This document shows positions 1 through 64,000 of a DNA stretch of 64,000 nucleotides, one piece after another; position 1 is the first letter of the stretch, and every line of letters begins with the position of its first letter. Source of the stretch: Alphaproteobacteria bacterium. GTDB lineage: Bacteria; Pseudomonadota; Alphaproteobacteria; Bin95. The notes below the pieces were generated by a model. That model did no database searches, was not told the DNA's origin, and was given only the letters and a program-made list of their open reading frames with translations. The DNA lies in assembly GCA_964291285.2 (NCBI GenBank), contig OZ219787.1, positions 1,600,001 through 1,664,000 of the forward strand, read 5' to 3'. The translations under genes were made by a program, and so were the position numbers.

Positions 1-534
1 GCCCGCGTGCTGGAAGGCGAGGGCGCGGAGATCGTCGAGGTCGATCCGGGTCCGCTCCAGGACTATTCGCGCGTCAACCGCATCATCCTCTGGGCGGAGG
101 CCTGGTCGATCCACGAGCAATGGCTGAAGGAGAAGCCCGAAGCCTACGGACGGCTCGGCCGCGAACGGCTGATCGCGGGCGCCTATCTCTCGGCGGGGGA
201 CTATCTCCGCGCGCTCCGGGAGCGGGGCCGCTGCACCCGGCGCATGTCGGAGGCGCTGGCCGGCGTGGACGCGCTCATCTGCGCGTCGAGCATGGAGCCC
301 GCCTGCGCCATCGAGGACGAGCCGGAAGTGCTGCGCACCTACTCTCGCCAGGCCCGCCAGCCCTTCAACGTCACCGGCCATCCGGCGCTCGCCGTGCCGG
401 CCGGATTCTCGTCCGCCGGCCTGCCGCTCTCGTTCCAGGTCGCGGGCCGGAACTTCGACGAGGCCACGATCTACCGCGCCGCCCGCGCCTATGAGCGCGC
501 GACCGGCTGGACGGACCGCCATCCGGACCTCTGA
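1..534 (+). CDS. Amidase signature family protein, C-terminal part (5' truncated by window)
   Basis: C-terminal amidase pattern 'PFNVTGHPALAVPAGFSSAGLPLSFQVAGRNFDEATIYRAARAYE'. Confidence 0.85.
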   Translation, partial: ARVLEGEGAEIVEVDPGPLQDYSRVNRIILWAEAWSIHEQWLKEKPEAYGRLGRERLIAGAYLSAGDYLRALRERGRCTRRMSEALAGVDALICASSMEPACAIEDEPEVLRTYSRQARQPFNVTGHPALAVPAGFSSAGLPLSFQVAGRNFDEATIYRAARAYERATGWTDRHPDL

Positions 535-578
535 CCCCGGAAGGCGGGAGGGCGGCGCCGCACAAGGAGGACGGACCC

Positions 579-1184
579 ATGGAGGCGCTGCTGGTGGTGG
601 ATGTGCAGAACGATTTCTGCACGGGCGGAGCCTTGGCCGTGCCGGGCGGCGAGGCGGTGGTGCCCGGCATCAACCGGCTCTGGGAGGGCTATGCCTGCAA
701 GGTGCTGACCCAGGACTGGCACCCGCCGGGCCATGCCTCCTTCGCCAGCAGCCATGAGGGCAAGCAGCCTTTCGACACAGGCATGCTGGACTATGGCGAG
801 CAGGTGCTCTGGCCGGACCATTGCGTGCAGGGCACGCCCGGCGCGGCGTTCCACCCGGAGCTGCGCACCGACGGCGCCGACCTCGTGCTGCGCAAGGGCT
901 TCCGCCCCGGCATCGACAGCTATTCGGCCTTCTTCGAGAACGACCGCACGACCCCGACGGGCCTCGCCGGCTATCTGCGCGAGCGCGGGGTGGAGCGGGT
1001 CCTGCTGACGGGGCTGGCGACGGATTTCTGCGTCGGCTTCTCGGCGCTCGACGCGCTCGCGTCCGGCTTCGAGACGGTCGTGCTGGAAGACCTCTGCCGG
1101 GGCCTTGACATGGAAGGCTCGCTCGCCCGGATGCTGGACGATATCCGCTCGAAGGGCGGGCGCATCGGGAGCGGTCTCGCCTGA
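579..1184 (+). CDS. pncA: Nicotinamidase/pyrazinamidase
   Basis: Motifs VDVQNDF, TQDWHP..H, WPDHCVQGT, KG..DSYSAF, GLATDFCV; GGAGG RBS upstream. Confidence 0.93.
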   Translation: MEALLVVDVQNDFCTGGALAVPGGEAVVPGINRLWEGYACKVLTQDWHPPGHASFASSHEGKQPFDTGMLDYGEQVLWPDHCVQGTPGAAFHPELRTDGADLVLRKGFRPGIDSYSAFFENDRTTPTGLAGYLRERGVERVLLTGLATDFCVGFSALDALASGFETVVLEDLCRGLDMEGSLARMLDDIRSKGGRIGSGLA

Positions 1185-1251
1185 CGCATTGCCAAAGCCC
1201 CGCCGCATCCCAATCTGTTAGGGGACGGCGGCGGACCGGGCGGGAGGATTC

Positions 1252-2238
1252 ATGCGCGCGTTGATCGAGCGGGGTGCGGGCTGGCTGACGACGGCGCGCG
1301 ACCGGCTGCAAATGCACGACTGGCGCGGGCCCCGGCCTTGGCTCCGCTGGACCCTCATCGGCGTCCTGCTGGTCCTGCTGCTCTGGTATCCGCTCGGCAT
1401 GGCGGTCTATACGCATATCGACGACGACACGGGCTTCGAGCCGAGGCCCACCGCCTGGGACGCCGGCGGCTCCAAGGCGGTGGCAACGGCGGCGGCCCTG
1501 GTCGAGCGCGAGATCGAGCGCTGGGCGCCCAACAAGCCCTTCTGGCACCCGGCGGCGGCGCTCGACAACATGCCGAACTACCAGCTGGGCCTGATGTATG
1601 CCGTCTCGCGCTTCGCCATCGAGATGGGCGACCAGCTGGGCCGGACGCGCGGGTCGAGCGCCATCGACGAGGACCTCGACCGGGCCGCCGGCCTGCTGAA
1701 ATACGATGGGCGCATCTGGTACTGGGGCTCGGGCGGCCTGCTGCCGGTGGCGCCGGCGCAGCAGCAATACCGCAACGCCGCCGAGGCGCTCGCCCGTTAC
1801 AATGACCGCCTTGCGAACGGCGAGGCGACCTACGACCGCCGCGCCGACAACCTGATCGCCCTGCTCGACCGGGTGGGCGCGGACCTGGGCGCCTCCAGCG
1901 CCGCCCTCGACAAGCGAGCATTGGAGACCAATGCCGGCTGGTTCGACACCATCGCCGACGACCTCCTGTTCAACGTCAAGGGCCGGCTCTACGCCTACTA
2001 CCTGCTGCTGCGCGACATCGGCACGGACTTCGACAAGGCCATCGCCGAGAAGCAGGCGAGCAAGGTCTGGCAGCAGATGCTGGCGAGCCTGCGCCAGGGC
2101 GCGGAACTCTACCCGCCCATCGTTTCCAACGGCTACGAGGACGGCCTGCTCATGCCCTCGCACCTCACCGCGCTGGGCTTCTACCTCCTCCGCGCACGCA
2201 CGCAACTGAAGGAGGTCGCCGACGCGCTGTCGAAGTAG
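1252..2238 (+). CDS. DUF2333-like membrane-anchored protein
   Basis: N-terminal TM helix; 'LDNMPNYQLG', 'GRTRGSSAIDEDL', 'RADNL' and 'HLTALGFYLLRA' resemble DUF2333. Confidence 0.7.
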   Translation: MRALIERGAGWLTTARDRLQMHDWRGPRPWLRWTLIGVLLVLLLWYPLGMAVYTHIDDDTGFEPRPTAWDAGGSKAVATAAALVEREIERWAPNKPFWHPAAALDNMPNYQLGLMYAVSRFAIEMGDQLGRTRGSSAIDEDLDRAAGLLKYDGRIWYWGSGGLLPVAPAQQQYRNAAEALARYNDRLANGEATYDRRADNLIALLDRVGADLGASSAALDKRALETNAGWFDTIADDLLFNVKGRLYAYYLLLRDIGTDFDKAIAEKQASKVWQQMLASLRQGAELYPPIVSNGYEDGLLMPSHLTALGFYLLRARTQLKEVADALSK

Positions 2239-2320
2239 GGTCGCTGTCGGTTGCATTTCTTTCCCGGACCGTTCCGGGCTACACTGCGTTCGCAATCGAT
2301 CCGCCGGAGAGAAACCGGAG

Positions 2321-2896
2321 ATGCCCGGAACCGCTTCCGCCCGTTCGCATCGACGTCGCCCGGCGACTTACCGCGATGTGCTGGATGCGCCGCCGCACAA
2401 GGTCGCCGAGGTCATTGCCGGCGAGCTTTATCTTCACCCGCGTCCGGCGTCCCTCCATGCCCTCGCATGTTCGCGTCTGGGCGGACTTCTCGACGGTCCG
2501 TTCGGTTTCGGCCGGGGCGGTCCTGGCGGATGGTGGATCATCGACGAGCCCGAACTCCATCTCGGCGACGATATTCTCGTTCCCGATCTTGCCGGCTGGC
2601 GCAGGACCACGATGCCGGACTATCCCGATGCGCCCTACTTCACGATTGCGCCGAACTGGGTTTGCGAGGTGCTGTCGCCATCGACGCGCAGTCTGGACCT
2701 CGGCGGAAAGCGGGACATTTACGCCAGGGAAGGCGTGAAACACCTCTGGTTCGTCGAACCCGTGGGCCGCAGTTTGCAGGCATTCGAACTACGCGATGGA
2801 GACTGGGCGTCCCTCGGTGCAGCCCGCAACGCTGACACAGTGTCGCTCCCGCCCTTCGACGACATAGACTTCCCGCTCGACGCCCTCTGGCCTTGA
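2321..2896 (+). CDS. Uma2 family (PD-(D/E)XK) putative endonuclease
   Basis: 'AEVIAGEL..HPRP', 'EPELHL..DILVPDLAGW', 'PNWVCEVLSPST..D...K..YAREGV.HLW.V'. Confidence 0.88.
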   Translation: MPGTASARSHRRRPATYRDVLDAPPHKVAEVIAGELYLHPRPASLHALACSRLGGLLDGPFGFGRGGPGGWWIIDEPELHLGDDILVPDLAGWRRTTMPDYPDAPYFTIAPNWVCEVLSPSTRSLDLGGKRDIYAREGVKHLWFVEPVGRSLQAFELRDGDWASLGAARNADTVSLPPFDDIDFPLDALWP

Positions 2897-2961
2897 GTCT
2901 GCCTTCACCAAATCTTGGTTGCGGGGTCAAGATCGGCCAGGATTCGATACTGCGGACTCGA

Positions 2962-3684
2962 TTAGGTTTTATCGAATTCATCTTCAATTTCATCGAGAAG
3001 GTCACGAAGAGAATCTTCGAATTCACCGGGATTGCTTCCGATTTCGTCGGCGAGATCGTCGATAGAATCATACATTGTGGGCAAGAATATGGTCATCTGG
3101 TATGATTGCCACTCCTTGTTCTTTTTTCTCATATACCAGACGGGGTTATCTTGTCGATATGCAACCATTACACTTCCATTCGTTTTGTACTGGTAGTTGC
3201 CATCGGGATTGAAAGGGTTAGGAAAAAAAGATTCTCCTGCCAGTTCCTTATTGGCTTGGTCAAGGTTACGGGTGAATTTTCTGAAAACTTCAAGCCGATG
3301 CTTGGGGGTGTTGTTCTCCCAGTCTGATATTTCCAGAATGGAGATATTAAAATTATAGGTTTCCCATTTGATGTCGTTCCATTCCATATACCAAACGGGA
3401 TTATCATCTTCATAAACAACTATCACAGTACCATTGGTTTTGAAGTAATCATCTCTATATGGATTTTCTGGATTAGGGATAGGCTCTTTGCAGGCCACCA
3501 ACGCGTCCGCTAACTCCAGCTTTCTTATGAACAGATTAAATAAGCGGAACCGATTCTTGGGCGTCAGATTCTCAACATCGATCTCGGTGACGACAGCATC
3601 GGGGTCGAACCCAGCCTGCTGAACCGAACGTTCAGCTCTCTCAACCATTTCGGTCGCCGACTCTATTCTCTCCTCATCGCACAT
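2962..3684 (-). CDS. Hypothetical protein with an internal 85-aa duplication, encoded in low-GC DNA
   Basis: Open 240-253 aa frame in AT-rich DNA; two repeats 'ENxTPKxR...PNPxNP....KTNG.V.V.Y..DNPVWYM....W..Y'; start uncertain (3684, 3702 or 3723). Confidence 0.7.
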   Translation of the reverse strand: MCDEERIESATEMVERAERSVQQAGFDPDAVVTEIDVENLTPKNRFRLFNLFIRKLELADALVACKEPIPNPENPYRDDYFKTNGTVIVVYEDDNPVWYMEWNDIKWETYNFNISILEISDWENNTPKHRLEVFRKFTRNLDQANKELAGESFFPNPFNPDGNYQYKTNGSVMVAYRQDNPVWYMRKKNKEWQSYQMTIFLPTMYDSIDDLADEIGSNPGEFEDSLRDLLDEIEDEFDKT

Positions 3685-3763
3685 GGTTTCAGCCTTCTGC
3701 ATTTCGGGCACCCGGTTGCGCAAGCGGTTGAGATTCTTGGGTTGGCGCGATGCGCCGGGCCCC

Positions 3764-4531
3764 CTACCGTGGCGCGAGCCTTATCGCGCCGTCGAGGCGG
3801 ATGGTTTCGCCGTTCATGTAGTCGTTGCGGACGATCTCCATGACGAGGGAGGCGAATTCGCGGTCGCGCCCGGTGCGCTTCGGGAAGGGCACCTGCTTGC
3901 CGAGCAGGTCGAGGGTCGAGTCCGGCAGGCCGGCGAGCAAGGGCGTGTCCATGATGCCGGGCGCGATGGTGCACACGCGCACGCCCCAGGACGCGAGGTC
4001 GCGCGCCGCCGGCAGCGTCATGCCGACGATGCCGGCCTTGGCCGACGCATAGGCGATCTGGCCGATCTGGCCTTCATAGCCCGCGACCGAGGCCGTGTTG
4101 ACGACCACGCCGCGCAGGCCCTCGCCGTTCGCCGGCTCCAGCTTCGCCATGTCCTCGGCAGCCTGCGAGAGCATGTTGAAGGAGCCGAAGAGGCAGATAT
4201 CGACGATGCGCTTGTAGTTCTCGAAGGGGATGCGCCGGCCGTTGCGGTCCACGATGCGCTGGGAGCCGCCGACGCCGGCGCAGTTGATGCAGATGCGCGC
4301 GATGCCGTGCGCCTCGCGGGCGGTTGCGATGGCCGCCCCTACGGCTTCCTCGCTCGTCACGTCGCAGGGCACCGCGAGTGCGCCGACCTCCTGCGCGGTC
4401 TCCTCGGCCAGCTCCGCATTGCGGTCGAGCAGCGCCACCCGCGCGCCCGCTTCCGCGAGCGCCGCCGCCGTTGCGCGCCCGAGACCCGACGCTCCGCCGG
4501 TCACCAGCGCCGCCACACCTGTCACGTCCAT
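3764..4531 (-). CDS. SDR oxidoreductase, 3-hydroxyacyl-CoA dehydrogenase type II-like
   Basis: VTGGASGLG, NCAG, 'NTASVAGYEGQIGQIAYASAKAGIVGMTLPAARDL', 'NGETIRLDGAIRL'. Confidence 0.9.
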   Translation of the reverse strand: MDVTGVAALVTGGASGLGRATAAALAEAGARVALLDRNAELAEETAQEVGALAVPCDVTSEEAVGAAIATAREAHGIARICINCAGVGGSQRIVDRNGRRIPFENYKRIVDICLFGSFNMLSQAAEDMAKLEPANGEGLRGVVVNTASVAGYEGQIGQIAYASAKAGIVGMTLPAARDLASWGVRVCTIAPGIMDTPLLAGLPDSTLDLLGKQVPFPKRTGRDREFASLVMEIVRNDYMNGETIRLDGAIRLAPR

Positions 4532-4641
4532 GCGCATGCCCCTCCGCATCCCGATGCGGCGCGCACTCTGCCACAACCGGCTGCTGCTTTCGACGCGCTT
4601 GATTTCCGCGTCCCCTGGTCCATTATGCACCGCTTCCGCGC

Positions 4642-4717
4642 GGCCCCTTCGTCTAGCGGTCCAGGACGCCGGCCTCTCACGCCGGAAACACGGGTTCGAG
4701 TCCCGTAGGGGTCACCA
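4642..4717 (+). tRNA. tRNA-Glu (anticodon CTC)
   Basis: 76 nt; acceptor GGCCCCT/AGGGGTC, anticodon stem CCGGC-CTCTCAC-GCCGG, T-loop GGTTCGAGTCC, encoded 3' CCA. Confidence 0.97.
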
Positions 4718-4818
4718 TTGCGCTGATATTTTGACACCGTTCCAAGGAGTTACCCTCCTTCTTTGTCCAGCCGAACCCTTCGGTTGGACGCGGCCCAGCC
4801 GGCTCGACGGAGGAGAGG

Positions 4819-6132
4819 ATGAAACGCCAGCTCCACCTGAACCTGTTCATCTACGCCCGCGGCCACCACGAGGCGGCCTGGCGGCACCCCAGGGCGCCCC
4901 GACGCGAGCTGCTGGACATCGACCATATCGTCGAGTGTGCGCGCAAGGCGGAAGCGGCGCACATGGACTCAGTCTTCCTCGCCGACACGCTGGGGCTGGC
5001 GCCCGACGCGGACCGCACGGCCCGCATGTATCTGGACCCGCTCACCACCCTGGCGGCGACCGCCATGGCGACAAGCCGTATCGGGCTCATCGGCACGGCT
5101 TCGACGACACACTCCGAGCCCTTCAATATCGCGCGCATGTTCGCCTCGCTGGACCACATCAGCCGGGGCCGGGCGGGCTGGAACATCGTGACGTCCTTCA
5201 GCATCGCCGGGGCCAACAATTTCGACAGCAGGGGCCGGCGCCCCCATGCCGATCGGTACGAGCGGGCGGACGAGTTCATGGAGGTCGCCAAGAAGCTGTG
5301 GGACAGCTGGGCGGACGACGCCATCCTGGACGACCGCAATGCCGGCTATTACTACCGCCGCGAACGGGTAAGGCCCATCGACCACCACGGTCCCCACTAC
5401 GACGTGGCGGGGCCCCTGAATATCCCGCGCAGCCCCCAGGGGTGGCCGGTGCTCGTCCAAGCCGGGTCCTCGGACACCGGCAAGACTTTCGCGGCAAGGC
5501 ACGCCGAGGCTGTCTTCACCGCCCACATGACCAAGGCGACCGCCCAGGAGTTCTACAAGGACCTGAAGGCGCGAACGGTGGCCAGCGGACGACCCGCGGA
5601 CCAGTGCCTGATCCTGCCCGGCATCAGCATGGTCATTGCCGGCACCGAAGCCGAGGCGAAGCGAATGGAACGGGAACTCAACGAGATGGCCGACGTCGGG
5701 TCGAGCCTTTCCCGCCTCTCCCAGCGCTTCGACGGACACGACTTCTCGCACATCCCCCTCGACCGCGTGCTCACGGCCCGCGACTTCCCCGACCCGGCGG
5801 AGAACCAGAGTTCGCGCGGCCGCACCGAGCTGATCGTTGGCGCCGTCACCCAGGAGACGCTGACGATGCGCCAGCTGCTGGGGAAGCTGGCCGGCGCGCG
5901 CGGGCACTTCGTCATGGCGGGAACGCCCGAGCAGGTCGCCGACACTATCGAAGAGTGGGTCGATGACGGTGCGGCCGACGGTTTCAACGTCATGCCGCTG
6001 CTTCTCCCGCACATGCTGGACGTGTTCGCCGACGAGGTCGTGCCGATCCTCAAGCGCCGCGGGCGCTTCCGTACGGAGTATGCCGGCGCAACGCTCCGCG
6101 ACCATTACGGCCTGCAGCGACCATCGGCATAG
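4819..6132 (+). CDS. LLM flavin-dependent monooxygenase, NtaA/SnaA/DszA family
   Basis: 'H.AAWRHP', 'F.AD', 'ARMFASLDHISRGRAGWNIVTS', 'PRSPQGWPVLVQAGSS', 'TLRDHYGL'. Confidence 0.9.
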   Translation: MKRQLHLNLFIYARGHHEAAWRHPRAPRRELLDIDHIVECARKAEAAHMDSVFLADTLGLAPDADRTARMYLDPLTTLAATAMATSRIGLIGTASTTHSEPFNIARMFASLDHISRGRAGWNIVTSFSIAGANNFDSRGRRPHADRYERADEFMEVAKKLWDSWADDAILDDRNAGYYYRRERVRPIDHHGPHYDVAGPLNIPRSPQGWPVLVQAGSSDTGKTFAARHAEAVFTAHMTKATAQEFYKDLKARTVASGRPADQCLILPGISMVIAGTEAEAKRMERELNEMADVGSSLSRLSQRFDGHDFSHIPLDRVLTARDFPDPAENQSSRGRTELIVGAVTQETLTMRQLLGKLAGARGHFVMAGTPEQVADTIEEWVDDGAADGFNVMPLLLPHMLDVFADEVVPILKRRGRFRTEYAGATLRDHYGLQRPSA

Positions 6133-6225
6133 CCCCTCGGGGCCGGTCCGCCGGGAGCCGGTCCGGACCGATTGGCGACGGCACGAAATGCAGGAGCGGG
6201 CCGAAGCCCGCTCCCGAAAGCGACC

Positions 6226-7215
6226 CTATTTCAGGGCTTCGTCGGTGATTGCGTGGGTCCAGGCGCCTTCCGGAGCCTTGGTGATCACCGGGTCCGAGCC
6301 GCCTTTCAGCAGCGTCTGGACGGTGCGCTCATAGTCGGCGGGGTTCAGCGCGCCGCTGCTGCCGGCGGTCAGCTTCGCGATCTCGCCCATCATGCGCTTC
6401 TGGTGCTTCTCGGTCTGGGCGCCGGTCGCGTCGTTCTCCAACACGATCTCGGCGGCAGCATCCGGGTTCGCCTCGGCCCATTTCCAGCCCTTCATCGAGG
6501 CGCGCACGAAGCGGACCATCTTGCCCTGGAACGCCGCGTCTTCCAGTGCGGACTCGAGCACGTAGATGCCGTCTTCCAGCGTGGCGACGCCCTGGTCCTC
6601 ATATTTGAACACCACAAGGTCGTCGGCCGAGAGACCGGCATCGATGACCTGCCAGTATTCGTTGTAGGTCATGGTCGAGATGCAGGCGGCCTGGCCCTGC
6701 AGGATCGGATCGACATTGAAGCCCTGCTTCAGGACGGTCACGCCTTCGGCGCTGCCGTCGGTCGGGATGCCGAGCTGGCTCATCCAGGACAGGAAGGGAT
6801 ACTCGTTGCCGAAGAACCACACGCCGATGGTCTTGCCCCGGAAGTCCTCCGGCGTCTTGATGCCGGTGTCCTTGCGGCAGGTGAGCATCATGCCGGACCG
6901 CTTGAAGGGCTGGGCGATGTTGACGAGCGGCAGACCCTTCTCGCGGGTGGCGAGCGCCGAGGGCATCCAGTCGAGGATCACGTCCGCGCCGCCGCCGGCC
7001 AGCACCTGGGGAGGCGCGATGTCGGGACCGCCCGCCTTGATTTCGACCTCCAGCCCTTCGTCGGCGTAGAAGCCCTTGTCCGCGGCCACGTAATAGCCGG
7101 CGAACTGGGCCTGCGTGACCCATTTGAGCTGAAGCGTGACCTTGTCGGCGGCCTGGGCAAGGCCGGCCGACAGGGCGAGCATCGCCGCCGCTGCAAAGAT
7201 TGCTGTCCTTCTCAT
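6226..7215 (-). CDS. ABC transporter substrate-binding protein, NMT1/THI5-like (pyrimidine uptake by context)
   Basis: Signal peptide; 'LQLKWVTQAQFAGYYVA.DKGFY..EGL.VEI..GGPDI'; located in pyrimidine operon. Confidence 0.88.
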   Translation of the reverse strand: MRRTAIFAAAAMLALSAGLAQAADKVTLQLKWVTQAQFAGYYVAADKGFYADEGLEVEIKAGGPDIAPPQVLAGGGADVILDWMPSALATREKGLPLVNIAQPFKRSGMMLTCRKDTGIKTPEDFRGKTIGVWFFGNEYPFLSWMSQLGIPTDGSAEGVTVLKQGFNVDPILQGQAACISTMTYNEYWQVIDAGLSADDLVVFKYEDQGVATLEDGIYVLESALEDAAFQGKMVRFVRASMKGWKWAEANPDAAAEIVLENDATGAQTEKHQKRMMGEIAKLTAGSSGALNPADYERTVQTLLKGGSDPVITKAPEGAWTHAITDEALK

Positions 7216-7251
7216 GTCATTCTCCCTGGCAATGAAGCGTTGCGGTTGCCG

Positions 7252-8088
7252 CTATCCCCGGATCGACGGATGCCAATGGGTGACTGTCCGCTCGACCAGC
7301 GTTACGCAACCATAGAAAGCCGATCCCGCGAAGGCTGCAACCGCAATCTCGGCCCAGACCATGTCGAGCGCCATGCGGCCGATCTCGGTCGAGATGCGGA
7401 AGCCCATCCCCACGATCGGCGTCCCGAAAAACTCTGCAACGATGGCGCCGATGAGCGCAAGGGTGGTGCAGATCTTCAGCCCGTTGAAAATGAAGGGGCC
7501 GGCCGCGGGCAGGCGCAGTTTCCAGAGCGTCTGCCAGTAGCCCGCCGCATAGGTGCGCATCAGGTCCCGCTGCATGGGCTCGGCCATGCGCAGCCCCTCT
7601 ATGGTGTTCACCAGCATCGGGAAGAAGCACATCACCACGACCACGGCGGCCTTGGACTGCCAGTCGAAGCCGAACCACATCACCATGATCGGGGCGATGC
7701 CGACGATGGGCAGGGCCGCGGCGAGGTTGCCCATGGGCAGGAGGCCCCTTTGCAGGAACGGCGAGCGGTCAACGGCAACCGCCATCAGGAACGCCGCTCC
7801 GCACCCCATGACATAGCCGGGCAGCACGGAGCGGATCACCGTCTGCACGAAATCGGCCCAGAGGACCGGCAGGTTGCCGGCGAAAGCCCCGGAGATCGCG
7901 GAGGGCGCTGGCAGGATGACTGCGGGCACACCCAGCCCGCGGACCAGCCCCTCCCAGATCGCCAGCAGCGAAACGCCGAAGATCGCCGGCACCAGCAGGC
8001 GCGTCACCCGGCCTGTCTGCCGCACCAGCAGTATGTTGGCGGCCCATCCGCCAAGCCATGCGGCGATGGCGACCCCGACCCAACTCAT
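7252..8088 (-). CDS. ABC transporter permease (SsuC/TauC-type)
   Basis: Hydrophobic; EAA-like loop 'DLMRTYAAGYWQTLWKLRLP'; ATG 8088 overlaps stop of upstream permease. Confidence 0.87.
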   Translation of the reverse strand: MSWVGVAIAAWLGGWAANILLVRQTGRVTRLLVPAIFGVSLLAIWEGLVRGLGVPAVILPAPSAISGAFAGNLPVLWADFVQTVIRSVLPGYVMGCGAAFLMAVAVDRSPFLQRGLLPMGNLAAALPIVGIAPIMVMWFGFDWQSKAAVVVVMCFFPMLVNTIEGLRMAEPMQRDLMRTYAAGYWQTLWKLRLPAAGPFIFNGLKICTTLALIGAIVAEFFGTPIVGMGFRISTEIGRMALDMVWAEIAVAAFAGSAFYGCVTLVERTVTHWHPSIRG

Positions 8089-8948
8089 CGCGGCTGCCCC
8101 GTCCGGCCGAGCACCGCGCGCTGCGCCACCCCGATGGCGCCCACCATCAGTGCCGCGCAGATTGCGGCGCCGAAGAGCGCGGACCAGATGATCAGCACCT
8201 GGCCGTAATAGCTGCCGTTCAGCATCCGCGCCCCGAAGCCGCCCTGGCTGCCGGTGGGCAGCTCGCCGATAATCGCGCCCACGAGCGCAATGGCGATGGC
8301 GACCTTCAGCGACGCGAAGAGATAGGGCAGCGAGGAGGGCCAGCGCAGCTTCCAGAAGACCTGCCAGGCGGACGCATTGTAGGTGCGCATCAGGTCGAGC
8401 TGCATGTCGTCGGGCGCGCGCAGCCCCTTCACCATGCCGACCGCCACCGGGAAGAAACTCAGATAGGCCGAGATCGCGGCCTTCGCAACGATCCCCGAGA
8501 TTCCGACATTGTAGAGCACCACGATGATCATCGGCGCGACCGCCAGGATGGGCACCGTCTGGCTTGAGATGACCCAGGGCATGACTGAGAGGTCCATCGC
8601 CCGGTTGTGAACGATCCCGACCGCCAGCAGGATCCCGAGGCCCACGCCCATGACAAAGCCCAGCAGCGTCGCCGACAGCGTGATCCAGCCGTGATAGACG
8701 AGGCTGCGCTTTGACGTGATGCGTTTCTCGACCGTGGTCTCCCAGATCTCGACGGCGACCTGGTGAGGGGCAGGCAGCACCGGGCGGTCCTGGGACATGG
8801 TGGCGGGAACGATTTCCGCCCAGCCGATCTCGACACCCGCGCGGGTAGCCTGGTCGCGCTCCCATTTTGCGTTCAGGAAAACGGCGCCGGCATACCAGAC
8901 CGCCACGACGGCAAGGCAGATTGCCGCAATCGGAAGGATGCTCCGCAT
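8085..8948 (-). CDS. ABC transporter permease (SsuC/TauC-type)
   Basis: 'PAPHQV', 'QTVPILAVAP', 'DLMRTYNASAWQVFWKLRWP'. Confidence 0.88.
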   Translation of the reverse strand: MRSILPIAAICLAVVAVWYAGAVFLNAKWERDQATRAGVEIGWAEIVPATMSQDRPVLPAPHQVAVEIWETTVEKRITSKRSLVYHGWITLSATLLGFVMGVGLGILLAVGIVHNRAMDLSVMPWVISSQTVPILAVAPMIIVVLYNVGISGIVAKAAISAYLSFFPVAVGMVKGLRAPDDMQLDLMRTYNASAWQVFWKLRWPSSLPYLFASLKVAIAIALVGAIIGELPTGSQGGFGARMLNGSYYGQVLIIWSALFGAAICAALMVGAIGVAQRAVLGRTGQPR

Positions 8949-8993
8949 CAGTCCCGCCGCGCCGCCGGCCGGAGTGCCGCGCCGGCAGCAGCC

Positions 8994-9779
8994 TCACTCG
9001 TCATAGCTGTGTCCTGCGCGCAGGCCTTCGCGCACCCGCCCGGCCAGTTCCAGGAAGGCCGCGCTCTCGCGGATGTCGAGCGGACGCTCGGCCGGCAACG
9101 GGCTCTCGATCACGTCGATGATCCGTCCGGGCCTCGGGCTCATCACCACGATCTTGGTCGAGAGGTAAACCGCTTCCGGGATCGAGTGGGTGACGAAGCA
9201 GACGGTCTTGCCCGTCCGCGCATGCAGCGCCAGCAACTGCTCGTTCAGGTGGTCGCGCACGATCTCGTCGAGCGCGCCGAAAGGCTCGTCCATCAGCAGC
9301 AGGTCCGCGTCGAATGAGAGCGCGCGCGCAATCGACGCCCTTTGCTGCATACCGCCCGAAAGCTGCCAGGGGAACATGCGGCCGAAGTCGCCGAGGCCGA
9401 CAAGGTCGAGAACGCGGCTCACCCGCTCCGCCCGTTCCTTCGCGGAGTAGCCCATGACCTCCAGCGGCAGGCGCACATTCTTCTCGATGGTGCGCCAGGG
9501 ATAGAGCCCCGCCGCCTGGAACACGTAGCCATAGGCGCGGTTGAGCCGCGCCTCCCTCGGCGTCATCCCGTTGACGGCGATCGTGCCGCCGGTCGGTTGC
9601 TCCAGATCCGCGATCACGCGCAGCAATGTCGTCTTCCCGCAGCCCGAGGGCCCGATGAAGCTGACGAACTCGCCCGGCGCCACCTCCAGATCGACGTTCG
9701 CCAGCGCATGCACCGGCCCGTCATTGGTCTGGAAGACCAGGTCGAGCGAGGACGCGACGATCGCTCCTGCGCGAGTCAT
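8994..9779 (-). CDS. ABC transporter ATP-binding protein
   Basis: Walker A GPSGCGKT, signature LSGGMQQR, Walker B LLLMDEPF. Confidence 0.93.
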   Translation of the reverse strand: MTRAGAIVASSLDLVFQTNDGPVHALANVDLEVAPGEFVSFIGPSGCGKTTLLRVIADLEQPTGGTIAVNGMTPREARLNRAYGYVFQAAGLYPWRTIEKNVRLPLEVMGYSAKERAERVSRVLDLVGLGDFGRMFPWQLSGGMQQRASIARALSFDADLLLMDEPFGALDEIVRDHLNEQLLALHARTGKTVCFVTHSIPEAVYLSTKIVVMSPRPGRIIDVIESPLPAERPLDIRESAAFLELAGRVREGLRAGHSYDE

Positions 9780-9840
9780 CGAAGACCGCCGCCCCGGCGC
9801 CGGCGAAGCGCCTGTCCGGGCGGTCTCGCGCCCGGCGGAC

Positions 9841-11301
9841 TCAAACCCCGCTCGGGATGTTCAGCGGGTCGCGCTGCACCTTGCGCGGTGCGGTCAACTC
9901 CTTCCAGCGGGCGAGCGCCTCATGCACGGCGGGGAACGCCCGGCGCCGCACGAAACGCCCACGGCCGGGCCGGGGCTGCGAGTTCTTGCCGTACTCCCAG
10001 ATCACCTCGCCGCGGCTCAGCGTGTAGCGCGCCTGGGCCGAGACCTCGATGCCCTCGAAGACGTTGTAGTCGATGATCGATTTCTGGGTGGTCGCGGAGA
10101 TCGTCTTCTTGATCTTCGGGTCCCAGACCACGACATCGGCGTCCGCCCCTTCCACCAGCGCGCCCTTCTTCGGATAGACATTGAGAATCTTGGCGATGTT
10201 GGTGGAGGTGACCGCCACGAACTCGTTGGGCGTCAGCCGCCCGGTATCGACGCCCTTGGTCCAGAGCACCGGCATCCGGTCCTCGAGCCCCCCGGTGCCG
10301 TTGGGAATCATCGGGAAGCCGGCCAACCCCATGCGCTTCTGGCCCGTGGTGAAGGCGGCGTGGTCGGTCGCCACCACCTGCAGGGACCCGGCCGCGAGCC
10401 CGTTCCAGAGCCCGTCCTGATGCACCTTGCCGCGGAAGGGCGGCGACATGACCCGCTGCGCGGCATAGTCCCAGTCCTGATCGAAATATTCCGACTCATC
10501 GAGCGTGAGATGCTGGATCAGCGGCTCGCCATAGACCCGCATGCCCTTCTGGCGCGCGCGCCGGATCGCCTCGTGCGCCTGCTCGCAGGACACATGCACG
10601 ATGTAGAGCGGCACGCCCGCCGCATCGGCGATCATGATGGCGCGGTTCGCAGCCTCGCCCTCGACCTCGGGCGGGCGCGAATAGGCGTGCCCCTCGGGCC
10701 CGGTGAGGCCCTCCTCCATGTATTTCTCCTGGAGCGCCGCCACCACGTCGCCGTTCTCGGCATGGACGAGCGGCATGGCGCCGAGCGCGGCGCAGCGGCG
10801 GAACGACGCGAACATCTCGTCGTCGTCGATCATCAGCGCGCCCTTGTAGGCCATGAAGTGCTTGAAAGTGTTGATGCCGCGCCTGACGACCTCGGCCATC
10901 TCGTTGTGGATCTGCTCGTTCCAGTCGACGATGGCGCAGTGATAGCCGATGTCGACGCAGATCTGGTCCTTCGACTTGGCGTCCCAGGAATCGACGGCGC
11001 TCAACAGCGAGCCGTCCTCGCCGGGCAGCACGAAATCGACCAGCATGGTGGTCCCGCCGGTCGCCGCCGCCCAGGTACCGGACTCAAAGGTCTCGGCGGC
11101 GGTCGTGCCCATGAAGGGCATTTCCAGATGCGTGTGCGGGTCGATCCCGCCGGGGATGACATAGGCCTCCGAGGCGTCGACGACCTCGTCGCCGCTCAGG
11201 TTCTCGCCGATGGCGGCGATCTTCTCGCCTTCGATCAGGACATCGGCCTTCCAGGTCCGGTCCGCAGTGAGGACGGTGCCGCCCTTGATGACTTTGCTCA
11301 T
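9841..11301 (-). CDS. hydA: Dihydropyrimidinase (D-hydantoinase)
   Basis: PGGIDPHTH, FKHFMAYKG, VHAENG, YIVHVS, VMSPP, ATDH, IPNGTGG motifs. Confidence 0.92.
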   Translation of the reverse strand: MSKVIKGGTVLTADRTWKADVLIEGEKIAAIGENLSGDEVVDASEAYVIPGGIDPHTHLEMPFMGTTAAETFESGTWAAATGGTTMLVDFVLPGEDGSLLSAVDSWDAKSKDQICVDIGYHCAIVDWNEQIHNEMAEVVRRGINTFKHFMAYKGALMIDDDEMFASFRRCAALGAMPLVHAENGDVVAALQEKYMEEGLTGPEGHAYSRPPEVEGEAANRAIMIADAAGVPLYIVHVSCEQAHEAIRRARQKGMRVYGEPLIQHLTLDESEYFDQDWDYAAQRVMSPPFRGKVHQDGLWNGLAAGSLQVVATDHAAFTTGQKRMGLAGFPMIPNGTGGLEDRMPVLWTKGVDTGRLTPNEFVAVTSTNIAKILNVYPKKGALVEGADADVVVWDPKIKKTISATTQKSIIDYNVFEGIEVSAQARYTLSRGEVIWEYGKNSQPRPGRGRFVRRRAFPAVHEALARWKELTAPRKVQRDPLNIPSGV

Positions 11302-11347
11302 TCGAGGCCTCCGCTACATCTCTTTCCCTGCACGGACCGGTCCGGCC

Positions 11348-12598
11348 TTACTCCAGAAGTTCCGCGGTCTCCACCACCGCATGGAAGAGCACGTCGCAGC
11401 CCCTGGCGGCCCATTCCGGCGAAATCTCCTCGGCTTCATTGTGGCTCAGCCCGTCCACGCAGGGGCACATCACCATCGCCGCCGGCGCGATCTTGTTGAT
11501 CCAGCAGGCGTCGTGGCCGGCGCCCGAGACGATGTCCATGTGGGAATAGCCGAGCCGCTCAGCCGCATCGCGCACGGCCGTAACGCAGCCCTGGTGGAAC
11601 TCGGGCGGGTCGAAGCTGCCGACGATCTCCATCTCGATCTCGCAGCCCAGCGCCTCGCAGATCGCGGGCGCCTTCTCCATGACCTCGGCCACCATGCCCT
11701 CAAGCGTTTCCAGCACATGGCTGCGGAAGTCGATGGTGCACACGACCCGGCCCGGGATGATGTTGCGCGAGTTCGGATAGACATCGACATGCCCGATGGC
11801 GCCGACCGCGTTGGGCTGGTGCTTCATCGCGACTTCGTGGACCAGCTCGGTTATCTGCGCGAGCCCGCGCCCGGCATTCCGGCGCATCCGCATGGGCGTG
11901 GAGCCGGTATGGCTTTCCTTGCCGGTTATCCGGCATTCGATCCAGCGGAGCCCCTGGCCGTGGGTGACGACGCCGATATCGCACTCCTCGGCCTCCAGGA
12001 TCGGCCCCTGCTCGATATGCAGTTCGAAATAGGCGTGCATCCTGCGCGCGCCGGTCTCTTCCTCGCCGCGCCAGCCGATGCGCTCGAGCTCGTCCCCGAA
12101 GCGCTTGCCTTCCGCGTCCGTCAGGCCGTAGGCCCAGTCCTGGGTGTGGACGCCGGCGAAGACGCCGGACGCCAGCATGGGCGGCGCGTAGCGCGTCCCT
12201 TCCTCATTGGTCCAGTTGATGACCACGATCGGGCGTCTGGTCCTGATTCCCAGCTCGTTGAGGGTCCGCACGATCTCGAGTCCGCCGAGCACGCCGAGCA
12301 CGCCGTCATACTTGCCGCCGGTCGGCTGCGTATCGAGATGGCTGCCCACGAAGACCGGCAGCGCGTCGGGGTCGGTTCCGGCCCGCGTCGCGAACATGTT
12401 GCCCATCTGGTCGAGGCCCATCTCACAGCCGGCCGCCTCGCACCATTGCTGGAACAGCGCGCGGCCCACGCCGTCCTCGTCGGTCAGCGTCTGGCGATTG
12501 TTGCCGCCGGCCACGCCGGGGCCGATCTTCGCCATGTCCATCAGGCTGTCCCAGAGCCGCTCGCCGTTGATCTTCAGGTTCTCGCCGGGGGCGGGCAT
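11348..12598 (-). CDS. Zn-dependent N-carbamoyl-beta-alanine amidohydrolase (beta-ureidopropionase, M20 family)
   Basis: GSHLDTQPTGGKYDG, NEEG, ELHIEQGP, SGAGHDA, SHNEAE; adjacent to dihydropyrimidinase. Confidence 0.88.
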   Translation of the reverse strand: MPAPGENLKINGERLWDSLMDMAKIGPGVAGGNNRQTLTDEDGVGRALFQQWCEAAGCEMGLDQMGNMFATRAGTDPDALPVFVGSHLDTQPTGGKYDGVLGVLGGLEIVRTLNELGIRTRRPIVVINWTNEEGTRYAPPMLASGVFAGVHTQDWAYGLTDAEGKRFGDELERIGWRGEEETGARRMHAYFELHIEQGPILEAEECDIGVVTHGQGLRWIECRITGKESHTGSTPMRMRRNAGRGLAQITELVHEVAMKHQPNAVGAIGHVDVYPNSRNIIPGRVVCTIDFRSHVLETLEGMVAEVMEKAPAICEALGCEIEMEIVGSFDPPEFHQGCVTAVRDAAERLGYSHMDIVSGAGHDACWINKIAPAAMVMCPCVDGLSHNEAEEISPEWAARGCDVLFHAVVETAELLE

Positions 12599-12701
12599 GG
12601 GCACCTCACTCTCTGGATCGCCGGGCGAACCGGACGCTATCAAGCTCCTTGGGCCGGTCAAGCGGAAAGTGGGGCCGGGCAAGGCCGGGTCCGCTGTTCG
12701 G

Positions 12702-13703
12702 CTACCGGAATGCGGGAATGATCGACCGGCCGTATTCGGCGATGATTCCCTCCTCGTCGCCATTGTCGAGATAGATGTTGAACTGGGTGACGCCCGCCGC
12801 CCGGAGCTCCTCCAGCTTGGCGACATGCTCCTCCGGCGTGCCGAGCACGCTGAACCCGTCGATCACGTCGTCGGTGATGAAGTCCAGATAGGCGTTGTCG
12901 CTCTGTCCGTGCTTGGAATAGTCGTAACCCCTGCGGCCCTCGATATAGGCCGTCAGCGAGGGCGGAATGTCTTCGCGGCCAGTACCGTACCGTTCGACGA
13001 TGTCCGCCACGTGATTGCCGACCATAGCCGGGAACCAGCGGGTGGCTTCCCGGCATGTTTCCCGGTCGCCGAAGAAGGCGGGCGCGGCGGACATGACGCG
13101 GTAATTCGACATGTCCCGCCCGGCTTCCCTGCCTGCGGCGATCGCCTGGTCGGCCAGCCACTTGCAGATCGAGGGTTCGGCGATCTGGAGGATCAGCCCG
13201 TCGCCCACGCGGCCGGCCGAGTTCAGCGCCCGGGGGCCGTAGGCGGCAACCCAGACGGGCAGTTCGTAGCCCGTCGCCCAGGGGAATTGCATCGGGTTCG
13301 GCACATTGCCGTACTGGACTTCCTCGCCGCGCACGAGCGCGCGCACGACCTGGATGAACTCCTCCATCCGGGCGAGCGAGGAGGGCCTGTTGCCCATCAC
13401 GCGCACGGCGCTGTCGCCGCTGCCGACGCCGATGTCGAAGCGGTTGTTCGACTGGAGCGCCAGCGAGCCGAAGAGCGAGGCCGCCGCGGACCAGTCCCGC
13501 GTATTGGGGTTGGTGACGCAGGGGCCGAACCGGAGCGTCTCGGTGTGCTCCATGCACATGGCCATCGCCGGGTAGCTCTCGCGCCAGAGGATATGGCTGT
13601 CGTAGAACCAGCAATAGCCGAAGCCCGCATCCTCGGCCTGTTTCACCAGCGCGCGCGCCCGATCGGGCTGCACGAACCCCTTGAAGGTAATGCCGAATTC
13701 CAT
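12702..13703 (-). CDS. LLM-class Mer-like oxidoreductase, probably F420-dependent (TIGR03842-like)
   Basis: 'AEDAGFGYCWFYDSHILWRE', 'GPCVTNP', 'G.GDSA', 'WVAAYGP', 'WFPAMVGNHVAD', 'YDY..HG'; GGGAGG RBS. Confidence 0.75.
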   Translation of the reverse strand: MEFGITFKGFVQPDRARALVKQAEDAGFGYCWFYDSHILWRESYPAMAMCMEHTETLRFGPCVTNPNTRDWSAAASLFGSLALQSNNRFDIGVGSGDSAVRVMGNRPSSLARMEEFIQVVRALVRGEEVQYGNVPNPMQFPWATGYELPVWVAAYGPRALNSAGRVGDGLILQIAEPSICKWLADQAIAAGREAGRDMSNYRVMSAAPAFFGDRETCREATRWFPAMVGNHVADIVERYGTGREDIPPSLTAYIEGRRGYDYSKHGQSDNAYLDFITDDVIDGFSVLGTPEEHVAKLEELRAAGVTQFNIYLDNGDEEGIIAEYGRSIIPAFR

Positions 13704-13840
13704 GTCTGCCTCCCGGGTGGCTTGGTGTTCCGGCGCCTCGGACCGGCTGCCGCCGACCGGCTCGGCTGAAATGGTAGTGTATAGGCGGTTTGTCCGCCAA
13801 GCTGGCCTCCGGGCCATCCGCCGCGAACGGGAGGCCGTCG

Positions 13841-15124
13841 ATGGAGAAAGCCCTCAAGACAGACCCCTTCTGGTGGGAAGCCGTGCCGCGCCCCGATCCC
13901 GAGCCGGAGGCGCTGCCGGGGCGCGCCGACGCGGTGGTCGTGGGCGCCGGCTTCACGGGGCTCAGCGCCGCGCTCACGCTGGCGCGGGCCGGGCGCAAGG
14001 TCGTGGTGCTGGAGAAGGACAGGCCGGGGGAGGGCGCCTCCAGCCGCAATGGCGGCATCGCCAGCGGCAATCTCCGCCGCAGCTTCGGCGGCATGATCCG
14101 CGCCTGGGGGCTGGAGCGCGCGAAGGCCGTGGAGGCCGAAGGGCAGGCCGCCCGCGCCGACCTCGCGCGCTTCATCGCGGACGAGCACATCGACTGCGAC
14201 TGGAAGCTGACCGGGCGCTTCACCGGCGCGATGCGCCCGAAGCATTACGAGGCGCTGGCCGCGGAATGCGAGCTGCTGAACCGGCACCTCGACTACGGCG
14301 CCTGGATGGTGCCGAAGGCGGAGCAGCGTGCGGAAATCGGCTCGGACCTCTATCACGGCGGCATGGTGCGCGAGGACATCGGCGGGCTGCATCCGGGCAA
14401 GTTCCACCAGGGAATGCTCGACCGGGCGCTGGAGGCCGGCGTCTCCGTCCATGCGCGCACGGCGGTCGAAGCGATCGAGGACGACAGCAGCCTGAAGCGC
14501 GTCCGCACCGGCCGCGGCAGCATCGCCGCCCCGCATGTCATCGTGGCGACCAACGGCTATACCGGCCGTTCGATGCCCTGGCTCAGGCGGCGCATCGTGC
14601 CGATCCCGAGCCAGATCGTCGCCACCGACCCGATCCCCAAGGACACTCTCGACCGGCTGATGCCGAAGCGCCGGATGCTGGGCGAGACGCGCAACCTGTA
14701 CCACTATTTCCGCCCGGCGCCGGACGACAGCCGCATCGTCTTCGGCGGCAGGGCGGGCGCGCTCACCGACGACGAATCGCGCAAGGCGCAGCGATTGGGC
14801 GCCGGGCTCGCGCAGATCTTCCCGGAGCTGGCCGGCATCGGCATGACCCACTGCTGGTTCGGCTATACCGGCTTCACCTTCGACTTCATGCCGAAGCTGG
14901 TGGTGCGCAACGGCGTGCATTACGCCGCCGGCTTCTGCGGCTCGGGCGTGGTCTGGGCGCGCTGGCTCGGCATGAAGGCGGCGCAGAGCATTGTCGGCAA
15001 CCGCCCGCCGGAGACGGCCTTCGCCGCCGGCGACTTCGCCACCCGCCCGCTCTATTACGGCCGCCCCTGGTTCCTGCCCTTCATGGTCGGCTGGTACGAG
15101 TTCAAGGACCGGATGGGGCTATAG
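13841..15124 (+). CDS. FAD-dependent oxidoreductase, DAO/PuuB-like
   Basis: VVGAGFTGLSAA, GASSRNGG, LHPGK, ATNGYT, GFCGSGV. Confidence 0.85.
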   Translation: MEKALKTDPFWWEAVPRPDPEPEALPGRADAVVVGAGFTGLSAALTLARAGRKVVVLEKDRPGEGASSRNGGIASGNLRRSFGGMIRAWGLERAKAVEAEGQAARADLARFIADEHIDCDWKLTGRFTGAMRPKHYEALAAECELLNRHLDYGAWMVPKAEQRAEIGSDLYHGGMVREDIGGLHPGKFHQGMLDRALEAGVSVHARTAVEAIEDDSSLKRVRTGRGSIAAPHVIVATNGYTGRSMPWLRRRIVPIPSQIVATDPIPKDTLDRLMPKRRMLGETRNLYHYFRPAPDDSRIVFGGRAGALTDDESRKAQRLGAGLAQIFPELAGIGMTHCWFGYTGFTFDFMPKLVVRNGVHYAAGFCGSGVVWARWLGMKAAQSIVGNRPPETAFAAGDFATRPLYYGRPWFLPFMVGWYEFKDRMGL

Positions 15125-15146
15125 CCGGCCCCGCCTTCCCGGGCGG

Positions 15147-15770
15147 TCAGACCTCCTGCGCCTTGAGGCCGCGCTGCACGGCGGGCCGCGCTGTCACGAT
15201 GTCGAACCAGCGCTTCACATTGGGGAAGCGGTCGAAGTCGAGGTCGATCCACTCGTAGCGGCAGGCCCAGGGATAGACGGCGATGTCGGCGATGGAATAG
15301 TCGTCGCAGAGGAAGTCGCGGCCCTCCAGCCGCCGGTCCATGACGCCGTAGAGCCGGTAGGTCTCCTGGGTGTAGCGCTCGATGCCGTAGGGCACCTCGA
15401 CCTTGGCGGCGCGGCGGAAATGGTGCGCCTGGCCCTGCATCGGCCCGACGCCGCCCATCTGCCACATCAGCCATTGCAGCACCTCGAGGCGCCGGCGCGG
15501 CTCCGTCGGCCAGAGCGGACTGCCGGTCTTCTCGGCGAGGTAGATCAGGATGGCGCCGCTCTCGAACAGCGAGACCGGCCCGCCGCCGGGCCCGTCGGGA
15601 TCGATGATCGCCGGGATGCGGTTGTTGGGGCTGATCTTCAGGAAGTCGGGGTGGAACTGCTCGTCCTTGCCGATATTGACCGGGTGCCACTGATATTCCA
15701 GCCCCAGCTCCTCCAGCATGATCGAAATCTTGCGCCCGTTGGACGTGTTCCAGCTATGGAGATGAATCAT
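15147..15770 (-). CDS. Glutathione S-transferase family protein (YfcG/YghU-like)
   Basis: 'T.NG.K..I.LEE', 'ISPNNRIPAI.D', FESGAIL, WQMGG.GPM.GQ, YSIADIA. Confidence 0.88.
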   Translation of the reverse strand: MIHLHSWNTSNGRKISIMLEELGLEYQWHPVNIGKDEQFHPDFLKISPNNRIPAIIDPDGPGGGPVSLFESGAILIYLAEKTGSPLWPTEPRRRLEVLQWLMWQMGGVGPMQGQAHHFRRAAKVEVPYGIERYTQETYRLYGVMDRRLEGRDFLCDDYSIADIAVYPWACRYEWIDLDFDRFPNVKRWFDIVTARPAVQRGLKAQEV

Positions 15771-15818
15771 TCGGGCCGGTCCCCCCGTTTTTCTGCATTA
15801 CTGGCTTGCCGGACGAAC

Positions 15819-16814
15819 TTAGCCGTTGGCGAGCAGGGCGTCGATGCGCTCCGGTGCGAGGCCCGTCGCGCGGACGGCGGCGGTAATCGCAGCCCAGGCG
15901 TCGCCGGAAAGGGGCAGGCCGTTGGCGCGGCGCTCGGCGGCGGTGATGCGCTCCGGGTCGCCCGGCACCAGCACCGGCGCGTCCGGGTCGGCGGGCCGGG
16001 CGGAGAGGAGCCATTCGACATAGTCCTCGACCGTGCGCGCAAAGGCCTCGCCCGGGCCGAAAGCGTCCGGCCGGGCGTAAAGCGAGAACATGCCGTTGGC
16101 GAAGGGCCTGTCCGTCGGCCCGCAGACGCCGTTGCCGGTGAGCGCGCCGCCCAGCAGCTCGCACATCAGCGCCAGGCCCGAGCCCTTGTGCTCGCCCATC
16201 GCGCGGATAGCGCCCCTGCCGTCGCGGAACTGCGGCGGCGCGTCCGGCCCGGCGGTGCCGTAGAGCGCGGCGGGGTCGTTCGTGCGCCGTCCCTCGCCGT
16301 CGATCAGCGCGTCGTCCGGCACCGGCTTGCCGCCCTTGGCCGCGACCAGCACCTTGCCTTCCGCGACCACGGAGGTGGCGAAATCGAGCACCAGCGGCTC
16401 GCGGCCCTCGCGCGGCACGGCCACGCAGAAGGGCGCGGTGGAGAAACGCCGCTCGCGCGCGCCGTAGGGCGCGACCAGCACGCTGCCGCGCGCATTGACG
16501 AAATGGACCGAGACCAGCCCTTCTTCGGCCGCCGTCGCGGCCCACTCGCCGATGCGGCCGAGGTGGCCGGTATTGCGCAGCGCCACCACGCCGACGCCGC
16601 CGGCGCGCGCCTTCTCGACGCCGCAGCGCACGGCCTGCGGGCCGATGGTCTGGCCGAAGCCGAGGCATCCGTCGAGCACCGCCATCGCGCCCGTGTCCGA
16701 CACGGTCTCCACCTCCCGGTCCGCCGCGACCCGCCCGTCGCGCAGCATGTCCAGATAGCGCGGCACGCGCACGATGCCGTGGCTGTCATGGCCGGCGAGG
16801 TTGGCCGACACCAG
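15819..16814 (-). pseudogene. Malate/L-lactate dehydrogenase family (Ldh_2, YbiC-like), C-terminal part, interrupted by the integrative element
   Basis: Begins at 'LVSANLAGHDSHG' without the usual N-terminal helices; HLGRIG, DFATS..AEGK, HKGSGL; the missing N-terminus lies at 25005-25112. Confidence 0.88.
16808..16814. repeat. Left att core (ACACCAG)
   Basis: Identical to 25007-25013; extends to ACACCAG(C/A)GAG, 10/11 match. Confidence 0.85.
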
Positions 16815-16835
16815 CGAGCGCACCTGTGGGTGCTA

Positions 16836-16845
16836 ACTATCTGAC
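16836..16845. repeat. Left subterminal inverted repeat ACTATCTGAC
   Basis: Perfect reverse complement of GTCAGATAGT at 24966-24975. Confidence 0.7.
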
Positions 16846-16937
16846 ATAGCGTTGTTTTTTCTCCCGAAATGCAGCGGTCGGGGAAGCGGGTCGCAAGGGC
16901 CCGTTCCCCGGCTGCAACCGGAGCCGGGAGAAACGCA

Positions 16938-18062
16938 ATGGCGAAGACTACCCTCACCGAGGCGCGCGTGAAGGCGCTCAAGCCCCGCAGGTCCGTCCGC
17001 GAGGTCCGCGACGGCAGGCTCAGGGGGTTCGGCGTCCGTGTGTCGCCCTCGGGCCGCAAGCAGTTCTTCATCCACTGCCAGCATCGCGGCGCGCGTATCT
17101 GGAAGATTGTCGGCGACGCCGACAGCATGAGCATCGGCGAAGCGCGGGCCGCGGCTGCGGAGATGCTCGCCACCATCAGGCGCGGCGGGGAGGCGCCGCT
17201 CACGCCGGACGAGACGCTCTTCGAAGCCGTCGCCGGGATCGCGTTCCGCCGTCACGAGGGCGTCTGGAAGCCCGGAACGATGATCGTGAACCGAAGCTAT
17301 CTGCGCAACCGGCTTCTGCCGCATTTCGCCGGAAGGCCGATTGCGGAGATCGACCGGCAGGAGGTGCGGCACTGGTTCGCCCGCCTGCGCGCGGTGCCGG
17401 CGGCGGCGGACCGGTCGATGCCGGTGCTGTCCGTCATCATGAGGGAGGCGGAAGCCATGGGCCTGCGCCCGGAGGGCTCCAATCCCTGCCGGGGGATCAG
17501 GCGCTACCGCCGCAAGGGCCGCGAGCGGTTCCTCCCGGACGAGGAAATCCGCCGCCTGTCCGGGAGGCTCAAGGCGCATGAGGCCCGCTGGCCGCAGCAT
17601 GTCGCCGTCATCCGCCTGCTGCTGCTGACCGGCTGCCGCAAGGGCGAGATCCTCACCCTGCAATGGTCCGATTACCGCGAAGGCCGCCTGTTCCTGCGCG
17701 ATTCCAAGACGGGGCCCCGGACAGTCTGGCTGTCGGAGCCGGCCCGGGCGGTGCTTGATCGTCTCGAGCGGAAGGGGCGGTGGATATTCCCGGCATCGAG
17801 GGGCGACCGGCCCCGGAGCGGAAGCTGGCTGTTCCACTTCTGGAACCGGGTCCGCGCCGAGGCGGACCTGGAGGACGCCCGCCTTCACGACCTGCGCCAT
17901 ACGCATGCGAGCCTTGCCCTCAGGCAGGGCGAGACGGTGCTCGCCATCGGCCGGCTGCTGGGCCACCGCAGGCCGGAAACCACGCTGAAATATACCCATG
18001 TCGCCGACGCCATGGTGCAGGACGCAGCCGAGACGGTCGGCGCGGCGCTGGAGGCAGGCTGA
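16938..18062 (+). CDS. Tyrosine recombinase/integrase 1 with N-terminal arm-binding domain
   Basis: N-terminus 'LTEARVKAL..VRD..LRGFGVRVSPSGRK' (Arm-DNA-bind_3-like); catalytic TGCRKGE, KTG, HDLRH, LGH...TLKY. Confidence 0.92.
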   Translation: MAKTTLTEARVKALKPRRSVREVRDGRLRGFGVRVSPSGRKQFFIHCQHRGARIWKIVGDADSMSIGEARAAAAEMLATIRRGGEAPLTPDETLFEAVAGIAFRRHEGVWKPGTMIVNRSYLRNRLLPHFAGRPIAEIDRQEVRHWFARLRAVPAAADRSMPVLSVIMREAEAMGLRPEGSNPCRGIRRYRRKGRERFLPDEEIRRLSGRLKAHEARWPQHVAVIRLLLLTGCRKGEILTLQWSDYREGRLFLRDSKTGPRTVWLSEPARAVLDRLERKGRWIFPASRGDRPRSGSWLFHFWNRVRAEADLEDARLHDLRHTHASLALRQGETVLAIGRLLGHRRPETTLKYTHVADAMVQDAAETVGAALEAG

Positions 18063-19207
18063 TGGCGGGCCGGGAACGGATGAAACTCACCGACGCCGCC
18101 GTCGCCCGTCTCCGCCCCCGCGAGCGGGAATATACGGTCTGGGACACGCGCATCGCCGGTCTCGGCGTCCGGGTGCGGCCCACCGGCGGGCGCAGCTGGG
18201 TGCTGCTGCTCGACAGGGGCGGGCGCACCAGGCGCGTCTCGCTCGGCCCGGTCGGCGTGAAGAGCCTGGAGGAGGTTCGCAGGGAATGCCATGCCCGCAA
18301 GGCGAACCCCGAGCCGGAAAAAGAGGCCCGGCCGGCGCAGCCGGTCCCGCTGTTCCGGGATTTCGTCGCCGGTCCATGGAAGGAGGCGCATTTCGACGGC
18401 TACAAGCCCTCGACGCAGAGGACCGCCCGCTATCAGCTTGCGGGCCAGCTCCTGCCGGCATTCGGATCGAAGCCGCTGGACCGCATCGGCGAGGCCGCCA
18501 TCCGGCGCTGGTTCGAGCGATACAGCCGCACCGCGCCGGGCAACGCCAATCCCTGCCTTGCCCGTCTGCGGCAGATACTCAACTTCGCCCTCGCCTGCGG
18601 CCACATCGAGGTCAATCCCGTCGGGCGCATCGCCCCGAACCGCCGCACGGCGCTCACGCGGTTCCTGTCCCGGGAGGAACTCGCACGCCTCCATGCCGCC
18701 TTGGACGCGCAGACCCGGAAGAGCGCGCGGCAGCAGGCCGACATCGTCCGCCTCCTGCTGCTGACCGGCTGCCGCAGAAGCGAGATCACGGGCCTGCGCT
18801 GGTCCGAAGTCCGCGAGGACGGGCTGGCGCTCACCGATGCCAAGACCGGACCGAGGACGGTCCCGCTCGGCAGCGGGGCCCGGGCCATTCTCGACCGGCA
18901 GCCGCGCACGGGCAGCCCGTTCGTGTTTCCTTCGCCGTGCGACCCCGCCCGCCCGCGCAGCCCCGACCTGCCGCTCTGGTACCGCGTCAGACGCGAAGCC
19001 GGCATCGGGGATGTCCGCCTTCATGACCTGCGCCATACCATGGCCAGCCATGCGGTGATGAACGGCGTGCCGGTCCCGGTGGTCTCCCGCCTGCTCGGGC
19101 ATTCCAGTGTGCGCATGACGCTGCGCTACGCCCATCTCGCCGACCGCGACATCGAGGCCGCCGCGGAACGCGTCGGGCAGGCCATGAGCGCCGTGCTGGA
19201 GACATGA
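18062..19207 (+). CDS. Tyrosine recombinase/integrase 2 with N-terminal arm-binding domain
   Basis: TGATG overlap with integrase 1; 'LTDAAVARL..VWD....GLGVRVRPTGGRSW'; TGCRRSE, KTG, HDLRH, LGH...MTLRY. Confidence 0.92.
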   Translation: MAGRERMKLTDAAVARLRPREREYTVWDTRIAGLGVRVRPTGGRSWVLLLDRGGRTRRVSLGPVGVKSLEEVRRECHARKANPEPEKEARPAQPVPLFRDFVAGPWKEAHFDGYKPSTQRTARYQLAGQLLPAFGSKPLDRIGEAAIRRWFERYSRTAPGNANPCLARLRQILNFALACGHIEVNPVGRIAPNRRTALTRFLSREELARLHAALDAQTRKSARQQADIVRLLLLTGCRRSEITGLRWSEVREDGLALTDAKTGPRTVPLGSGARAILDRQPRTGSPFVFPSPCDPARPRSPDLPLWYRVRREAGIGDVRLHDLRHTMASHAVMNGVPVPVVSRLLGHSSVRMTLRYAHLADRDIEAAAERVGQAMSAVLET

Positions 19208-19307
19208 CCGGGGCGGCCGCGGCAGACCCGCTCCTTCATGAGCGAATGGCGCCGGTCTTCTGCCTGCGCCGCACCCGGCCCGATGCTGCCGCTATCGGCG
19301 TGTCCGG

Positions 19308-20558
19308 TCAGAACTGTCGCACGAAGGAGAGTTCGGCGCGGTTTCGTTTGTAGTCGAGGGTCTGGGCGTTGGTATCGCGCTCCTCGCGGATGAGCGAGAG
19401 GCGGGGGCTGAAGCCGAGCACGGTGACGGCGCGGTTGTGCACGGAGAGCGAGAGGCTGCGCGTCTCGTCCCGGCGCGGCCTGCGGTCGATGGTATTGTGG
19501 GCGAAGCCCTGTCCCTGGTATGCGGCGCGCTGCAGGGAGGCGCGCAGGCCGAGGGTGAAGCCGGCCGGCAGCGCGAGCGTCGCGCCGAGGCCGGCCCGGG
19601 GTCCGCGGTTGCGCCAGTGTCCGGCATTGGCGCGGGTCCAGTTGTATCCGGCATGGCCGCCGAGGCGCAGGATCGGCAGGGCGGCCCAGCTTGCGCCGAG
19701 CATCGCATCGCCCGCCGGGCCGTCGAGCCAGTTGCAGCCGCGGCAGTTGCGCCGGGTGGCGCTGGCGTGGGCGAACAGGGCGAGGCGCGGCGTCAGGCGG
19801 TGCGCGCCTTCCAGCCGGACGCCGAAGCGGTCGGTCTCGGGCCGCCCGGCGGTCCATTGCCGGTCCACCACCGCCAGCAGGCTCGCCTCCGTGCTCCCGT
19901 CGATCAGCCGGCGCGGGCCGATATGGGCCGAGAGCGAATGGCGGTCGAACGCCCCGCCCTTGTATTCCCGCGCGCTGGCGTCCGCCCCGGCGCGCAGCCG
20001 CAGGGCCGGCGAAAGCGGAACCTGGTATTCGCCGCCGCCCCACAGCGAGACGCCGATGCCCGACTTGCGCGACACGTCGCCGTCGAGGGTGAAGGGCAGG
20101 CGCCCGAACGGCGTGTCGAGGAAGACCGTGCGCTCCCCCGACGCGGCGTTGAGGTTGCTGTCGGGCGCCACCGCCAGGCCGAAATGCGCCTCCCAGCGCC
20201 GCCGCGCGCGCATGATGTCGAGAAAGCGCCGGATGTTGGCGGCCACCGCCGGCGGCGGCGTCCCCGCCAGCACCTGTTCGAAATGCCGCCGCGCCAGGCT
20301 GTCCTCTTCCTTCAGGAAGAAGGCGTGCGCGAGTTCCAGACGCACCCGCACCAGGTCCGGGCGGTCCACCAGGATGGCCCGGAACGCCGCAATCGCCTCG
20401 TCGAGCTTCCCGTCGCGGGCGTCCCGGTCCGGGGCGGCCTGCGCGGCGGCAAGCGCCTCCATGCCCGCCCGGAACCGCTCGCCGGTCGCGTCCTGGCCGT
20501 GGGCCGCGGCGGCGAACAGATACAGCCCGGCCGCAATGACGAGAGCGGGTATGCGCAT
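19308..20558 (-). CDS. Slam-like outer-membrane surface-lipoprotein translocon (DUF560, type XI secretion)
   Basis: Signal peptide; TPR-like 'P.LVRVRLELA.A.F...ED.LAR.HF..VL'; 'APDSNLNAAS' barrel entry; amphipathic strands; C-terminal beta-signal 'AELSFVRQF'. Confidence 0.82.
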   Translation of the reverse strand: MRIPALVIAAGLYLFAAAAHGQDATGERFRAGMEALAAAQAAPDRDARDGKLDEAIAAFRAILVDRPDLVRVRLELAHAFFLKEEDSLARRHFEQVLAGTPPPAVAANIRRFLDIMRARRRWEAHFGLAVAPDSNLNAASGERTVFLDTPFGRLPFTLDGDVSRKSGIGVSLWGGGEYQVPLSPALRLRAGADASAREYKGGAFDRHSLSAHIGPRRLIDGSTEASLLAVVDRQWTAGRPETDRFGVRLEGAHRLTPRLALFAHASATRRNCRGCNWLDGPAGDAMLGASWAALPILRLGGHAGYNWTRANAGHWRNRGPRAGLGATLALPAGFTLGLRASLQRAAYQGQGFAHNTIDRRPRRDETRSLSLSVHNRAVTVLGFSPRLSLIREERDTNAQTLDYKRNRAELSFVRQF

Positions 20559-20616
20559 GAAAACCCCTGTCCGTGAAAGGGAACCTCCGGCCGCCCGGAG
20601 GGCGCCGGAGGAAAGA

Positions 20617-20647
20617 AGGCCCCGGCCGCCTGAAGCAGCCGGGGCCT
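20617..20647 (-). terminator. Putative intrinsic terminator/attenuator between lipoprotein and Slam genes
   Basis: 10-bp stem AGGCCCCGGC/GCCGGGGCCT followed on the minus strand by a short pyrimidine run (TCTTT). Confidence 0.5.
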
Positions 20648-20670
20648 GAACCGGATGTTCCGGGAGCGGG

Positions 20671-22416
20671 CTACTCTGCCGGCGCCTGTATCCTCGTCGA
20701 GAAGGCGCCGGCAGCCGACCCGTTCGGGAAATGGGTGTTGAAGGTGCCCAGGTAACCGGCCGGGCGCCCCACGCCGTCCGGGCTGAAAGGGGTACCCTGC
20801 CAACTGCCGGGCTTGTCGAAGGCGGTGCTGCCGCTGGAACCCGTGGCCAAGCCCTCGGCATCGAAGCTGACATGCTTTGTCTGCGCGAGCTTGACGCTCC
20901 ACTTCTCGTCGACGGCATTCCCCATGAAGTTGTCGATCTTTCCTTCTATTTTGGGATCAGCCCCGAACTTGGCGTTGAGCGTCACATCCGCCGTGAACCG
21001 TGCGGTCTTCTGCCCCGTGTGCTCGCCAGCGGTGTAGAGCTTCAGCGCCGACAGGCCAAAGGCTTCGCCCTTGTAGGTGGCAGTGTTCGGGAGAGTGGTG
21101 CTCTTGCCGTAATCTCCGCGACTGACGGCAGGGCTGTTTGCCATGACCGCAATCCCGGTGGTTGTGCCGGTTCCATACAGCCAGTACCCGTAGCGGACAT
21201 AGCCTTGGTACTCCGTGTAGTGGGAGTTCCTCGGCGTTATCCAGTAGTAGCGATACGAGCCCGCGTAGCCATCGTCGAATTCGTCGGCCGCCTTGAAGAA
21301 CAGGTTGCCGGTCAGCTTGCCGCCCTCGGCAGAGCATGTGCCCTGGCAATACAGCGTCCCCTTGACCCCCTTGTAATACTGGTCGGCGAGCATGCCGCCG
21401 GTGAGCGTGGGATACGCCGTCAGGGCCGTTCCGCTCGAGTCGGTGAGTGAGGACAGGGGCATCCCGGCAAGGGGCAGGACATCGACATCCATGTTGTCGG
21501 TGCCGAAGGCCTTCTTCACGAGCATCCCATCCTTGGCGGCAATCTGCTCCCAGGTCATGACGCCGGCCGGGAGTTCGCCATCGTCATACTTGTGATAGAA
21601 CATGGATCTCCGATCGGCGACCTCCCCGGTGGCGATGACCTTCCTCGGCGGCATGGAGACCCCGGAGAGGGTCCCTGTCGGCCTCGGACTGTACTGAGAC
21701 GTGCCGTTTTTGCCATCGTAACCGCCGGTGCGGGTCGAGCCGGAGCGAGCTGAGGCCGCAGGCGACAAGGTATCAAGCAGCCGCCTCGCGGGCCTTGACG
21801 ATGTAGCGTTGTCGAAGCCAGCGGTAGCGAGGGTTTCGCCGGCGCGGTCCTTGATTTCCGCCTCGGTATCGACCCTCGAGAAATAGTCTCCGATCGTGCC
21901 GGCCCCGGTCAGGGTCTTCTCGATGGCCTTGATCTCCGCTTTCACTGTTTCGATCTGACCCGTGACCACCTTCTTCTGCGCCGCAAGGCCGGTCGTGCCG
22001 GCCGGCAGGGCGTTCAGGTCCGTCTGCGCCTTCTCGGCCGCCGTCAGCGCCGCCTTGGCGTCCGCCAGCGCCTTCTCGGCCGCCGCCTTCGCGGCCGTCA
22101 CGAGCGCGGCGTTGGTCCGGACCACCGAGCTGTCGCCGCCTGTATAGTAGATTTGCTGAGCGAATTGGGGCGGCTCGACCGCCTTCTTGACCGCGGCCAG
22201 CTGAGCTTCCGCTTCCTTCTTGGCATCCATCGCCGCCGTCTCGGCTGCCGCGGCGGCGTCGTAGGCCGCCTGCGCCTTCTGGACGTCCGTCATCTCCATC
22301 TGCTGGTCGCCGTCCATCGGCGCGGCCGCCTTCTTCCCGCCACCGCCTCCGCAGCCCGCGAGCGCCAGGCCCGCAGCGGCCATCGCCGCCAGAGCCACAT
22401 GTCTCATGGTCCTCAT
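20671..22416 (-). CDS. Surface lipoprotein with Ala/Lys-rich helical stalk and C-terminal TbpB/fHbp-like beta-barrel
   Basis: Lipobox LAG-C followed by GGGGG linker; C-terminal 'TATYKGEAFG..ARFTADVTLNAKFG...IEGKIDNF..GSWQG.F....GTFN.HF.NG.AAGAF' typical of Slam substrates. Confidence 0.78.
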   Translation of the reverse strand: MRTMRHVALAAMAAAGLALAGCGGGGGKKAAAPMDGDQQMEMTDVQKAQAAYDAAAAAETAAMDAKKEAEAQLAAVKKAVEPPQFAQQIYYTGGDSSVVRTNAALVTAAKAAAEKALADAKAALTAAEKAQTDLNALPAGTTGLAAQKKVVTGQIETVKAEIKAIEKTLTGAGTIGDYFSRVDTEAEIKDRAGETLATAGFDNATSSRPARRLLDTLSPAASARSGSTRTGGYDGKNGTSQYSPRPTGTLSGVSMPPRKVIATGEVADRRSMFYHKYDDGELPAGVMTWEQIAAKDGMLVKKAFGTDNMDVDVLPLAGMPLSSLTDSSGTALTAYPTLTGGMLADQYYKGVKGTLYCQGTCSAEGGKLTGNLFFKAADEFDDGYAGSYRYYWITPRNSHYTEYQGYVRYGYWLYGTGTTTGIAVMANSPAVSRGDYGKSTTLPNTATYKGEAFGLSALKLYTAGEHTGQKTARFTADVTLNAKFGADPKIEGKIDNFMGNAVDEKWSVKLAQTKHVSFDAEGLATGSSGSTAFDKPGSWQGTPFSPDGVGRPAGYLGTFNTHFPNGSAAGAFSTRIQAPAE

Positions 22417-22498
22417 CGAACCCTTCTCCTTCCTTCTCTCAAGCCCGGACAGACCGGGCAAACCGTTTGAACCGTTCCTTCGCCGCGCGAAACGCCGC

Positions 22499-23599
22499 TC
22501 AGAAGTTCAGCGTGATGCCGGTCACGAACCCGGCGCCCTCGACATTGCTGCCGTCCGCCCGGTCCTTCTCGGCCATGAACAGCGAGCTTCTCCAGGCAAT
22601 GCCCGGCGCCAGCGTGTAGCCCGCCGAAAGCAGGCCGCCCGACTGCTCCGTGCCGTCGTCGGCCTCGGTCATCGTGCCGCTCAGGCTCACCGCCATCGCG
22701 CCTTCCGAATACATCACCCCGGCGGCCACGACCTCGACATCCTCGGGACCGTCCGCCTTCATGCCGTCGTCCGCCGTGGCGTAGGCGACATCGAAGCTGA
22801 ACGCCCCCATGCCCACCCGCAGGCCGGCATTCGTGTAGGTCATGTCGTCGGCGTCCATCTGGCTCTTCTGGTAGTGGCCCGCAGAGAACGCCAGGTTCAT
22901 GTTGCCGAAATCGCCCTTGTAGTTGCCGCCGACCGACCAGGCGTCGTCGTCATTGTTCATCACATTGCCGCCACGGCCTTCCTGCTTCGTGTTCGGGATG
23001 TAGCTCACGCCCATCTGCGCGCCGTTCACCCGCGGCGTGAAGTAGCTCACCAGGTTCCTGTCGCCGAGGCCGTGGCCCGCGGTCCCCAAGCCCTTCACGC
23101 TGCACTCGTCGATGCCCTTGATCCATCTGCCCATGTCGCCGCAGTTCATGCCGAAACCGGCATCCCGCACGCCCATGTGGGTGAGAACCACCGCGCTGTC
23201 CTCGGCTCCCAGCGTGATCTGACCGAACTCGCCGCCAACCGTCACCTGCGACTCGTCAATCATCTTGTCCGAACTGTTGCCCTCGAGCTCCACCTTCACC
23301 AAGAAGGTCATGCCGTTGTCGGCTTCCAGCTTGCCCTTGAAGAAGATCTCGCTGTCCGACTGCTGGGCAACGCCGCCCTCGACCGTCGCGTCCGCCTCGT
23401 CGTCCACATCGACCATCCCGAACCACTGCTGCATGTAGCCGCCGACGCCCACGCTCAGCATGTCCGCCGCAGACGCGGGACCCGCCGCAAGCGCAAGACC
23501 CGAGGCCGCAAGAAGAACCTTGCCCGTGAAACCCCGCGCTCGGCATCCGCCATGCAGCCTGCCGTCCCCCGGCCATGCCGGGCCATGTCTTGTCGTCAT
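22499..23599 (-). CDS. Outer-membrane porin (alphaproteobacterial Porin_4-like)
   Basis: Signal peptide ending ASA; 'DSEIFFKG.LEADNG.TF..KVELEG', 'G.FG.ITLG', 'SYFTPR.NG', C-terminal 'GITLNF'; GAAGGAG RBS. Confidence 0.85.
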   Translation of the reverse strand: MTTRHGPAWPGDGRLHGGCRARGFTGKVLLAASGLALAAGPASAADMLSVGVGGYMQQWFGMVDVDDEADATVEGGVAQQSDSEIFFKGKLEADNGMTFLVKVELEGNSSDKMIDESQVTVGGEFGQITLGAEDSAVVLTHMGVRDAGFGMNCGDMGRWIKGIDECSVKGLGTAGHGLGDRNLVSYFTPRVNGAQMGVSYIPNTKQEGRGGNVMNNDDDAWSVGGNYKGDFGNMNLAFSAGHYQKSQMDADDMTYTNAGLRVGMGAFSFDVAYATADDGMKADGPEDVEVVAAGVMYSEGAMAVSLSGTMTEADDGTEQSGGLLSAGYTLAPGIAWRSSLFMAEKDRADGSNVEGAGFVTGITLNF

Positions 23600-23950
23600 C
23601 GTCTCGTCTCCTTCAGGTGAAAGCCCGTCCGCAGCGCCCGTCGACCGCCGCACGCCGGAGAAGGCGCACGACGGGGCGGCAGGTCACCGGGGACGGGAGG
23701 TGAAGCCGCGGCCCCGGAAAGGCCGCGGCAGAAAGCGTGACGGGGAAAGCCGGGCCGCCCGCAAGGCGGTCATGCCGCAAGCGCGGCGGGCGCGCTCCCG
23801 CGCGCTGCCCGGCAACCTGTCCATCTGCACGCGCCCGGCGCTCCTCCGCAGAGGACGCACGGGCGGGAAAGACAACAATCAGGCGGGAGCCGCTCTCCCG
23901 ATGGCGAACCGGCAGACCGGCGCCAGAAGACGGCATATGAAAGACATGAA

Positions 23951-24047
23951 GAGGCGCGAGGCGCGAGGCGCGAGGCGCGAGGCGCGAGGCGCGAGGCGCG
24001 AGGCGCGAGGCGCGAGGCGCGAGGCGCGAGGCGCGAGGCGCGAGGCG
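23951..24047. repeat. Perfect heptanucleotide tandem repeat (GAGGCGC)x13 plus GAGGCG
   Basis: 97 nt of uninterrupted 7-bp units read directly. Confidence 0.97.
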
Positions 24048-24965
24048 TATTCTACACCGTGTTCGAGCCGCTGAAGTCAAGTCCGGATACACCCGCCGCT
24101 GAGATGGCCCGGAACCTCTAACCCGGCCGCACGACACCGCACAAGCTCCCGGACCAACCCCCACGCCGATTTTACCGACCTGTTGCATCCATGCCACAGT
24201 CAGCCGCCGACGGGCCCCCGCAAACCGGGCCCGCGGCGCCCATCGACGACCGGCAGGCGCGGCTTTCTCCACCGGCGTGCAATGGAACGCAATGGAGCGT
24301 CCGCTGCCGCGTCTTCCCCACTCCAGGCCCGCCGCCGCCAGCGGCGCATCGACAAATGCGCCGCCCTCCCCCGGGTCTCGTCCCCGCTCTCCCGGTTCGC
24401 CATCCGCCGCCGCTCGATCCGCGACAGGACCGCCGCCTCCCGCAGCACCCGGAGCAGAAGGTTCGTTGACGGACCCGCCGCCCCGGCGCCTCCACCGGGC
24501 CGGCGAGCCGGTGCGCGATGTAGCGGAAGACCATCATGCCGGACCGCCTGCGCGCTCGCCGATGCGCGCCCGTTTCCCGCCGGGCGCCATCACCGCGCGC
24601 TGCGCCGCCCGGCGGCCGGCTCATGACGACGCTCCCGCAACCGCCGCAGCCGTCACCATTCCGATTTCCATCGGCCAACATGCTTGCGTTTCTCCTGTAT
24701 CAATTATGGTATTCATCCTCTCAAGAGGTGATTCGGTGCATCACCGCTATGATCCTGACTGTCTTCGCATCAGGAGACTATCCATGCATGGAGCTATCCT
24801 CCATGCCCCCCTGAGCACAACGCATTGTCCTTGTTCACTTCCCCCAGTGCCATTATCGCCTTTACGGCTTCCTCGTAGGTCAATCCGGTTTCCTGCCATT
24901 GCCTCTTGTCATGCCCGGAAATATCCAGTATTCAGGCCCCCCTCATGGGAGGAATGCGACCTTTC

Positions 24966-24975
24966 GTCAGATAGT
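24966..24975. repeat. Right subterminal inverted repeat GTCAGATAGT
   Basis: Perfect reverse complement of 16836-16845. Confidence 0.7.
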
Positions 24976-25004
24976 GCCCTAACGTGAAAAATCTCATTTG
25001 AGAT

Positions 25005-25112
25005 TTACACCAGAGAGGCGGCGATGCGCGCGCCCTCGGCGTCGGAACAGCCCGCCGCAGCGAAGGCTTCGCCGATCAGGGATTCGGCGGTTTCGACCGG
25101 TATGCGGGGCAC
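25005..25112 (-). pseudogene. Ldh_2 dehydrogenase N-terminal fragment (35 aa), cut by the element
   Basis: GAGGAG RBS then GTG; MPRIPVETAESLIGEAFAAAGCSDAEGARIAASLV* joins in frame to SANLAGHDSHG starting across the core. Confidence 0.85.
25007..25013. repeat. Right att core (ACACCAG)
   Basis: Identical to 16808-16814; abutted by palindrome AAATCTCA-TT-TGAGATTT (24989-25006). Confidence 0.85.
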
Positions 25113-25122
25113 CGGGTTCTCC

Positions 25123-26157
25123 TCAGAGTGTCGGGAACAGCACTCCGAAGACGATACCGGAGAGGACCGCGCCGGCAAATCCGAGTCCGACATAGGCCGC
25201 GAAGACAGGACGCCGCACCACCGCATAGACGGCCGTCATGGCCGGGATGCAGCTCACCGCGCCCGCCACCATGAAGGCCATGCCGGCGCCGTTGGTCATG
25301 CCCTGCTCGATCAGCCCGGCAACGAGCGCCGGGGCCGCATAGCCGTTGAGATAGGCGGGCGCGCCCACCAGCGCGGCGGTGACGATCGGCAGCAGGCCCT
25401 CGCCGCCGACCGCGCCGGCGATCGCCTCGGCCGGCAGCCATGCCAGCATCAGGCTCTCCAGCAGGTAGGCGAGCGTCAGCCATTTGAGCAGGAAGAGGGC
25501 GTTTTCCTTCGCCTCGCCGGCGAAGACCCGCCGGCGGTCCGCATGGCCCCAGAAGCGCCATTCGGGCGTGCCGCCGAAGGCGCTCGGCGCGCCGCAGCAG
25601 CCGCCGGCCTCGCGCGGCTTCACCGGATCGGCGAAGAAGCCGGCGCGCACCGCCGCCTGCATGGCGAAGCCGCCCATCAGGCCGACGCCGACGGCGGCGG
25701 CCGTCTTGCCGATGGCGAAGGGCCAGCCGAGCGCGCCGGCGGTGATGAGGAGGGCGGCCGGGTCGATCAGCGGCGAGGACAGCCAGAACGCCATCACCGC
25801 CGAGACCGGCGTGCCGAGCGCCAGCAGCGCGGCGATGAAGGGGATCACCTCGCAGGAGCAAAAGGGCGCGAGGCCCCCGACCAGCGCCGCCAGCACGATC
25901 ATCCGGCTCTCCCGCCCGACGAAGGCCCGCGCCACCAGCGCATCGGCCCCCGTCGCCTTCAGCACCGCGACCGCCAGCACCGCAAAGGCGATGAAGGGCA
26001 GGGTGTGCAGGAGCGCGCTGAGCGTGAAGGAGACGGAGGGGCGGAACTGCGCCGGGTCGGCAAGGGCGACCGCAGCCAGAATGGCGAGCACGGCCAGCCA
26101 GACGCGGCCGATTTTCGGCCATTCGAGGCGTTGCAGCGCAGCGGCGAGGGCGGTCAT
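25123..26157 (-). CDS. ArsP/DUF318-type permease
   Basis: 'GGLAPFCSCEVIP', 'MAFWLSSPLIDP', Cys pair 'GGCCG' in loop, 'GAPAYLNGYAA', 'GAVSCIPA'. Confidence 0.8.
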   Translation of the reverse strand: MTALAAALQRLEWPKIGRVWLAVLAILAAVALADPAQFRPSVSFTLSALLHTLPFIAFAVLAVAVLKATGADALVARAFVGRESRMIVLAALVGGLAPFCSCEVIPFIAALLALGTPVSAVMAFWLSSPLIDPAALLITAGALGWPFAIGKTAAAVGVGLMGGFAMQAAVRAGFFADPVKPREAGGCCGAPSAFGGTPEWRFWGHADRRRVFAGEAKENALFLLKWLTLAYLLESLMLAWLPAEAIAGAVGGEGLLPIVTAALVGAPAYLNGYAAPALVAGLIEQGMTNGAGMAFMVAGAVSCIPAMTAVYAVVRRPVFAAYVGLGFAGAVLSGIVFGVLFPTL

Positions 26158-26186
26158 CCGGCCGGTCCTTATTTCTATATTTCTAA

Positions 26187-26510
26187 CTAGATCGAAATAT
26201 GCCGATGTCCCGGAGATTTGTCAACCTCGTCCGCGCAACATTCTTTCAGCAGGAAACCCAGCGTTTCGTTCATCGCCTCCGCATTGGCGCGGCAGATGAG
26301 CGTGGTGCCGCGCCGCTCACGGCTCATCAGGCCGCAATCCGCCAGCCGGCGCAAATGGTGCGAGAGCGTGGAGCGGGGCACGCCCGTGCGCTCATGGATG
26401 TCGTTGACGGCAAGCCCCCGCTCGCCCGCCCGCACTACATGGCGGAACACGGCAAGCCGCGTCTCGTTGCCGAGCACTTCCAGGCGGACGGCGATTTCTC
26501 CAAGCGTCAT
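26187..26510 (-). CDS. ArsR/SmtB family transcriptional regulator
   Basis: 'LGNETRLAVFR.VV.AG..G', HTH 'STLSHHL..L..CGL..RER.G', C-terminal 'ECC'. Confidence 0.88.
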   Translation of the reverse strand: MTLGEIAVRLEVLGNETRLAVFRHVVRAGERGLAVNDIHERTGVPRSTLSHHLRRLADCGLMSRERRGTTLICRANAEAMNETLGFLLKECCADEVDKSPGHRHISI

Positions 26511-26626
26511 GAGGCTGGAGTATAGAGCGGAAACGGGCCTTTCGCGCCGTAAATCGGGCCGTCGCCTTTGTCTCCCTTGTATGTCTCCGGTTCATTGCCG
26601 CGGCTATCGTTGCGACGGCGGGCGCA

Positions 26627-27829
26627 TCACGCGGTCTCGCCGCCTATGGCGCCGGCGGCCTCCAGTTCCGCGATGGCCTCGGCCGGGAAGCCGTATTCCG
26701 CGAGCACGTCGCGATTGTGCTGGCCCAGCAGCGGCGGTGGCGTGCGCACGGTCCGGCCTTCGAAGGCGTCCATGCGGATCGGGTTCGAGAGCAGCTTCAG
26801 CGCGCCGACGGTCGGGTGGTCGATCTCCTCGACCATGCCCTGCTGGCGGACCTGCGGATCGGCGAACACCCTGTCGAGGGAATAGACCGGGCCGGTCGGG
26901 ATGCCGCCCTCCATTAGCTCCTTCGTCCAGTCGATGGCGTTCCGTGTGCGGAACCGGACATTCAGGAGTTCGCGCAACTCGTCCCGGTTCGCCCGGCGGA
27001 GGTCGTTCGTGCTGTATTTCTCCTCCGCCAGCAACTCCTCGCAGCCGAGCACCCGGCAGAGCCACTGCCAGTGCTTGTCGCTCGGCGTGGCGACGTTGAG
27101 CGGGCCGTCCTTCGCTTCGAACAGGCCGTAGGGATAGATCGTCGGATGGTCGTTGCCGGCCTGGCCGGGCACCTCGCCGTTCGACAGGTAGCGCTGGCCC
27201 TGCACGCTCAGCAGGCCGACGAGAGCGGCCATTAGCGAGGTCTCGACCCGCTGGCCCTTTCCGGTCACGTGCCGCTGGGCGACGGCGGCGGTGATGGCGA
27301 GCGCGCACCACATGCCGGCCGTGAAGTCGCCGATGGGAACGCCGTAGCGGGTGGGCGCGCCGCCGGGCTCGCCCGTCAGGCTCATCATGCCGGACATGCC
27401 CTGCGCGATCTGGTCGAGGCCGGGCCAGCTTCCGTAGGGCCCGGAACTGCCCATGCCCGTGATGCTGCCGTAGATGACGCCGGGGTTGGCCGCGCTGACG
27501 GCCTCGTAGTCGAGGCCTATCGCCGCCGTCGTCCCGGGCTTGAAATTCTCCACCACGACATCGGCTTCCGCCGCCATCCGGCGCACCGCCTCCAGGCCCG
27601 CCTCATTGCGGAAATCGACGCCGAGGCCCCGCTTGTTGCGGTTGATGGAGAGGTAATAGACGCCGATATCATGGTCGTAGGGCCCCCAGAGCCGCGTCAG
27701 GTCCCCGTTCGGCAGGGGCTCGACCTTCACCACGTCAGCGCCGAAATCGGCGAGGATCATGGTGCAGAACGGGCCGGCGGCGGCGCGCGTCAGGTCCAGT
27801 ACGCGGACGGTCTCGAGCGGCAGCGGCAT
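26627..27829 (-). CDS. Family III CoA-transferase (CaiB/BaiF)
   Basis: 'RVLDLTR..AGP', 'GADVVKVEP', 'NRNKR', 'ADVVVENFKPG', 'PPPLLGQH'. Confidence 0.92.
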   Translation of the reverse strand: MPLPLETVRVLDLTRAAAGPFCTMILADFGADVVKVEPLPNGDLTRLWGPYDHDIGVYYLSINRNKRGLGVDFRNEAGLEAVRRMAAEADVVVENFKPGTTAAIGLDYEAVSAANPGVIYGSITGMGSSGPYGSWPGLDQIAQGMSGMMSLTGEPGGAPTRYGVPIGDFTAGMWCALAITAAVAQRHVTGKGQRVETSLMAALVGLLSVQGQRYLSNGEVPGQAGNDHPTIYPYGLFEAKDGPLNVATPSDKHWQWLCRVLGCEELLAEEKYSTNDLRRANRDELRELLNVRFRTRNAIDWTKELMEGGIPTGPVYSLDRVFADPQVRQQGMVEEIDHPTVGALKLLSNPIRMDAFEGRTVRTPPPLLGQHNRDVLAEYGFPAEAIAELEAAGAIGGETA

Positions 27830-27856
27830 GGCGTGTCTCCGGTTGCTTGCGCGGCC

Positions 27857-28804
27857 TCAACCGTATTTGGCCGCATAGCCGCCGTCGGCCTGCGGTTCGA
27901 CGAAATGGACCAGCAGGCCGCCGCCGAAATTCGAGGGGTGGACGAAGCCGATCAGCGAGCCGCGCCCGCCGGGGCGGCCTTCGAGGTCGATCATGCGCCA
28001 GCCGTCATCGGCGAGCTTCGGCAGCAGCGCGTCGATATCGCGCGTGGCGAAGGCGACATGCGCAAGGCCCGGTCCCCGCCGCGCCACGAATTTCGCGATC
28101 GCGCTCTGGTCGCCCTTGGTGTTGCCCTTCTCCTCGCCGAGCCCGTCCCTCGGCGTCAGCGCCGGGTCGTAGTCCATCAGCATTTCGAGCTCGCAGTCGC
28201 CGATGGTGATGAACACGTCCCGCAGGCCGCCCAGGATCTCCGCCTGGCGCGAATGGTAGACCGCGCCGTATTTGTCGGAGACGAAGCTCTCCGTCACGTT
28301 GCGGATCTCGACATCGGTCTGCGTGCTTTCGACGGGGCAGCCGAGATTGTCCGAGAAGACGCGCACCGTGGCGTCATTGTCGTCCGTGGCGATGCCGAGA
28401 TGGTCGATCTTGTAGGCGGGGCCGTCGGCCGAGGGGATGTCCAGCGGTTCGATGAAGCGGGTGCGGATGCCGACGGTCTCCCGCGGGTCGATGACAACGA
28501 AGCGCCTGCCGTCCGGCCCCGCGCCCTCGGCCGTGACCGTGAGGCCGTGCGCGGCCGCGGCGGCGGCGGGGTCGGGTGCAGCCAGCGCCATGTGGTGGAC
28601 GCCCGGGAATTGCGGCTCTTCCAGGTAGGGATCGTAAGGATCGAATAGCGCCACCGCCGACCTGCCGACGCCGAAGAACGGAACGGGGCGGCCGCCGAGC
28701 GCGACATCGGTCCGCTCCAGGCCGAGCGAGCCGCCGAGGAACCGGCAGGCGGCCTCCACGTCGCGGGCGGCCAGCGCCAGATAGTTGAGCGCGTAACCGG
28801 CCAT
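27857..28804 (-). CDS. VOC superfamily protein with C-terminal methylmalonyl-CoA epimerase-like domain (paralog B)
   Basis: 'KIDHLGIA', 'ELE', 'GPGLAHVAF', 'IDLEGRPG.RG..IGFVHP'. Confidence 0.75.
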   Translation of the reverse strand: MAGYALNYLALAARDVEAACRFLGGSLGLERTDVALGGRPVPFFGVGRSAVALFDPYDPYLEEPQFPGVHHMALAAPDPAAAAAAHGLTVTAEGAGPDGRRFVVIDPRETVGIRTRFIEPLDIPSADGPAYKIDHLGIATDDNDATVRVFSDNLGCPVESTQTDVEIRNVTESFVSDKYGAVYHSRQAEILGGLRDVFITIGDCELEMLMDYDPALTPRDGLGEEKGNTKGDQSAIAKFVARRGPGLAHVAFATRDIDALLPKLADDGWRMIDLEGRPGGRGSLIGFVHPSNFGGGLLVHFVEPQADGGYAAKYG

Positions 28805-28807
28805 GGG

Positions 28808-29734
28808 TCAGACCTCCTCGCGCTGGACGAAATGCATCAGCACGCCGCCGATCATGGTGGGATGCATGAAACCGATGAGCGCGCGGCGGGAGCCCGGCCG
28901 GCCCACCGTGTCGATGGTCCGGTGGCCCGCCGCCCGGAGCTTCGCCAGCGATCCGGCCACGCCCGGCGTCTTGAAGGCGATGTGGTGCAACCCCGCGCCG
29001 CGCGCCGCGATGTAGCGCGCGATGGCGCTGCGGTCGCCGCGCGTGTTGCCGGCCGCGTCGTGCCGCGCGGAATCGACCTCGTTCCCAGTCGTCAGGTCCT
29101 GGATGAACTCCAGCTCCGTGTCGCCGACGGTGATGAAGGTGACCCGCATGCTGCCGACGAGGTGCGACGGCCTGGTGTGGAAGATGTAGTTGTAGGTGTC
29201 GGAGGTGAAATTCTCCGAGATCGTTTCGGTTTCGCTGTCGGTCTGCTGGCTCTCATAGACGCAGCCCAGCCTGTCGATGAACGCCTCGCGCGCCGCCCGG
29301 TTGTCGGAGGACGCAACGCCGAGATGGTCGATCCGCTCGACCATCTCGGACGAACCGGGACCGACGCCGAGCGGCGCCGCAAGGCGCGTGCGCACCCCGC
29401 CGGTCGCCTCGGGCGAAAGCGCCACCTGCGGCCCGCCGCCGAGGCCCTCCGAGACGCCGCCCGCCCTGGCGATGCCGGAGGCGTCGGCCGCGGCCTCCGG
29501 GTCGGCGGCGGCAATCGCCATATGGTGGACGCCCTTCTTCGCGTCCGGCCCGAGGAACGGGTCGTCCGGGCGGAAGAGGGCCAGCGCCGAGCACCCGACC
29601 GAGATGACCGGCACATGCGAGCCGCCGCAGGCGAAGTCCTGCCGCGGCAGCTCGAAATCCTTCTCGAAGATCGCCGCGCTGGCCTCCGGCTCATCGACGG
29701 CGAGCGCCACATAGGCAAGGTCGGGGGCGGTCAT
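28808..29734 (-). CDS. VOC superfamily protein with C-terminal methylmalonyl-CoA epimerase-like domain (paralog A)
   Basis: 'RIDHLGVA', 'ELE', 'GAGLHHIAF', 'IDTVGRPG.R..LIGFMHP'; GGAGG RBS. Confidence 0.75.
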   Translation of the reverse strand: MTAPDLAYVALAVDEPEASAAIFEKDFELPRQDFACGGSHVPVISVGCSALALFRPDDPFLGPDAKKGVHHMAIAAADPEAAADASGIARAGGVSEGLGGGPQVALSPEATGGVRTRLAAPLGVGPGSSEMVERIDHLGVASSDNRAAREAFIDRLGCVYESQQTDSETETISENFTSDTYNYIFHTRPSHLVGSMRVTFITVGDTELEFIQDLTTGNEVDSARHDAAGNTRGDRSAIARYIAARGAGLHHIAFKTPGVAGSLAKLRAAGHRTIDTVGRPGSRRALIGFMHPTMIGGVLMHFVQREEV

Positions 29735-29764
29735 GCGTCCTCCATGCAACCGTTCAGACAGGCC

Positions 29765-30541
29765 TCAGACGACCTCCAGTTCCACCGTGCCCAGCGCCTC
29801 GTGCGTATAGACGGCGCGGTTGCCGGCCTCAAGGAACTGGGTCGGGACGATGGAGCCGGTCATCACAAGCTCGCCGGCGCGGAGCGGCCGGCCGCGGGCG
29901 ATGGCGTTGTTAGCGAGCCAGGCAAGCGGCTCGAAGGGATGGCCCATGGCGTCGCCGCCCCGGCCCTCGCCCACGGACCTGCCGTCGATCTCCAGGCTGC
30001 CGCGCGCGCCCGCGAGGTCGAGCGCCTGCCAGTCGGAGATTTCCGGGCCGATCACCACGCCGCCGTTCCAGGCATTGTCGGCGATGAGCTCGAAGGCGTT
30101 CATGTTGTTGTAGTCGGCCTCGCGGTCGTCGATGAGCTCGAAGGCGGCCGCGACCGCGCCGACATGGGCGGCCACGCTTTCCCGCGTCCAAGGCCGGCCC
30201 GTGTCAGGAAGGTCGTCGGCGAGGTGCACCATCGCCTCGCATTCGAGGCCTATGCGCATCAGCGCCGAGCGCGGCAGACGCGCGGGCGAGTGGTGGACGC
30301 GCTCGGCGAAGATCGCGCCGGCGCAGGGCTGGTCTATGCCGGGCACGACGCGGCGCATGGCGGCGGAGGTCAGCGCCACCTTCCAGCCCGCGACCGGCCG
30401 GGCGAGGCCGGCGACCAGCGCCTCCTGCACCCGGTAGGCCTCGTCCTCGGACCCCGGCGCGATGCCGGCGGGCAGGCGCTCGAAACGCCGGCCCTCGCGG
30501 TGCGCGGCAAGCAGGAAGTCCGCCGCTGCCTGGACAGTCAC
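29765..30541 (-). CDS. Fumarylacetoacetate hydrolase family, 2-keto-4-pentenoate hydratase-like
   Basis: 'AY.VQ', 'GWKVALTS', 'E.E', 'FELIDDR', 'IADNA', 'GHP...LAWLAN', 'GELVMTGS'. Confidence 0.85.
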   Translation of the reverse strand: MTVQAAADFLLAAHREGRRFERLPAGIAPGSEDEAYRVQEALVAGLARPVAGWKVALTSAAMRRVVPGIDQPCAGAIFAERVHHSPARLPRSALMRIGLECEAMVHLADDLPDTGRPWTRESVAAHVGAVAAAFELIDDREADYNNMNAFELIADNAWNGGVVIGPEISDWQALDLAGARGSLEIDGRSVGEGRGGDAMGHPFEPLAWLANNAIARGRPLRAGELVMTGSIVPTQFLEAGNRAVYTHEALGTVELEVV

Positions 30542-30939
30542 ACACCCATCTCCTCGAACACCTTGGACGCCTCGCGGAACGCCTCGACCGCCGCCGGGAC
30601 GCCCGCATAGATGCCGACCTGCAGGAACACCTCGGCGATCTCCTCTTTGGTGACACCGTTGTTGAGGGCGCCGCGCGTGTGCAGGCGGAGTTCATGGGTG
30701 CGCCCGAGGGCGGCCAGCATGGTCAGGTTCATGATGCTGCGGGTCTTGTCCGGCAGGCCGTCGCGGCACCACACCGTGCCCCAGCAATATTCGGTGACGA
30801 ACTGCTGGAGCTGGTGGGCGAAATCGTCCTCCGCGCCCCGGGCGATGGAGGGGCCGACATACTCTTCGCCGAGCACCCGGCGGCGGGCCGCCAGGCCCTG
30901 TTCGAAGCCCGGCGTGCGATTGTAGCTGCTGAGGTCCAT
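30538..30939 (-). CDS. Carboxymuconolactone decarboxylase family protein (PcaC-like)
   Basis: 'GL..RR.VLG..YV', 'TEYCWG.VW.R.GL', 'EL.LH.RGA.NNG', 'YAGVPAA'. Confidence 0.88.
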   Translation of the reverse strand: MDLSSYNRTPGFEQGLAARRRVLGEEYVGPSIARGAEDDFAHQLQQFVTEYCWGTVWCRDGLPDKTRSIMNLTMLAALGRTHELRLHTRGALNNGVTKEEIAEVFLQVGIYAGVPAAVEAFREASKVFEEMGV

Positions 30940-31012
30940 GATCTGGGTCGCTCCCGTTTCGGTCCCCCGCAGCAAAGCCCATTCGCGCCCTGCGCTCAAG
31001 CGGGCAGGGTGG

Positions 31013-32122
31013 TCAGGAGAGCACGGAGATCGTCTTCCGGCGGATGAGGTCGAAGTCGATGGCGGCGCCGAGGCCGGGCGCTTCCGGCGCATGGACGCGG
31101 CCGTCGCCGCCCACGACGATTTCCTCGGCGAGGCCGTAGCGGTGGGCGCCGTCGGGCATCAGCACCTCGAACATCTCCGTGTTCGGGATCGAGCAGATGA
31201 GGTGCAGGTTCGCCATGTTGTTCAGCGAATTGCCGCCGTGATGGACCTCGTAGGACATGTGGAAGGCCTCGGCGAGATGGGCGGTCTTGAGGCAGGCGGT
31301 GAGCCCGCCCTTCACCGCCACGTCGCCGCGCAGATAGTCGGTCGCCTGCAGGAGCAGCCAGGGCGCGTAGGCCTGGAAGCCGCCGGGGCTGTATTCCGTC
31401 GCGAGTATGGGGATGTCGAGCTTCTGGCGCAGCTTGACGTAGTTGGTGATGTCGTCGTCGGCGAGCGGGTCCTCGTACCAGTAGAAGCCGAGGCGCTCCG
31501 CCGCCCGGCCGACGCGCATCGCCGCCGGGTAGTCGTAGGACCAGGTGCTGTCCAGCATGATGCGGTAGTTGTCGCCGACCGCCTTGCGCACCGCTTCGCA
31601 GACGCGGATGTCCTCGTCGGGGTCGGTCGGCGGGTGGATCTTGTAGGCCTTCCAGTTCGCGTCGCGGAAGGAGACCGCCTCCTCGGCATAAGCCTCGGGC
31701 GAGGAGAGCACGGCGGAGCTGGCATAGGCGGGCGCGCTCGTGCGCACGGTGCCCATCAGCCGGTGGATCGGCAGGCCCGCCGCCTTGCCGGCAATGTCCC
31801 ATAGCGCGATATCGACCGCGCCGATGGCCCGCCAGGTGGTGTTGCGGTTGCGCGCCGTGAGCCCGAGATAGAGCCTCTCGCGGTCGAGCGGGTTCTCGCC
31901 CATCACCTGCGGCTTGAGGAAGCGGATGAGCGACTCGGCGTCGCTTGCCGCGCCCCGGCTGGCCGAACCGAGGAAGGCATGGCCCTCAATGCCGTCATCG
32001 GTGCGGAGCGTCAGCAGGCCGAGCTCGCTCCGGCCCTCGAACCGTCCCGTATGCTTGCCGTAGCTGGTCGCCGGGATGTCGTCCCAGGCGAACAGGGTGA
32101 GTGTCACATCGTCGATCTTCAT
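31013..32122 (-). CDS. Enolase superfamily enzyme, mandelate racemase/acid-sugar dehydratase subgroup
   Basis: 'AIGAVDIALWDI.GK', KxH after 'AY', metal ligands D/E/E ('MLD', 'WYEDP', 'ATE'), 'APGLG'. Confidence 0.87.
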   Translation of the reverse strand: MKIDDVTLTLFAWDDIPATSYGKHTGRFEGRSELGLLTLRTDDGIEGHAFLGSASRGAASDAESLIRFLKPQVMGENPLDRERLYLGLTARNRNTTWRAIGAVDIALWDIAGKAAGLPIHRLMGTVRTSAPAYASSAVLSSPEAYAEEAVSFRDANWKAYKIHPPTDPDEDIRVCEAVRKAVGDNYRIMLDSTWSYDYPAAMRVGRAAERLGFYWYEDPLADDDITNYVKLRQKLDIPILATEYSPGGFQAYAPWLLLQATDYLRGDVAVKGGLTACLKTAHLAEAFHMSYEVHHGGNSLNNMANLHLICSIPNTEMFEVLMPDGAHRYGLAEEIVVGGDGRVHAPEAPGLGAAIDFDLIRRKTISVLS

Positions 32123-32211
32123 GGGGCGGCGCGCCCTCCTGCCGTCTTGAACCGGGGCGCGAAGCGTCGCATATGCCGGGCCGGGACGGAACAGGCGTAA
32201 GGGGGAACGGC

Positions 32212-34065
32212 ATGAGCGAAGAGCGCCGGGCGTTTCAGGCGGAGGTCGGGCGCATCCTCGACCTCATGGTGCACTCGGTCTATTCGGACAAGGAAATCTT
32301 CCTGCGCGAGCTGATTTCCAACGCGGCGGACGCCTGCGACCGGCTGCGCTACCGCGCCATCGCCGAGCCGGAATTGCTGGACGGGGACGCCGAATTCCGC
32401 ATCCGCATCGAGGTGGACAAGGAGGCGCGCACCATCGCCGTCGCCGACAATGGCGAAGGCATGGGCCGGGAGGAGCTGGTGGAGAATCTCGGCACCATCG
32501 CGCGCTCGGGCACCGCCGCCTTCGCCGACAGGCTGACCGGCGATGCGAAGAACGACGTGGCGCTGATCGGGCAGTTCGGCGTCGGCTTCTACTCGGCTTT
32601 CATGGTGGCGGAGCGGGTGCAGGTGGTCTCGCGCGCCGCCGGAGCGGAAGAGGCGTTCGCCTGGGAGTCGGACGGGCGCGGCGAATTCACGGTCTCGGAG
32701 GCGGAGCGGGAGCCGCGCGGCACCGTGGTCCGCCTGTATCTCAGGGAAGGCGAGGACGAGTTCCTGGAACCGGCCCGGCTCGGAACCGTGGTCAAGACCT
32801 ATTCGGACCACATCGCCATCCCGGTCGAGATGGACGGCGAGACGGTCAACGAAGCCTCCGCCCTCTGGACCCGGCCCCGGAACGAGATCGAACCGGAGCA
32901 ATATGCCGAGTTCTACCGCCATGTCGGCCATGCCTTCGACGAGCCCTGGCTCACACTGCATTTCCGCGCCGAGGGCGTGATCGAATATGCGGGCCTGCTG
33001 TTCGTGCCGACATCGCGGCCGTTCGACCTCTTCAATCCGGACCGCAAATCCGCGCTCAAGCTCTATGTGAAGCGCGTGTTCATCACCGACGATGCGCCGG
33101 AGCTGGTCCCGGCCTGGCTGCGTTTCCTGCGCGGCGTGGTGGACAGCGAGGACCTGCCGCTCAACCTCTCGCGCGAGATGCTCCAGCGAAACCCCGTGTT
33201 GCGGCGTATCCGCGACGGGCTGGTGCGCCGGGTGCTGGGCGAGCTCAAGACGAAAGCCGAAGCGGACAGGGAAGGCTACGAGACCTTCTGGGAGGCGTTC
33301 GGGCCGGTGCTCAAGGAAGGGCTCTACGAAGACGCCGGCCAGCGCGAGGCGTTGCTGGAACTGGCGCGCTTCCGCTCGACCGCGTCGGAGGACTGGACGA
33401 CGCTCGCCGGCTATGTCGAGCGGATGCGCGAGGGCCAGGAGGCGATCTACTACATCGCCGGCGAGGAGGGCGCGGCACTCGCCGGCAGCCCGCATCTGGA
33501 AGGCTTCCGCGCGCGCAGGGTCGAGGTGCTGCTGTTGCAGGACCCGGTGGACGATTTCTGGGTGCCGGCCGTCGGCGACTATGACGGCAGGCGCTTCGTC
33601 TCGGTCTCGCGCGGCAGCATCGACCTCGGCGCCATTCCGCTGGCCGGGGACGAGGCGCCGAAGGAGGACGCCGCGCCGGAAGCCGACATCGCCTCGCTGG
33701 TCGCGCTCCTCAAGGTCACGCTGGGAGAGGCGGTCAAGGACGTGCGCGGCTCCGAGGCGCTGACCGAGAGCGCCGTGCGCCTGGTGGCGGACGAGGGCGA
33801 CATGGACCTGCATCTGGAGCGGATGCTGCGCCGCCACGGCCAGATCGACGGCGGGGCGTCGCGCCGCGTGCTGGAGCTCAATCCGCGCCACCGTCTGGTG
33901 CAGGGGCTCGCGCGCTCCATGGCCGCGGGCGAGGACCGGGCCGCGCAGTTGGCGCCCCTGCTGCTGGACCAGGCGCGCATTGCCGAGGGCGAGTCGCCGG
34001 AAGACCCCGCCGCCTTCGCCCGCCGCCTCGCCGACGCGCTCGCGGACAGCCTGCCGGCCGCGTGA
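32212..34065 (+). CDS. htpG: Chaperone HtpG (Hsp90)
   Basis: 'YSDKEIFLRELISNA.DA', 'NLGTIARSGT', 'IGQFGVGFYSAF', 'LPLNLSRE.LQ'. Confidence 0.97.
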   Translation: MSEERRAFQAEVGRILDLMVHSVYSDKEIFLRELISNAADACDRLRYRAIAEPELLDGDAEFRIRIEVDKEARTIAVADNGEGMGREELVENLGTIARSGTAAFADRLTGDAKNDVALIGQFGVGFYSAFMVAERVQVVSRAAGAEEAFAWESDGRGEFTVSEAEREPRGTVVRLYLREGEDEFLEPARLGTVVKTYSDHIAIPVEMDGETVNEASALWTRPRNEIEPEQYAEFYRHVGHAFDEPWLTLHFRAEGVIEYAGLLFVPTSRPFDLFNPDRKSALKLYVKRVFITDDAPELVPAWLRFLRGVVDSEDLPLNLSREMLQRNPVLRRIRDGLVRRVLGELKTKAEADREGYETFWEAFGPVLKEGLYEDAGQREALLELARFRSTASEDWTTLAGYVERMREGQEAIYYIAGEEGAALAGSPHLEGFRARRVEVLLLQDPVDDFWVPAVGDYDGRRFVSVSRGSIDLGAIPLAGDEAPKEDAAPEADIASLVALLKVTLGEAVKDVRGSEALTESAVRLVADEGDMDLHLERMLRRHGQIDGGASRRVLELNPRHRLVQGLARSMAAGEDRAAQLAPLLLDQARIAEGESPEDPAAFARRLADALADSLPAA

Positions 34066-34071
34066 CGGGAC

Positions 34072-34809
34072 TCAATACCAAACGCGCGTCAGGCAGAGGC
34101 CGTGGGGCGGGGCGGTCGGGCCTGCGGCGGGGCGCGAGGCGGCTTCGAGCGCCGCGGACACATCGTCGGGCGTGCGCTTGCCGATGCCGACCTCGCGCAA
34201 GGTGCCGGCGATGATTCGCATCTGGTGGTGCAGGAAGGAGCGCGCCTCGGCGTAGAGCACGATCTCGTCGCCCTCGCGGCGGACATCGAGGCGGTCGAGC
34301 GTGCGGACGGGCGAGTCCGCCTGGCATTCCGAGGACCGGAAGCTGCTGAAATCGTGCCGTCCGAGCAGGCGTCTGGCGGCCTCGTCCATCGCGCCTGCGT
34401 CGAGCGGCGTGCCGACATGCCAGACCCGGCCGCGGTCCAGGGCCGGCGGCGCGCGGCGGTTCAGGATGCGAAAGCGGTAGGCACGGCCGGCGGCCGAGAA
34501 GCGGGCGTGGAAATCCGGCGCGGCCTCCTCGGCGCCGAGCACGGAGACGGGCAGTGGGCCCAGATGGTGGTTGACCGCGTCGCGCAGCACGGTGGGCGGC
34601 CTCGCGCCCTCAAGGTCCAGATGCGCGACTTGTCCCTCGGCATGGACGCCGGCGTCGGTCCGGCCCGCGCCCTGGACGCGCACCCGTTCGCCGCAGAAGC
34701 GGAACACCGCCTCCTCCAGCGCCGACTGCACCGAGGGGCCGTTCGCCTGGGCCTGCCAGCCGACGAACGGCCCGCCGTCATACTCAAGCAGGATGCGGTA
34801 TCGCGGCAT
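34072..34809 (-). CDS. truA: tRNA pseudouridine(38-40) synthase
   Basis: 'EYDG..F.GWQ.Q', '[10 protein letters not shown]', 'FHARFSA', 'GPTAPPHGL'. Confidence 0.95.
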
Positions 34810-35722
34810 CAAGCAGGTCCGTTCCCGCCGGCAGGGGGAAGCCACGCAGGAAGGCGGCGGCCTCCATGGCCGAACGCCCCGGCCGTTGCAGGCGAAGCAG
34901 GCGCAACGCGCCCTCGCCGCAGGCGACGGCGGCGCCGTCGTCCAGCACCCGGCCGGGCGGCCCTTCGCCGGCTTCGATCGCGGCTGCACCGACCCCGATG
35001 CGCTCGCCCCGGAAGGTGAAGCGGGCGCCCGGCCGCGGGGCGAAGGCGCGCACCCGCCGCTCCAGCTCGGCCGCCGGGCGCGTCCAGTCGAGCAGGCTGT
35101 CCTCGCGGGCGATCTTGGTTGCCCAGGTGACGCCAGCCTCAGGCTGCGGAGCCGGTTCGAGGCTGCCGTTCTCCAGCCCCTCCAGCGCCGCCACCGCCGC
35201 CTCGCCGGCGATCTGCGCCAGGCGGTCGTGCAACGTCCCGCCGGTGGTTTCCGGGCCGACAGGCGTGCGCCGCTCCAGAAGCACCGGGCCCGTGTCCAGG
35301 CCTTCGTCCATGACCATGACGGAAATGCCGGTCTCCCGGTCGCCGGCGAGGATCGCATGCTGGATCGGCGCCGCGCCCCGCCAACGGGGCAGCAGCGAGG
35401 CATGGAGGTTCAGGCAGCCGAAGCGCGGCGCGGCCAGGACCGCCGGCGGCAGCAGCAGCCCGTAGGCGGCGGTAACGGCGACATCGAGACGAAGCGCCTC
35501 GAAATCCTGCAGGAGTGCAGGGTCCCGGAGGCTCGCGGGCGTCGCGACCGGAATGCCGTGCGCCTCGGCGAAAGCCTGCACCGGGGAAGGCCTGAGCCGG
35601 TGCCCCCGGCCGGCCGGACGCGGCGGCTGCGCATAGGCGCGCACGACCTCATGTCCGGCGTCCAGCAGCGCCTCGAAAGCCGGCAGGCCGAATTCCGGCG
35701 TGCCCAGGAAGGCGAGGCGCAT
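34784..35722 (-). CDS. fmt: Methionyl-tRNA formyltransferase
   Basis: 'FLGTPEF', 'AYG.LLP', '[17 protein letters not shown]', 'MDEGLDTG'. Confidence 0.96.
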
Positions 35723-35729
35723 GGCGCCG

Positions 35730-36245
35730 TCAGTCCTTCTTGCGGCGCTTCGACTTGTCCAGCCGCCGCAGGATCACGCCGCGCTTGATCGCGGACAGGT
35801 AGTCCACATGCAGCATGCCGTTCAGATGGTCGATTTCGTGCTGGAGGCAGCGGGCGCGCAGGCCTTCGGCCTCAAGCTCCCGCGGCTCGCCGTTCTCGTC
35901 GAGATAGGCGACCCGCACCGCCTCCGGCCGCTCCACATCTACATAGACCTCGGGCAGCGAGAGGCAGCCTTCATTGCCGGTGACGAGCTCCTCCGAGCGC
36001 CAGACGACTTCCGGATCGACCAGCTTCAGCGGGGCCGGCTCTTCCTCGTCGCGCGCGCAATCTATCACCACGAGGCGCTTCAGCACGCCGACCTGCGGCG
36101 CGGCCAGGCCGATGCCGGGTGCGTCGTACATGGTCTCCAGCATGTCGTCGAGCAGGCGGCGGGCCGCGCTGTCCACCTTGCCCACAGGGGCGCAGCGGGT
36201 CCGCAGCCGCCGGTCGGGCGCGATCAGGATGTCGAGTTTCGCCAT
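35730..36245 (-). CDS. def: Peptide deformylase
   Basis: GIGLAAPQ, EGCLS, QHEIDHLNG. Confidence 0.97.
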   Translation of the reverse strand: MAKLDILIAPDRRLRTRCAPVGKVDSAARRLLDDMLETMYDAPGIGLAAPQVGVLKRLVVIDCARDEEEPAPLKLVDPEVVWRSEELVTGNEGCLSLPEVYVDVERPEAVRVAYLDENGEPRELEAEGLRARCLQHEIDHLNGMLHVDYLSAIKRGVILRRLDKSKRRKKD

Positions 36246-36307
36246 AGTCCGCAGGTCGTCGATTCCGCGCCGCCTTATGCCACGGGGCGCCGCCTGCCGG
36301 AAGCCCG

Positions 36308-36868
36308 CTACACGGCCACCCAGCCGGGAGGCGGCTCGCGGCCGGGATGGATGGCGCCGCATTCGGGGCAGGTGCGGGCAGCCTCGTCGGAGTAGAACGC
36401 CTCGAACAGCGGCGGCAGGTCCGTGACGATGTTGGCGACCGGCAGCTCCACCCGATGCACCAGGGCGCCGCACTCGAAGCAGAACCACTCGAACCCGTCG
36501 AGCATGCCGCCGACCCGCGGCGCTTCCACCACCAGCCCGACCGAGCCCGGCACCGGGCGCTGCGGCGAGTGGCGCACATGGGGCGGCAGCATGAACACTT
36601 CACCGGCCCGGATCGGCACATCGTAGATGCGGCCCTCTTCCGCCACCTTGAGGACCATGTCGCCTTCCGGCTGGTAGAAGAACTCCTCTACCGGGTCGTC
36701 GTGGAAGTCCACCCGCTGGTTCGGGCCGCCCACCACCATGACCGTCATGCCGGCTTCCTCGAACACCAGCTTGTTGCCAACCGGCGGTTTCAGCAGGTCG
36801 CGGTGCTCGTCGATCCAGCAGCGGAAATCGAAGGGTCTGAGGCGAGGGTGCTCCAGATAGCCGGTCAT
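36308..36868 (-). CDS. nbaC: 3-hydroxyanthranilate 3,4-dioxygenase
   Basis: 'LKPPVGNK', 'VGGPN.R.DFH', 'EEFFYQ', 'HSPQR', rubredoxin-like CxxC pairs. Confidence 0.93.
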   Translation of the reverse strand: MTGYLEHPRLRPFDFRCWIDEHRDLLKPPVGNKLVFEEAGMTVMVVGGPNQRVDFHDDPVEEFFYQPEGDMVLKVAEEGRIYDVPIRAGEVFMLPPHVRHSPQRPVPGSVGLVVEAPRVGGMLDGFEWFCFECGALVHRVELPVANIVTDLPPLFEAFYSDEAARTCPECGAIHPGREPPPGWVAV

Positions 36869-36936
36869 CGGCGCTCCCTCCCCGCCGGGCGTCAAAACCG
36901 GCAGGGAGGGTAGAACGGAACGCCTCTCGCCGCCAG

Positions 36937-38280
36937 TCAGAACGCGGCGTCGCGACCGTCGGCCCTGGCGACCTCGCGGGCATTGGGGTTGACGGAGGGG
37001 CGGAACGGCATCTCGCACACTTCCGCCGCCACCGGCTGCCCCGGTTGCTCGGCGTAGCGGTCCGGCAGCCAGACGGCGTATTCCGTGCCGATGCCCGCCT
37101 TCTCCACCGGCACATAGCCCATGGATATGTTGCAGCCGAGCTCGGGCGAGTACCAGGGCGAGGTGAGATAGCCGACCGGCTCGCCGCCGCCCGGTTCCGA
37201 CACCAGCCAGAAGTCGGGCGCATAGTCGTCGATGGGCTTGCCGCCCATGCGCAGGCCCACAAGCTGCTGGCGCCAGGGCGGGTTGCCGGCTTCCATGTCG
37301 GCGCGCATGCGTTCCAGCGCCGCCCTGCCGATATAGTCGGCGGTCTTCTTGCGCGGCACCTGGTAGCCGAGATTGCACTGGAAGGGGTTGGTCTCGTGGT
37401 CGAGGTCCTGGCCCCAGGAGAGGATACCCGCCGCGATACGGCGCTGGTGGCCGGGCGCAATCACCATCAGCTGGTGCGCCTTGCCGGCCTCAAGCACGGC
37501 CTCCCACATGGCGTTGGCATGCAGGGTCGCGTCGCGCAGATAGATTTCGTAGCCCTTCTCGCCCGAGAAGCCGGACTGCGAGATGACGACGGCGCAGCCG
37601 CCCACCTCCGCCTCCATGATGCCGTAGAACGGAATCTCGTAGATGGCGGGCCCGACCAGGTCGGCCATCAGGGCTTCCGACTTCGGCCCCTGGATCTGCA
37701 CCGGGCAGACGTCGATCTCGTCGATCTCGACATCCATCCGCGCGCCGGTATTGACGCCCTGAAGCCAGAACAGGATGTCGCTGTCGGAAAGCGAGAACCA
37801 GAACTCGTCCTCGGCCAGCCGCAGCAGCACCGGGTCGTTGAGGATGCCGCCCTTCTCGTTGCAGAGGATGACATACTTGCCGTGCATCGGCCGGATGCGG
37901 GCGGCATCGCGGGTGATGACATAGTTCACGAAGCGTTCGGCGTCCGGGCCCTTCACGCGGATCTGGCGCTCGACCGCCACGTTCCACATGGTCACATGCT
38001 TGGTCAGCGCCTCATATTCCACGGAGGCCCCGCCGTCTTCCGGGCGCACATAGCCGCGCGGATGGTAAACGCGGTTATAGACCGTCGCCCGCCAGCAGCC
38101 GGCCTCGTGGCTCAGATGCCAGTAGGGCGACTTGCGCACGCGGGTCGAGATCAGCAGCTCCGTCTTCGTCGGCCCGCTCTGGCGCAGATTGTAGGGCACG
38201 ACGCGGTCGGACTGGTTCACGCTTGTCGCCTGTTCCCTGCGGTAGCGGGAATCGAGGCTCGGGGAATTGTCGAGGGGCAT
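36937..38280 (-). CDS. GcvT-like THF-dependent aminomethyltransferase/demethylase (DmdA-like clade)
   Basis: 'R.SPY', 'VYN', 'V.GPDA', 'GGILNDPVLL', 'IQGPKS', 'SGFSGEKGYEI', 'RRIAAGILSWGQD'; no gcvH/gcvP nearby. Confidence 0.8.
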   Translation of the reverse strand: MPLDNSPSLDSRYRREQATSVNQSDRVVPYNLRQSGPTKTELLISTRVRKSPYWHLSHEAGCWRATVYNRVYHPRGYVRPEDGGASVEYEALTKHVTMWNVAVERQIRVKGPDAERFVNYVITRDAARIRPMHGKYVILCNEKGGILNDPVLLRLAEDEFWFSLSDSDILFWLQGVNTGARMDVEIDEIDVCPVQIQGPKSEALMADLVGPAIYEIPFYGIMEAEVGGCAVVISQSGFSGEKGYEIYLRDATLHANAMWEAVLEAGKAHQLMVIAPGHQRRIAAGILSWGQDLDHETNPFQCNLGYQVPRKKTADYIGRAALERMRADMEAGNPPWRQQLVGLRMGGKPIDDYAPDFWLVSEPGGGEPVGYLTSPWYSPELGCNISMGYVPVEKAGIGTEYAVWLPDRYAEQPGQPVAAEVCEMPFRPSVNPNAREVARADGRDAAF

Positions 38281-38469
38281 GGGCTTCGCGCCTCCGCAGC
38301 AGGGACAGGAATCCCAGAATCGGCGCGGAGTCCGGGGCGGATGCGCCCGTTCGCGACGATTTTCGCGGCATGTGCGACAGAATTTTGCTTCCGGGGTGCC
38401 GGAACCGATTGACAAGCAGGCGACGCGGCGGCATTTGCAACTTTAGCGTCATATTGCCGGAGTCGGCCC

Positions 38470-39495
38470 ATGGCTGGCGAGCAGGTATTCCGCGGGAGCG
38501 ACGGCGCACCTGTCGAGGTGACGCTCCTGCCCATTCCGAACTTCTCCCTTTCGAGTTTCGCGGCGTTGGTCGAGCCCCTTCGCCTTGCGAACTACGTTGC
38601 GGAGCGCCCGCTCTACAGCTGGCGGGTCGTAACGCCGGAAGGCGCGCCGGTGCGCTCCAGCTGCGGCGTGGCGGTGGCGGCGGACGAGCCGGCCGAGCGC
38701 ATCCGGCGACCGGAGAACATCGTTGTCTGCGGCGGCGTGGACGGCTGGGCCTATGAGGACCCGGCGGCGCTTGCGCTGCTGCGCCGCTGGGCGCGGGACG
38801 GCGCCTATGTGGGCGCGGCATGCACCGGGGCCTATGTGCTGGCGCGGGCCGGCCTGTTGCAGGACCGGCGCTGCACCATCCATTGGGAGAGCCTCGACGG
38901 GTTCGCCGAGCGGTTCCCGGATATCGACCTGCGCGCGGCGCTGTTCGAGGTCGACCGCGACCGGTTCACCTGCACCGGCGGCGAGGCGGCCTGCGACATG
39001 GTCCTCCAGGATATCGCCTGGCGTCACGGCGGAGACATCATGGCGGCGGTGGCCGGCCAGCTCCTGCATGACCGCGTGCGCAGCGGGCGGGATGAACGCT
39101 ACCTGCCGCACCAGGCCTGGCTCCGCACCAGCCATCCCGTGCTGGTCAAGGCGCTGACCGCCATGGCTGCTAATCGGGAAGAGCGCCTTTCCCTGGTGGA
39201 GATCGCCCGGGAGGCCAATGTCTCGCCGCGCCAGCTTGAGCGGCTGTTCCGGCGCTATCTCGATTCGACCCCGGCGCGCTGGTATCTGCGGATGCGGCTG
39301 ACGCGGGCGCGCCAGTTGCTGATCGAGACGCAAATGCCGGTGACCTGGATCGCGGTCGCCTGCGGCTTCGGCTCGACCTCGCATTTCTCTAAGAACTACC
39401 GCCAGTTCTTCGGCGTCTGCCCGCGCGAGGAACGGCGCCAGCGCCGGGCCGCGCGCGAGTCCGCTGCCGCGCCACCGGTGAGCCGCGCGGCATAG
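38470..39495 (+). CDS. GlxA-family transcriptional regulator (DJ-1 plus AraC domains)
   Basis: 'F...VEPLRLAN', 'ACTGA.VLA.AGLL', 'TIHWE', 'SPRQLERLF', 'IAVACGF.S.SHFS'. Confidence 0.92.
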   Translation: MAGEQVFRGSDGAPVEVTLLPIPNFSLSSFAALVEPLRLANYVAERPLYSWRVVTPEGAPVRSSCGVAVAADEPAERIRRPENIVVCGGVDGWAYEDPAALALLRRWARDGAYVGAACTGAYVLARAGLLQDRRCTIHWESLDGFAERFPDIDLRAALFEVDRDRFTCTGGEAACDMVLQDIAWRHGGDIMAAVAGQLLHDRVRSGRDERYLPHQAWLRTSHPVLVKALTAMAANREERLSLVEIAREANVSPRQLERLFRRYLDSTPARWYLRMRLTRARQLLIETQMPVTWIAVACGFGSTSHFSKNYRQFFGVCPREERRQRRAARESAAAPPVSRAA

Positions 39496-39649
39496 AGCAT
39501 AATCGGTTCAGGTTGAAACGACGGGGATAGGCCCGGCCCCGCCCCTACCGTATGCACATCTGTCAATTCGGCCTGTATCCGGTCCACTCCCTGTGGACCA
39601 TGTCTGCCCCCTTCGACAGGCAGGGGCCGGAGCGGTGATGGCGTGTGAC

Positions 39650-40150
39650 AAATTGTTCCTAAAATTTAAGTAATAATTCTCTATTCTGGGATTGCATCTG
39701 AGAAAACAGTGATATGATAGGTGCGAGGTGAGCGGCATCCGGAGCCGCTTCCCGCCCGCGCCGGCCCGGTGCGGAACGACCCCGATTCAGCCGACAGGCG
39801 AGGTGTGCCCTGCGCCTGCCTCGCGTGCGCGCAATCAGGCGCGCGAACCGCGCCGGCGCCGACACCCGCCCGCGCCGGCACAGGCGCCCGCGCAGGATAC
39901 GCGCGAATAGGGGCCGCTCCGATGCCGGGACGGCATGGCCGTCGAACCGAAACGGAATGAAGGAGCCGCACATGACATTTCCCGACCCGACCGTCGCCCT
40001 CTCCTCACGACAGGAAGCCTTCTGCCGCCACTACACAGCCTCAACCGGCTCCAGAGGGCCGGCCCCTTCAATGCGCCCCGGCAGCCGGACGGGCCCGGAG
40101 ACGCGGAGTTCGCACCCGGCCATGACAAAACATGACATTCCATGACACAT
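39650..40150 (+). repeat. Dispersed ~500-bp element, copy A (boundaries approximate)
   Basis: Collinear conserved blocks with 52190-52710 in reverse orientation, including a 29-nt block with one mismatch (39827-39855) and CATGACA repeats. Confidence 0.7.
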
Positions 40151-40329
40151 GCCTGGAGTGGGCCCCTGGGTTCGGACAATCGGGCCGGGAGGAAAGCCCT
40201 CTCCCCCCGGGGGCGGCGACAGGCAGAATTCGGGGCGACGCAAAGGCAGGTCCGCCGGCCGTTACCCCGGGCGGGCGTGTCGGGCTATGCTCCGGTGAGA
40301 CCGGCCCGCAATGGAGGACTGAAGAGCCC

Positions 40330-41217
40330 ATGCCTTACGCAACGACCGATGACGGGGTGCGCCTGTATTACGAGGAGGCCGGGTCGGGGACGCCGGTCGT
40401 CTTCGTGCATGAATTCGCGGGCGACATGCGCTCCTGGGAGCCGCAGATGCGCCATTTCTCGCATCGCTACCGCGCGCTCGCCTACAATGCGCGCGGCTAT
40501 CCGCCCTCCGAGGTGCCGGAGGAGCCGTCGAGCTACAGCCAGACGCGCGCCGCGGACGACATTGCGGCAGTCATGGACGCGGCCGGGATTGACCGCGCGC
40601 ATATCTGCGGGCTCTCCAAGGGCGGGTTCGCCACCTTGCATTTCGGCTTCCGACACCCGGCCCGCGCGATCTCGCTGGTCGTGGCGGGCTGCGGTTACGG
40701 GGCCGAGCCCGACAAGCGCGCGCAGTTCAAGGCCGAGGCCGAGGCGACGGCGGAGCTGATCGAGCGGGACGGCATGGACGTCTTCGCCGACATCTACTCG
40801 AAAGGTCCGACCCGGGTGCAGTTCGAGAACAAGGACCCGCGCGGCTGGCGCGAGTTTCGCGACCAGCTTGCCGAACATTCGCAGGCGGGCGCGGCGGCCA
40901 CCATGCGCGGCCTCCAGGCGCGGCGGCCTTCGCTCTACGATCTTACGGACGAGATGGCAGCACTCCGGGTGCCGACCCTGGTGCTGACCGGCGACGAGGA
41001 CTGGCCCTGCCTGCTGCCGGGCGTGCTGATGAAGCAGACCATTCCCTCGGCGGCGCTCTCGGTGATGGTGAATTGCGGCCACACCATCAACATCGAGGAC
41101 CCGGACGGGTTCAACCGCATCTGCGGGGACTTCTTCGCCCAGGTCGATGCCGGCCGCTGGCCGGAGCGCGACCCGCGCGCGGTCACGGGCTCGATCCTCG
41201 GCGTCGAGGCGAAATAG
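40330..41217 (+). CDS. Alpha/beta hydrolase fold protein
   Basis: 'LYYEEAGSG.P.VFVHE', nucleophile elbow GLSKGG, 'LTGDED', 'GHTIN.E.P'. Confidence 0.87.
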   Translation: MPYATTDDGVRLYYEEAGSGTPVVFVHEFAGDMRSWEPQMRHFSHRYRALAYNARGYPPSEVPEEPSSYSQTRAADDIAAVMDAAGIDRAHICGLSKGGFATLHFGFRHPARAISLVVAGCGYGAEPDKRAQFKAEAEATAELIERDGMDVFADIYSKGPTRVQFENKDPRGWREFRDQLAEHSQAGAAATMRGLQARRPSLYDLTDEMAALRVPTLVLTGDEDWPCLLPGVLMKQTIPSAALSVMVNCGHTINIEDPDGFNRICGDFFAQVDAGRWPERDPRAVTGSILGVEAK

Positions 41218-41225
41218 CCTAAATG

Positions 41226-42287
41226 TCAGGCGGCGGCAGCCTCCATCGCGTCGAGCGGGGCTGTCGGCCGCACATTTGCGGGAAGCCGGAGGCCGAGCGG
41301 GCGGCCGGTGGCCGGGTCGCGGCCATGGCGGCTGAAGAACGGCTCCGGCACGGCGCGCCCGTCCGGCACGGCGAGCCAGATCCGGTAGAGGTGGCGCTTC
41401 CGGCCGGGCAGTTCCTCATAGGCCGTGCGCGTGTGCAGGACCGCGAGATTGTCGATCCACTGGATGTCGCCCGGCTGGAAGTCCATGTCGAGGCGGAGGT
41501 CCGTATCGGCGGCGGTCAGCTCCAGGAAGTCGAGCGCCTCGATTTGCTCGGGCGTCAGGTCGGGTGCGCCGTCGTGCCGCGTGCAGGAGTCGATGAAGCG
41601 CCGCACGAGGTTGACCGTCATGCGCCCGTCGGCCGCCCGCATGAAGACCGGCATCTCGTACCAGGGAAGCTGGCCTTCGACCTCTTCGCCCCGCCGGTCG
41701 ATCAGGAAGGGCTCGGCCAGCACCTTCGCAAGGTCCGGCCGGCGTTCGAGGATGCGGTTCCAGACGGCGCCCGCGCTGACGATGCTGGAGAGGCCGCCCG
41801 TCCGCGCCGGGACGAGGCAGAACAGGCCGACGATCTCCGCGCCGATATCGGTGTGGAAGGGCAGTTCGGCCGAGGACTGGTAGCCGCGCTTGTCGGGCGC
41901 CCAGGCGTCGATGCCGAGGTCCTTCACATGGCCGAGCAGGTGCCCGAGCGGGTTCTGGCAGACGGGCATGCCGATGCGCGACCCGATGGCCCAGAAGGCG
42001 CGCGCGGCGACCTCGCGCGGCCACTCGTCCACCGGCAGGCCGCGCATCAGGGCGAAGCCGCAGCCCTCGACGACGGCGTCGCGCATGTCCCTGAGGCGCG
42101 CATCGAGGCGGGGCAGGGGCAGGTCGTCCCGGGTAAGCGCGGTCAGCTCGCGGTCGAGGGCCGCTCTTGCCACCGTTTCCAGTTCGGCGGTCTCGGCGGC
42201 GTCGAGCGTCACGATCCAGTCGTCCCGCTGCATGAGGTCGCCGCCGTGCCAGACGGACGGGCCGGCGATGGGTTCGAGCGCCGTCAT
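41226..42287 (-). CDS. TauD/TfdA (clavaminate synthase-like) Fe/2-oxoglutarate dioxygenase
   Basis: HxD 'PFHTD', distal 'DN..VLH.R', 'RHLYRIW'. Confidence 0.85.
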   Translation of the reverse strand: MTALEPIAGPSVWHGGDLMQRDDWIVTLDAAETAELETVARAALDRELTALTRDDLPLPRLDARLRDMRDAVVEGCGFALMRGLPVDEWPREVAARAFWAIGSRIGMPVCQNPLGHLLGHVKDLGIDAWAPDKRGYQSSAELPFHTDIGAEIVGLFCLVPARTGGLSSIVSAGAVWNRILERRPDLAKVLAEPFLIDRRGEEVEGQLPWYEMPVFMRAADGRMTVNLVRRFIDSCTRHDGAPDLTPEQIEALDFLELTAADTDLRLDMDFQPGDIQWIDNLAVLHTRTAYEELPGRKRHLYRIWLAVPDGRAVPEPFFSRHGRDPATGRPLGLRLPANVRPTAPLDAMEAAAA

Positions 42288-42302
42288 GGGCCTTCCTCCC
42301 GC

Positions 42303-43565
42303 TTATGCGCCGGTTTGCGCGATGTCCCGGCGGCAGAATGCGCCCGGCCAATCTATCGCATCGACGCCGCGATAGGCCAGCGCGCGCGCCTCGCCGCGGG
42401 TCGCCCCGGCCGCGCACACGCCCAGCACCCGGCCGCCGGTTGCGAGCACGCGGCCCCCTTCGCCCGCCGCCGTGCCGGCATGGAAGACGGTGACGCCGTC
42501 CGGCACCCGGTCGAGGCCCGCGATTGCGCCGCCCCGCCGATACGGCCCCGGATAGCCCCCGTTCGCCATGACCACGCAAACCGACGCCTCGTCCGACCAG
42601 CGGAGATCGACATGGGAGAGGTCGCCCTCGGCCGCCGCGACCAGCGCCGGCAGCAGGTCCGAGCGCAGCCGCAGCATCAGCGCCTGCGTCTCCGGGTCGC
42701 CGAAGCGCACATTGAACTCCAGCAGCTTCGGGTCGCCGCCCTCGATCATCAGCCCGGCGAACAGCACGCCGCGATAGGGCATGCCGTCGGCCGCCATCCG
42801 CCGGACGGCCGGCAGGAAGATTTCGTTCTCGATCCTGGCCGCCAGCTCCGGCGTGACCGGGGGCGCGGGCGAGTGGCTGCCCATGCCGCCGGTATTGGGG
42901 CCGGTGTCGCCCTCGCCGGCGCGCTTGTAGTCCTGGGCCGTCTCCAGCATCAGCACGCGCTCGCCGTCCGCCAGCGCGAAGGCGCTCACCTCCTCGCCCG
43001 CAAGGCAGTCCTCGATCACGACCCTGGCGCCTGCCTCTCCGAAAGCGCGCTCGACCATGGCGGCGCTCACGGCGGCTTCGGCCTCCCCGACCGTGGCGGC
43101 GACGGTGACGCCCTTGCCGGCGGCGAGGCCGTCCGCCTTCACCACGACCGGCGCGCCGCTCTCCCGGATATGGGCAATGGCAGCTCCGGCATCGTCGAAC
43201 ACGGCGAAGCCGGCGGTCGGGATGCCGGCGCGGCGGGCGAGGTCCTTCATAAAGGCCTTGGAGCTTTCCAGCCGCGCCGCCGCCCTGTCCGGCCCGAACA
43301 CCGCGATGCCGTCCTGCCGGAGGCGGTCCGCCAGCCCGGCCGCCAGCGGCGCTTCCGGCCCGACGACGACGAGGTCCATGCGTTCCTCCCGTGCAAGCGC
43401 CGCCAGGCCCTCGACATCCTCGGCGGCGACCGCCGCGCAGTCCGCCTCGGCCGCGATGCCGGGATTGCCCGGCGCGCACCAGAGCCGCTCCACCAGCGGC
43501 GAGGCCGCAATCGTCCAGGCGAGCGCATGTTCGCGCCCGCCGCCGCCCACCACCAGAACCCGCAT
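42303..43565 (-). CDS. purD: Phosphoribosylamine-glycine ligase
   Basis: GGGGREHAL, APGNPG, VGPEAPL, KADGLAAGKGV, GPNTGGMG, RFGDPE. Confidence 0.97.
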   Translation of the reverse strand: MRVLVVGGGGREHALAWTIAASPLVERLWCAPGNPGIAAEADCAAVAAEDVEGLAALAREERMDLVVVGPEAPLAAGLADRLRQDGIAVFGPDRAAARLESSKAFMKDLARRAGIPTAGFAVFDDAGAAIAHIRESGAPVVVKADGLAAGKGVTVAATVGEAEAAVSAAMVERAFGEAGARVVIEDCLAGEEVSAFALADGERVLMLETAQDYKRAGEGDTGPNTGGMGSHSPAPPVTPELAARIENEIFLPAVRRMAADGMPYRGVLFAGLMIEGGDPKLLEFNVRFGDPETQALMLRLRSDLLPALVAAAEGDLSHVDLRWSDEASVCVVMANGGYPGPYRRGGAIAGLDRVPDGVTVFHAGTAAGEGGRVLATGGRVLGVCAAGATRGEARALAYRGVDAIDWPGAFCRRDIAQTGA

Positions 43566-43606
43566 GGCCTTCACGCCCTCCCGATTCGCGTGTATCTCCG
43601 GCAGCC

Positions 43607-45058
43607 ATGACGCAAGCGCCGCCGCTCTCCAACATACCGGAATACAGTGTCGGCGAGGTCTCGGCAGCCGTTCGCCGCAACCTGGAGGCCGAATTTCCGC
43701 GCGTCCGCGTGCGCGGCGAGGTCTCGGGCTTCAAGCGCGCCGCCTCCGGCCACCTCTATTTCAACCTGAAGGACGACCGCGACGTGTTGAACGCCGTGTG
43801 CTGGCGCGGCGCGGCGGGGCGGCTCGGCCTCCGCCCGGAAGACGGCATGGAGGTGGTCGCGACGGGCCGGGTGACGGCCTACGGCGCGCGCTCCGCCTAC
43901 CAGCTCGTCGTGGACGCGCTCGACCTCGCCGGCGAAGGCGCGCTGCTGAAGCTGCTGGAGGATCGCCGGCGGCGGCTTGCCGAAGAGGGGCTGTTCGACG
44001 CGGACCGCAAGCGGCCGATCCCGTTCCTGCCGGAGCGCGTCGGCATCGTCACCTCGCTCGGCGGGGCGGTGCTGCACGACATCCTCCACCGGCTGCGCGA
44101 ACGCTTCCCGCGCCATGTGCTGGTCTGGCCCGCGCCGGTGCAGGGCGAGGGCGCGGCGGAACGGATCGCCGAAGCCATCGACGGCATGGGGGCATTGCCG
44201 CCGGAAATGCGCCCCGACGTGCTGATCGTGGCGCGCGGCGGCGGCTCGCTGGAGGACCTGTGGGCGTTCAACGAGGAAGCGGTGGTGCGCGCGGCGGCCC
44301 GCTCCGCCATCCCGCTGGTCTCGGCGGTCGGCCATGAGACCGACACGACGCTGATCGACTTCGCGTCCGACCTGCGCGCGCCCACGCCGACGGCCGCGGC
44401 CGAACTGGCGGTGCCGGTGCGCGCCGAACTGCTCGCCGGAACGGCCGGGCAGGGCGAACGGCTGCTGGCGGCGGGCGCGCGCCTCGTGCAGGACCGCCGC
44501 GCGCAGGTCGCCGGCCTCGCGCGCGGCCTGCCGGCGCCGACGGCGCTGCTGGAGCAGGCAGGCCAGCGGCTGGACGACAGGGGCGAGCGCATGGAGGCGG
44601 GGTTGCGCGCCCGCGCGGCCCTGGCGGCCGCCGGGCTGGCGGAACTCTCGGCGCGGTTCGGCCGGCCGCGCGCGCTGCTGGAAAAGCAGGAGGAGCGGCT
44701 GGCGGCATCGGGCGCGGCCTTGCTGCGAACCGGACGCCAGGCGGTGGAGGCGCAGGCGCACCGGCTGGACCGCACGAATGCGGGCCGCCGCCTGCCCGCG
44801 GCGTGGGCGCGCATCGCGGAGAACGCGGCCGCCGGCCTCAACCGGGCCGGCGCGCTGCTCGAAAGCTCCTCCTACCGCCGCGTGCTCGAACGCGGCTTCG
44901 CGCTCGTCCGGGACGAACGGGGTCCGGTCGTGTCGGCGGCGGAGGCGCGGCGGCGGGCGCGCGTCGAGATCGTGTTCGCGGACGGCAAGGCGGCGGCCCA
45001 CATCGTCGGGGACGGCGCGGGCCGCGCGCGCAAGCCGGACCAGGGCACGCTCTTCTGA
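43607..45058 (+). CDS. xseA: Exodeoxyribonuclease VII large subunit
   Basis: 'GEVSG...SGHLYF.LKD', 'RGGGS.EDLW.FN.E', 'SAVGHETD', 'APTPTAAAE'. Confidence 0.96.
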   Translation: MTQAPPLSNIPEYSVGEVSAAVRRNLEAEFPRVRVRGEVSGFKRAASGHLYFNLKDDRDVLNAVCWRGAAGRLGLRPEDGMEVVATGRVTAYGARSAYQLVVDALDLAGEGALLKLLEDRRRRLAEEGLFDADRKRPIPFLPERVGIVTSLGGAVLHDILHRLRERFPRHVLVWPAPVQGEGAAERIAEAIDGMGALPPEMRPDVLIVARGGGSLEDLWAFNEEAVVRAAARSAIPLVSAVGHETDTTLIDFASDLRAPTPTAAAELAVPVRAELLAGTAGQGERLLAAGARLVQDRRAQVAGLARGLPAPTALLEQAGQRLDDRGERMEAGLRARAALAAAGLAELSARFGRPRALLEKQEERLAASGAALLRTGRQAVEAQAHRLDRTNAGRRLPAAWARIAENAAAGLNRAGALLESSSYRRVLERGFALVRDERGPVVSAAEARRRARVEIVFADGKAAAHIVGDGAGRARKPDQGTLF

Positions 45059-45067
45059 ACCGCCGCG

Positions 45068-45694
45068 TCAGGTCAACGGAATGCCGCCTACATGCTCGGC
45101 GAAGGCCGGACGGTCCCGGAGCCGGGCAAGCCAGGCGTCGCAATTAGGCAGGCTGGCGCGCTCGATGCCGGGCAGGCGGGTATAACGGTTGTAGAAGGCG
45201 CCCACGGGAATGTCGCCCATGGTGAAGCGGCCGCCGGCAACGAAGGCGCGCCCGTCCAGATGAGCGTCCAGAATGCCCCAGACCGATTGCAGCGCGGTGG
45301 CTGCGCGGCCGATCGCATCCATGTCGCGGTCGGCTTCCGGCGTCCGGACCATGCCCCAGAAAACGGGCGTCATGTGCGGCTGGAGGGACGCGGTCGCCCA
45401 GTCCATCCAGCGGTCGGCCAGCGTCCGTTCCGCCGGGTCCCCGGGCCAGAGCCCGCCGGGGTCGTGGACCGCGCCCAGATAGCGGACGATGGTATGGCTT
45501 TCCCAGATGACCGTGCCGCCGTCGACCAGCACCGGCACCAGCCCGTTCGGGTTCATGGCGCGGTATTCGGGCGTGTCGTTGCCGCCGAACGGCCCGCCGA
45601 CATCGAGCCGCTCGCAGGCAACGCCGACCTCGCCGACCGCCCACATCGCCTTCTGCACATTGATCGAGTTGTTGCGTCCGTGAATCACGATCAT
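45068..45694 (-). CDS. Glutathione S-transferase family protein (GstB-like)
   Basis: 'GR..SINVQK', 'NPNGLVP', 'WES..I.RYL', 'FTMGDI'. Confidence 0.88.
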   Translation of the reverse strand: MIVIHGRNNSINVQKAMWAVGEVGVACERLDVGGPFGGNDTPEYRAMNPNGLVPVLVDGGTVIWESHTIVRYLGAVHDPGGLWPGDPAERTLADRWMDWATASLQPHMTPVFWGMVRTPEADRDMDAIGRAATALQSVWGILDAHLDGRAFVAGGRFTMGDIPVGAFYNRYTRLPGIERASLPNCDAWLARLRDRPAFAEHVGGIPLT

Positions 45695-45699
45695 GGCGG

Positions 45700-46353
45700 C
45701 TATTCCCCTTCGTTGGAGGCGGTGTCCAGCGCGTCCCAGCGCTCGCCCCAGCGGTCGAGATAGACGATTTCCTCGAGCGGCCCCCGCCCGACCGGGCCGA
45801 AATTCCCCATCGGCCAGCCGATCGGCAGGATGGCATAGGAATGCACCCCCGGCGGCAGGCCGAGCGCGCGTTCGCTCTCCTCCTCGAAGAAGAGGTGGCG
45901 GGTGGTCAGCGTCGAGCCGAGGCCGAGCCCGCGCGCCGCCAGCAGCATGTTCTGCACGGCCGGGTAGATCGAGGCGCCCGACATGCGGGTCGGCGCCTCG
46001 CCTTCCTCCAGGCAGGCGACGATCCAGACCGGAGCCTCGTCGAAATGCTCGGTCAGATATTCCACCGCGTCATGCTGGCGGTGGTATTTCTCCGCCGAAC
46101 TGCCGGGCGGCGGCGCGCTTGTCTTGTAACGCGGCCCGATGATCTCGTCGAAGGCGCGCTTGTAATGCACCTTGACCGCCTTCTTGATCTCGCGGTCCTT
46201 GATGACCAGGAACCGCCAGCGCTGGAAGTTGCCGCCATTGGCGGCCGAAGCGCCGGCCTCCAGGATCTTGCGGATCAGCTCGTCCGGCACCGGGTCCGGC
46301 TTCAGCCGGCGCATGGCACGGGTGCCGTGCAGGATTTCGAAGAGTTCGGGCAT
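45700..46353 (-). CDS. Nitroreductase family protein
   Basis: 'RAMRRLKPDPVP', 'A.GGN.Q.WRF', 'AVQNMLLAAR.LGLG'. Confidence 0.85.
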   Translation of the reverse strand: MPELFEILHGTRAMRRLKPDPVPDELIRKILEAGASAANGGNFQRWRFLVIKDREIKKAVKVHYKRAFDEIIGPRYKTSAPPPGSSAEKYHRQHDAVEYLTEHFDEAPVWIVACLEEGEAPTRMSGASIYPAVQNMLLAARGLGLGSTLTTRHLFFEEESERALGLPPGVHSYAILPIGWPMGNFGPVGRGPLEEIVYLDRWGERWDALDTASNEGE

Positions 46354-46451
46354 GGCGTTGCGGGGTCTCCGTCCGTGTTTCGGGATGCGGCGGGTGCGGA
46401 AGGGTTATGGATAGAGGCTTTCGGCTGCGGACGGAAGCAGATGGCTGCCTT

Positions 46452-47491
46452 TCAGGAAGCGCCGGCGATGGCCGCGTGCGGCGGTACGCAGTCGTCCCCG
46501 ACCAGGTGGCAGGAGACCAGATGCCCCGCGCGCACCTCGCGCAAGGCCGGCTTTTCGCGGTGGCACCGGTCCACGGCGAAGGGGCAGCGCGGCGCAAAGC
46601 GGCAGCCGGGCGGCGGGTCGATGGGATTGGGCGGGTCTCCCTGGAGGCGGACCCTGCCGTCCTGCCCGCTCGTGCGGCGCCTCGCGGAAGGCACGGCCGA
46701 GATCAACGCCCACGTATAGGGATGCAGCGGCAGGGTGAACAGCGAGATGCGGTCCGCCTGCTCGACGATCTCGCCGAGATACATCACCGCAATGTCGTCG
46801 CAGATATATTGCACCACGCCGAGATCGTGGGAGATGAACAGGTAGGTGAGGCCGAACCCCTCCTGCAATTCGCGGAGCAGATTCAGGATCTGTGCCTGGA
46901 TCGCCACATCGAGGGCGGAGACGGGCTCGTCGCAGACGATCAGGTCCGGTTGCGTCGCCAGCGCCCTCGCGACGCCGATCCGCTGGCGCTGGCCGCCCGA
47001 GAACTGGTGCGGGAAGAGCGCAGCCTGTTCGGGCCTGAGGCCGACACGGTCGAAGAGCTCGGCGACGCGGAGGTCCCGTTCGGCGGGGTCGCCGACATCC
47101 ATGAGCTCCATCGGCTCCCGTACGATGGCGCCGGCGCGCATGCGCGGATTGAGCGACGAGTAGGGGTCCTGGAACACGATCTGGATCTTGCGGCGCATCT
47201 CGCGCAGCGCATTGCCTCCCAGCGTTGTCATCTCAACGCCGTCCAGCCGGATCGACCCGCCGGTGACGGGCACCAGGCGCATGGCGGCGAGCGCGGCGGT
47301 CGTCTTGCCCGATCCGCTTTCGCCGACGATTCCGAAGGTCGAGCCCCGGCGCACTTGGTAGCTGATGCCGTCCACGGCATGAACCGTGCCGCCGGGGGTC
47401 AGGACATTGCGGCGGGGCAGGCGGAAATGGACCTTGAGGTCGCGGACGTCCAGCAGGTAGTCGGCGCCGCTGCCCTGTGTCTCCCCGCCCG

Positions 47492-47495
<4 letters not shown>
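46452..47495 (-). CDS. Dipeptide/oligopeptide-type ABC ATP-binding protein (DppF-like)
   Basis: GESGSGKT, FSGGQRQR, CDEPVSALD, C-terminal Cys cluster. Confidence 0.92.
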
Positions 47496-48493
<998 letters not shown>

Positions 48494-48496
48494 GGT

Positions 48497-49386
48497 TCAG
48501 CGCTCCCTGAGGCGGGGGTTGAAGGCGTCGTTCAACCCGTCCCCGATCAGGCTCACCGCCAGCACGGTCAGGAAGATCGCGACACCCGGAATGGTGACGG
48601 TCCAGGGGGCGTCCAGCAGGTAGTCGCGGTTGTCGCCGATGATCTTGCCCCAGCTCATCACATTGGGGTCGCTGAGTCCGAGGAAGCTGAGCGCCGCCTC
48701 GAACAGGATCGCGATGCCCACGGTGAGCGCGGCATTGACGATCAGCGGCGGCAGCGCATTGGGCAGGATCACGCGCCAGATGATGCGCCGGTCGCGCGAC
48801 CCGATGGACCGCGCGGCCTTCACGAATTCGAGCTCGCGAATGCGCATGAACTCGGCCCGCGCAAGACGGGCGACACCCGTCCAGGTCACGACGCCGATGG
48901 CGATGGCGACGGTCGGGAGCGTCGGCTCGAAGAGCGCCACCAGCACCATGGCCAGCAACAGCGGCGGCAGCACCTGGAAAAACTCGGTGATCCGCATCAG
49001 CACCTCGTCGACCCAGCCGCGGTAGTAGCCGGCGAGCGAGCCTATGGTGAGGCCGATGACGATGGTGAGCCCTGCCGCCGAGCCGCCTACCACAAGGGTA
49101 GCGCGCGCGCCGTAAACGATGGCCGTGAACATGTCGCGGCCGAGATTGTCGGTGCCGAGGAAGTAGCCGTCCTGCCCCGGCGGGGTGAAGGGCATCCACA
49201 CCATATCGAACGGGTCCACAGCCAGGATCACGGGCGCGAAGAGCGCCGCGAACACGATTGCCGCGAACACGATGAATCCGGCGACAGCCGCCCAGTTGCG
49301 CACATACATGCGCAGGAACTCGACGACCGGACGCTCGACGCGGACGGCTTCGGAGCCGCTTTCCGGCGCCGTTGTCGGGCGGTCCG

Positions 49387-49390
<4 letters not shown>
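48497..49390 (-). CDS. ABC permease (DppC-like)
   Basis: 'LGTD.LGRD', EAA loop 'EFVKAARSIG', 'EAALSFLGL'. Confidence 0.92.
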
Positions 49391-50370
<980 letters not shown>

Positions 50371-50401
50371 GACGCGGCCATCCTCGTCCTGAGGTCCCCG
50401 G

Positions 50402-50435
50402 CGCCGGGGCGGCTTCGGGTTACGCCGCCCCGGCG
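50402..50435. other. 12-bp stem-loop between binding-protein and permease genes
   Basis: CGCCGGGGCGGC-N10-GCCGCCCCGGCG; position typical of mRNA-stabilising hairpins in ABC operons. Confidence 0.55.
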
Positions 50436-50445
50436 TCCGGCCGGG

Positions 50446-52023
50446 CTACCTGATATAGACCTCGTCCCACGGCGAGCAGACGCCCCAGATGGAATCCACC
50501 GGCGGGTTGCCGATGCGCTCGTGGTTGAAGACCGTGTGGTAGGGCGAGGTGTGCAGATAGGCGATGGGCGCCTCATCGACGACCAGCTTCTGCATCTCCC
50601 CGTAGAGCGCCGCGCGCTTGCCGCGGTCCAGCTCCTTGCCCGCCTTGTCCATGACCGCATCGACCTCGGCGTTCTGGAACTGCTGGGTGTTGTGCCACGG
50701 CACGCCCGGGCGGATGTTCGTGGACTGGTAGGTGCGGTGCACGCCGATCACCGGGTCGCCCCAGTTGAAGACCGAGTCCATCGTCATGTCGAACTCGTGG
50801 TTGGAGACGGTCTTGATCCAGGCCCGGAAGTCCGCCGAGGCCTTGATGGTCACGTCGATGCCGACCTTCTTGAGCTGCGCCTTGACGAACTCGGTCTTGC
50901 GCTTCCAGGTGCCGCCGGCGGGGATGTAGTCGAGCGTGGTGCGGATGCGGATGCCGTCACCGTCCGGCGTATAGCCGGCCTCGTCCAGCAGCGCCTTCGC
51001 CTTCTCGACGTCGTAGTCGTAGGGGTTCACATCCTTCGGCGCGAACACGCTGCCCGGATGGATCGGGCCGAGCGAGCGCTGCGCATAGCCGCCGTAGAGC
51101 ACCTTGAGGATGAACTCCTTGTCGATGGCGTAGGCGATGGCTTGGCGCACGCGCTTGTCGTCGAAGGGCTTGCGCTTGGTATTGAAGGCCAGCCACTCCA
51201 ACGGGCCGATGGCCGAGTAGCCGTCCGGCGTCAGCGTCAGGTGTTCGTTCTTCTTCAGGCGGTCGAGGACCGGTGCGTCGGACTCGAAGGCGGTCAGGTC
51301 CACATCGCCCTTCTCCAGCGCGATCACGCGGCTCGTGTTCTCGGCGATCTTCTTGTAGACGATCCGGTCGATATAGGGCTTGCCCTCGAGGAAGTAGTCC
51401 TCGTTGCGCTCCAGAATGATGTATTCGCCGGGCTTGAACTCCTTCAGCTTGAAGGGGCCGGAGCCGACGATGTCCTGGCTGTTCTGCGGATGCTGGCGGA
51501 TATTGTCGGTATTGCCATAGACATGCTTCGGAATGACCACGCCGAGCTGCGAGGAGAACGCCAGCAGGATCGCCGGGTGCGGGTTGCTCAGATTGAACAC
51601 CGCGGTCTGCGGATCCGGCGTATCGATGGATTTCACCGGCGCATACATGGGCTTGAACGGGTGGTGTTGCTGGTAGGTCTCGATGGAGAACTTCACATCC
51701 TCCGAGGTGATCGGCTTGCCGTCATGGAAGCGCGCGTTGTCCCGCAGCTTGACAGTCACCGTCAGGCCGTCGTCGGAAATGTCCCAGCTTTCCGCCAGAT
51801 AGGGCTTCGGGTTCCACTCGTCGTCGAACCGGAGCAGCGCCGCGAAGAGCTGCGTTCCGGGGATGCCGGTGGGCGTGCCCGATGCGATCGTCGGGTTGAA
51901 GTGCCCGGCGATGATCCGGTACGAGAATGTAAGCGTGCCGCCCCGCTTGGGCTCCTCCGCCGAGACTGCCGCCGCGGCCAGCACGGCCGCTGCGGCACTC
52001 AGCGCAACCAAGAATTTCTTCAT
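50446..52023 (-). CDS. ABC substrate-binding protein, family 5 (DppA-like)
   Basis: Signal peptide; 'PKRGGTL', 'P.LAESW..S.DG', 'FHDG.P.T.EDV.FS', 'GSGPF', 'VRQAI.YAID'. Confidence 0.92.
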   Translation of the reverse strand: MKKFLVALSAAAAVLAAAAVSAEEPKRGGTLTFSYRIIAGHFNPTIASGTPTGIPGTQLFAALLRFDDEWNPKPYLAESWDISDDGLTVTVKLRDNARFHDGKPITSEDVKFSIETYQQHHPFKPMYAPVKSIDTPDPQTAVFNLSNPHPAILLAFSSQLGVVIPKHVYGNTDNIRQHPQNSQDIVGSGPFKLKEFKPGEYIILERNEDYFLEGKPYIDRIVYKKIAENTSRVIALEKGDVDLTAFESDAPVLDRLKKNEHLTLTPDGYSAIGPLEWLAFNTKRKPFDDKRVRQAIAYAIDKEFILKVLYGGYAQRSLGPIHPGSVFAPKDVNPYDYDVEKAKALLDEAGYTPDGDGIRIRTTLDYIPAGGTWKRKTEFVKAQLKKVGIDVTIKASADFRAWIKTVSNHEFDMTMDSVFNWGDPVIGVHRTYQSTNIRPGVPWHNTQQFQNAEVDAVMDKAGKELDRGKRAALYGEMQKLVVDEAPIAYLHTSPYHTVFNHERIGNPPVDSIWGVCSPWDEVYIR

Positions 52024-52189
52024 GCCTGTTTCCTCCCGATGGGTTCCCGGTCCCGTCCCGAACTCCGGAGTTGCCATGAGGCACAAACAGCCCCGGAACC
52101 GCCGGCATCCTCGAAGGTCGCGGATTTGTTGTCAACGGCGCGGGCTGGCGGCATCGGTCCTGCTGCCGGAGCGGAGGGACCGTCGCGAG

Positions 52190-52710
52190 ATGTCATGGGA
52201 TGTCATGTTTTGCTGCGAGCGCTGACAGGGTGCTGCGCGAAGTGTCATGGAATGTCATGCGATGTCATGATCTGCATGCGGCTGGTGCATACCGGATGGC
52301 CCGTTCGGGCATAGTGCCGTCCGTTCCGCCGGCGGGAGCTCCGGATATTCCGTCCGGTTTTTTCGAAGTAGCGTTTCCGGCATGGTTCCTTCCTTTCGAT
52401 CCATCTTCGTTCCGTTCTCCCCGCCGCCGTCCCGCCGGAGCAGCGGACCCTGATTCGCGCGTAACGTGCGCCTCCGCGCCCGCGCCCGCCGGCGCGCGCT
52501 GCGCGGCGGCGCGGTTCGTGCGCCTGATTGCGCGCGCGAGGCCGCAGACGCACTTCTCCCGTCAGCTTCTCAGGGGTTTTTTTCGCGCCGGCGCGAACCG
52601 GGAAGGGGCGGCTCCGCGCGGACGCCGCCTCCTTGTCTCCGGTCTCATATAGGCAGGAGATTCCTGGAAAGCAAGGGTATTTTAAGAATTATTTCTGTTT
52701 TTCCGAACAA
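52190..52710 (-). repeat. Dispersed ~500-bp element, copy B (boundaries approximate)
   Basis: Reverse-complement match to blocks of copy A (52507-52535, 52453-52463, 52608-52628, 52685-52693); TGTCATG at 52191, 52201, 52243, 52253, 52263. Confidence 0.7.
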
Positions 52711-52806
52711 ACAGCAAGTCGTACGACTGCTCGTCTGTCGTATCTCCCGCATGTTGGGGCGGCGGGGGAGAGGCCTTCTTCGCCTGTCAACGCCCCGCCG
52801 GGTGCC

Positions 52807-54357
52807 TCATGGGCGGATGGCGAAGCGGGAGGGGCCGCGCCCGGCTTCGAGCTGCTGCTGGCTCCATTCGACCCACTCGCACAGCATCGGCCGGGTCTCG
52901 CGGGGGTCGATGAGTTCGTGCATGGAGAAGCTTTCCGCGCGCCGGGCCGGGGAGAGCGTCGCGGCCATGCGTGCCTCGATCTCGGCGCGTTTCCCCTCCG
53001 GGTCTTCCGCGGCGGCGATCTCGCGCCCGAAGGCGACCGCCACGCCCCCTTCGAGCGGCAGGGCGCCCATCTCGGCCGACGGCCAGCCGAGAACATAGGC
53101 GCCGGGGCCGTAATGCGCGCCCTGGGCGACGCCGAAGGACTTGCGCATGATGACCGACGCCCAGGGCGACCGGCAGGTTGCCGCCGCCAGCACGGCAGAC
53201 GTGCCGGCGCGGATGGCGCCCTCCTGCTCCGCCTGGCTGCCGATCATGAAGCCCGGCTCGTCCACGAAGCTCACGATCGGCAGGTTGAAGGTCTCGCAGA
53301 ACTCGATGAAGCGCCTGGCCTTGCGCGCGCCGTCCGCGGTCATGGCGCCGGCATAGAAGCGCGAATCGTTGGAGAAGACGCCGACCGGGTAGCCGTTCAG
53401 CCGGGCGAGCATGGTGATCTGGCCCGGACCGTATTGCCGCGACATCTCGAATATCGAGTCCTGGTCCACGATCATGGATATGGCGCGGCGCATGTTGAAG
53501 AATTTGCGCCGGTTCTCCGGCACGATGCCGCGCAATTCCTCGTCGGCGCGCGCGGGGTCGTCGTCTGCCTCCGCGCGCGCCGGCACTTGCCAGGCGTTCT
53601 GCGGCAGGTAGGAGAGGAAGCGGCGGATCTGCGCGAGCGCGTCCGCCTCGTCCTCCGCGATATTGTCGATGGCGCCGGACCTGGCATGGACCTGGACGCC
53701 GCCCAGCTCCTCCTTGGTCACGTCCTCGCCGAGCGCCCGCTTGACGACCGCCGGGCCGGCGATCAGCACCTGGGCAGTTTCCTTCGTCATCACCGCGAAA
53801 TGCGCCGCGACAAGCCGGGAGGCCGGCAGGCCAGCGACCGGCCCGAGCGCCGCCGTCGCCACCGGCACCGCGCCCATGCACTCCGCCACCGAGGCGAAGC
53901 GGCGCGGCGCATGGACCGGCTCGCCGACCGGGCCGCCGCCGCCCGCGCCGGTGACGCTGCCGCCGCCGCCCTCATGCAGGCGGATGAGCGGCACGCGGTA
54001 TTGCAGCGCCAGGTCCTCGATATAGACGCTCTTGCGCAGGCCCGCCGCGTTCGGCGAGCCGCCGCGCACGGTGAAATCCTCGCCGCCGACGGCCGCGAGC
54101 CGGCCGTCGATGCGGCCCATGCCGACCACGAAATTGGCGGGCGTGAAGCTCTTGAGCGTCCCGTCCGCATGGCGCTCGACGCCGCCCGCCCCGCGCCCGT
54201 GCTCGCGGAAACTGCCGGGATCGACCAGGCCGTCGATGCGCTCGCGGACGGTCAGGCGGCCCTGCGCATGCTGGCGCGCCACCGCCTCCGCGCCGCCCTG
54301 CTCCAGCGCCGCCCTGCGCTTGGCGTGAATATCCTCGATCTCGCGAGACCAGCCCAT
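52807..54357 (-). CDS. Acyl-CoA carboxylase carboxyltransferase subunit
   Basis: 'G.LTVRERI..L.D.GSF.E', 'DFTV.GGS', 'AGP.VV', 'EELGG..VH', 'D.PGF.IG', 'IDPRETR'. Confidence 0.9.
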   Translation of the reverse strand: MGWSREIEDIHAKRRAALEQGGAEAVARQHAQGRLTVRERIDGLVDPGSFREHGRGAGGVERHADGTLKSFTPANFVVGMGRIDGRLAAVGGEDFTVRGGSPNAAGLRKSVYIEDLALQYRVPLIRLHEGGGGSVTGAGGGGPVGEPVHAPRRFASVAECMGAVPVATAALGPVAGLPASRLVAAHFAVMTKETAQVLIAGPAVVKRALGEDVTKEELGGVQVHARSGAIDNIAEDEADALAQIRRFLSYLPQNAWQVPARAEADDDPARADEELRGIVPENRRKFFNMRRAISMIVDQDSIFEMSRQYGPGQITMLARLNGYPVGVFSNDSRFYAGAMTADGARKARRFIEFCETFNLPIVSFVDEPGFMIGSQAEQEGAIRAGTSAVLAAATCRSPWASVIMRKSFGVAQGAHYGPGAYVLGWPSAEMGALPLEGGVAVAFGREIAAAEDPEGKRAEIEARMAATLSPARRAESFSMHELIDPRETRPMLCEWVEWSQQQLEAGRGPSRFAIRP

Positions 54358-54385
54358 CCGTCTTTCCTTGCGGTTTCGGACGCCG

Positions 54386-54895
54386 TCAGTCGGCGCGTTC
54401 CACGGCCGAACTTAGCATTGCGACGGCGCATTCGACGGCGGCGCAGCGTATCTCTGCGCGGTCGCCCTTGAGGTTGCGCTTCGAGGCCGCGGTTTCGCCG
54501 CCGGCGGACGCGACCGCCAGCCAGACCGTGCCGACCGGCTTTTCGGCCGAGCCGCCGCCCGGGCCGGCCACGCCGGTGACGGCGACGGCGAGGCGCGCGT
54601 CCGGGCCGCAGCGGGCGAGGGCGCCTGCCGCCATTTCCCGCGCTGTTTCGCCGCTGACCGCGCCGTGGGCGGCGAGCGTTTCCGGGCGGACGCCGAGCAT
54701 GTCCTGCTTGGCCTCGTTGGAATAGGTGACGAAACCGCGCCCGACCACGTCGGAAGAGCCCGGTATCTCGGTCAGCAGCGCGGCGACGAGGCCGCCGGTG
54801 CAGGACTCGGCCGTCGTCAGCCGGAGGCCCCTCGCGCGGCATGTGTCGAGCAGGGTTTCCGCCGCTTCCAGCAGGTCATCCGAAAAGAACGCCAT
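54386..54895 (-). CDS. cinA: CinA C-terminal domain protein (NMN deamidase PncC-like)
   Basis: AESCTGG, 'PGSS', 'YSN.AK', 'GAVS', 'TGVAGPGGG..KPVG'. Confidence 0.9.
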   Translation of the reverse strand: MAFFSDDLLEAAETLLDTCRARGLRLTTAESCTGGLVAALLTEIPGSSDVVGRGFVTYSNEAKQDMLGVRPETLAAHGAVSGETAREMAAGALARCGPDARLAVAVTGVAGPGGGSAEKPVGTVWLAVASAGGETAASKRNLKGDRAEIRCAAVECAVAMLSSAVERAD

Positions 54896-55340
54896 GTCCC
54901 AGCCCCCGATCGGCAAGGTGGAGAAGTGCGGCCGCGCCGCCCGCCGCCGCGATATCGTCCGCCATCACGCCCGCGCCGCCGGCGACCCGGCGCTCGATCC
55001 ATCCTATCGGCGGCGGCTTGGCGATGTCGAACAGGCGGAAGGCGGCGAAGCCGAGGGCGTAGGCGAGCAGGTCGAGCGGCAGCGTCGCCAGCACCAGCCA
55101 CTGCCCCACGACCTCGTCGACGACGACCGCAGGGGAGTCGCGCTCGCCCGTTTCGCGCTCATGGCGCGAGGCCGCATGGCAGCCGGCGAGGCCCAGCAGC
55201 ACCGCCGCGCCCGCCAGCGCCCACGGCCCGCCCGCCCAGGCGATGGCCCAGGCCGGGGGCAGGGCGGCGAGCGAGGCCCAGCTTCCCGGCGCGCGGGGCA
55301 GGCGGCCCAGCCCGAAGACGGTGGCGACGGGGTGCCTCAC
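54876..55340 (-). CDS. pgpA: Phosphatidylglycerophosphatase A
   Basis: 'GLG..P.APGSW.S', 'D....VVDEVVGQW', 'FRLFDI.KP.PI', 'GVMADD'. Confidence 0.9.
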   Translation of the reverse strand: MRHPVATVFGLGRLPRAPGSWASLAALPPAWAIAWAGGPWALAGAAVLLGLAGCHAASRHERETGERDSPAVVVDEVVGQWLVLATLPLDLLAYALGFAAFRLFDIAKPPPIGWIERRVAGGAGVMADDIAAAGGAAALLHLADRGLGHGVLFG

Positions 55341-56461
55341 GGCAGCGCCAGGGTCGCCGTCGCCTGGGCGGCGATGCCCTCGCCGCGTCCGGTGAAGCCC
55401 AGCCGCTCCGACGTCGTCGCCTTGACCGACACGCGGTCCGCCGGGATGGCGAGGATGCGGGCGAGTTCGGCGCGCATGGCGTCGCGGTGGGGGCCGATGC
55501 GCGGCGCTTCGCAGACGAGCGTCACGTCGCAATGCAGGATGCGCCCGCTGCGCGCCGCCGCCATGTCGCGCGCGTGCGCCAGGAATATCTCCGAGGCCGC
55601 GCCCTTCCATTGCGGGTCCGACGGCGGGAAGTGCCGGCCGATATCGCCTTCGGCCAGCGCGCCGAGGATCGCGTCGGTGAGCGCGTGCATGCCGACATCG
55701 GCGTCGGAATGGCCGGCGAGCGTCCTGTCGTGCGCAATGCGGACGCCGCAGAGGATGACGCCGTCGCCGGGCGCGAACCGGTGGACGTCGAAGCCGTGGC
55801 CGGTGCGGATGTCGGGCCCCGAGAACCGGGCGTCGTCGCCGGGTTCCGTGATCTTTTCGAGCCGGGCGTCGCCCTCGACCACGGCGACGCTCAGGCCGGC
55901 GGCTTCGGCGAGCGCCGTGTCGTCGGAAAAGGAGGCGGGCGCGGCCTGCCTGTGCGCCTCGAGCAATGCCGGAAACCGGAACCCCTGGGGCGTCTGGATG
56001 CGCCAGAGGCCGTCGCGGGAGACGGTGCCGGCGGACCGGCCGTCCTCGACCCGCTTCAGGGTATCGGCGACCGGCAGGCCCGGCGCGGCGCCGTCATGCG
56101 CCTCCAGCGCCTCCAGCAGCCGCCTCACGACCGCCGGGGGGAGGTCCGGGCGCGCGGCGTCGTGGACCAGGACATGCGCGGGCGGGTCGCCGGCCAGCGC
56201 CTCCAGGCCGTTGCGGACGCTCGCCTGCCGGTCCGGCCCGCCGAAGACCGGCGGCAGGAGGTCGAGGCCGGCGGTCGCCGCGCGGTAGCGTTCGCCGTCG
56301 TCCGGGTGGATGACGCACAGCACCGGCATGAAGGGGCGCAGCGCCATCGCGGCGGCGGCCAGAACCGTCCTGTCGCCCAGGGGCAGATACTGCTTGGGCT
56401 CCGGGCCGCCGAAGCGCGTTCCGCGGCCTGCCGCGACGATAAGGGCGATCCGGTCCCGCAT
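55337..56461 (-). CDS. ispDF: Bifunctional IspD/IspF
   Basis: AAGRG.R, KQY, VHDAARP, QTPQGF, TDD-like 'SDD'; then G.GFDVH, HSDADV..HA..DA, VKATT.E.LG. Confidence 0.95.
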   Translation of the reverse strand: MRDRIALIVAAGRGTRFGGPEPKQYLPLGDRTVLAAAAMALRPFMPVLCVIHPDDGERYRAATAGLDLLPPVFGGPDRQASVRNGLEALAGDPPAHVLVHDAARPDLPPAVVRRLLEALEAHDGAAPGLPVADTLKRVEDGRSAGTVSRDGLWRIQTPQGFRFPALLEAHRQAAPASFSDDTALAEAAGLSVAVVEGDARLEKITEPGDDARFSGPDIRTGHGFDVHRFAPGDGVILCGVRIAHDRTLAGHSDADVGMHALTDAILGALAEGDIGRHFPPSDPQWKGAASEIFLAHARDMAAARSGRILHCDVTLVCEAPRIGPHRDAMRAELARILAIPADRVSVKATTSERLGFTGRGEGIAAQATATLALP

Positions 56462-56525
56462 GGCGGCAGAGCATATTCCAGAACCGCGGCGGCGGCGCAA
56501 CGGGTCGATCGCCGCAATCCGGAGT

Positions 56526-56569
56526 TGATTATGATTTGTGCAAACGCTATTCCGGTCACAAAGTAGGCA
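56526..56569. promoter_or_regulatory. Divergent ispDF/ntrB promoter region with two possible degenerate NtrC boxes
   Basis: TGATT-N7-GTGCA and CGGTC-N7-AGGCA resemble half-matches to TGCAC-N7-GTGCA; weak. Confidence 0.3.
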
Positions 56570-56581
56570 TTTCAGTTGGCC

Positions 56582-57658
56582 ATGACAGACGCAGCGGCGA
56601 TAATTTCCGCCTTGAGCGCGGCGGTGTTCACGGTGGACCGAACCGGCGCGGTCACGTCCTTCAACCCGGCCGCCGAGGGCCTGCTGAACACAGGCGCTCC
56701 ACAGGCCCTGGGGCAGCCTCTCAGCCGGATCCTGCCGGAGGACCACCCCCTGTTCGGCATGATCGAGACCGTGCGCGAGCAGGGCGTCAACCTCACCGAA
56801 TACGAGGTTTCCATCGAGACGCCGCGCGTGAAACTGCCCGTGGCGGTTGCGCAATTGTCTCCCGTTGCCGAGGAGGCCGGGGCCGTCGCGGTCATGCTCG
56901 TGCCGATGACGCTTGCCCGGGAGATCGACAGGCACCTCGTGCATCGCGGCGCGGCGCGGTCGGTCGGCGGCATGGCGGCCATGCTCGCCCACGAGATCAA
57001 GAACCCGCTTGCCGGAATCCGGGGCGCCGCCCAGCTTATCGAGGCGAATGTCGATACGGGCGACAAGGAGCTGGCGGCGCTCATCCGCGAGGAGGCGGAC
57101 CGGGTGGCCGCGCTGGTCAACCGCATGGAAGCGTTTGCCGGGCCGGACGGCCTCGAACGCAAGCCCGTCAATATCCATGAAGTCCTGAACCGGGTGCGCA
57201 AGGTTTCCGAGACGGGGTTCGCCTCGAAGATCGCGTTCGTGGAGGAATACGACCCGTCGCTGCCGCCGGTCCCGGGCGACCATGACCGGCTGGTGCAGGT
57301 GTTTCTCAACCTCGTGAAGAACGCCGCCGAGGCCTGTCCCGAAGACGGCGGGGAGATCCTGTTGCGTACCGTCTATCGCCATGGCGAAAGGCTTGCGGTT
57401 TCCGGGAGCGGCAGGCGCATACATCTGCCGCTCGAGGTTACCGTGCAGGACAATGGCCGCGGCATTCCGGAGGAGTTGCACAGGACGCTGTTCGACCCCT
57501 TCGTGAGCGGCAAGCAGGGCGGGCAGGGGCTCGGTCTCTCGCTCGTCGCCAAGATCGTGGACGAGCATGCCGGCGCCGTCGCGTTCGAGAGCGAGCCCCG
57601 GCGCACTGTCTTTCGCGTCCTGCTGCCTGTAGATACCGAGGAAGGAGGTGTGCGGTGA
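56582..57658 (+). CDS. ntrB: Nitrogen regulation sensor kinase NtrB
   Basis: PAS domain; '[18 protein letters not shown]', 'YDPSLP', '[10 protein letters not shown]', 'GLGL'. Confidence 0.93.
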
Positions 57659-59103
57659 GCGCCACCGTTCTTGTCGCCGACGACGACCGCGCCGTGCGCA
57701 CCGTGCTAAGCCACGCGCTCGGACGGGCCGGCTACGAGGTGAAGGCAACCAGCAATGCCGCCACGCTTTGGCATTGGGTGCAGGAAGGCGAGGGCGACCT
57801 GGTAATTACCGACGTGGTGATGCCGGACGAGAACGGCCTCGACCTGGTGCCCCGGATCCGCCGGCGGAGGCCAGAGTTGCGCGTCATCGTGATGAGCGCC
57901 AGATCCACCCTGCAGACCGCCGTCAAGGCGGCTGAGCGCGGCGCGTTCGAATATCTGCCCAAGCCGTTTGACATTGCCGAACTGATCGGCATCGTGCAGC
58001 GCGCGTTGAGCGTGCCGCTGGCCGACCCGCCGGTCGAGCGGGAGGAGGACGAAGCCGACCGCCTGCCCCTGATCGGCCGTTCGCCGGCCATGCAGGAAAT
58101 CTACCGGGTTGTCGCGCGGCTGGTCGGCGTGGACCTCACGGTGACGATCACCGGCGAATCGGGCACCGGAAAGGAACTCATCGCACGGGCGCTGCACGAC
58201 TATGGAACCCGGCGCAACGGACCGTTCGTCGCCATCAACATGGCGGCAATCCCGAAGGACCTCATCGAGGCCGAACTGTTCGGGCATGAGCGCGGGGCCT
58301 TCACCGGCGCCTCGCAGCGCATGGCCGGGCGCTTCGAGCAGGCGGAAGGCGGCACGCTCTTCCTCGACGAGATCGGCGACATGCCGATGGAAGCGCAGAC
58401 CCGGCTTCTGCGCGTGCTGCAGGAGGGCGAATACACCCGGGTCGGCGGCCGGCAGCCGCTCCGCGCCAATGTCCGCATCGTGGCCGCCACTCACCGCGAC
58501 CTGCGCCTGGCCATCCGGCAGGGGCTGTTCCGTGAAGATCTCTTCTACCGGCTGAATGTTGTGCCGCTGCGCGTGCCGCCGCTGCGTCATCGCCGCGAGG
58601 ACATTGCGGAACTCGTCGCCCATTTCCTTGCCGTCGCGCGCCGCGAGGGCCTCGGCGCCAAGACGATCGACAGCGACGCGATGCGCCGCCTGCGCGCCTA
58701 TTCCTGGCCCGGCAATGTCCGCGAGCTCGAAAACCTCATCCGGCGGGTCGCCGCCCTTTATCCGCAGGACACGGTCGGCATCGACATCGTCGAGGCGGAA
58801 CTCGCGGAGATCGCCGAGGAAGCGTCCGACGAGCTTCCCGCGCGCACGGAACGGGCCGAGTCGCTCGCCGAGGCGGTGGACATTCACCTGCGCCGGCACT
58901 TCGCGCTCGACGGCGACAGCCTTCCGGAGGCGGGCCTTTACGAACGCATCGTCCGCGAGGTCGAGCGCCCGCTGATCCAGCATTGCCTAGCGGCAACGAA
59001 TGGCAACCAGATCAAGTCCGCGGAAATTCTCGGCCTCAACCGGAATACGCTGCGCAAGAAGATCCGGTATCTCGAAATTCCGGTGGTTCGCGGTTTGCGC
59101 TGA
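57655..59103 (+). CDS. ntrC: Nitrogen regulation response regulator NtrC
   Basis: Receiver domain, [22 protein letters not shown], Fis-type HTH '[12 protein letters not shown]'. Confidence 0.95.
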
Positions 59104-61284
59104 TGGCGGCGCGCTTGGGGAGCCTGTCGGCGGTGCGGAGATGGGCGGCGTTCGCCTTCGCCGGCCTCGCGGCGTTTTCCGGAGTGCTTACCTATCTGGC
59201 GATGACCGGCGCGGTGCCCTTCATTCCGCCGACTGTCGACAATGTCGTCATCCTGCTGGTTGTCGATCTCGTCTTGCTGGTCCTGCTGGCGTCGGTGGTC
59301 GGATACCGGATGGCGGCGCTGTGGAGAGAACGTCGCCGCCGCCGCGGGGGTTCCCAGCTCCATGTGCGCCTCGCCGTGCTGTTCACCGCGGTCGCGCTGG
59401 TACCGACCGTGCTCGTTGCGCTGTTTACCGTGCTCTTCTTCGACTACGGCCTGCACGGATGGTTCAGCCAGCGGGTGCAAACCGCCCTCGACCGGTCGCT
59501 CGCGGTTGCCGAGGCCTATGTCGAAGAGCACAGGCGTGTGCTCGTCTCGGACGCGCTGGCCATGGCGAACGATCTGAGCCGCGGCGGTCCGCTGCTGTTC
59601 GCCAACACACGGGCCCTCGAGAACGTCCTCGAATCGCAGGCCGGCGCTAGGTCTCTCTCCGACGCCCAGGTTCTCGAGGCGGGAGGACGGGTGCTGGCGC
59701 GCTCGATGTTTTCGTTCGGCGTGGTCTTTTCGCCCGTGCCCGAATGGGCACTGGAGGCGGCCCGGCGCGGCGAGGTCGCCATTCTGGAGGACAGGGACGG
59801 AGACCGGCTCGGCGCCCTGCTGCGCATCGCCGGCCTCGATGAGACGTTCCTCTATATCGGGCGGTATGTGGACCCTATCGTGGTCAACCAGGTCACTCGG
59901 GTGCGCTCGGCCGTGGCGGAATATGAATCGTTCGAGGGGCAGCGCACGACAATCGAATACACATTCGCGATGATGTTCGCGACAGTGGCTGCCCTGTTCG
60001 TGTTCGCCGCGATCTGGGTGGGGTTCAACATGGCCGCACAGCTGGCGGAGCCGATCACGAACCTCATCTCGGCAGCCAACCAGGTGCGGGGCGGAGACCT
60101 GACCGCGCGGGTGCGGGTCGGCACGAGGGAAGGCGGCGAGATCGATGCGCTGGGCCGGGCTTTCAACCGCATGACCGATCAGCTGGGCCGCCAGCGGACC
60201 GCACTCATCGACGCAAATCTCGAGCTGGAGGAACGGCGGCGGTTCACGGAAGCCGTCCTGGCCGGCGTTGCGGTCGGTGTGGTCGGGCTGGATGCAGAAC
60301 GCCGGGTGCATCTGCCGAACAGGGTCGCTTCCGACCTGCTTGGAGTGGACCTGATGGAACATCTCGACCGCCCGCTGATCGACGTCGTGCCCGCGTTCGG
60401 CGCGGCTCTGGAAGAAGCGGCCCGGCGGCCCGACCGGTCCGTCGAAACCGAGGTTGCAATAGAGCGCAACCGCGAACTGCGCACCTTCCAGCTTCGCGTC
60501 ACCGCGGAACCTTCGCCCGACAGGCTGGGCGGCTTTGTGCTCACATTCGCGGACATAACCGACCTGCAGTCCGCGCAGCGCATGGCCGCGTGGTCCGACG
60601 TTGCGCGCCGCATCGCCCACGAGATCAAGAATCCGCTGACCCCGATCCAGCTCGCCGCAGAGCGTCTCCGCCGGCGCTATGCCAGGGAGATCAAGGACGA
60701 CCCCGAGACGTTCTCGCTGTGCATCGACACCATCGTGCGCCAGGTGGACGACATGCGCCGGATGGTCGACGAGTTCGCATCCTTCGCCCGCATGCCGGCT
60801 CCTGCGCCAGCAGAGGCGGACCTCGCCGACATCGTCCGCCGGGCCGTCTTTCTGCAACGGGAAGCCGCCACCGGCCTCGATATCGAAATGCGCCTCCCCG
60901 ATGGTCCCGTCCTGCAGGTCTGCGATGCGCAATTGCTTGGCCAGGCCTTAACCAACCTTCTTCTGAATGCCATTCAGGCGCTTGAGAACAGCGACGGCAG
61001 CCGCATCCTCGTGGCGCTTTGCGAGTCGCCCGAGCGGACCGAGATATTGGTGGAAGACGACGGGCCCGGCTTTCCCGCGGAGTTGCGCCACCGGTTGACC
61101 GAACCCTATGTCACGACCAAGGGACGGCGCGGCGCGGGTCTCGGACTTGCCATCGTCCAGAAGATCGTCGAGGATCAGGACGCGGCGCTTCATCTGGAGG
61201 ATGGCGAGGCTGGCGGCGCCCGCGCGCGGATCGTGTTCCCGCGCGGAGAAGCCGCCCTGGAGCCGGAACGGGGCCGACACCACG

Positions 61285-61292
<8 letters not shown>
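59103..61292 (+). CDS. ntrY: Sensor kinase NtrY
   Basis: TM segments, HAMP, PAS, '[25 protein letters not shown]'; TGATG overlap with ntrC. Confidence 0.93.
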
Positions 61293-62667
<1,375 letters not shown>

Positions 62668-62677
62668 CGGTGCGGCC

Positions 62678-64000
62678 ATGCGCGTGATCGTTTGCGGCGC
62701 CGGCCAAGTCGGCATGAATATCGCCCGGTACCTGGCGGCCGAGCGCAACGACGTGACTATCGTGGACCGGTCTTCCGAACTGATCGAGCAGTTGGCGGAA
62801 ACCCTGGATATCCGGGCGGTCGCCGGTCACGCCTCCAGTCCCGATGTGCTGGCCCGGGCCGGCGCGGAAGATGCGGACATGCTGATTGCGGTCACGCTTG
62901 TCGACGAGATCAACATGATTGCGTGCCAGGTCGCGCATTCGCTGTTCAACATCCCGACCAAGATCGCCCGTATCCGCCGTCCGTCCTATCTCGACGGCCA
63001 CTGGGCCGACCTGTTTGCGCGGGAGGGGATGCCGATCGACACGGTCATTTCTCCCGAACGCGAGGTCGCGAGTGCGATCATGCGCAGACTGTCCCGGCCG
63101 GGCGCAACCGAGATGATCCCGTTTGCCGACGGGCGGGTCCGCCTGATCGGCGTCCGCCTCGACGACAACTGCCCGATCGTCAATACGCCGCTGCGGCAGC
63201 TGACGGCGCTGTTCCCGGACCTGAACATCAATGTCGTCGGCATTATCCGCGCAGAGCGGAAATTCGTTCCCAAGGCGCGCGACCAGATGCTGGTCGGGGA
63301 CGAGGTCTATTTCGTCGTGGACAACGCCCATGTGACGCGCGCAATGGCGGCATTCGGCCATGAGGAGCGTGAGGCCGAGCGCGCGGTCATAATCGGCGGC
63401 GGCAATATCGGGCACCGGCTCGCGAGCCTGATTGAGGAGGAGCTTCCGCATGTGCGCCTTCGCCTGATCGAGCGCGACCGCGAGAAGGCCGCGGAACTCA
63501 CCGATACCTTGCGGCGGACCACCGTATTGCAGGGCGATGCGCTCTCCGAAGACCTTCTGGAAGAGGCCAATTTCGAAAATGCGGATCTGACGATCGCGCT
63601 GACGGACGACGACGAGACCAACATCCTGGCTTCGCTGCTGGCGAAGCGGGCCGGGTCGTCGCGCACGGTCGCGCTTATAAACAAGTCCGCCTACAGCGCG
63701 CTGATAAGCCCGCTCGACATCGATGTCGTCATCAATCCCCGGGCGATCACCGTATCCCAGATCCTGCAGCATGTGCGCCGCGGGCGGGTTCTCGCGGCCT
63801 TTTCGATAGGAGACGATTTCGGTGAGGCGCTGGAGGTTGAAATCCTCGAAACATCCGTGGTGGCGGACAAGGACCTGAGGGTGCTCAAGATGCCTGCCGG
63901 TTCCATCGTGGGAGCGATTCTGCGCGGTGACGAGGTCGTGATCCCGCGCGGGCGCACCATGATCCGCGCGGGAGACCGGGTCGTGCTGTTCTCCATGGCT
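62678..64000 (+). CDS. trkA: Trk potassium uptake NAD-binding subunit (3' truncated by window)
   Basis: ATG 62678 gives MRVIVCGAGQVG; second Rossmann motif GGGNIG; usual position after ntrX; absent from the ORF track because no stop falls in the window. Confidence 0.92.
   Translation, partial: MRVIVCGAGQVGMNIARYLAAERNDVTIVDRSSELIEQLAETLDIRAVAGHASSPDVLARAGAEDADMLIAVTLVDEINMIACQVAHSLFNIPTKIARIRRPSYLDGHWADLFAREGMPIDTVISPEREVASAIMRRLSRPGATEMIPFADGRVRLIGVRLDDNCPIVNTPLRQLTALFPDLNINVVGIIRAERKFVPKARDQMLVGDEVYFVVDNAHVTRAMAAFGHEEREAERAVIIGGGNIGHRLASLIEEELPHVRLRLIERDREKAAELTDTLRRTTVLQGDALSEDLLEEANFENADLTIALTDDDETNILASLLAKRAGSSRTVALINKSAYSALISPLDIDVVINPRAITVSQILQHVRRGRVLAAFSIGDDFGEALEVEILETSVVADKDLRVLKMPAGSIVGAILRGDEVVIPRGRTMIRAGDRVVLFSMA

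Follow-up and report, generated by a model that had tools for sequence, protein, structure and literature searches.

In the window (the whole 64,000-nucleotide stretch that was analysed), a gene of the malate/L-lactate dehydrogenase family (Ldh_2) is found in two pieces, separated by 8.2 kb of DNA (16808-25013), and this raises the question of what kind of element lies between them and how it came to be there. The sequence ACACCAG is present at both junctions (16808-16814 and 25007-25013, in window coordinates), and removing one repeat copy together with the intervening DNA (8199 bp) gives a 1095-nt open Ldh_2 frame of 364 aa. Twelve genomes of the genus hold orthologs of this gene that are 83-95% identical. 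When the rebuilt site (187 nt) is aligned with the nine same-genus orthologous loci examined (L002-L010), the match is full-length and free of gaps in all nine, at 93.0-96.8% identity, and each locus has a single copy of the core. Such a contiguous alignment to Ldh_2 homologs was the check named beforehand, and it confirms the claim of the initial annotation that the gene is split by the element. On sequence grounds, the interruption flanked by ACACCAG is an exact insertion, and a chance repeat is rejected. The Pfam match begins at profile position 29, which fits the loss of about 30 N-terminal residues; the ORF of the C-terminal part, as listed, extends a few codons into the left end of the element, and the TAA closing the N-terminal piece is contributed by the right end.

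One detail of the site as rebuilt earlier has to be amended: its frame was intact, but it had been assembled with the attR version of the junction, in which one base is foreign. Of the nine orthologous empty sites, seven read ACACC-AGCGAG and none AGAGAG, so that it is the attL version which matches the target; the foreign base is synonymous in Ldh_2 (TCT/TCG, Ser). That the insertion is recent, which had been proposed as probable, is supported by the otherwise intact state of the split gene, by the empty site in 9/9 related species and by a 99.83%-identical copy (7240 nt) at another site on another replicon, where the repeat is ACACCCG.

Table 1. Features of the inserted element and of the interrupted Ldh_2 gene (window coordinates)
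Feature	Position	Strand	Evidence or remark
Ldh_2 C-terminal part	15819..16823	-	Pfam Ldh_2 E=8.6e-96, profile 29-332 of 333
attL ACACC core	16808..16812	+	Common to target and element's right end
attL coupling (crossover) hexamer AGCGAG	16813..16818	+	Same as target hexamer in 7/9 orthologous empty sites
Left-end core and arm block	16819..16845	+	CGCACC, palindrome GCACC-TGTG-GGTGC, then CTAACTATCTGAC
intA, P4-type tyrosine integrase, 374 aa	16938..18062	+	Pfam Arm-DNA-bind_3, Phage_int_M/SAM_3, Phage_integrase
intB, second P4-type tyrosine integrase, 381 aa	18062..19207	+	Pfam domains; 40% identical to IntA
Slam (surface lipoprotein assembly modifier) outer-membrane protein, cargo	19308..20918	-	Pfam SlipAM E=1.9e-19; TPR_Slam under cutoff
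Lipoprotein, lipobox LAGC, cargo	20671..22461	-	Adjoins Slam gene
Gram-negative porin, cargo	22499..23653	-	Pfam Porin_4 E=4.3e-35
GAGGCGC 7-nt unit, perfect run of ~14 units	23951..24047		Repeat search; upstream of porin gene
NikA-like (ribbon-helix-helix, relaxosome accessory) gene, decayed remnant	24172..24681	-	Resemblance limited to ~45 N-terminal residues
Conserved right arm	24690..25006	+	14 right ends in genome at 78-100% identity
attR ACACC core	25007..25011	+	Repeats attL core
attR coupling hexamer AGAGAG	25012..25017	+	Third base unlike target hexamer
Ldh_2 N-terminal 35 codons	25005..25112	-	Ends ...RIAASLV, then TAA

With its integrase pair at the left end, the element carries as cargo the genes of a Slam protein, a lipoprotein and a porin. 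The true start of the Slam gene is probably near 20558, where the product begins with a signal-peptide-like MRIPALVIAAG... The lipoprotein gave no Pfam, NCBIfam or PDB sequence match, and a weak atlas lead to TbpB_B_D / Slam-dependent surface lipoprotein clusters (score 0.90) stayed under the recognition threshold; the protein is predicted to be, probably, a Slam substrate. The number of GAGGCGC units varies among copies of the element. Concerning the NikA-like gene, the intact protein of other copies (127 aa) matches PF21983 (NikA-like), whereas the ORF present here has no Pfam match and is decayed and nonfunctional. Since larger members of the family carry NikA-like genes, and one of them a TrwC relaxase, this copy would be a reduced mobilizable island in which the NikA-like genes of the family have been lost. 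No relaxase, replication, phage or DDE gene was found among the 11 ORFs screened in this copy, as had been stated for an element with two integrases, nor does this copy encode a HUH or serine enzyme. It is probably still able to hop within the cell by its own integrases, without transfer functions of its own.

Both IntA and IntB have an N-terminal Arm-DNA-bind_3, a central SAM-like/Phage_int_M and a C-terminal Phage_integrase domain (Pfam), and pairwise alignment indicates that the catalytic residues R, K, HxxR, H and Y are kept in the two proteins; we take the corresponding motifs to be TGCR, D(S/A)KTG, HDLRH, LLGH and L(K/R)Y. The intA frame can also be read from 16869, and the homologs of IntA measure 373-374 aa. 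The ATG of intB overlaps the stop codon of intA by 1 nt (TGATG); no att-like sequence was found between the two genes, and no excisionase was identified in the element. As a whole, the genome holds 101 integrase segments, including 38 full-length adjacent IntA-IntB pairs on the same strand, 35 of them distinct. In other genomes, no more than about 30 nt separate the start of intB from intA in 48 out of 52 loci, the four exceptions being truncated, interrupted or at a contig end. A quick ML tree of 32 pairs (types 1-3) splits first from second genes by a branch with an SH-aLRT of 95, and the two sub-trees are mirrored. Between copies with different cargo, similarity begins at the left end and ceases at the stop codon of intB. 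IntA and IntB thus appear to be a translationally coupled, obligate pair, in which both integrases would be needed, and a P4-type lineage seems to have been duplicated into two 40%-identical paralogs that behave like a transposon. The three-domain architecture is that of P4/SXT-type integrases (Arm-DNA-bind_3, formerly DUF4102), found in islands, ICEs and IMEs, and the NikA-like accessory proteins of the larger members, with the TrwC relaxase of one, are a further likeness to IMEs. In P4/SXT-type islands, however, a lone integrase is the rule, together with one site of high specificity that is typically a tRNA gene; here the integrases form an apparently obligate pair, the targets are many and protein-coding, and the family has spread massively within the genome.

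The 7-bp repeat had been interpreted as the crossover overlap, a reading that has to be given up: it consists of the conserved 5-bp core ACACC plus two nucleotides with which a variable coupling region of 6 nt begins, and repeats range from 7 to 13 bp among copies. Throughout the family, the junction has the form flank-ACACC-N6-CGCACC. At 64 unique left junctions, the DNA upstream of ACACC is unrelated between copies, ACACC itself is conserved at 70-92% per position, N6 is near-random, the commonest base at any of its positions not exceeding 47%, and CGCACC is present in 64/64. The right ends in this genome read ...ATTT-ACACC in 12 of 14 cases, with ACACG in one and ACGCC in another. The same junction grammar was found in two distant genomes, and the att site of our sub-lineage is ACACC-N3-GAG. 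ACACC therefore looks like a recognition core common to the element and its targets, followed by six hypervariable nucleotides. As for the arms, the CTAACTATCTGAC of the left end has an inverted copy in the right arm, and ACTATCTGAC is present in both; the right arm also holds TCAGATAGTGCCCTAAC (24967-24983) and the palindrome AAATCTCA-TT-TGAGATTT (24989-25006), which abuts the core. The left-end block is conserved in 48 loci of other genomes, and the right arm is recognisable in two of five distant genomes.

Of the 16 other genomes in the genus, 15 harbour the family, as do many alphaproteobacterial MAGs, and its homologs number more than 4,600 at E <= 1e-30. Other copies of the pair, which the initial annotation had suggested looking for, were thus found in number; far from being a one-off, the element is a reduced copy within a very large family. 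In this genome, right ends number 14 vs. 26 left ends, so that many copies must be rearranged, truncated or have a right end that went unrecognised. Many copies in the genome were seen to be nested or rearranged. Eight complete elements occupy different sites, and at least five of them are in long open frames, namely Ldh_2, an IS transposase gene (two elements), a YAcAr-domain gene and a 411-aa frame, in agreement with the view that the target is a coding sequence rather than a tRNA gene. Moreover, four elements of one sub-lineage share an identical insertion point in an IS transposase gene, of which there are 23 uninterrupted copies.

The attL and attR hexamers of the eight complete elements agree at 5, 5, 6, 6, 5, 5, 5 and 4 of 6 positions, respectively. 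With one same-target duplicate left out, their mean identity is 5.1 vs. 2.1 for mismatched pairs, and the observed total was reached by only 1 of 5040 permutations. Independent empty sites exist for only three insertions; in these, the coupling sequences differ between attL and attR, one being target-derived and the other donor-derived, the C5 copy being the weaker case because its target is a variable repeat. In our copy, the attL hexamer is that of the target, and the third base of attR, unlike the target, points to a donor origin, although this single difference could be a private point mutation. In the copy at C3:1579027, the first three hexamer positions of attL are those of the target in six of seven relatives, attR is foreign, and the junctions differ at two hexamer bases and one core base. 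In the C5 copy, attR equals the allele of three out of seven uninterrupted paralogs, the attL base occurs in none, and the closest paralog (98%) reads CGCGAG, unlike both junctions. Left ends with 99% identity elsewhere also have different hexamers (AGC/CGA/GGT-GAG). A staggered exchange across the coupling sequence, tolerating one or two mismatches, would be consistent with these junctions. Heterology in the overlap is tolerated by the Int of Tn916.

Known systems were compared with this family as far as the published descriptions at hand allow. The closest functional precedent appears to be MTnPi1-3 (PMC4755523, PMC5704250), mobilizable transposons of Prevotella intermedia, in the Bacteroidota (PMC4755523), the comparison being one of how the systems work, by description only. 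Both have two tandem tyrosine integrase genes at one end, a short att site with fixed, variable and again fixed bases (consensus TTAC-N5-AA there, PMC5704250; ACACC-N6 here), little target specificity and, in each genome, several nearly identical copies. Mobilization functions (relaxase/primase or others) are carried by the MTnPi elements; in our family, other members have NikA-like genes and one has TrwC, and this copy has only a decayed remnant. An MTnPi copy without the second integrase showed no excision (PMC4755523). In contrast, the MTnPi integrases are described as having no significant similarity to each other, whereas ours are 40%-identical P4-type paralogs, both arm-binding; and the targets are AT-rich with 2-6 copies there vs. 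GC-rich with 38 full-length pairs here. IntDOT of CTnDOT, which is described as needing identity only at a GC dinucleotide and tolerating 5 bp of heterology (PMC2817482), is alike in its staggered exchange over a short overlap with a site-varying 'coupling sequence', in junctions that may differ, and in conserved bases beside the overlap that are common to the element and all targets. It is unlike in relying on one integrase with accessory proteins and in its integrase lineage; also, vis-à-vis the 5 bp of heterology tolerated there, the hexamers here are 4-6/6 identical, so homology still matters.

Strand-biased circularizing integrative elements (SE; gamma-mobile-trio) have the core intA-tfp-intB-srap and are, in the account at hand, reported only in Gammaproteobacteria, with 1-2 copies per replicon, and GInt requires ginA-D (PMC10214605), while Tn554 has tnpA, a large tnpB (over 600 aa) and tnpC (PMC3414803, PMC10214605). 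As far as described, they share with our family more than one tyrosine recombinase gene in a left-end operon, limited insertion sites, a travelling 6-bp spacer (footprint/fingerprint) and compact members without their own transfer genes. An assignment to SE was rejected, since there are only two conserved genes, tfp and srap being missing, and the NCBIfam GmtZ model gives 25 bits vs. a cutoff of 600; so were Tn554, given an IntA of 374 aa, an IntB of 381 aa and no third conserved gene, and GInt, whose ginA-D set is missing here. RIT elements, in which three overlapping tyrosine recombinase genes, each of a distinct family (ritA, ritB, ritC), lie next to one another, and BIM, with one tyrosine recombinase and a conserved SMC-domain protein, are likewise multi-copy adjacent tyrosine recombinase modules of Proteobacteria that are suspected of autonomous movement (PMC3414803). 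They are presented there without defined att sites, whereas two genes and clear att sites are found here; RIT was discarded because the genes are two and not three, and BIM because the second gene is a paralogous integrase and not an SMC-domain protein. NCBIfam gave only sub-threshold generic Xer/integron matches for this element. The absence of a named family, as first asserted, therefore still stands: the family is apparently unnamed and cannot be assigned to a named one by homology.

We consider it probable that the element is a copy of an integrase-pair family which moves by conservative site-specific recombination, and not by DDE-type transposition, at ACACC plus a near-identical hexamer, with a staggered exchange and a drifting address. 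A circular form would be joined as ...TGAGATTT-ACACC-N6-CGCACC... and would recombine with chromosomal sites in which ACACC precedes a hexamer almost the same as that of the circle. Strand exchange, if staggered on the two sides of the hexamer, would leave ACACC at both junctions; differing hexamers would form a heteroduplex, from which replication or repair would yield the target hexamer at one junction and that of the donor at the other. The hexamer of the last target could then travel with the element, and the resulting address drift would account for many different targets, for lineage-specific hot spots and for repeats of 7 to 13 bp. A stricter version, possible but doubtful, is that IntA works with IntB as an obligate hetero-oligomeric recombinase, the target of which needs ACACC and near-identity to the element's own 6-nt coupling sequence; since either junction may keep the hexamer of the last target, each hop would change the address by one or two bases.

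Other explanations were weighed against conservative recombination with a drifting address. Replicative strand-biased copy-out, as in SE and Tn554, would form a circle from attL x attR, leave the donor site filled and always place the donor hexamer at one particular junction. The copy number is indeed very high for an integrase-driven element, and two of the three insertions for which an empty site exists have the target hexamer at attL and a foreign one at attR, which is the SE rule as described (PMC10214605); however, the C5 copy is arranged oppositely, the tfp and srap of SE and the large TnpB and TnpC of Tn554 are absent, conservation stops at the intB stop, GmtZ remains at 25 bits vs. a cutoff of 600, and both integrases are ordinary-size, arm-binding P4-type proteins, which leaves copy-out an outside chance. 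Under a lambda-like strict homology, the overlap would be identical, the attL/attR differences would be later point mutations and the targets chance-matching secondary sites. Hexamers identical in two of the eight elements and one base apart in five, as well as the clear homology preference in the permutations, would fit, but the differences are confined to the hexamer, with 30-40 nt of adjacent flank and arm unchanged; at C3:1579027, two hexamer bases and one core base differ and attL matches the empty sites of relatives; and the AGC/CGA/GGT-GAG variation in 99%-identical left ends far exceeds the 0.2% background divergence. Strict homology is thus decidedly unlikely.

Islands commonly accrete in tandem at one att site, and many copies here are nested or rearranged, so that the second integrase might be a passenger, brought by accretion or left as a nested remnant on an ordinary single-integrase island; against a constant spacing and order in 38 pairs here and in 48/52 loci elsewhere, overlapping stop and start codons with no att-like sequence between the genes, and mirrored IntA and IntB clades, this is very improbable. 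Finally, direct repeats flanking an insertion inside a gene could recall a target-site duplication, as left by a staggered cut of the transposase kind, but nearly all copies have ACACC, which also belongs to the conserved right end, the repeat length is not fixed (7 to 13 bp), one element has AGACC-GCCGAG vs. ACACC-CCTGAG although its relatives have a single site, and no DDE, HUH or serine enzyme is encoded; a duplication of this kind is scarcely credible.

The core of the initial annotation, a compact, transposon-like integrative element with two tyrosine recombinases, holds. It extends to a P4-type pair that moves like a transposon, with dozens of copies per genome, insertions within genes and an address that is short and in part portable, in contrast to the usual view of integrase-driven islands as single-copy and bound to one tRNA site. 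The family is annotated only as 'site-specific integrase', so that genome annotation and island finders will mis-call it, even though it shuttles outer-membrane cassettes (Slam, surface lipoprotein and porin), adhesin-like giants and relaxase modules across multi-replicon genomes, and disrupts genes and insertion sequences. If the hexamer sets the target, the family would be a simple system in which to study the trade-off of tyrosine recombinases between specificity and mobility. If the address is indeed rewritten, it would represent a self-retargeting site-specific transposon, in which six changed bases could in principle set the target, and whose lineages could either lock onto one site, such as the position in the IS transposase gene, or wander through coding sequences.

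Both copies of the heptamer ACACCAG were located, with a piece of the Ldh_2 dehydrogenase gene on either side, as the initial annotation had described. When one repeat copy and all the DNA between the repeats were removed in silico, a 1095-nt open frame of 364 codons was obtained, in keeping with the intact 364-aa ORF proposed there. The comparison with Ldh_2 orthologs, suggested as a check, returned a single contiguous alignment of the rebuilt 187-nt site with the orthologous gene, full-length and gapless in all nine same-genus loci (L002-L010), with 93.0-96.8% identity and the core present once in each locus. The insertion in Ldh_2 is real and exact. Genes for an ArsR-type regulator and an ArsP_1 permease lie directly upstream of the split gene, the permease ORF ending 11 nt from the Ldh_2 start taken for the reconstruction.

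Features of the element and its surroundings (window positions), followed by further copies of its surface-protein cassette on contigs C1, C3 and C5 of the same genome
Feature	Position	Strand	Remarks
Ldh_2, C-terminal ORF	15819-16823	-	Pfam Ldh_2 from profile position 29 onward, E=8.6e-96
Left ACACCAG	16808-16814		
Left arm			130 nt, leftmost part of element
intA	16938-18062	+	374 aa, same length as homologs
intB	18062-19207	+	ATG overlaps intA stop (TGATG)
Surface-protein cassette	19308-23653		Left to right: Slam, lipoprotein, porin
Slam gene		opposite to integrases	SlipAM
Lipoprotein gene		opposite to integrases	No named family; between Slam and porin genes
Porin gene		opposite to integrases	Porin_4
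GAGGCGC run	23951-24047		Perfect repeat, ~14 units
82-aa ORF	24200-24448	-	Sub-threshold DddA-like match
Region without recognisable gene			1.3 kb, right part of element, terminates in conserved right arm
Right ACACCAG	25007-25013		
Ldh_2, N-terminal piece	25112-25005	-	35 codons; ends in TAA supplied by inserted DNA
ArsP_1 permease gene	25123-26157	-	
ArsR-type regulator gene	26187-26510	-	
Cassette copies, C1	C1:55711-61502; C1:796406-802224		
Cassette copies, C3	C3:399973-405147; C3:406456-414156; C3:1579034-1587286		
Cassette copies, C5	C5:305406-310846; C5:393186-400425		

IntA and IntB, the two tyrosine integrases, both have the P4-type architecture (Arm-DNA-bind_3, Phage_int_M/SAM_3, Phage_integrase), share 40% identity from end to end and keep their catalytic residues. 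Screening of 11 ORFs turned up neither a relaxase nor a replication, phage or DDE gene, which agrees with the initial annotation. NCBIfam gave no family at its cutoff for IntA, IntB, Slam, lipoprotein or porin, the lipoprotein had a single chance-level match among PDB sequences (E=0.1), and Rfam gave no match between 16000 and 26000 at E <= 0.1. The element is not distinguishable by its G+C content. As for the 82-aa ORF, its Pfam match (20.7 bits vs. a cutoff of 25) is probably noise in such G+C-rich DNA.

The search of the window's own genome (five contigs, 6.1 Mb) with IntA gave 116 matches, and tblastn with IntA and IntB gave 101 non-overlapping segments, almost always IntA then IntB on one strand. 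These include 38 full-length adjacent pairs, of which 35 are distinct; a search for other copies of the pair had been advised in the initial annotation. By IntA identity, the pairs fall into four groups (70-100%, 57-62%, 44% and 37-39%). In a quick maximum-likelihood tree, for which the careful search is unfinished, a branch with an SH-aLRT of 95 separates first from second genes across the 32 pairs that make up the first three groups, and the sub-trees on its two sides mirror each other. The fourth group arose by a separate duplication. The two genes are therefore an old pair and have been passed on together. Copies with different cargo are similar from the left end exactly up to the intB stop, and no third conserved gene was found next to the integrase pair among them.

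At E <= 1e-60, members of the family occur in 15 of 16 further genomes from this genus and in none of 20 from two sister genera. At E <= 1e-30, IntA has more than 4,670 protein matches, the few named ones bearing only generic names. In the plasmid collection, tblastn with IntA matched 30 records, all below 60% identity (34-40% among the 25 matches listed) and all labelled 'site-specific integrase', with no named relative. Fifty-two loci from other public genomes come mostly from alphaproteobacterial MAGs, including Defluviicoccus and Rhodospirillaceae. In 48 of these loci, IntB follows IntA within ~30 nt; the remaining four are truncated, interrupted or at a contig end. Two loci, L041 and L067, are from MAGs with a Dehalococcoidia/Chloroflexota label. 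L041 shares its left flank and junction with L038 and L040, two loci of one alphaproteobacterial MAG chromosome, and mis-binning seems a likelier source of these labels than a transfer from one phylum to another.

The pairs of the 44% group ('type 3') are present in 11 copies with 97-98% mutual identity (C1:792226-794785 and 10 other places; L025, L026), and their left end likewise begins ACACC-CGACGC. They were considered as minimal IS-like units made of two integrases alone; this was rejected, since the shared sequence stops ~130 nt past the second gene, with variable cargo beyond. Two type 3 copies stand directly before a Slam cassette and a right end of our element's type, one of them followed by a truncated type-1 intB, an arrangement that suggests hybrid or nested elements. 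A ~1,046-bp repeat and a 207-bp repeat are also found in this genome, in dozens of copies each.

Searches with end profiles recovered 26 left and 14 right ends in the window's own genome. Twelve of the right ends run up to ...TGAGATTT, or a sequence close to it, with ACACC next; the other two have ACACG and ACGCC, respectively. Left ends pooled from this and other genomes (77 matches, 75 anchored) gave 64 unique junctions, with the pattern unrelated flank, ACACC, six bases, CGCACC, N4-5-GGTGCTAAC. Conservation is 70-92% per position for ACACC and 100% for CGCACC, the six bases between being near-random (top base at most 47%); 41 junctions have a spacer of 6 nt and 12 have one of 5 nt, and seven junctions are without an exact ACACC. 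In the 57-62% and 44% groups, left ends likewise start at ACAC(C). In our copy, ACTATCTGAC is present in both arms, inverted in one relative to the other, and the core adjoins a perfect palindrome of 8 bp on its right side; these are plausible as putative arm and core binding sites. The exact right-end pattern was found in none of four distant genomes; by similarity search, a right end was found in two of five, and none in the other three with the same query. In these two genomes, the architecture is the same as here, with a right end reading ...ATTT directly followed by ACACC and a hexamer. This hexamer agrees with the left end of the upstream pair at five of six bases in one genome and with four of the left end's five spacer bases in the other, and the two ends are ~72 kb and ~34 kb apart.

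Eight elements of the window's own genome, including ours, have both ends. Their repeats are ACACCAG (ours), ACACCCG, ACACCCCTGAACG, ACACCACGGCCGC, ACACCGCGCC twice (with ACGCC at one end of one of the two), ACACCTTCCA and one unclean case, AGACC-GCCGAG vs. ACACC-CCTGAG. The 7-bp repeat, which the initial annotation had taken for the crossover overlap, is not the crossover unit; the crossover is better defined as ACACC plus a portable hexamer. The hexamers of attL and attR (left and right junctions) agree at 5, 5, 6, 6, 5, 5, 5 and 4 of 6 bases, a mean of 5.1 vs. 2.1 for mismatched attL/attR pairs (one same-target element left out), and the observed total was reached by one of 5040 permutations, the true pairing alone. 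Left ends otherwise ~99% identical carry different hexamers (AGCGAG, CGAGAG or GGTGAG) while whole near-identical elements are only 0.17% apart, and the hexamer therefore changes with each move.

For three insertions, an independent empty site was available. At our copy, seven of the nine orthologs read ACACC-AGCGAG and none AGAGAG, so that attL is target-like and attR has one foreign base. Another copy, of 8.26 kb, lies at C3:1579027-1587288. Its empty site in seven relatives is A(G/C/T)ACC-GCCGA(G/A)-GGCTCC or close to this; attL (AGACC-GCCGAG) equals the target, and attR (ACACC-CCTGAG) carries foreign bases at two positions of the hexamer and one of the core. In a 99.8%-identical copy on contig 5, inserted in a repeated gene, attR is ACACC-CGGGAG as in three of seven uninterrupted paralogs, the attL base (CGAGAG) being found in none of the seven; with CGCGAG in the closest paralog, this is a weaker case. 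For the two near-identical copies, ours and that on contig 5, the inferred donor hexamers (AGAGAG and CGAGAG) are one base apart. Both target/foreign arrangements are as predicted for a staggered exchange of strands, at putative cleavage positions flanking an overlap that is not identical, once the heteroduplex has been replicated. Tn916 shows the same coupling-sequence behaviour as IntDOT. For the latter, the same junction behaviour is described in PMC2817482.

Long open frames of high GC3 hold at least five of the eight complete elements. One element each is inserted in Ldh_2, in a 396-aa gene that has a YAcAr/SLOG domain and in a 411-aa frame, and two are inserted in a 492-aa IS transposase gene (DDE_Tnp_1/DUF772). 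This IS (e.g. C1:143382-144188, L099) has 23 uninterrupted copies, with the two flanks exactly 7 nt apart, and four left junctions of one element sub-lineage fall at the same position in it, ACACC-GCGCCG inside the transposase gene. On these junctions, the IS hot spot shows a lineage-specific site preference, in line with hexamer matching. The genome contains 8,154 ACACC and 156 ACACCNNNGAG sites.

The Slam, lipoprotein and porin cassette occurs in at least seven places in the genome. The ends of its copies are 92-99% identical and the lipoprotein gene is far more diverged (~75-87%; element coordinates 4050-5750), so the cassette looks like a mobile carrier of a diversifying surface lipoprotein. 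The GAGGCGC run is located ~300 nt upstream of the porin gene and its unit number varies among element copies (overlapping alignment pieces; RLAPRAS repeat counts differ), which would suit slipped-strand phase variation.

P4-type integrases usually come as one integrase with one tRNA site, and the element's enzymes belong to this lineage but break that habit. The nearest described elements by function, compared by description and not by sequence, are the mobilizable transposons MTnPi1-3 of Prevotella intermedia. These have two tandem tyrosine integrases, several near-identical copies and constitutive excision, a copy without the second integrase showing no excision (PMC4755523, PMC5704250); their att is 11 bp, TTAC-N5-AA in the review's table (PMC5704250). 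They differ from our element in phylum, in their two mutually unrelated integrases and in their AT-rich targets. Other named families were rejected on definitions taken from two sources: Tn554 has a large TnpB together with TnpC, both absent here (PMC10214605, PMC3414803); strand-biased circularizing integrative elements (SE) are organized as intA-tfp-intB-srap (PMC10214605), and the GmtZ model scored 25 bits here vs. a cutoff of 600; GInt has four genes (PMC10214605) and RIT three (PMC3414803), vs. two conserved integrase genes; and BIM is one recombinase plus an SMC-like protein (PMC3414803). No paper on paired P4-type integrases or an ACACC-N6 att site was found in the searchable literature, most subscription journals lying outside it, and within this scope the family appears undescribed.

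In most copies, two small genes (127 and 109 aa) with NikA-like Pfam matches (E=2.7e-6 and 8.4e-10) precede the right arm, and a 36-kb member encodes a 1,726-aa TrwC relaxase-helicase. The cargo of other members includes a 2,273-aa fibronectin-III protein, ARPP-1, an ADP-ribosylglycohydrolase and nested insertion sequences. In our copy, the first NikA-like gene can be recognised over only ~45 residues. Copies with the same decayed arm and the same Slam cassette are found at four places at least; movement or copying of the reduced form has therefore occurred with no NikA-like genes in cis. Judging from these gene contents, the family looks mobilizable and our copy stripped. The initial reading of a compact, transposon-like element outside the named families was essentially right and can be refined: the finding holds, and the element belongs, in reduced form, to a large and widespread two-integrase family, for which excision, a circular form and a need for both integrases would be expected.
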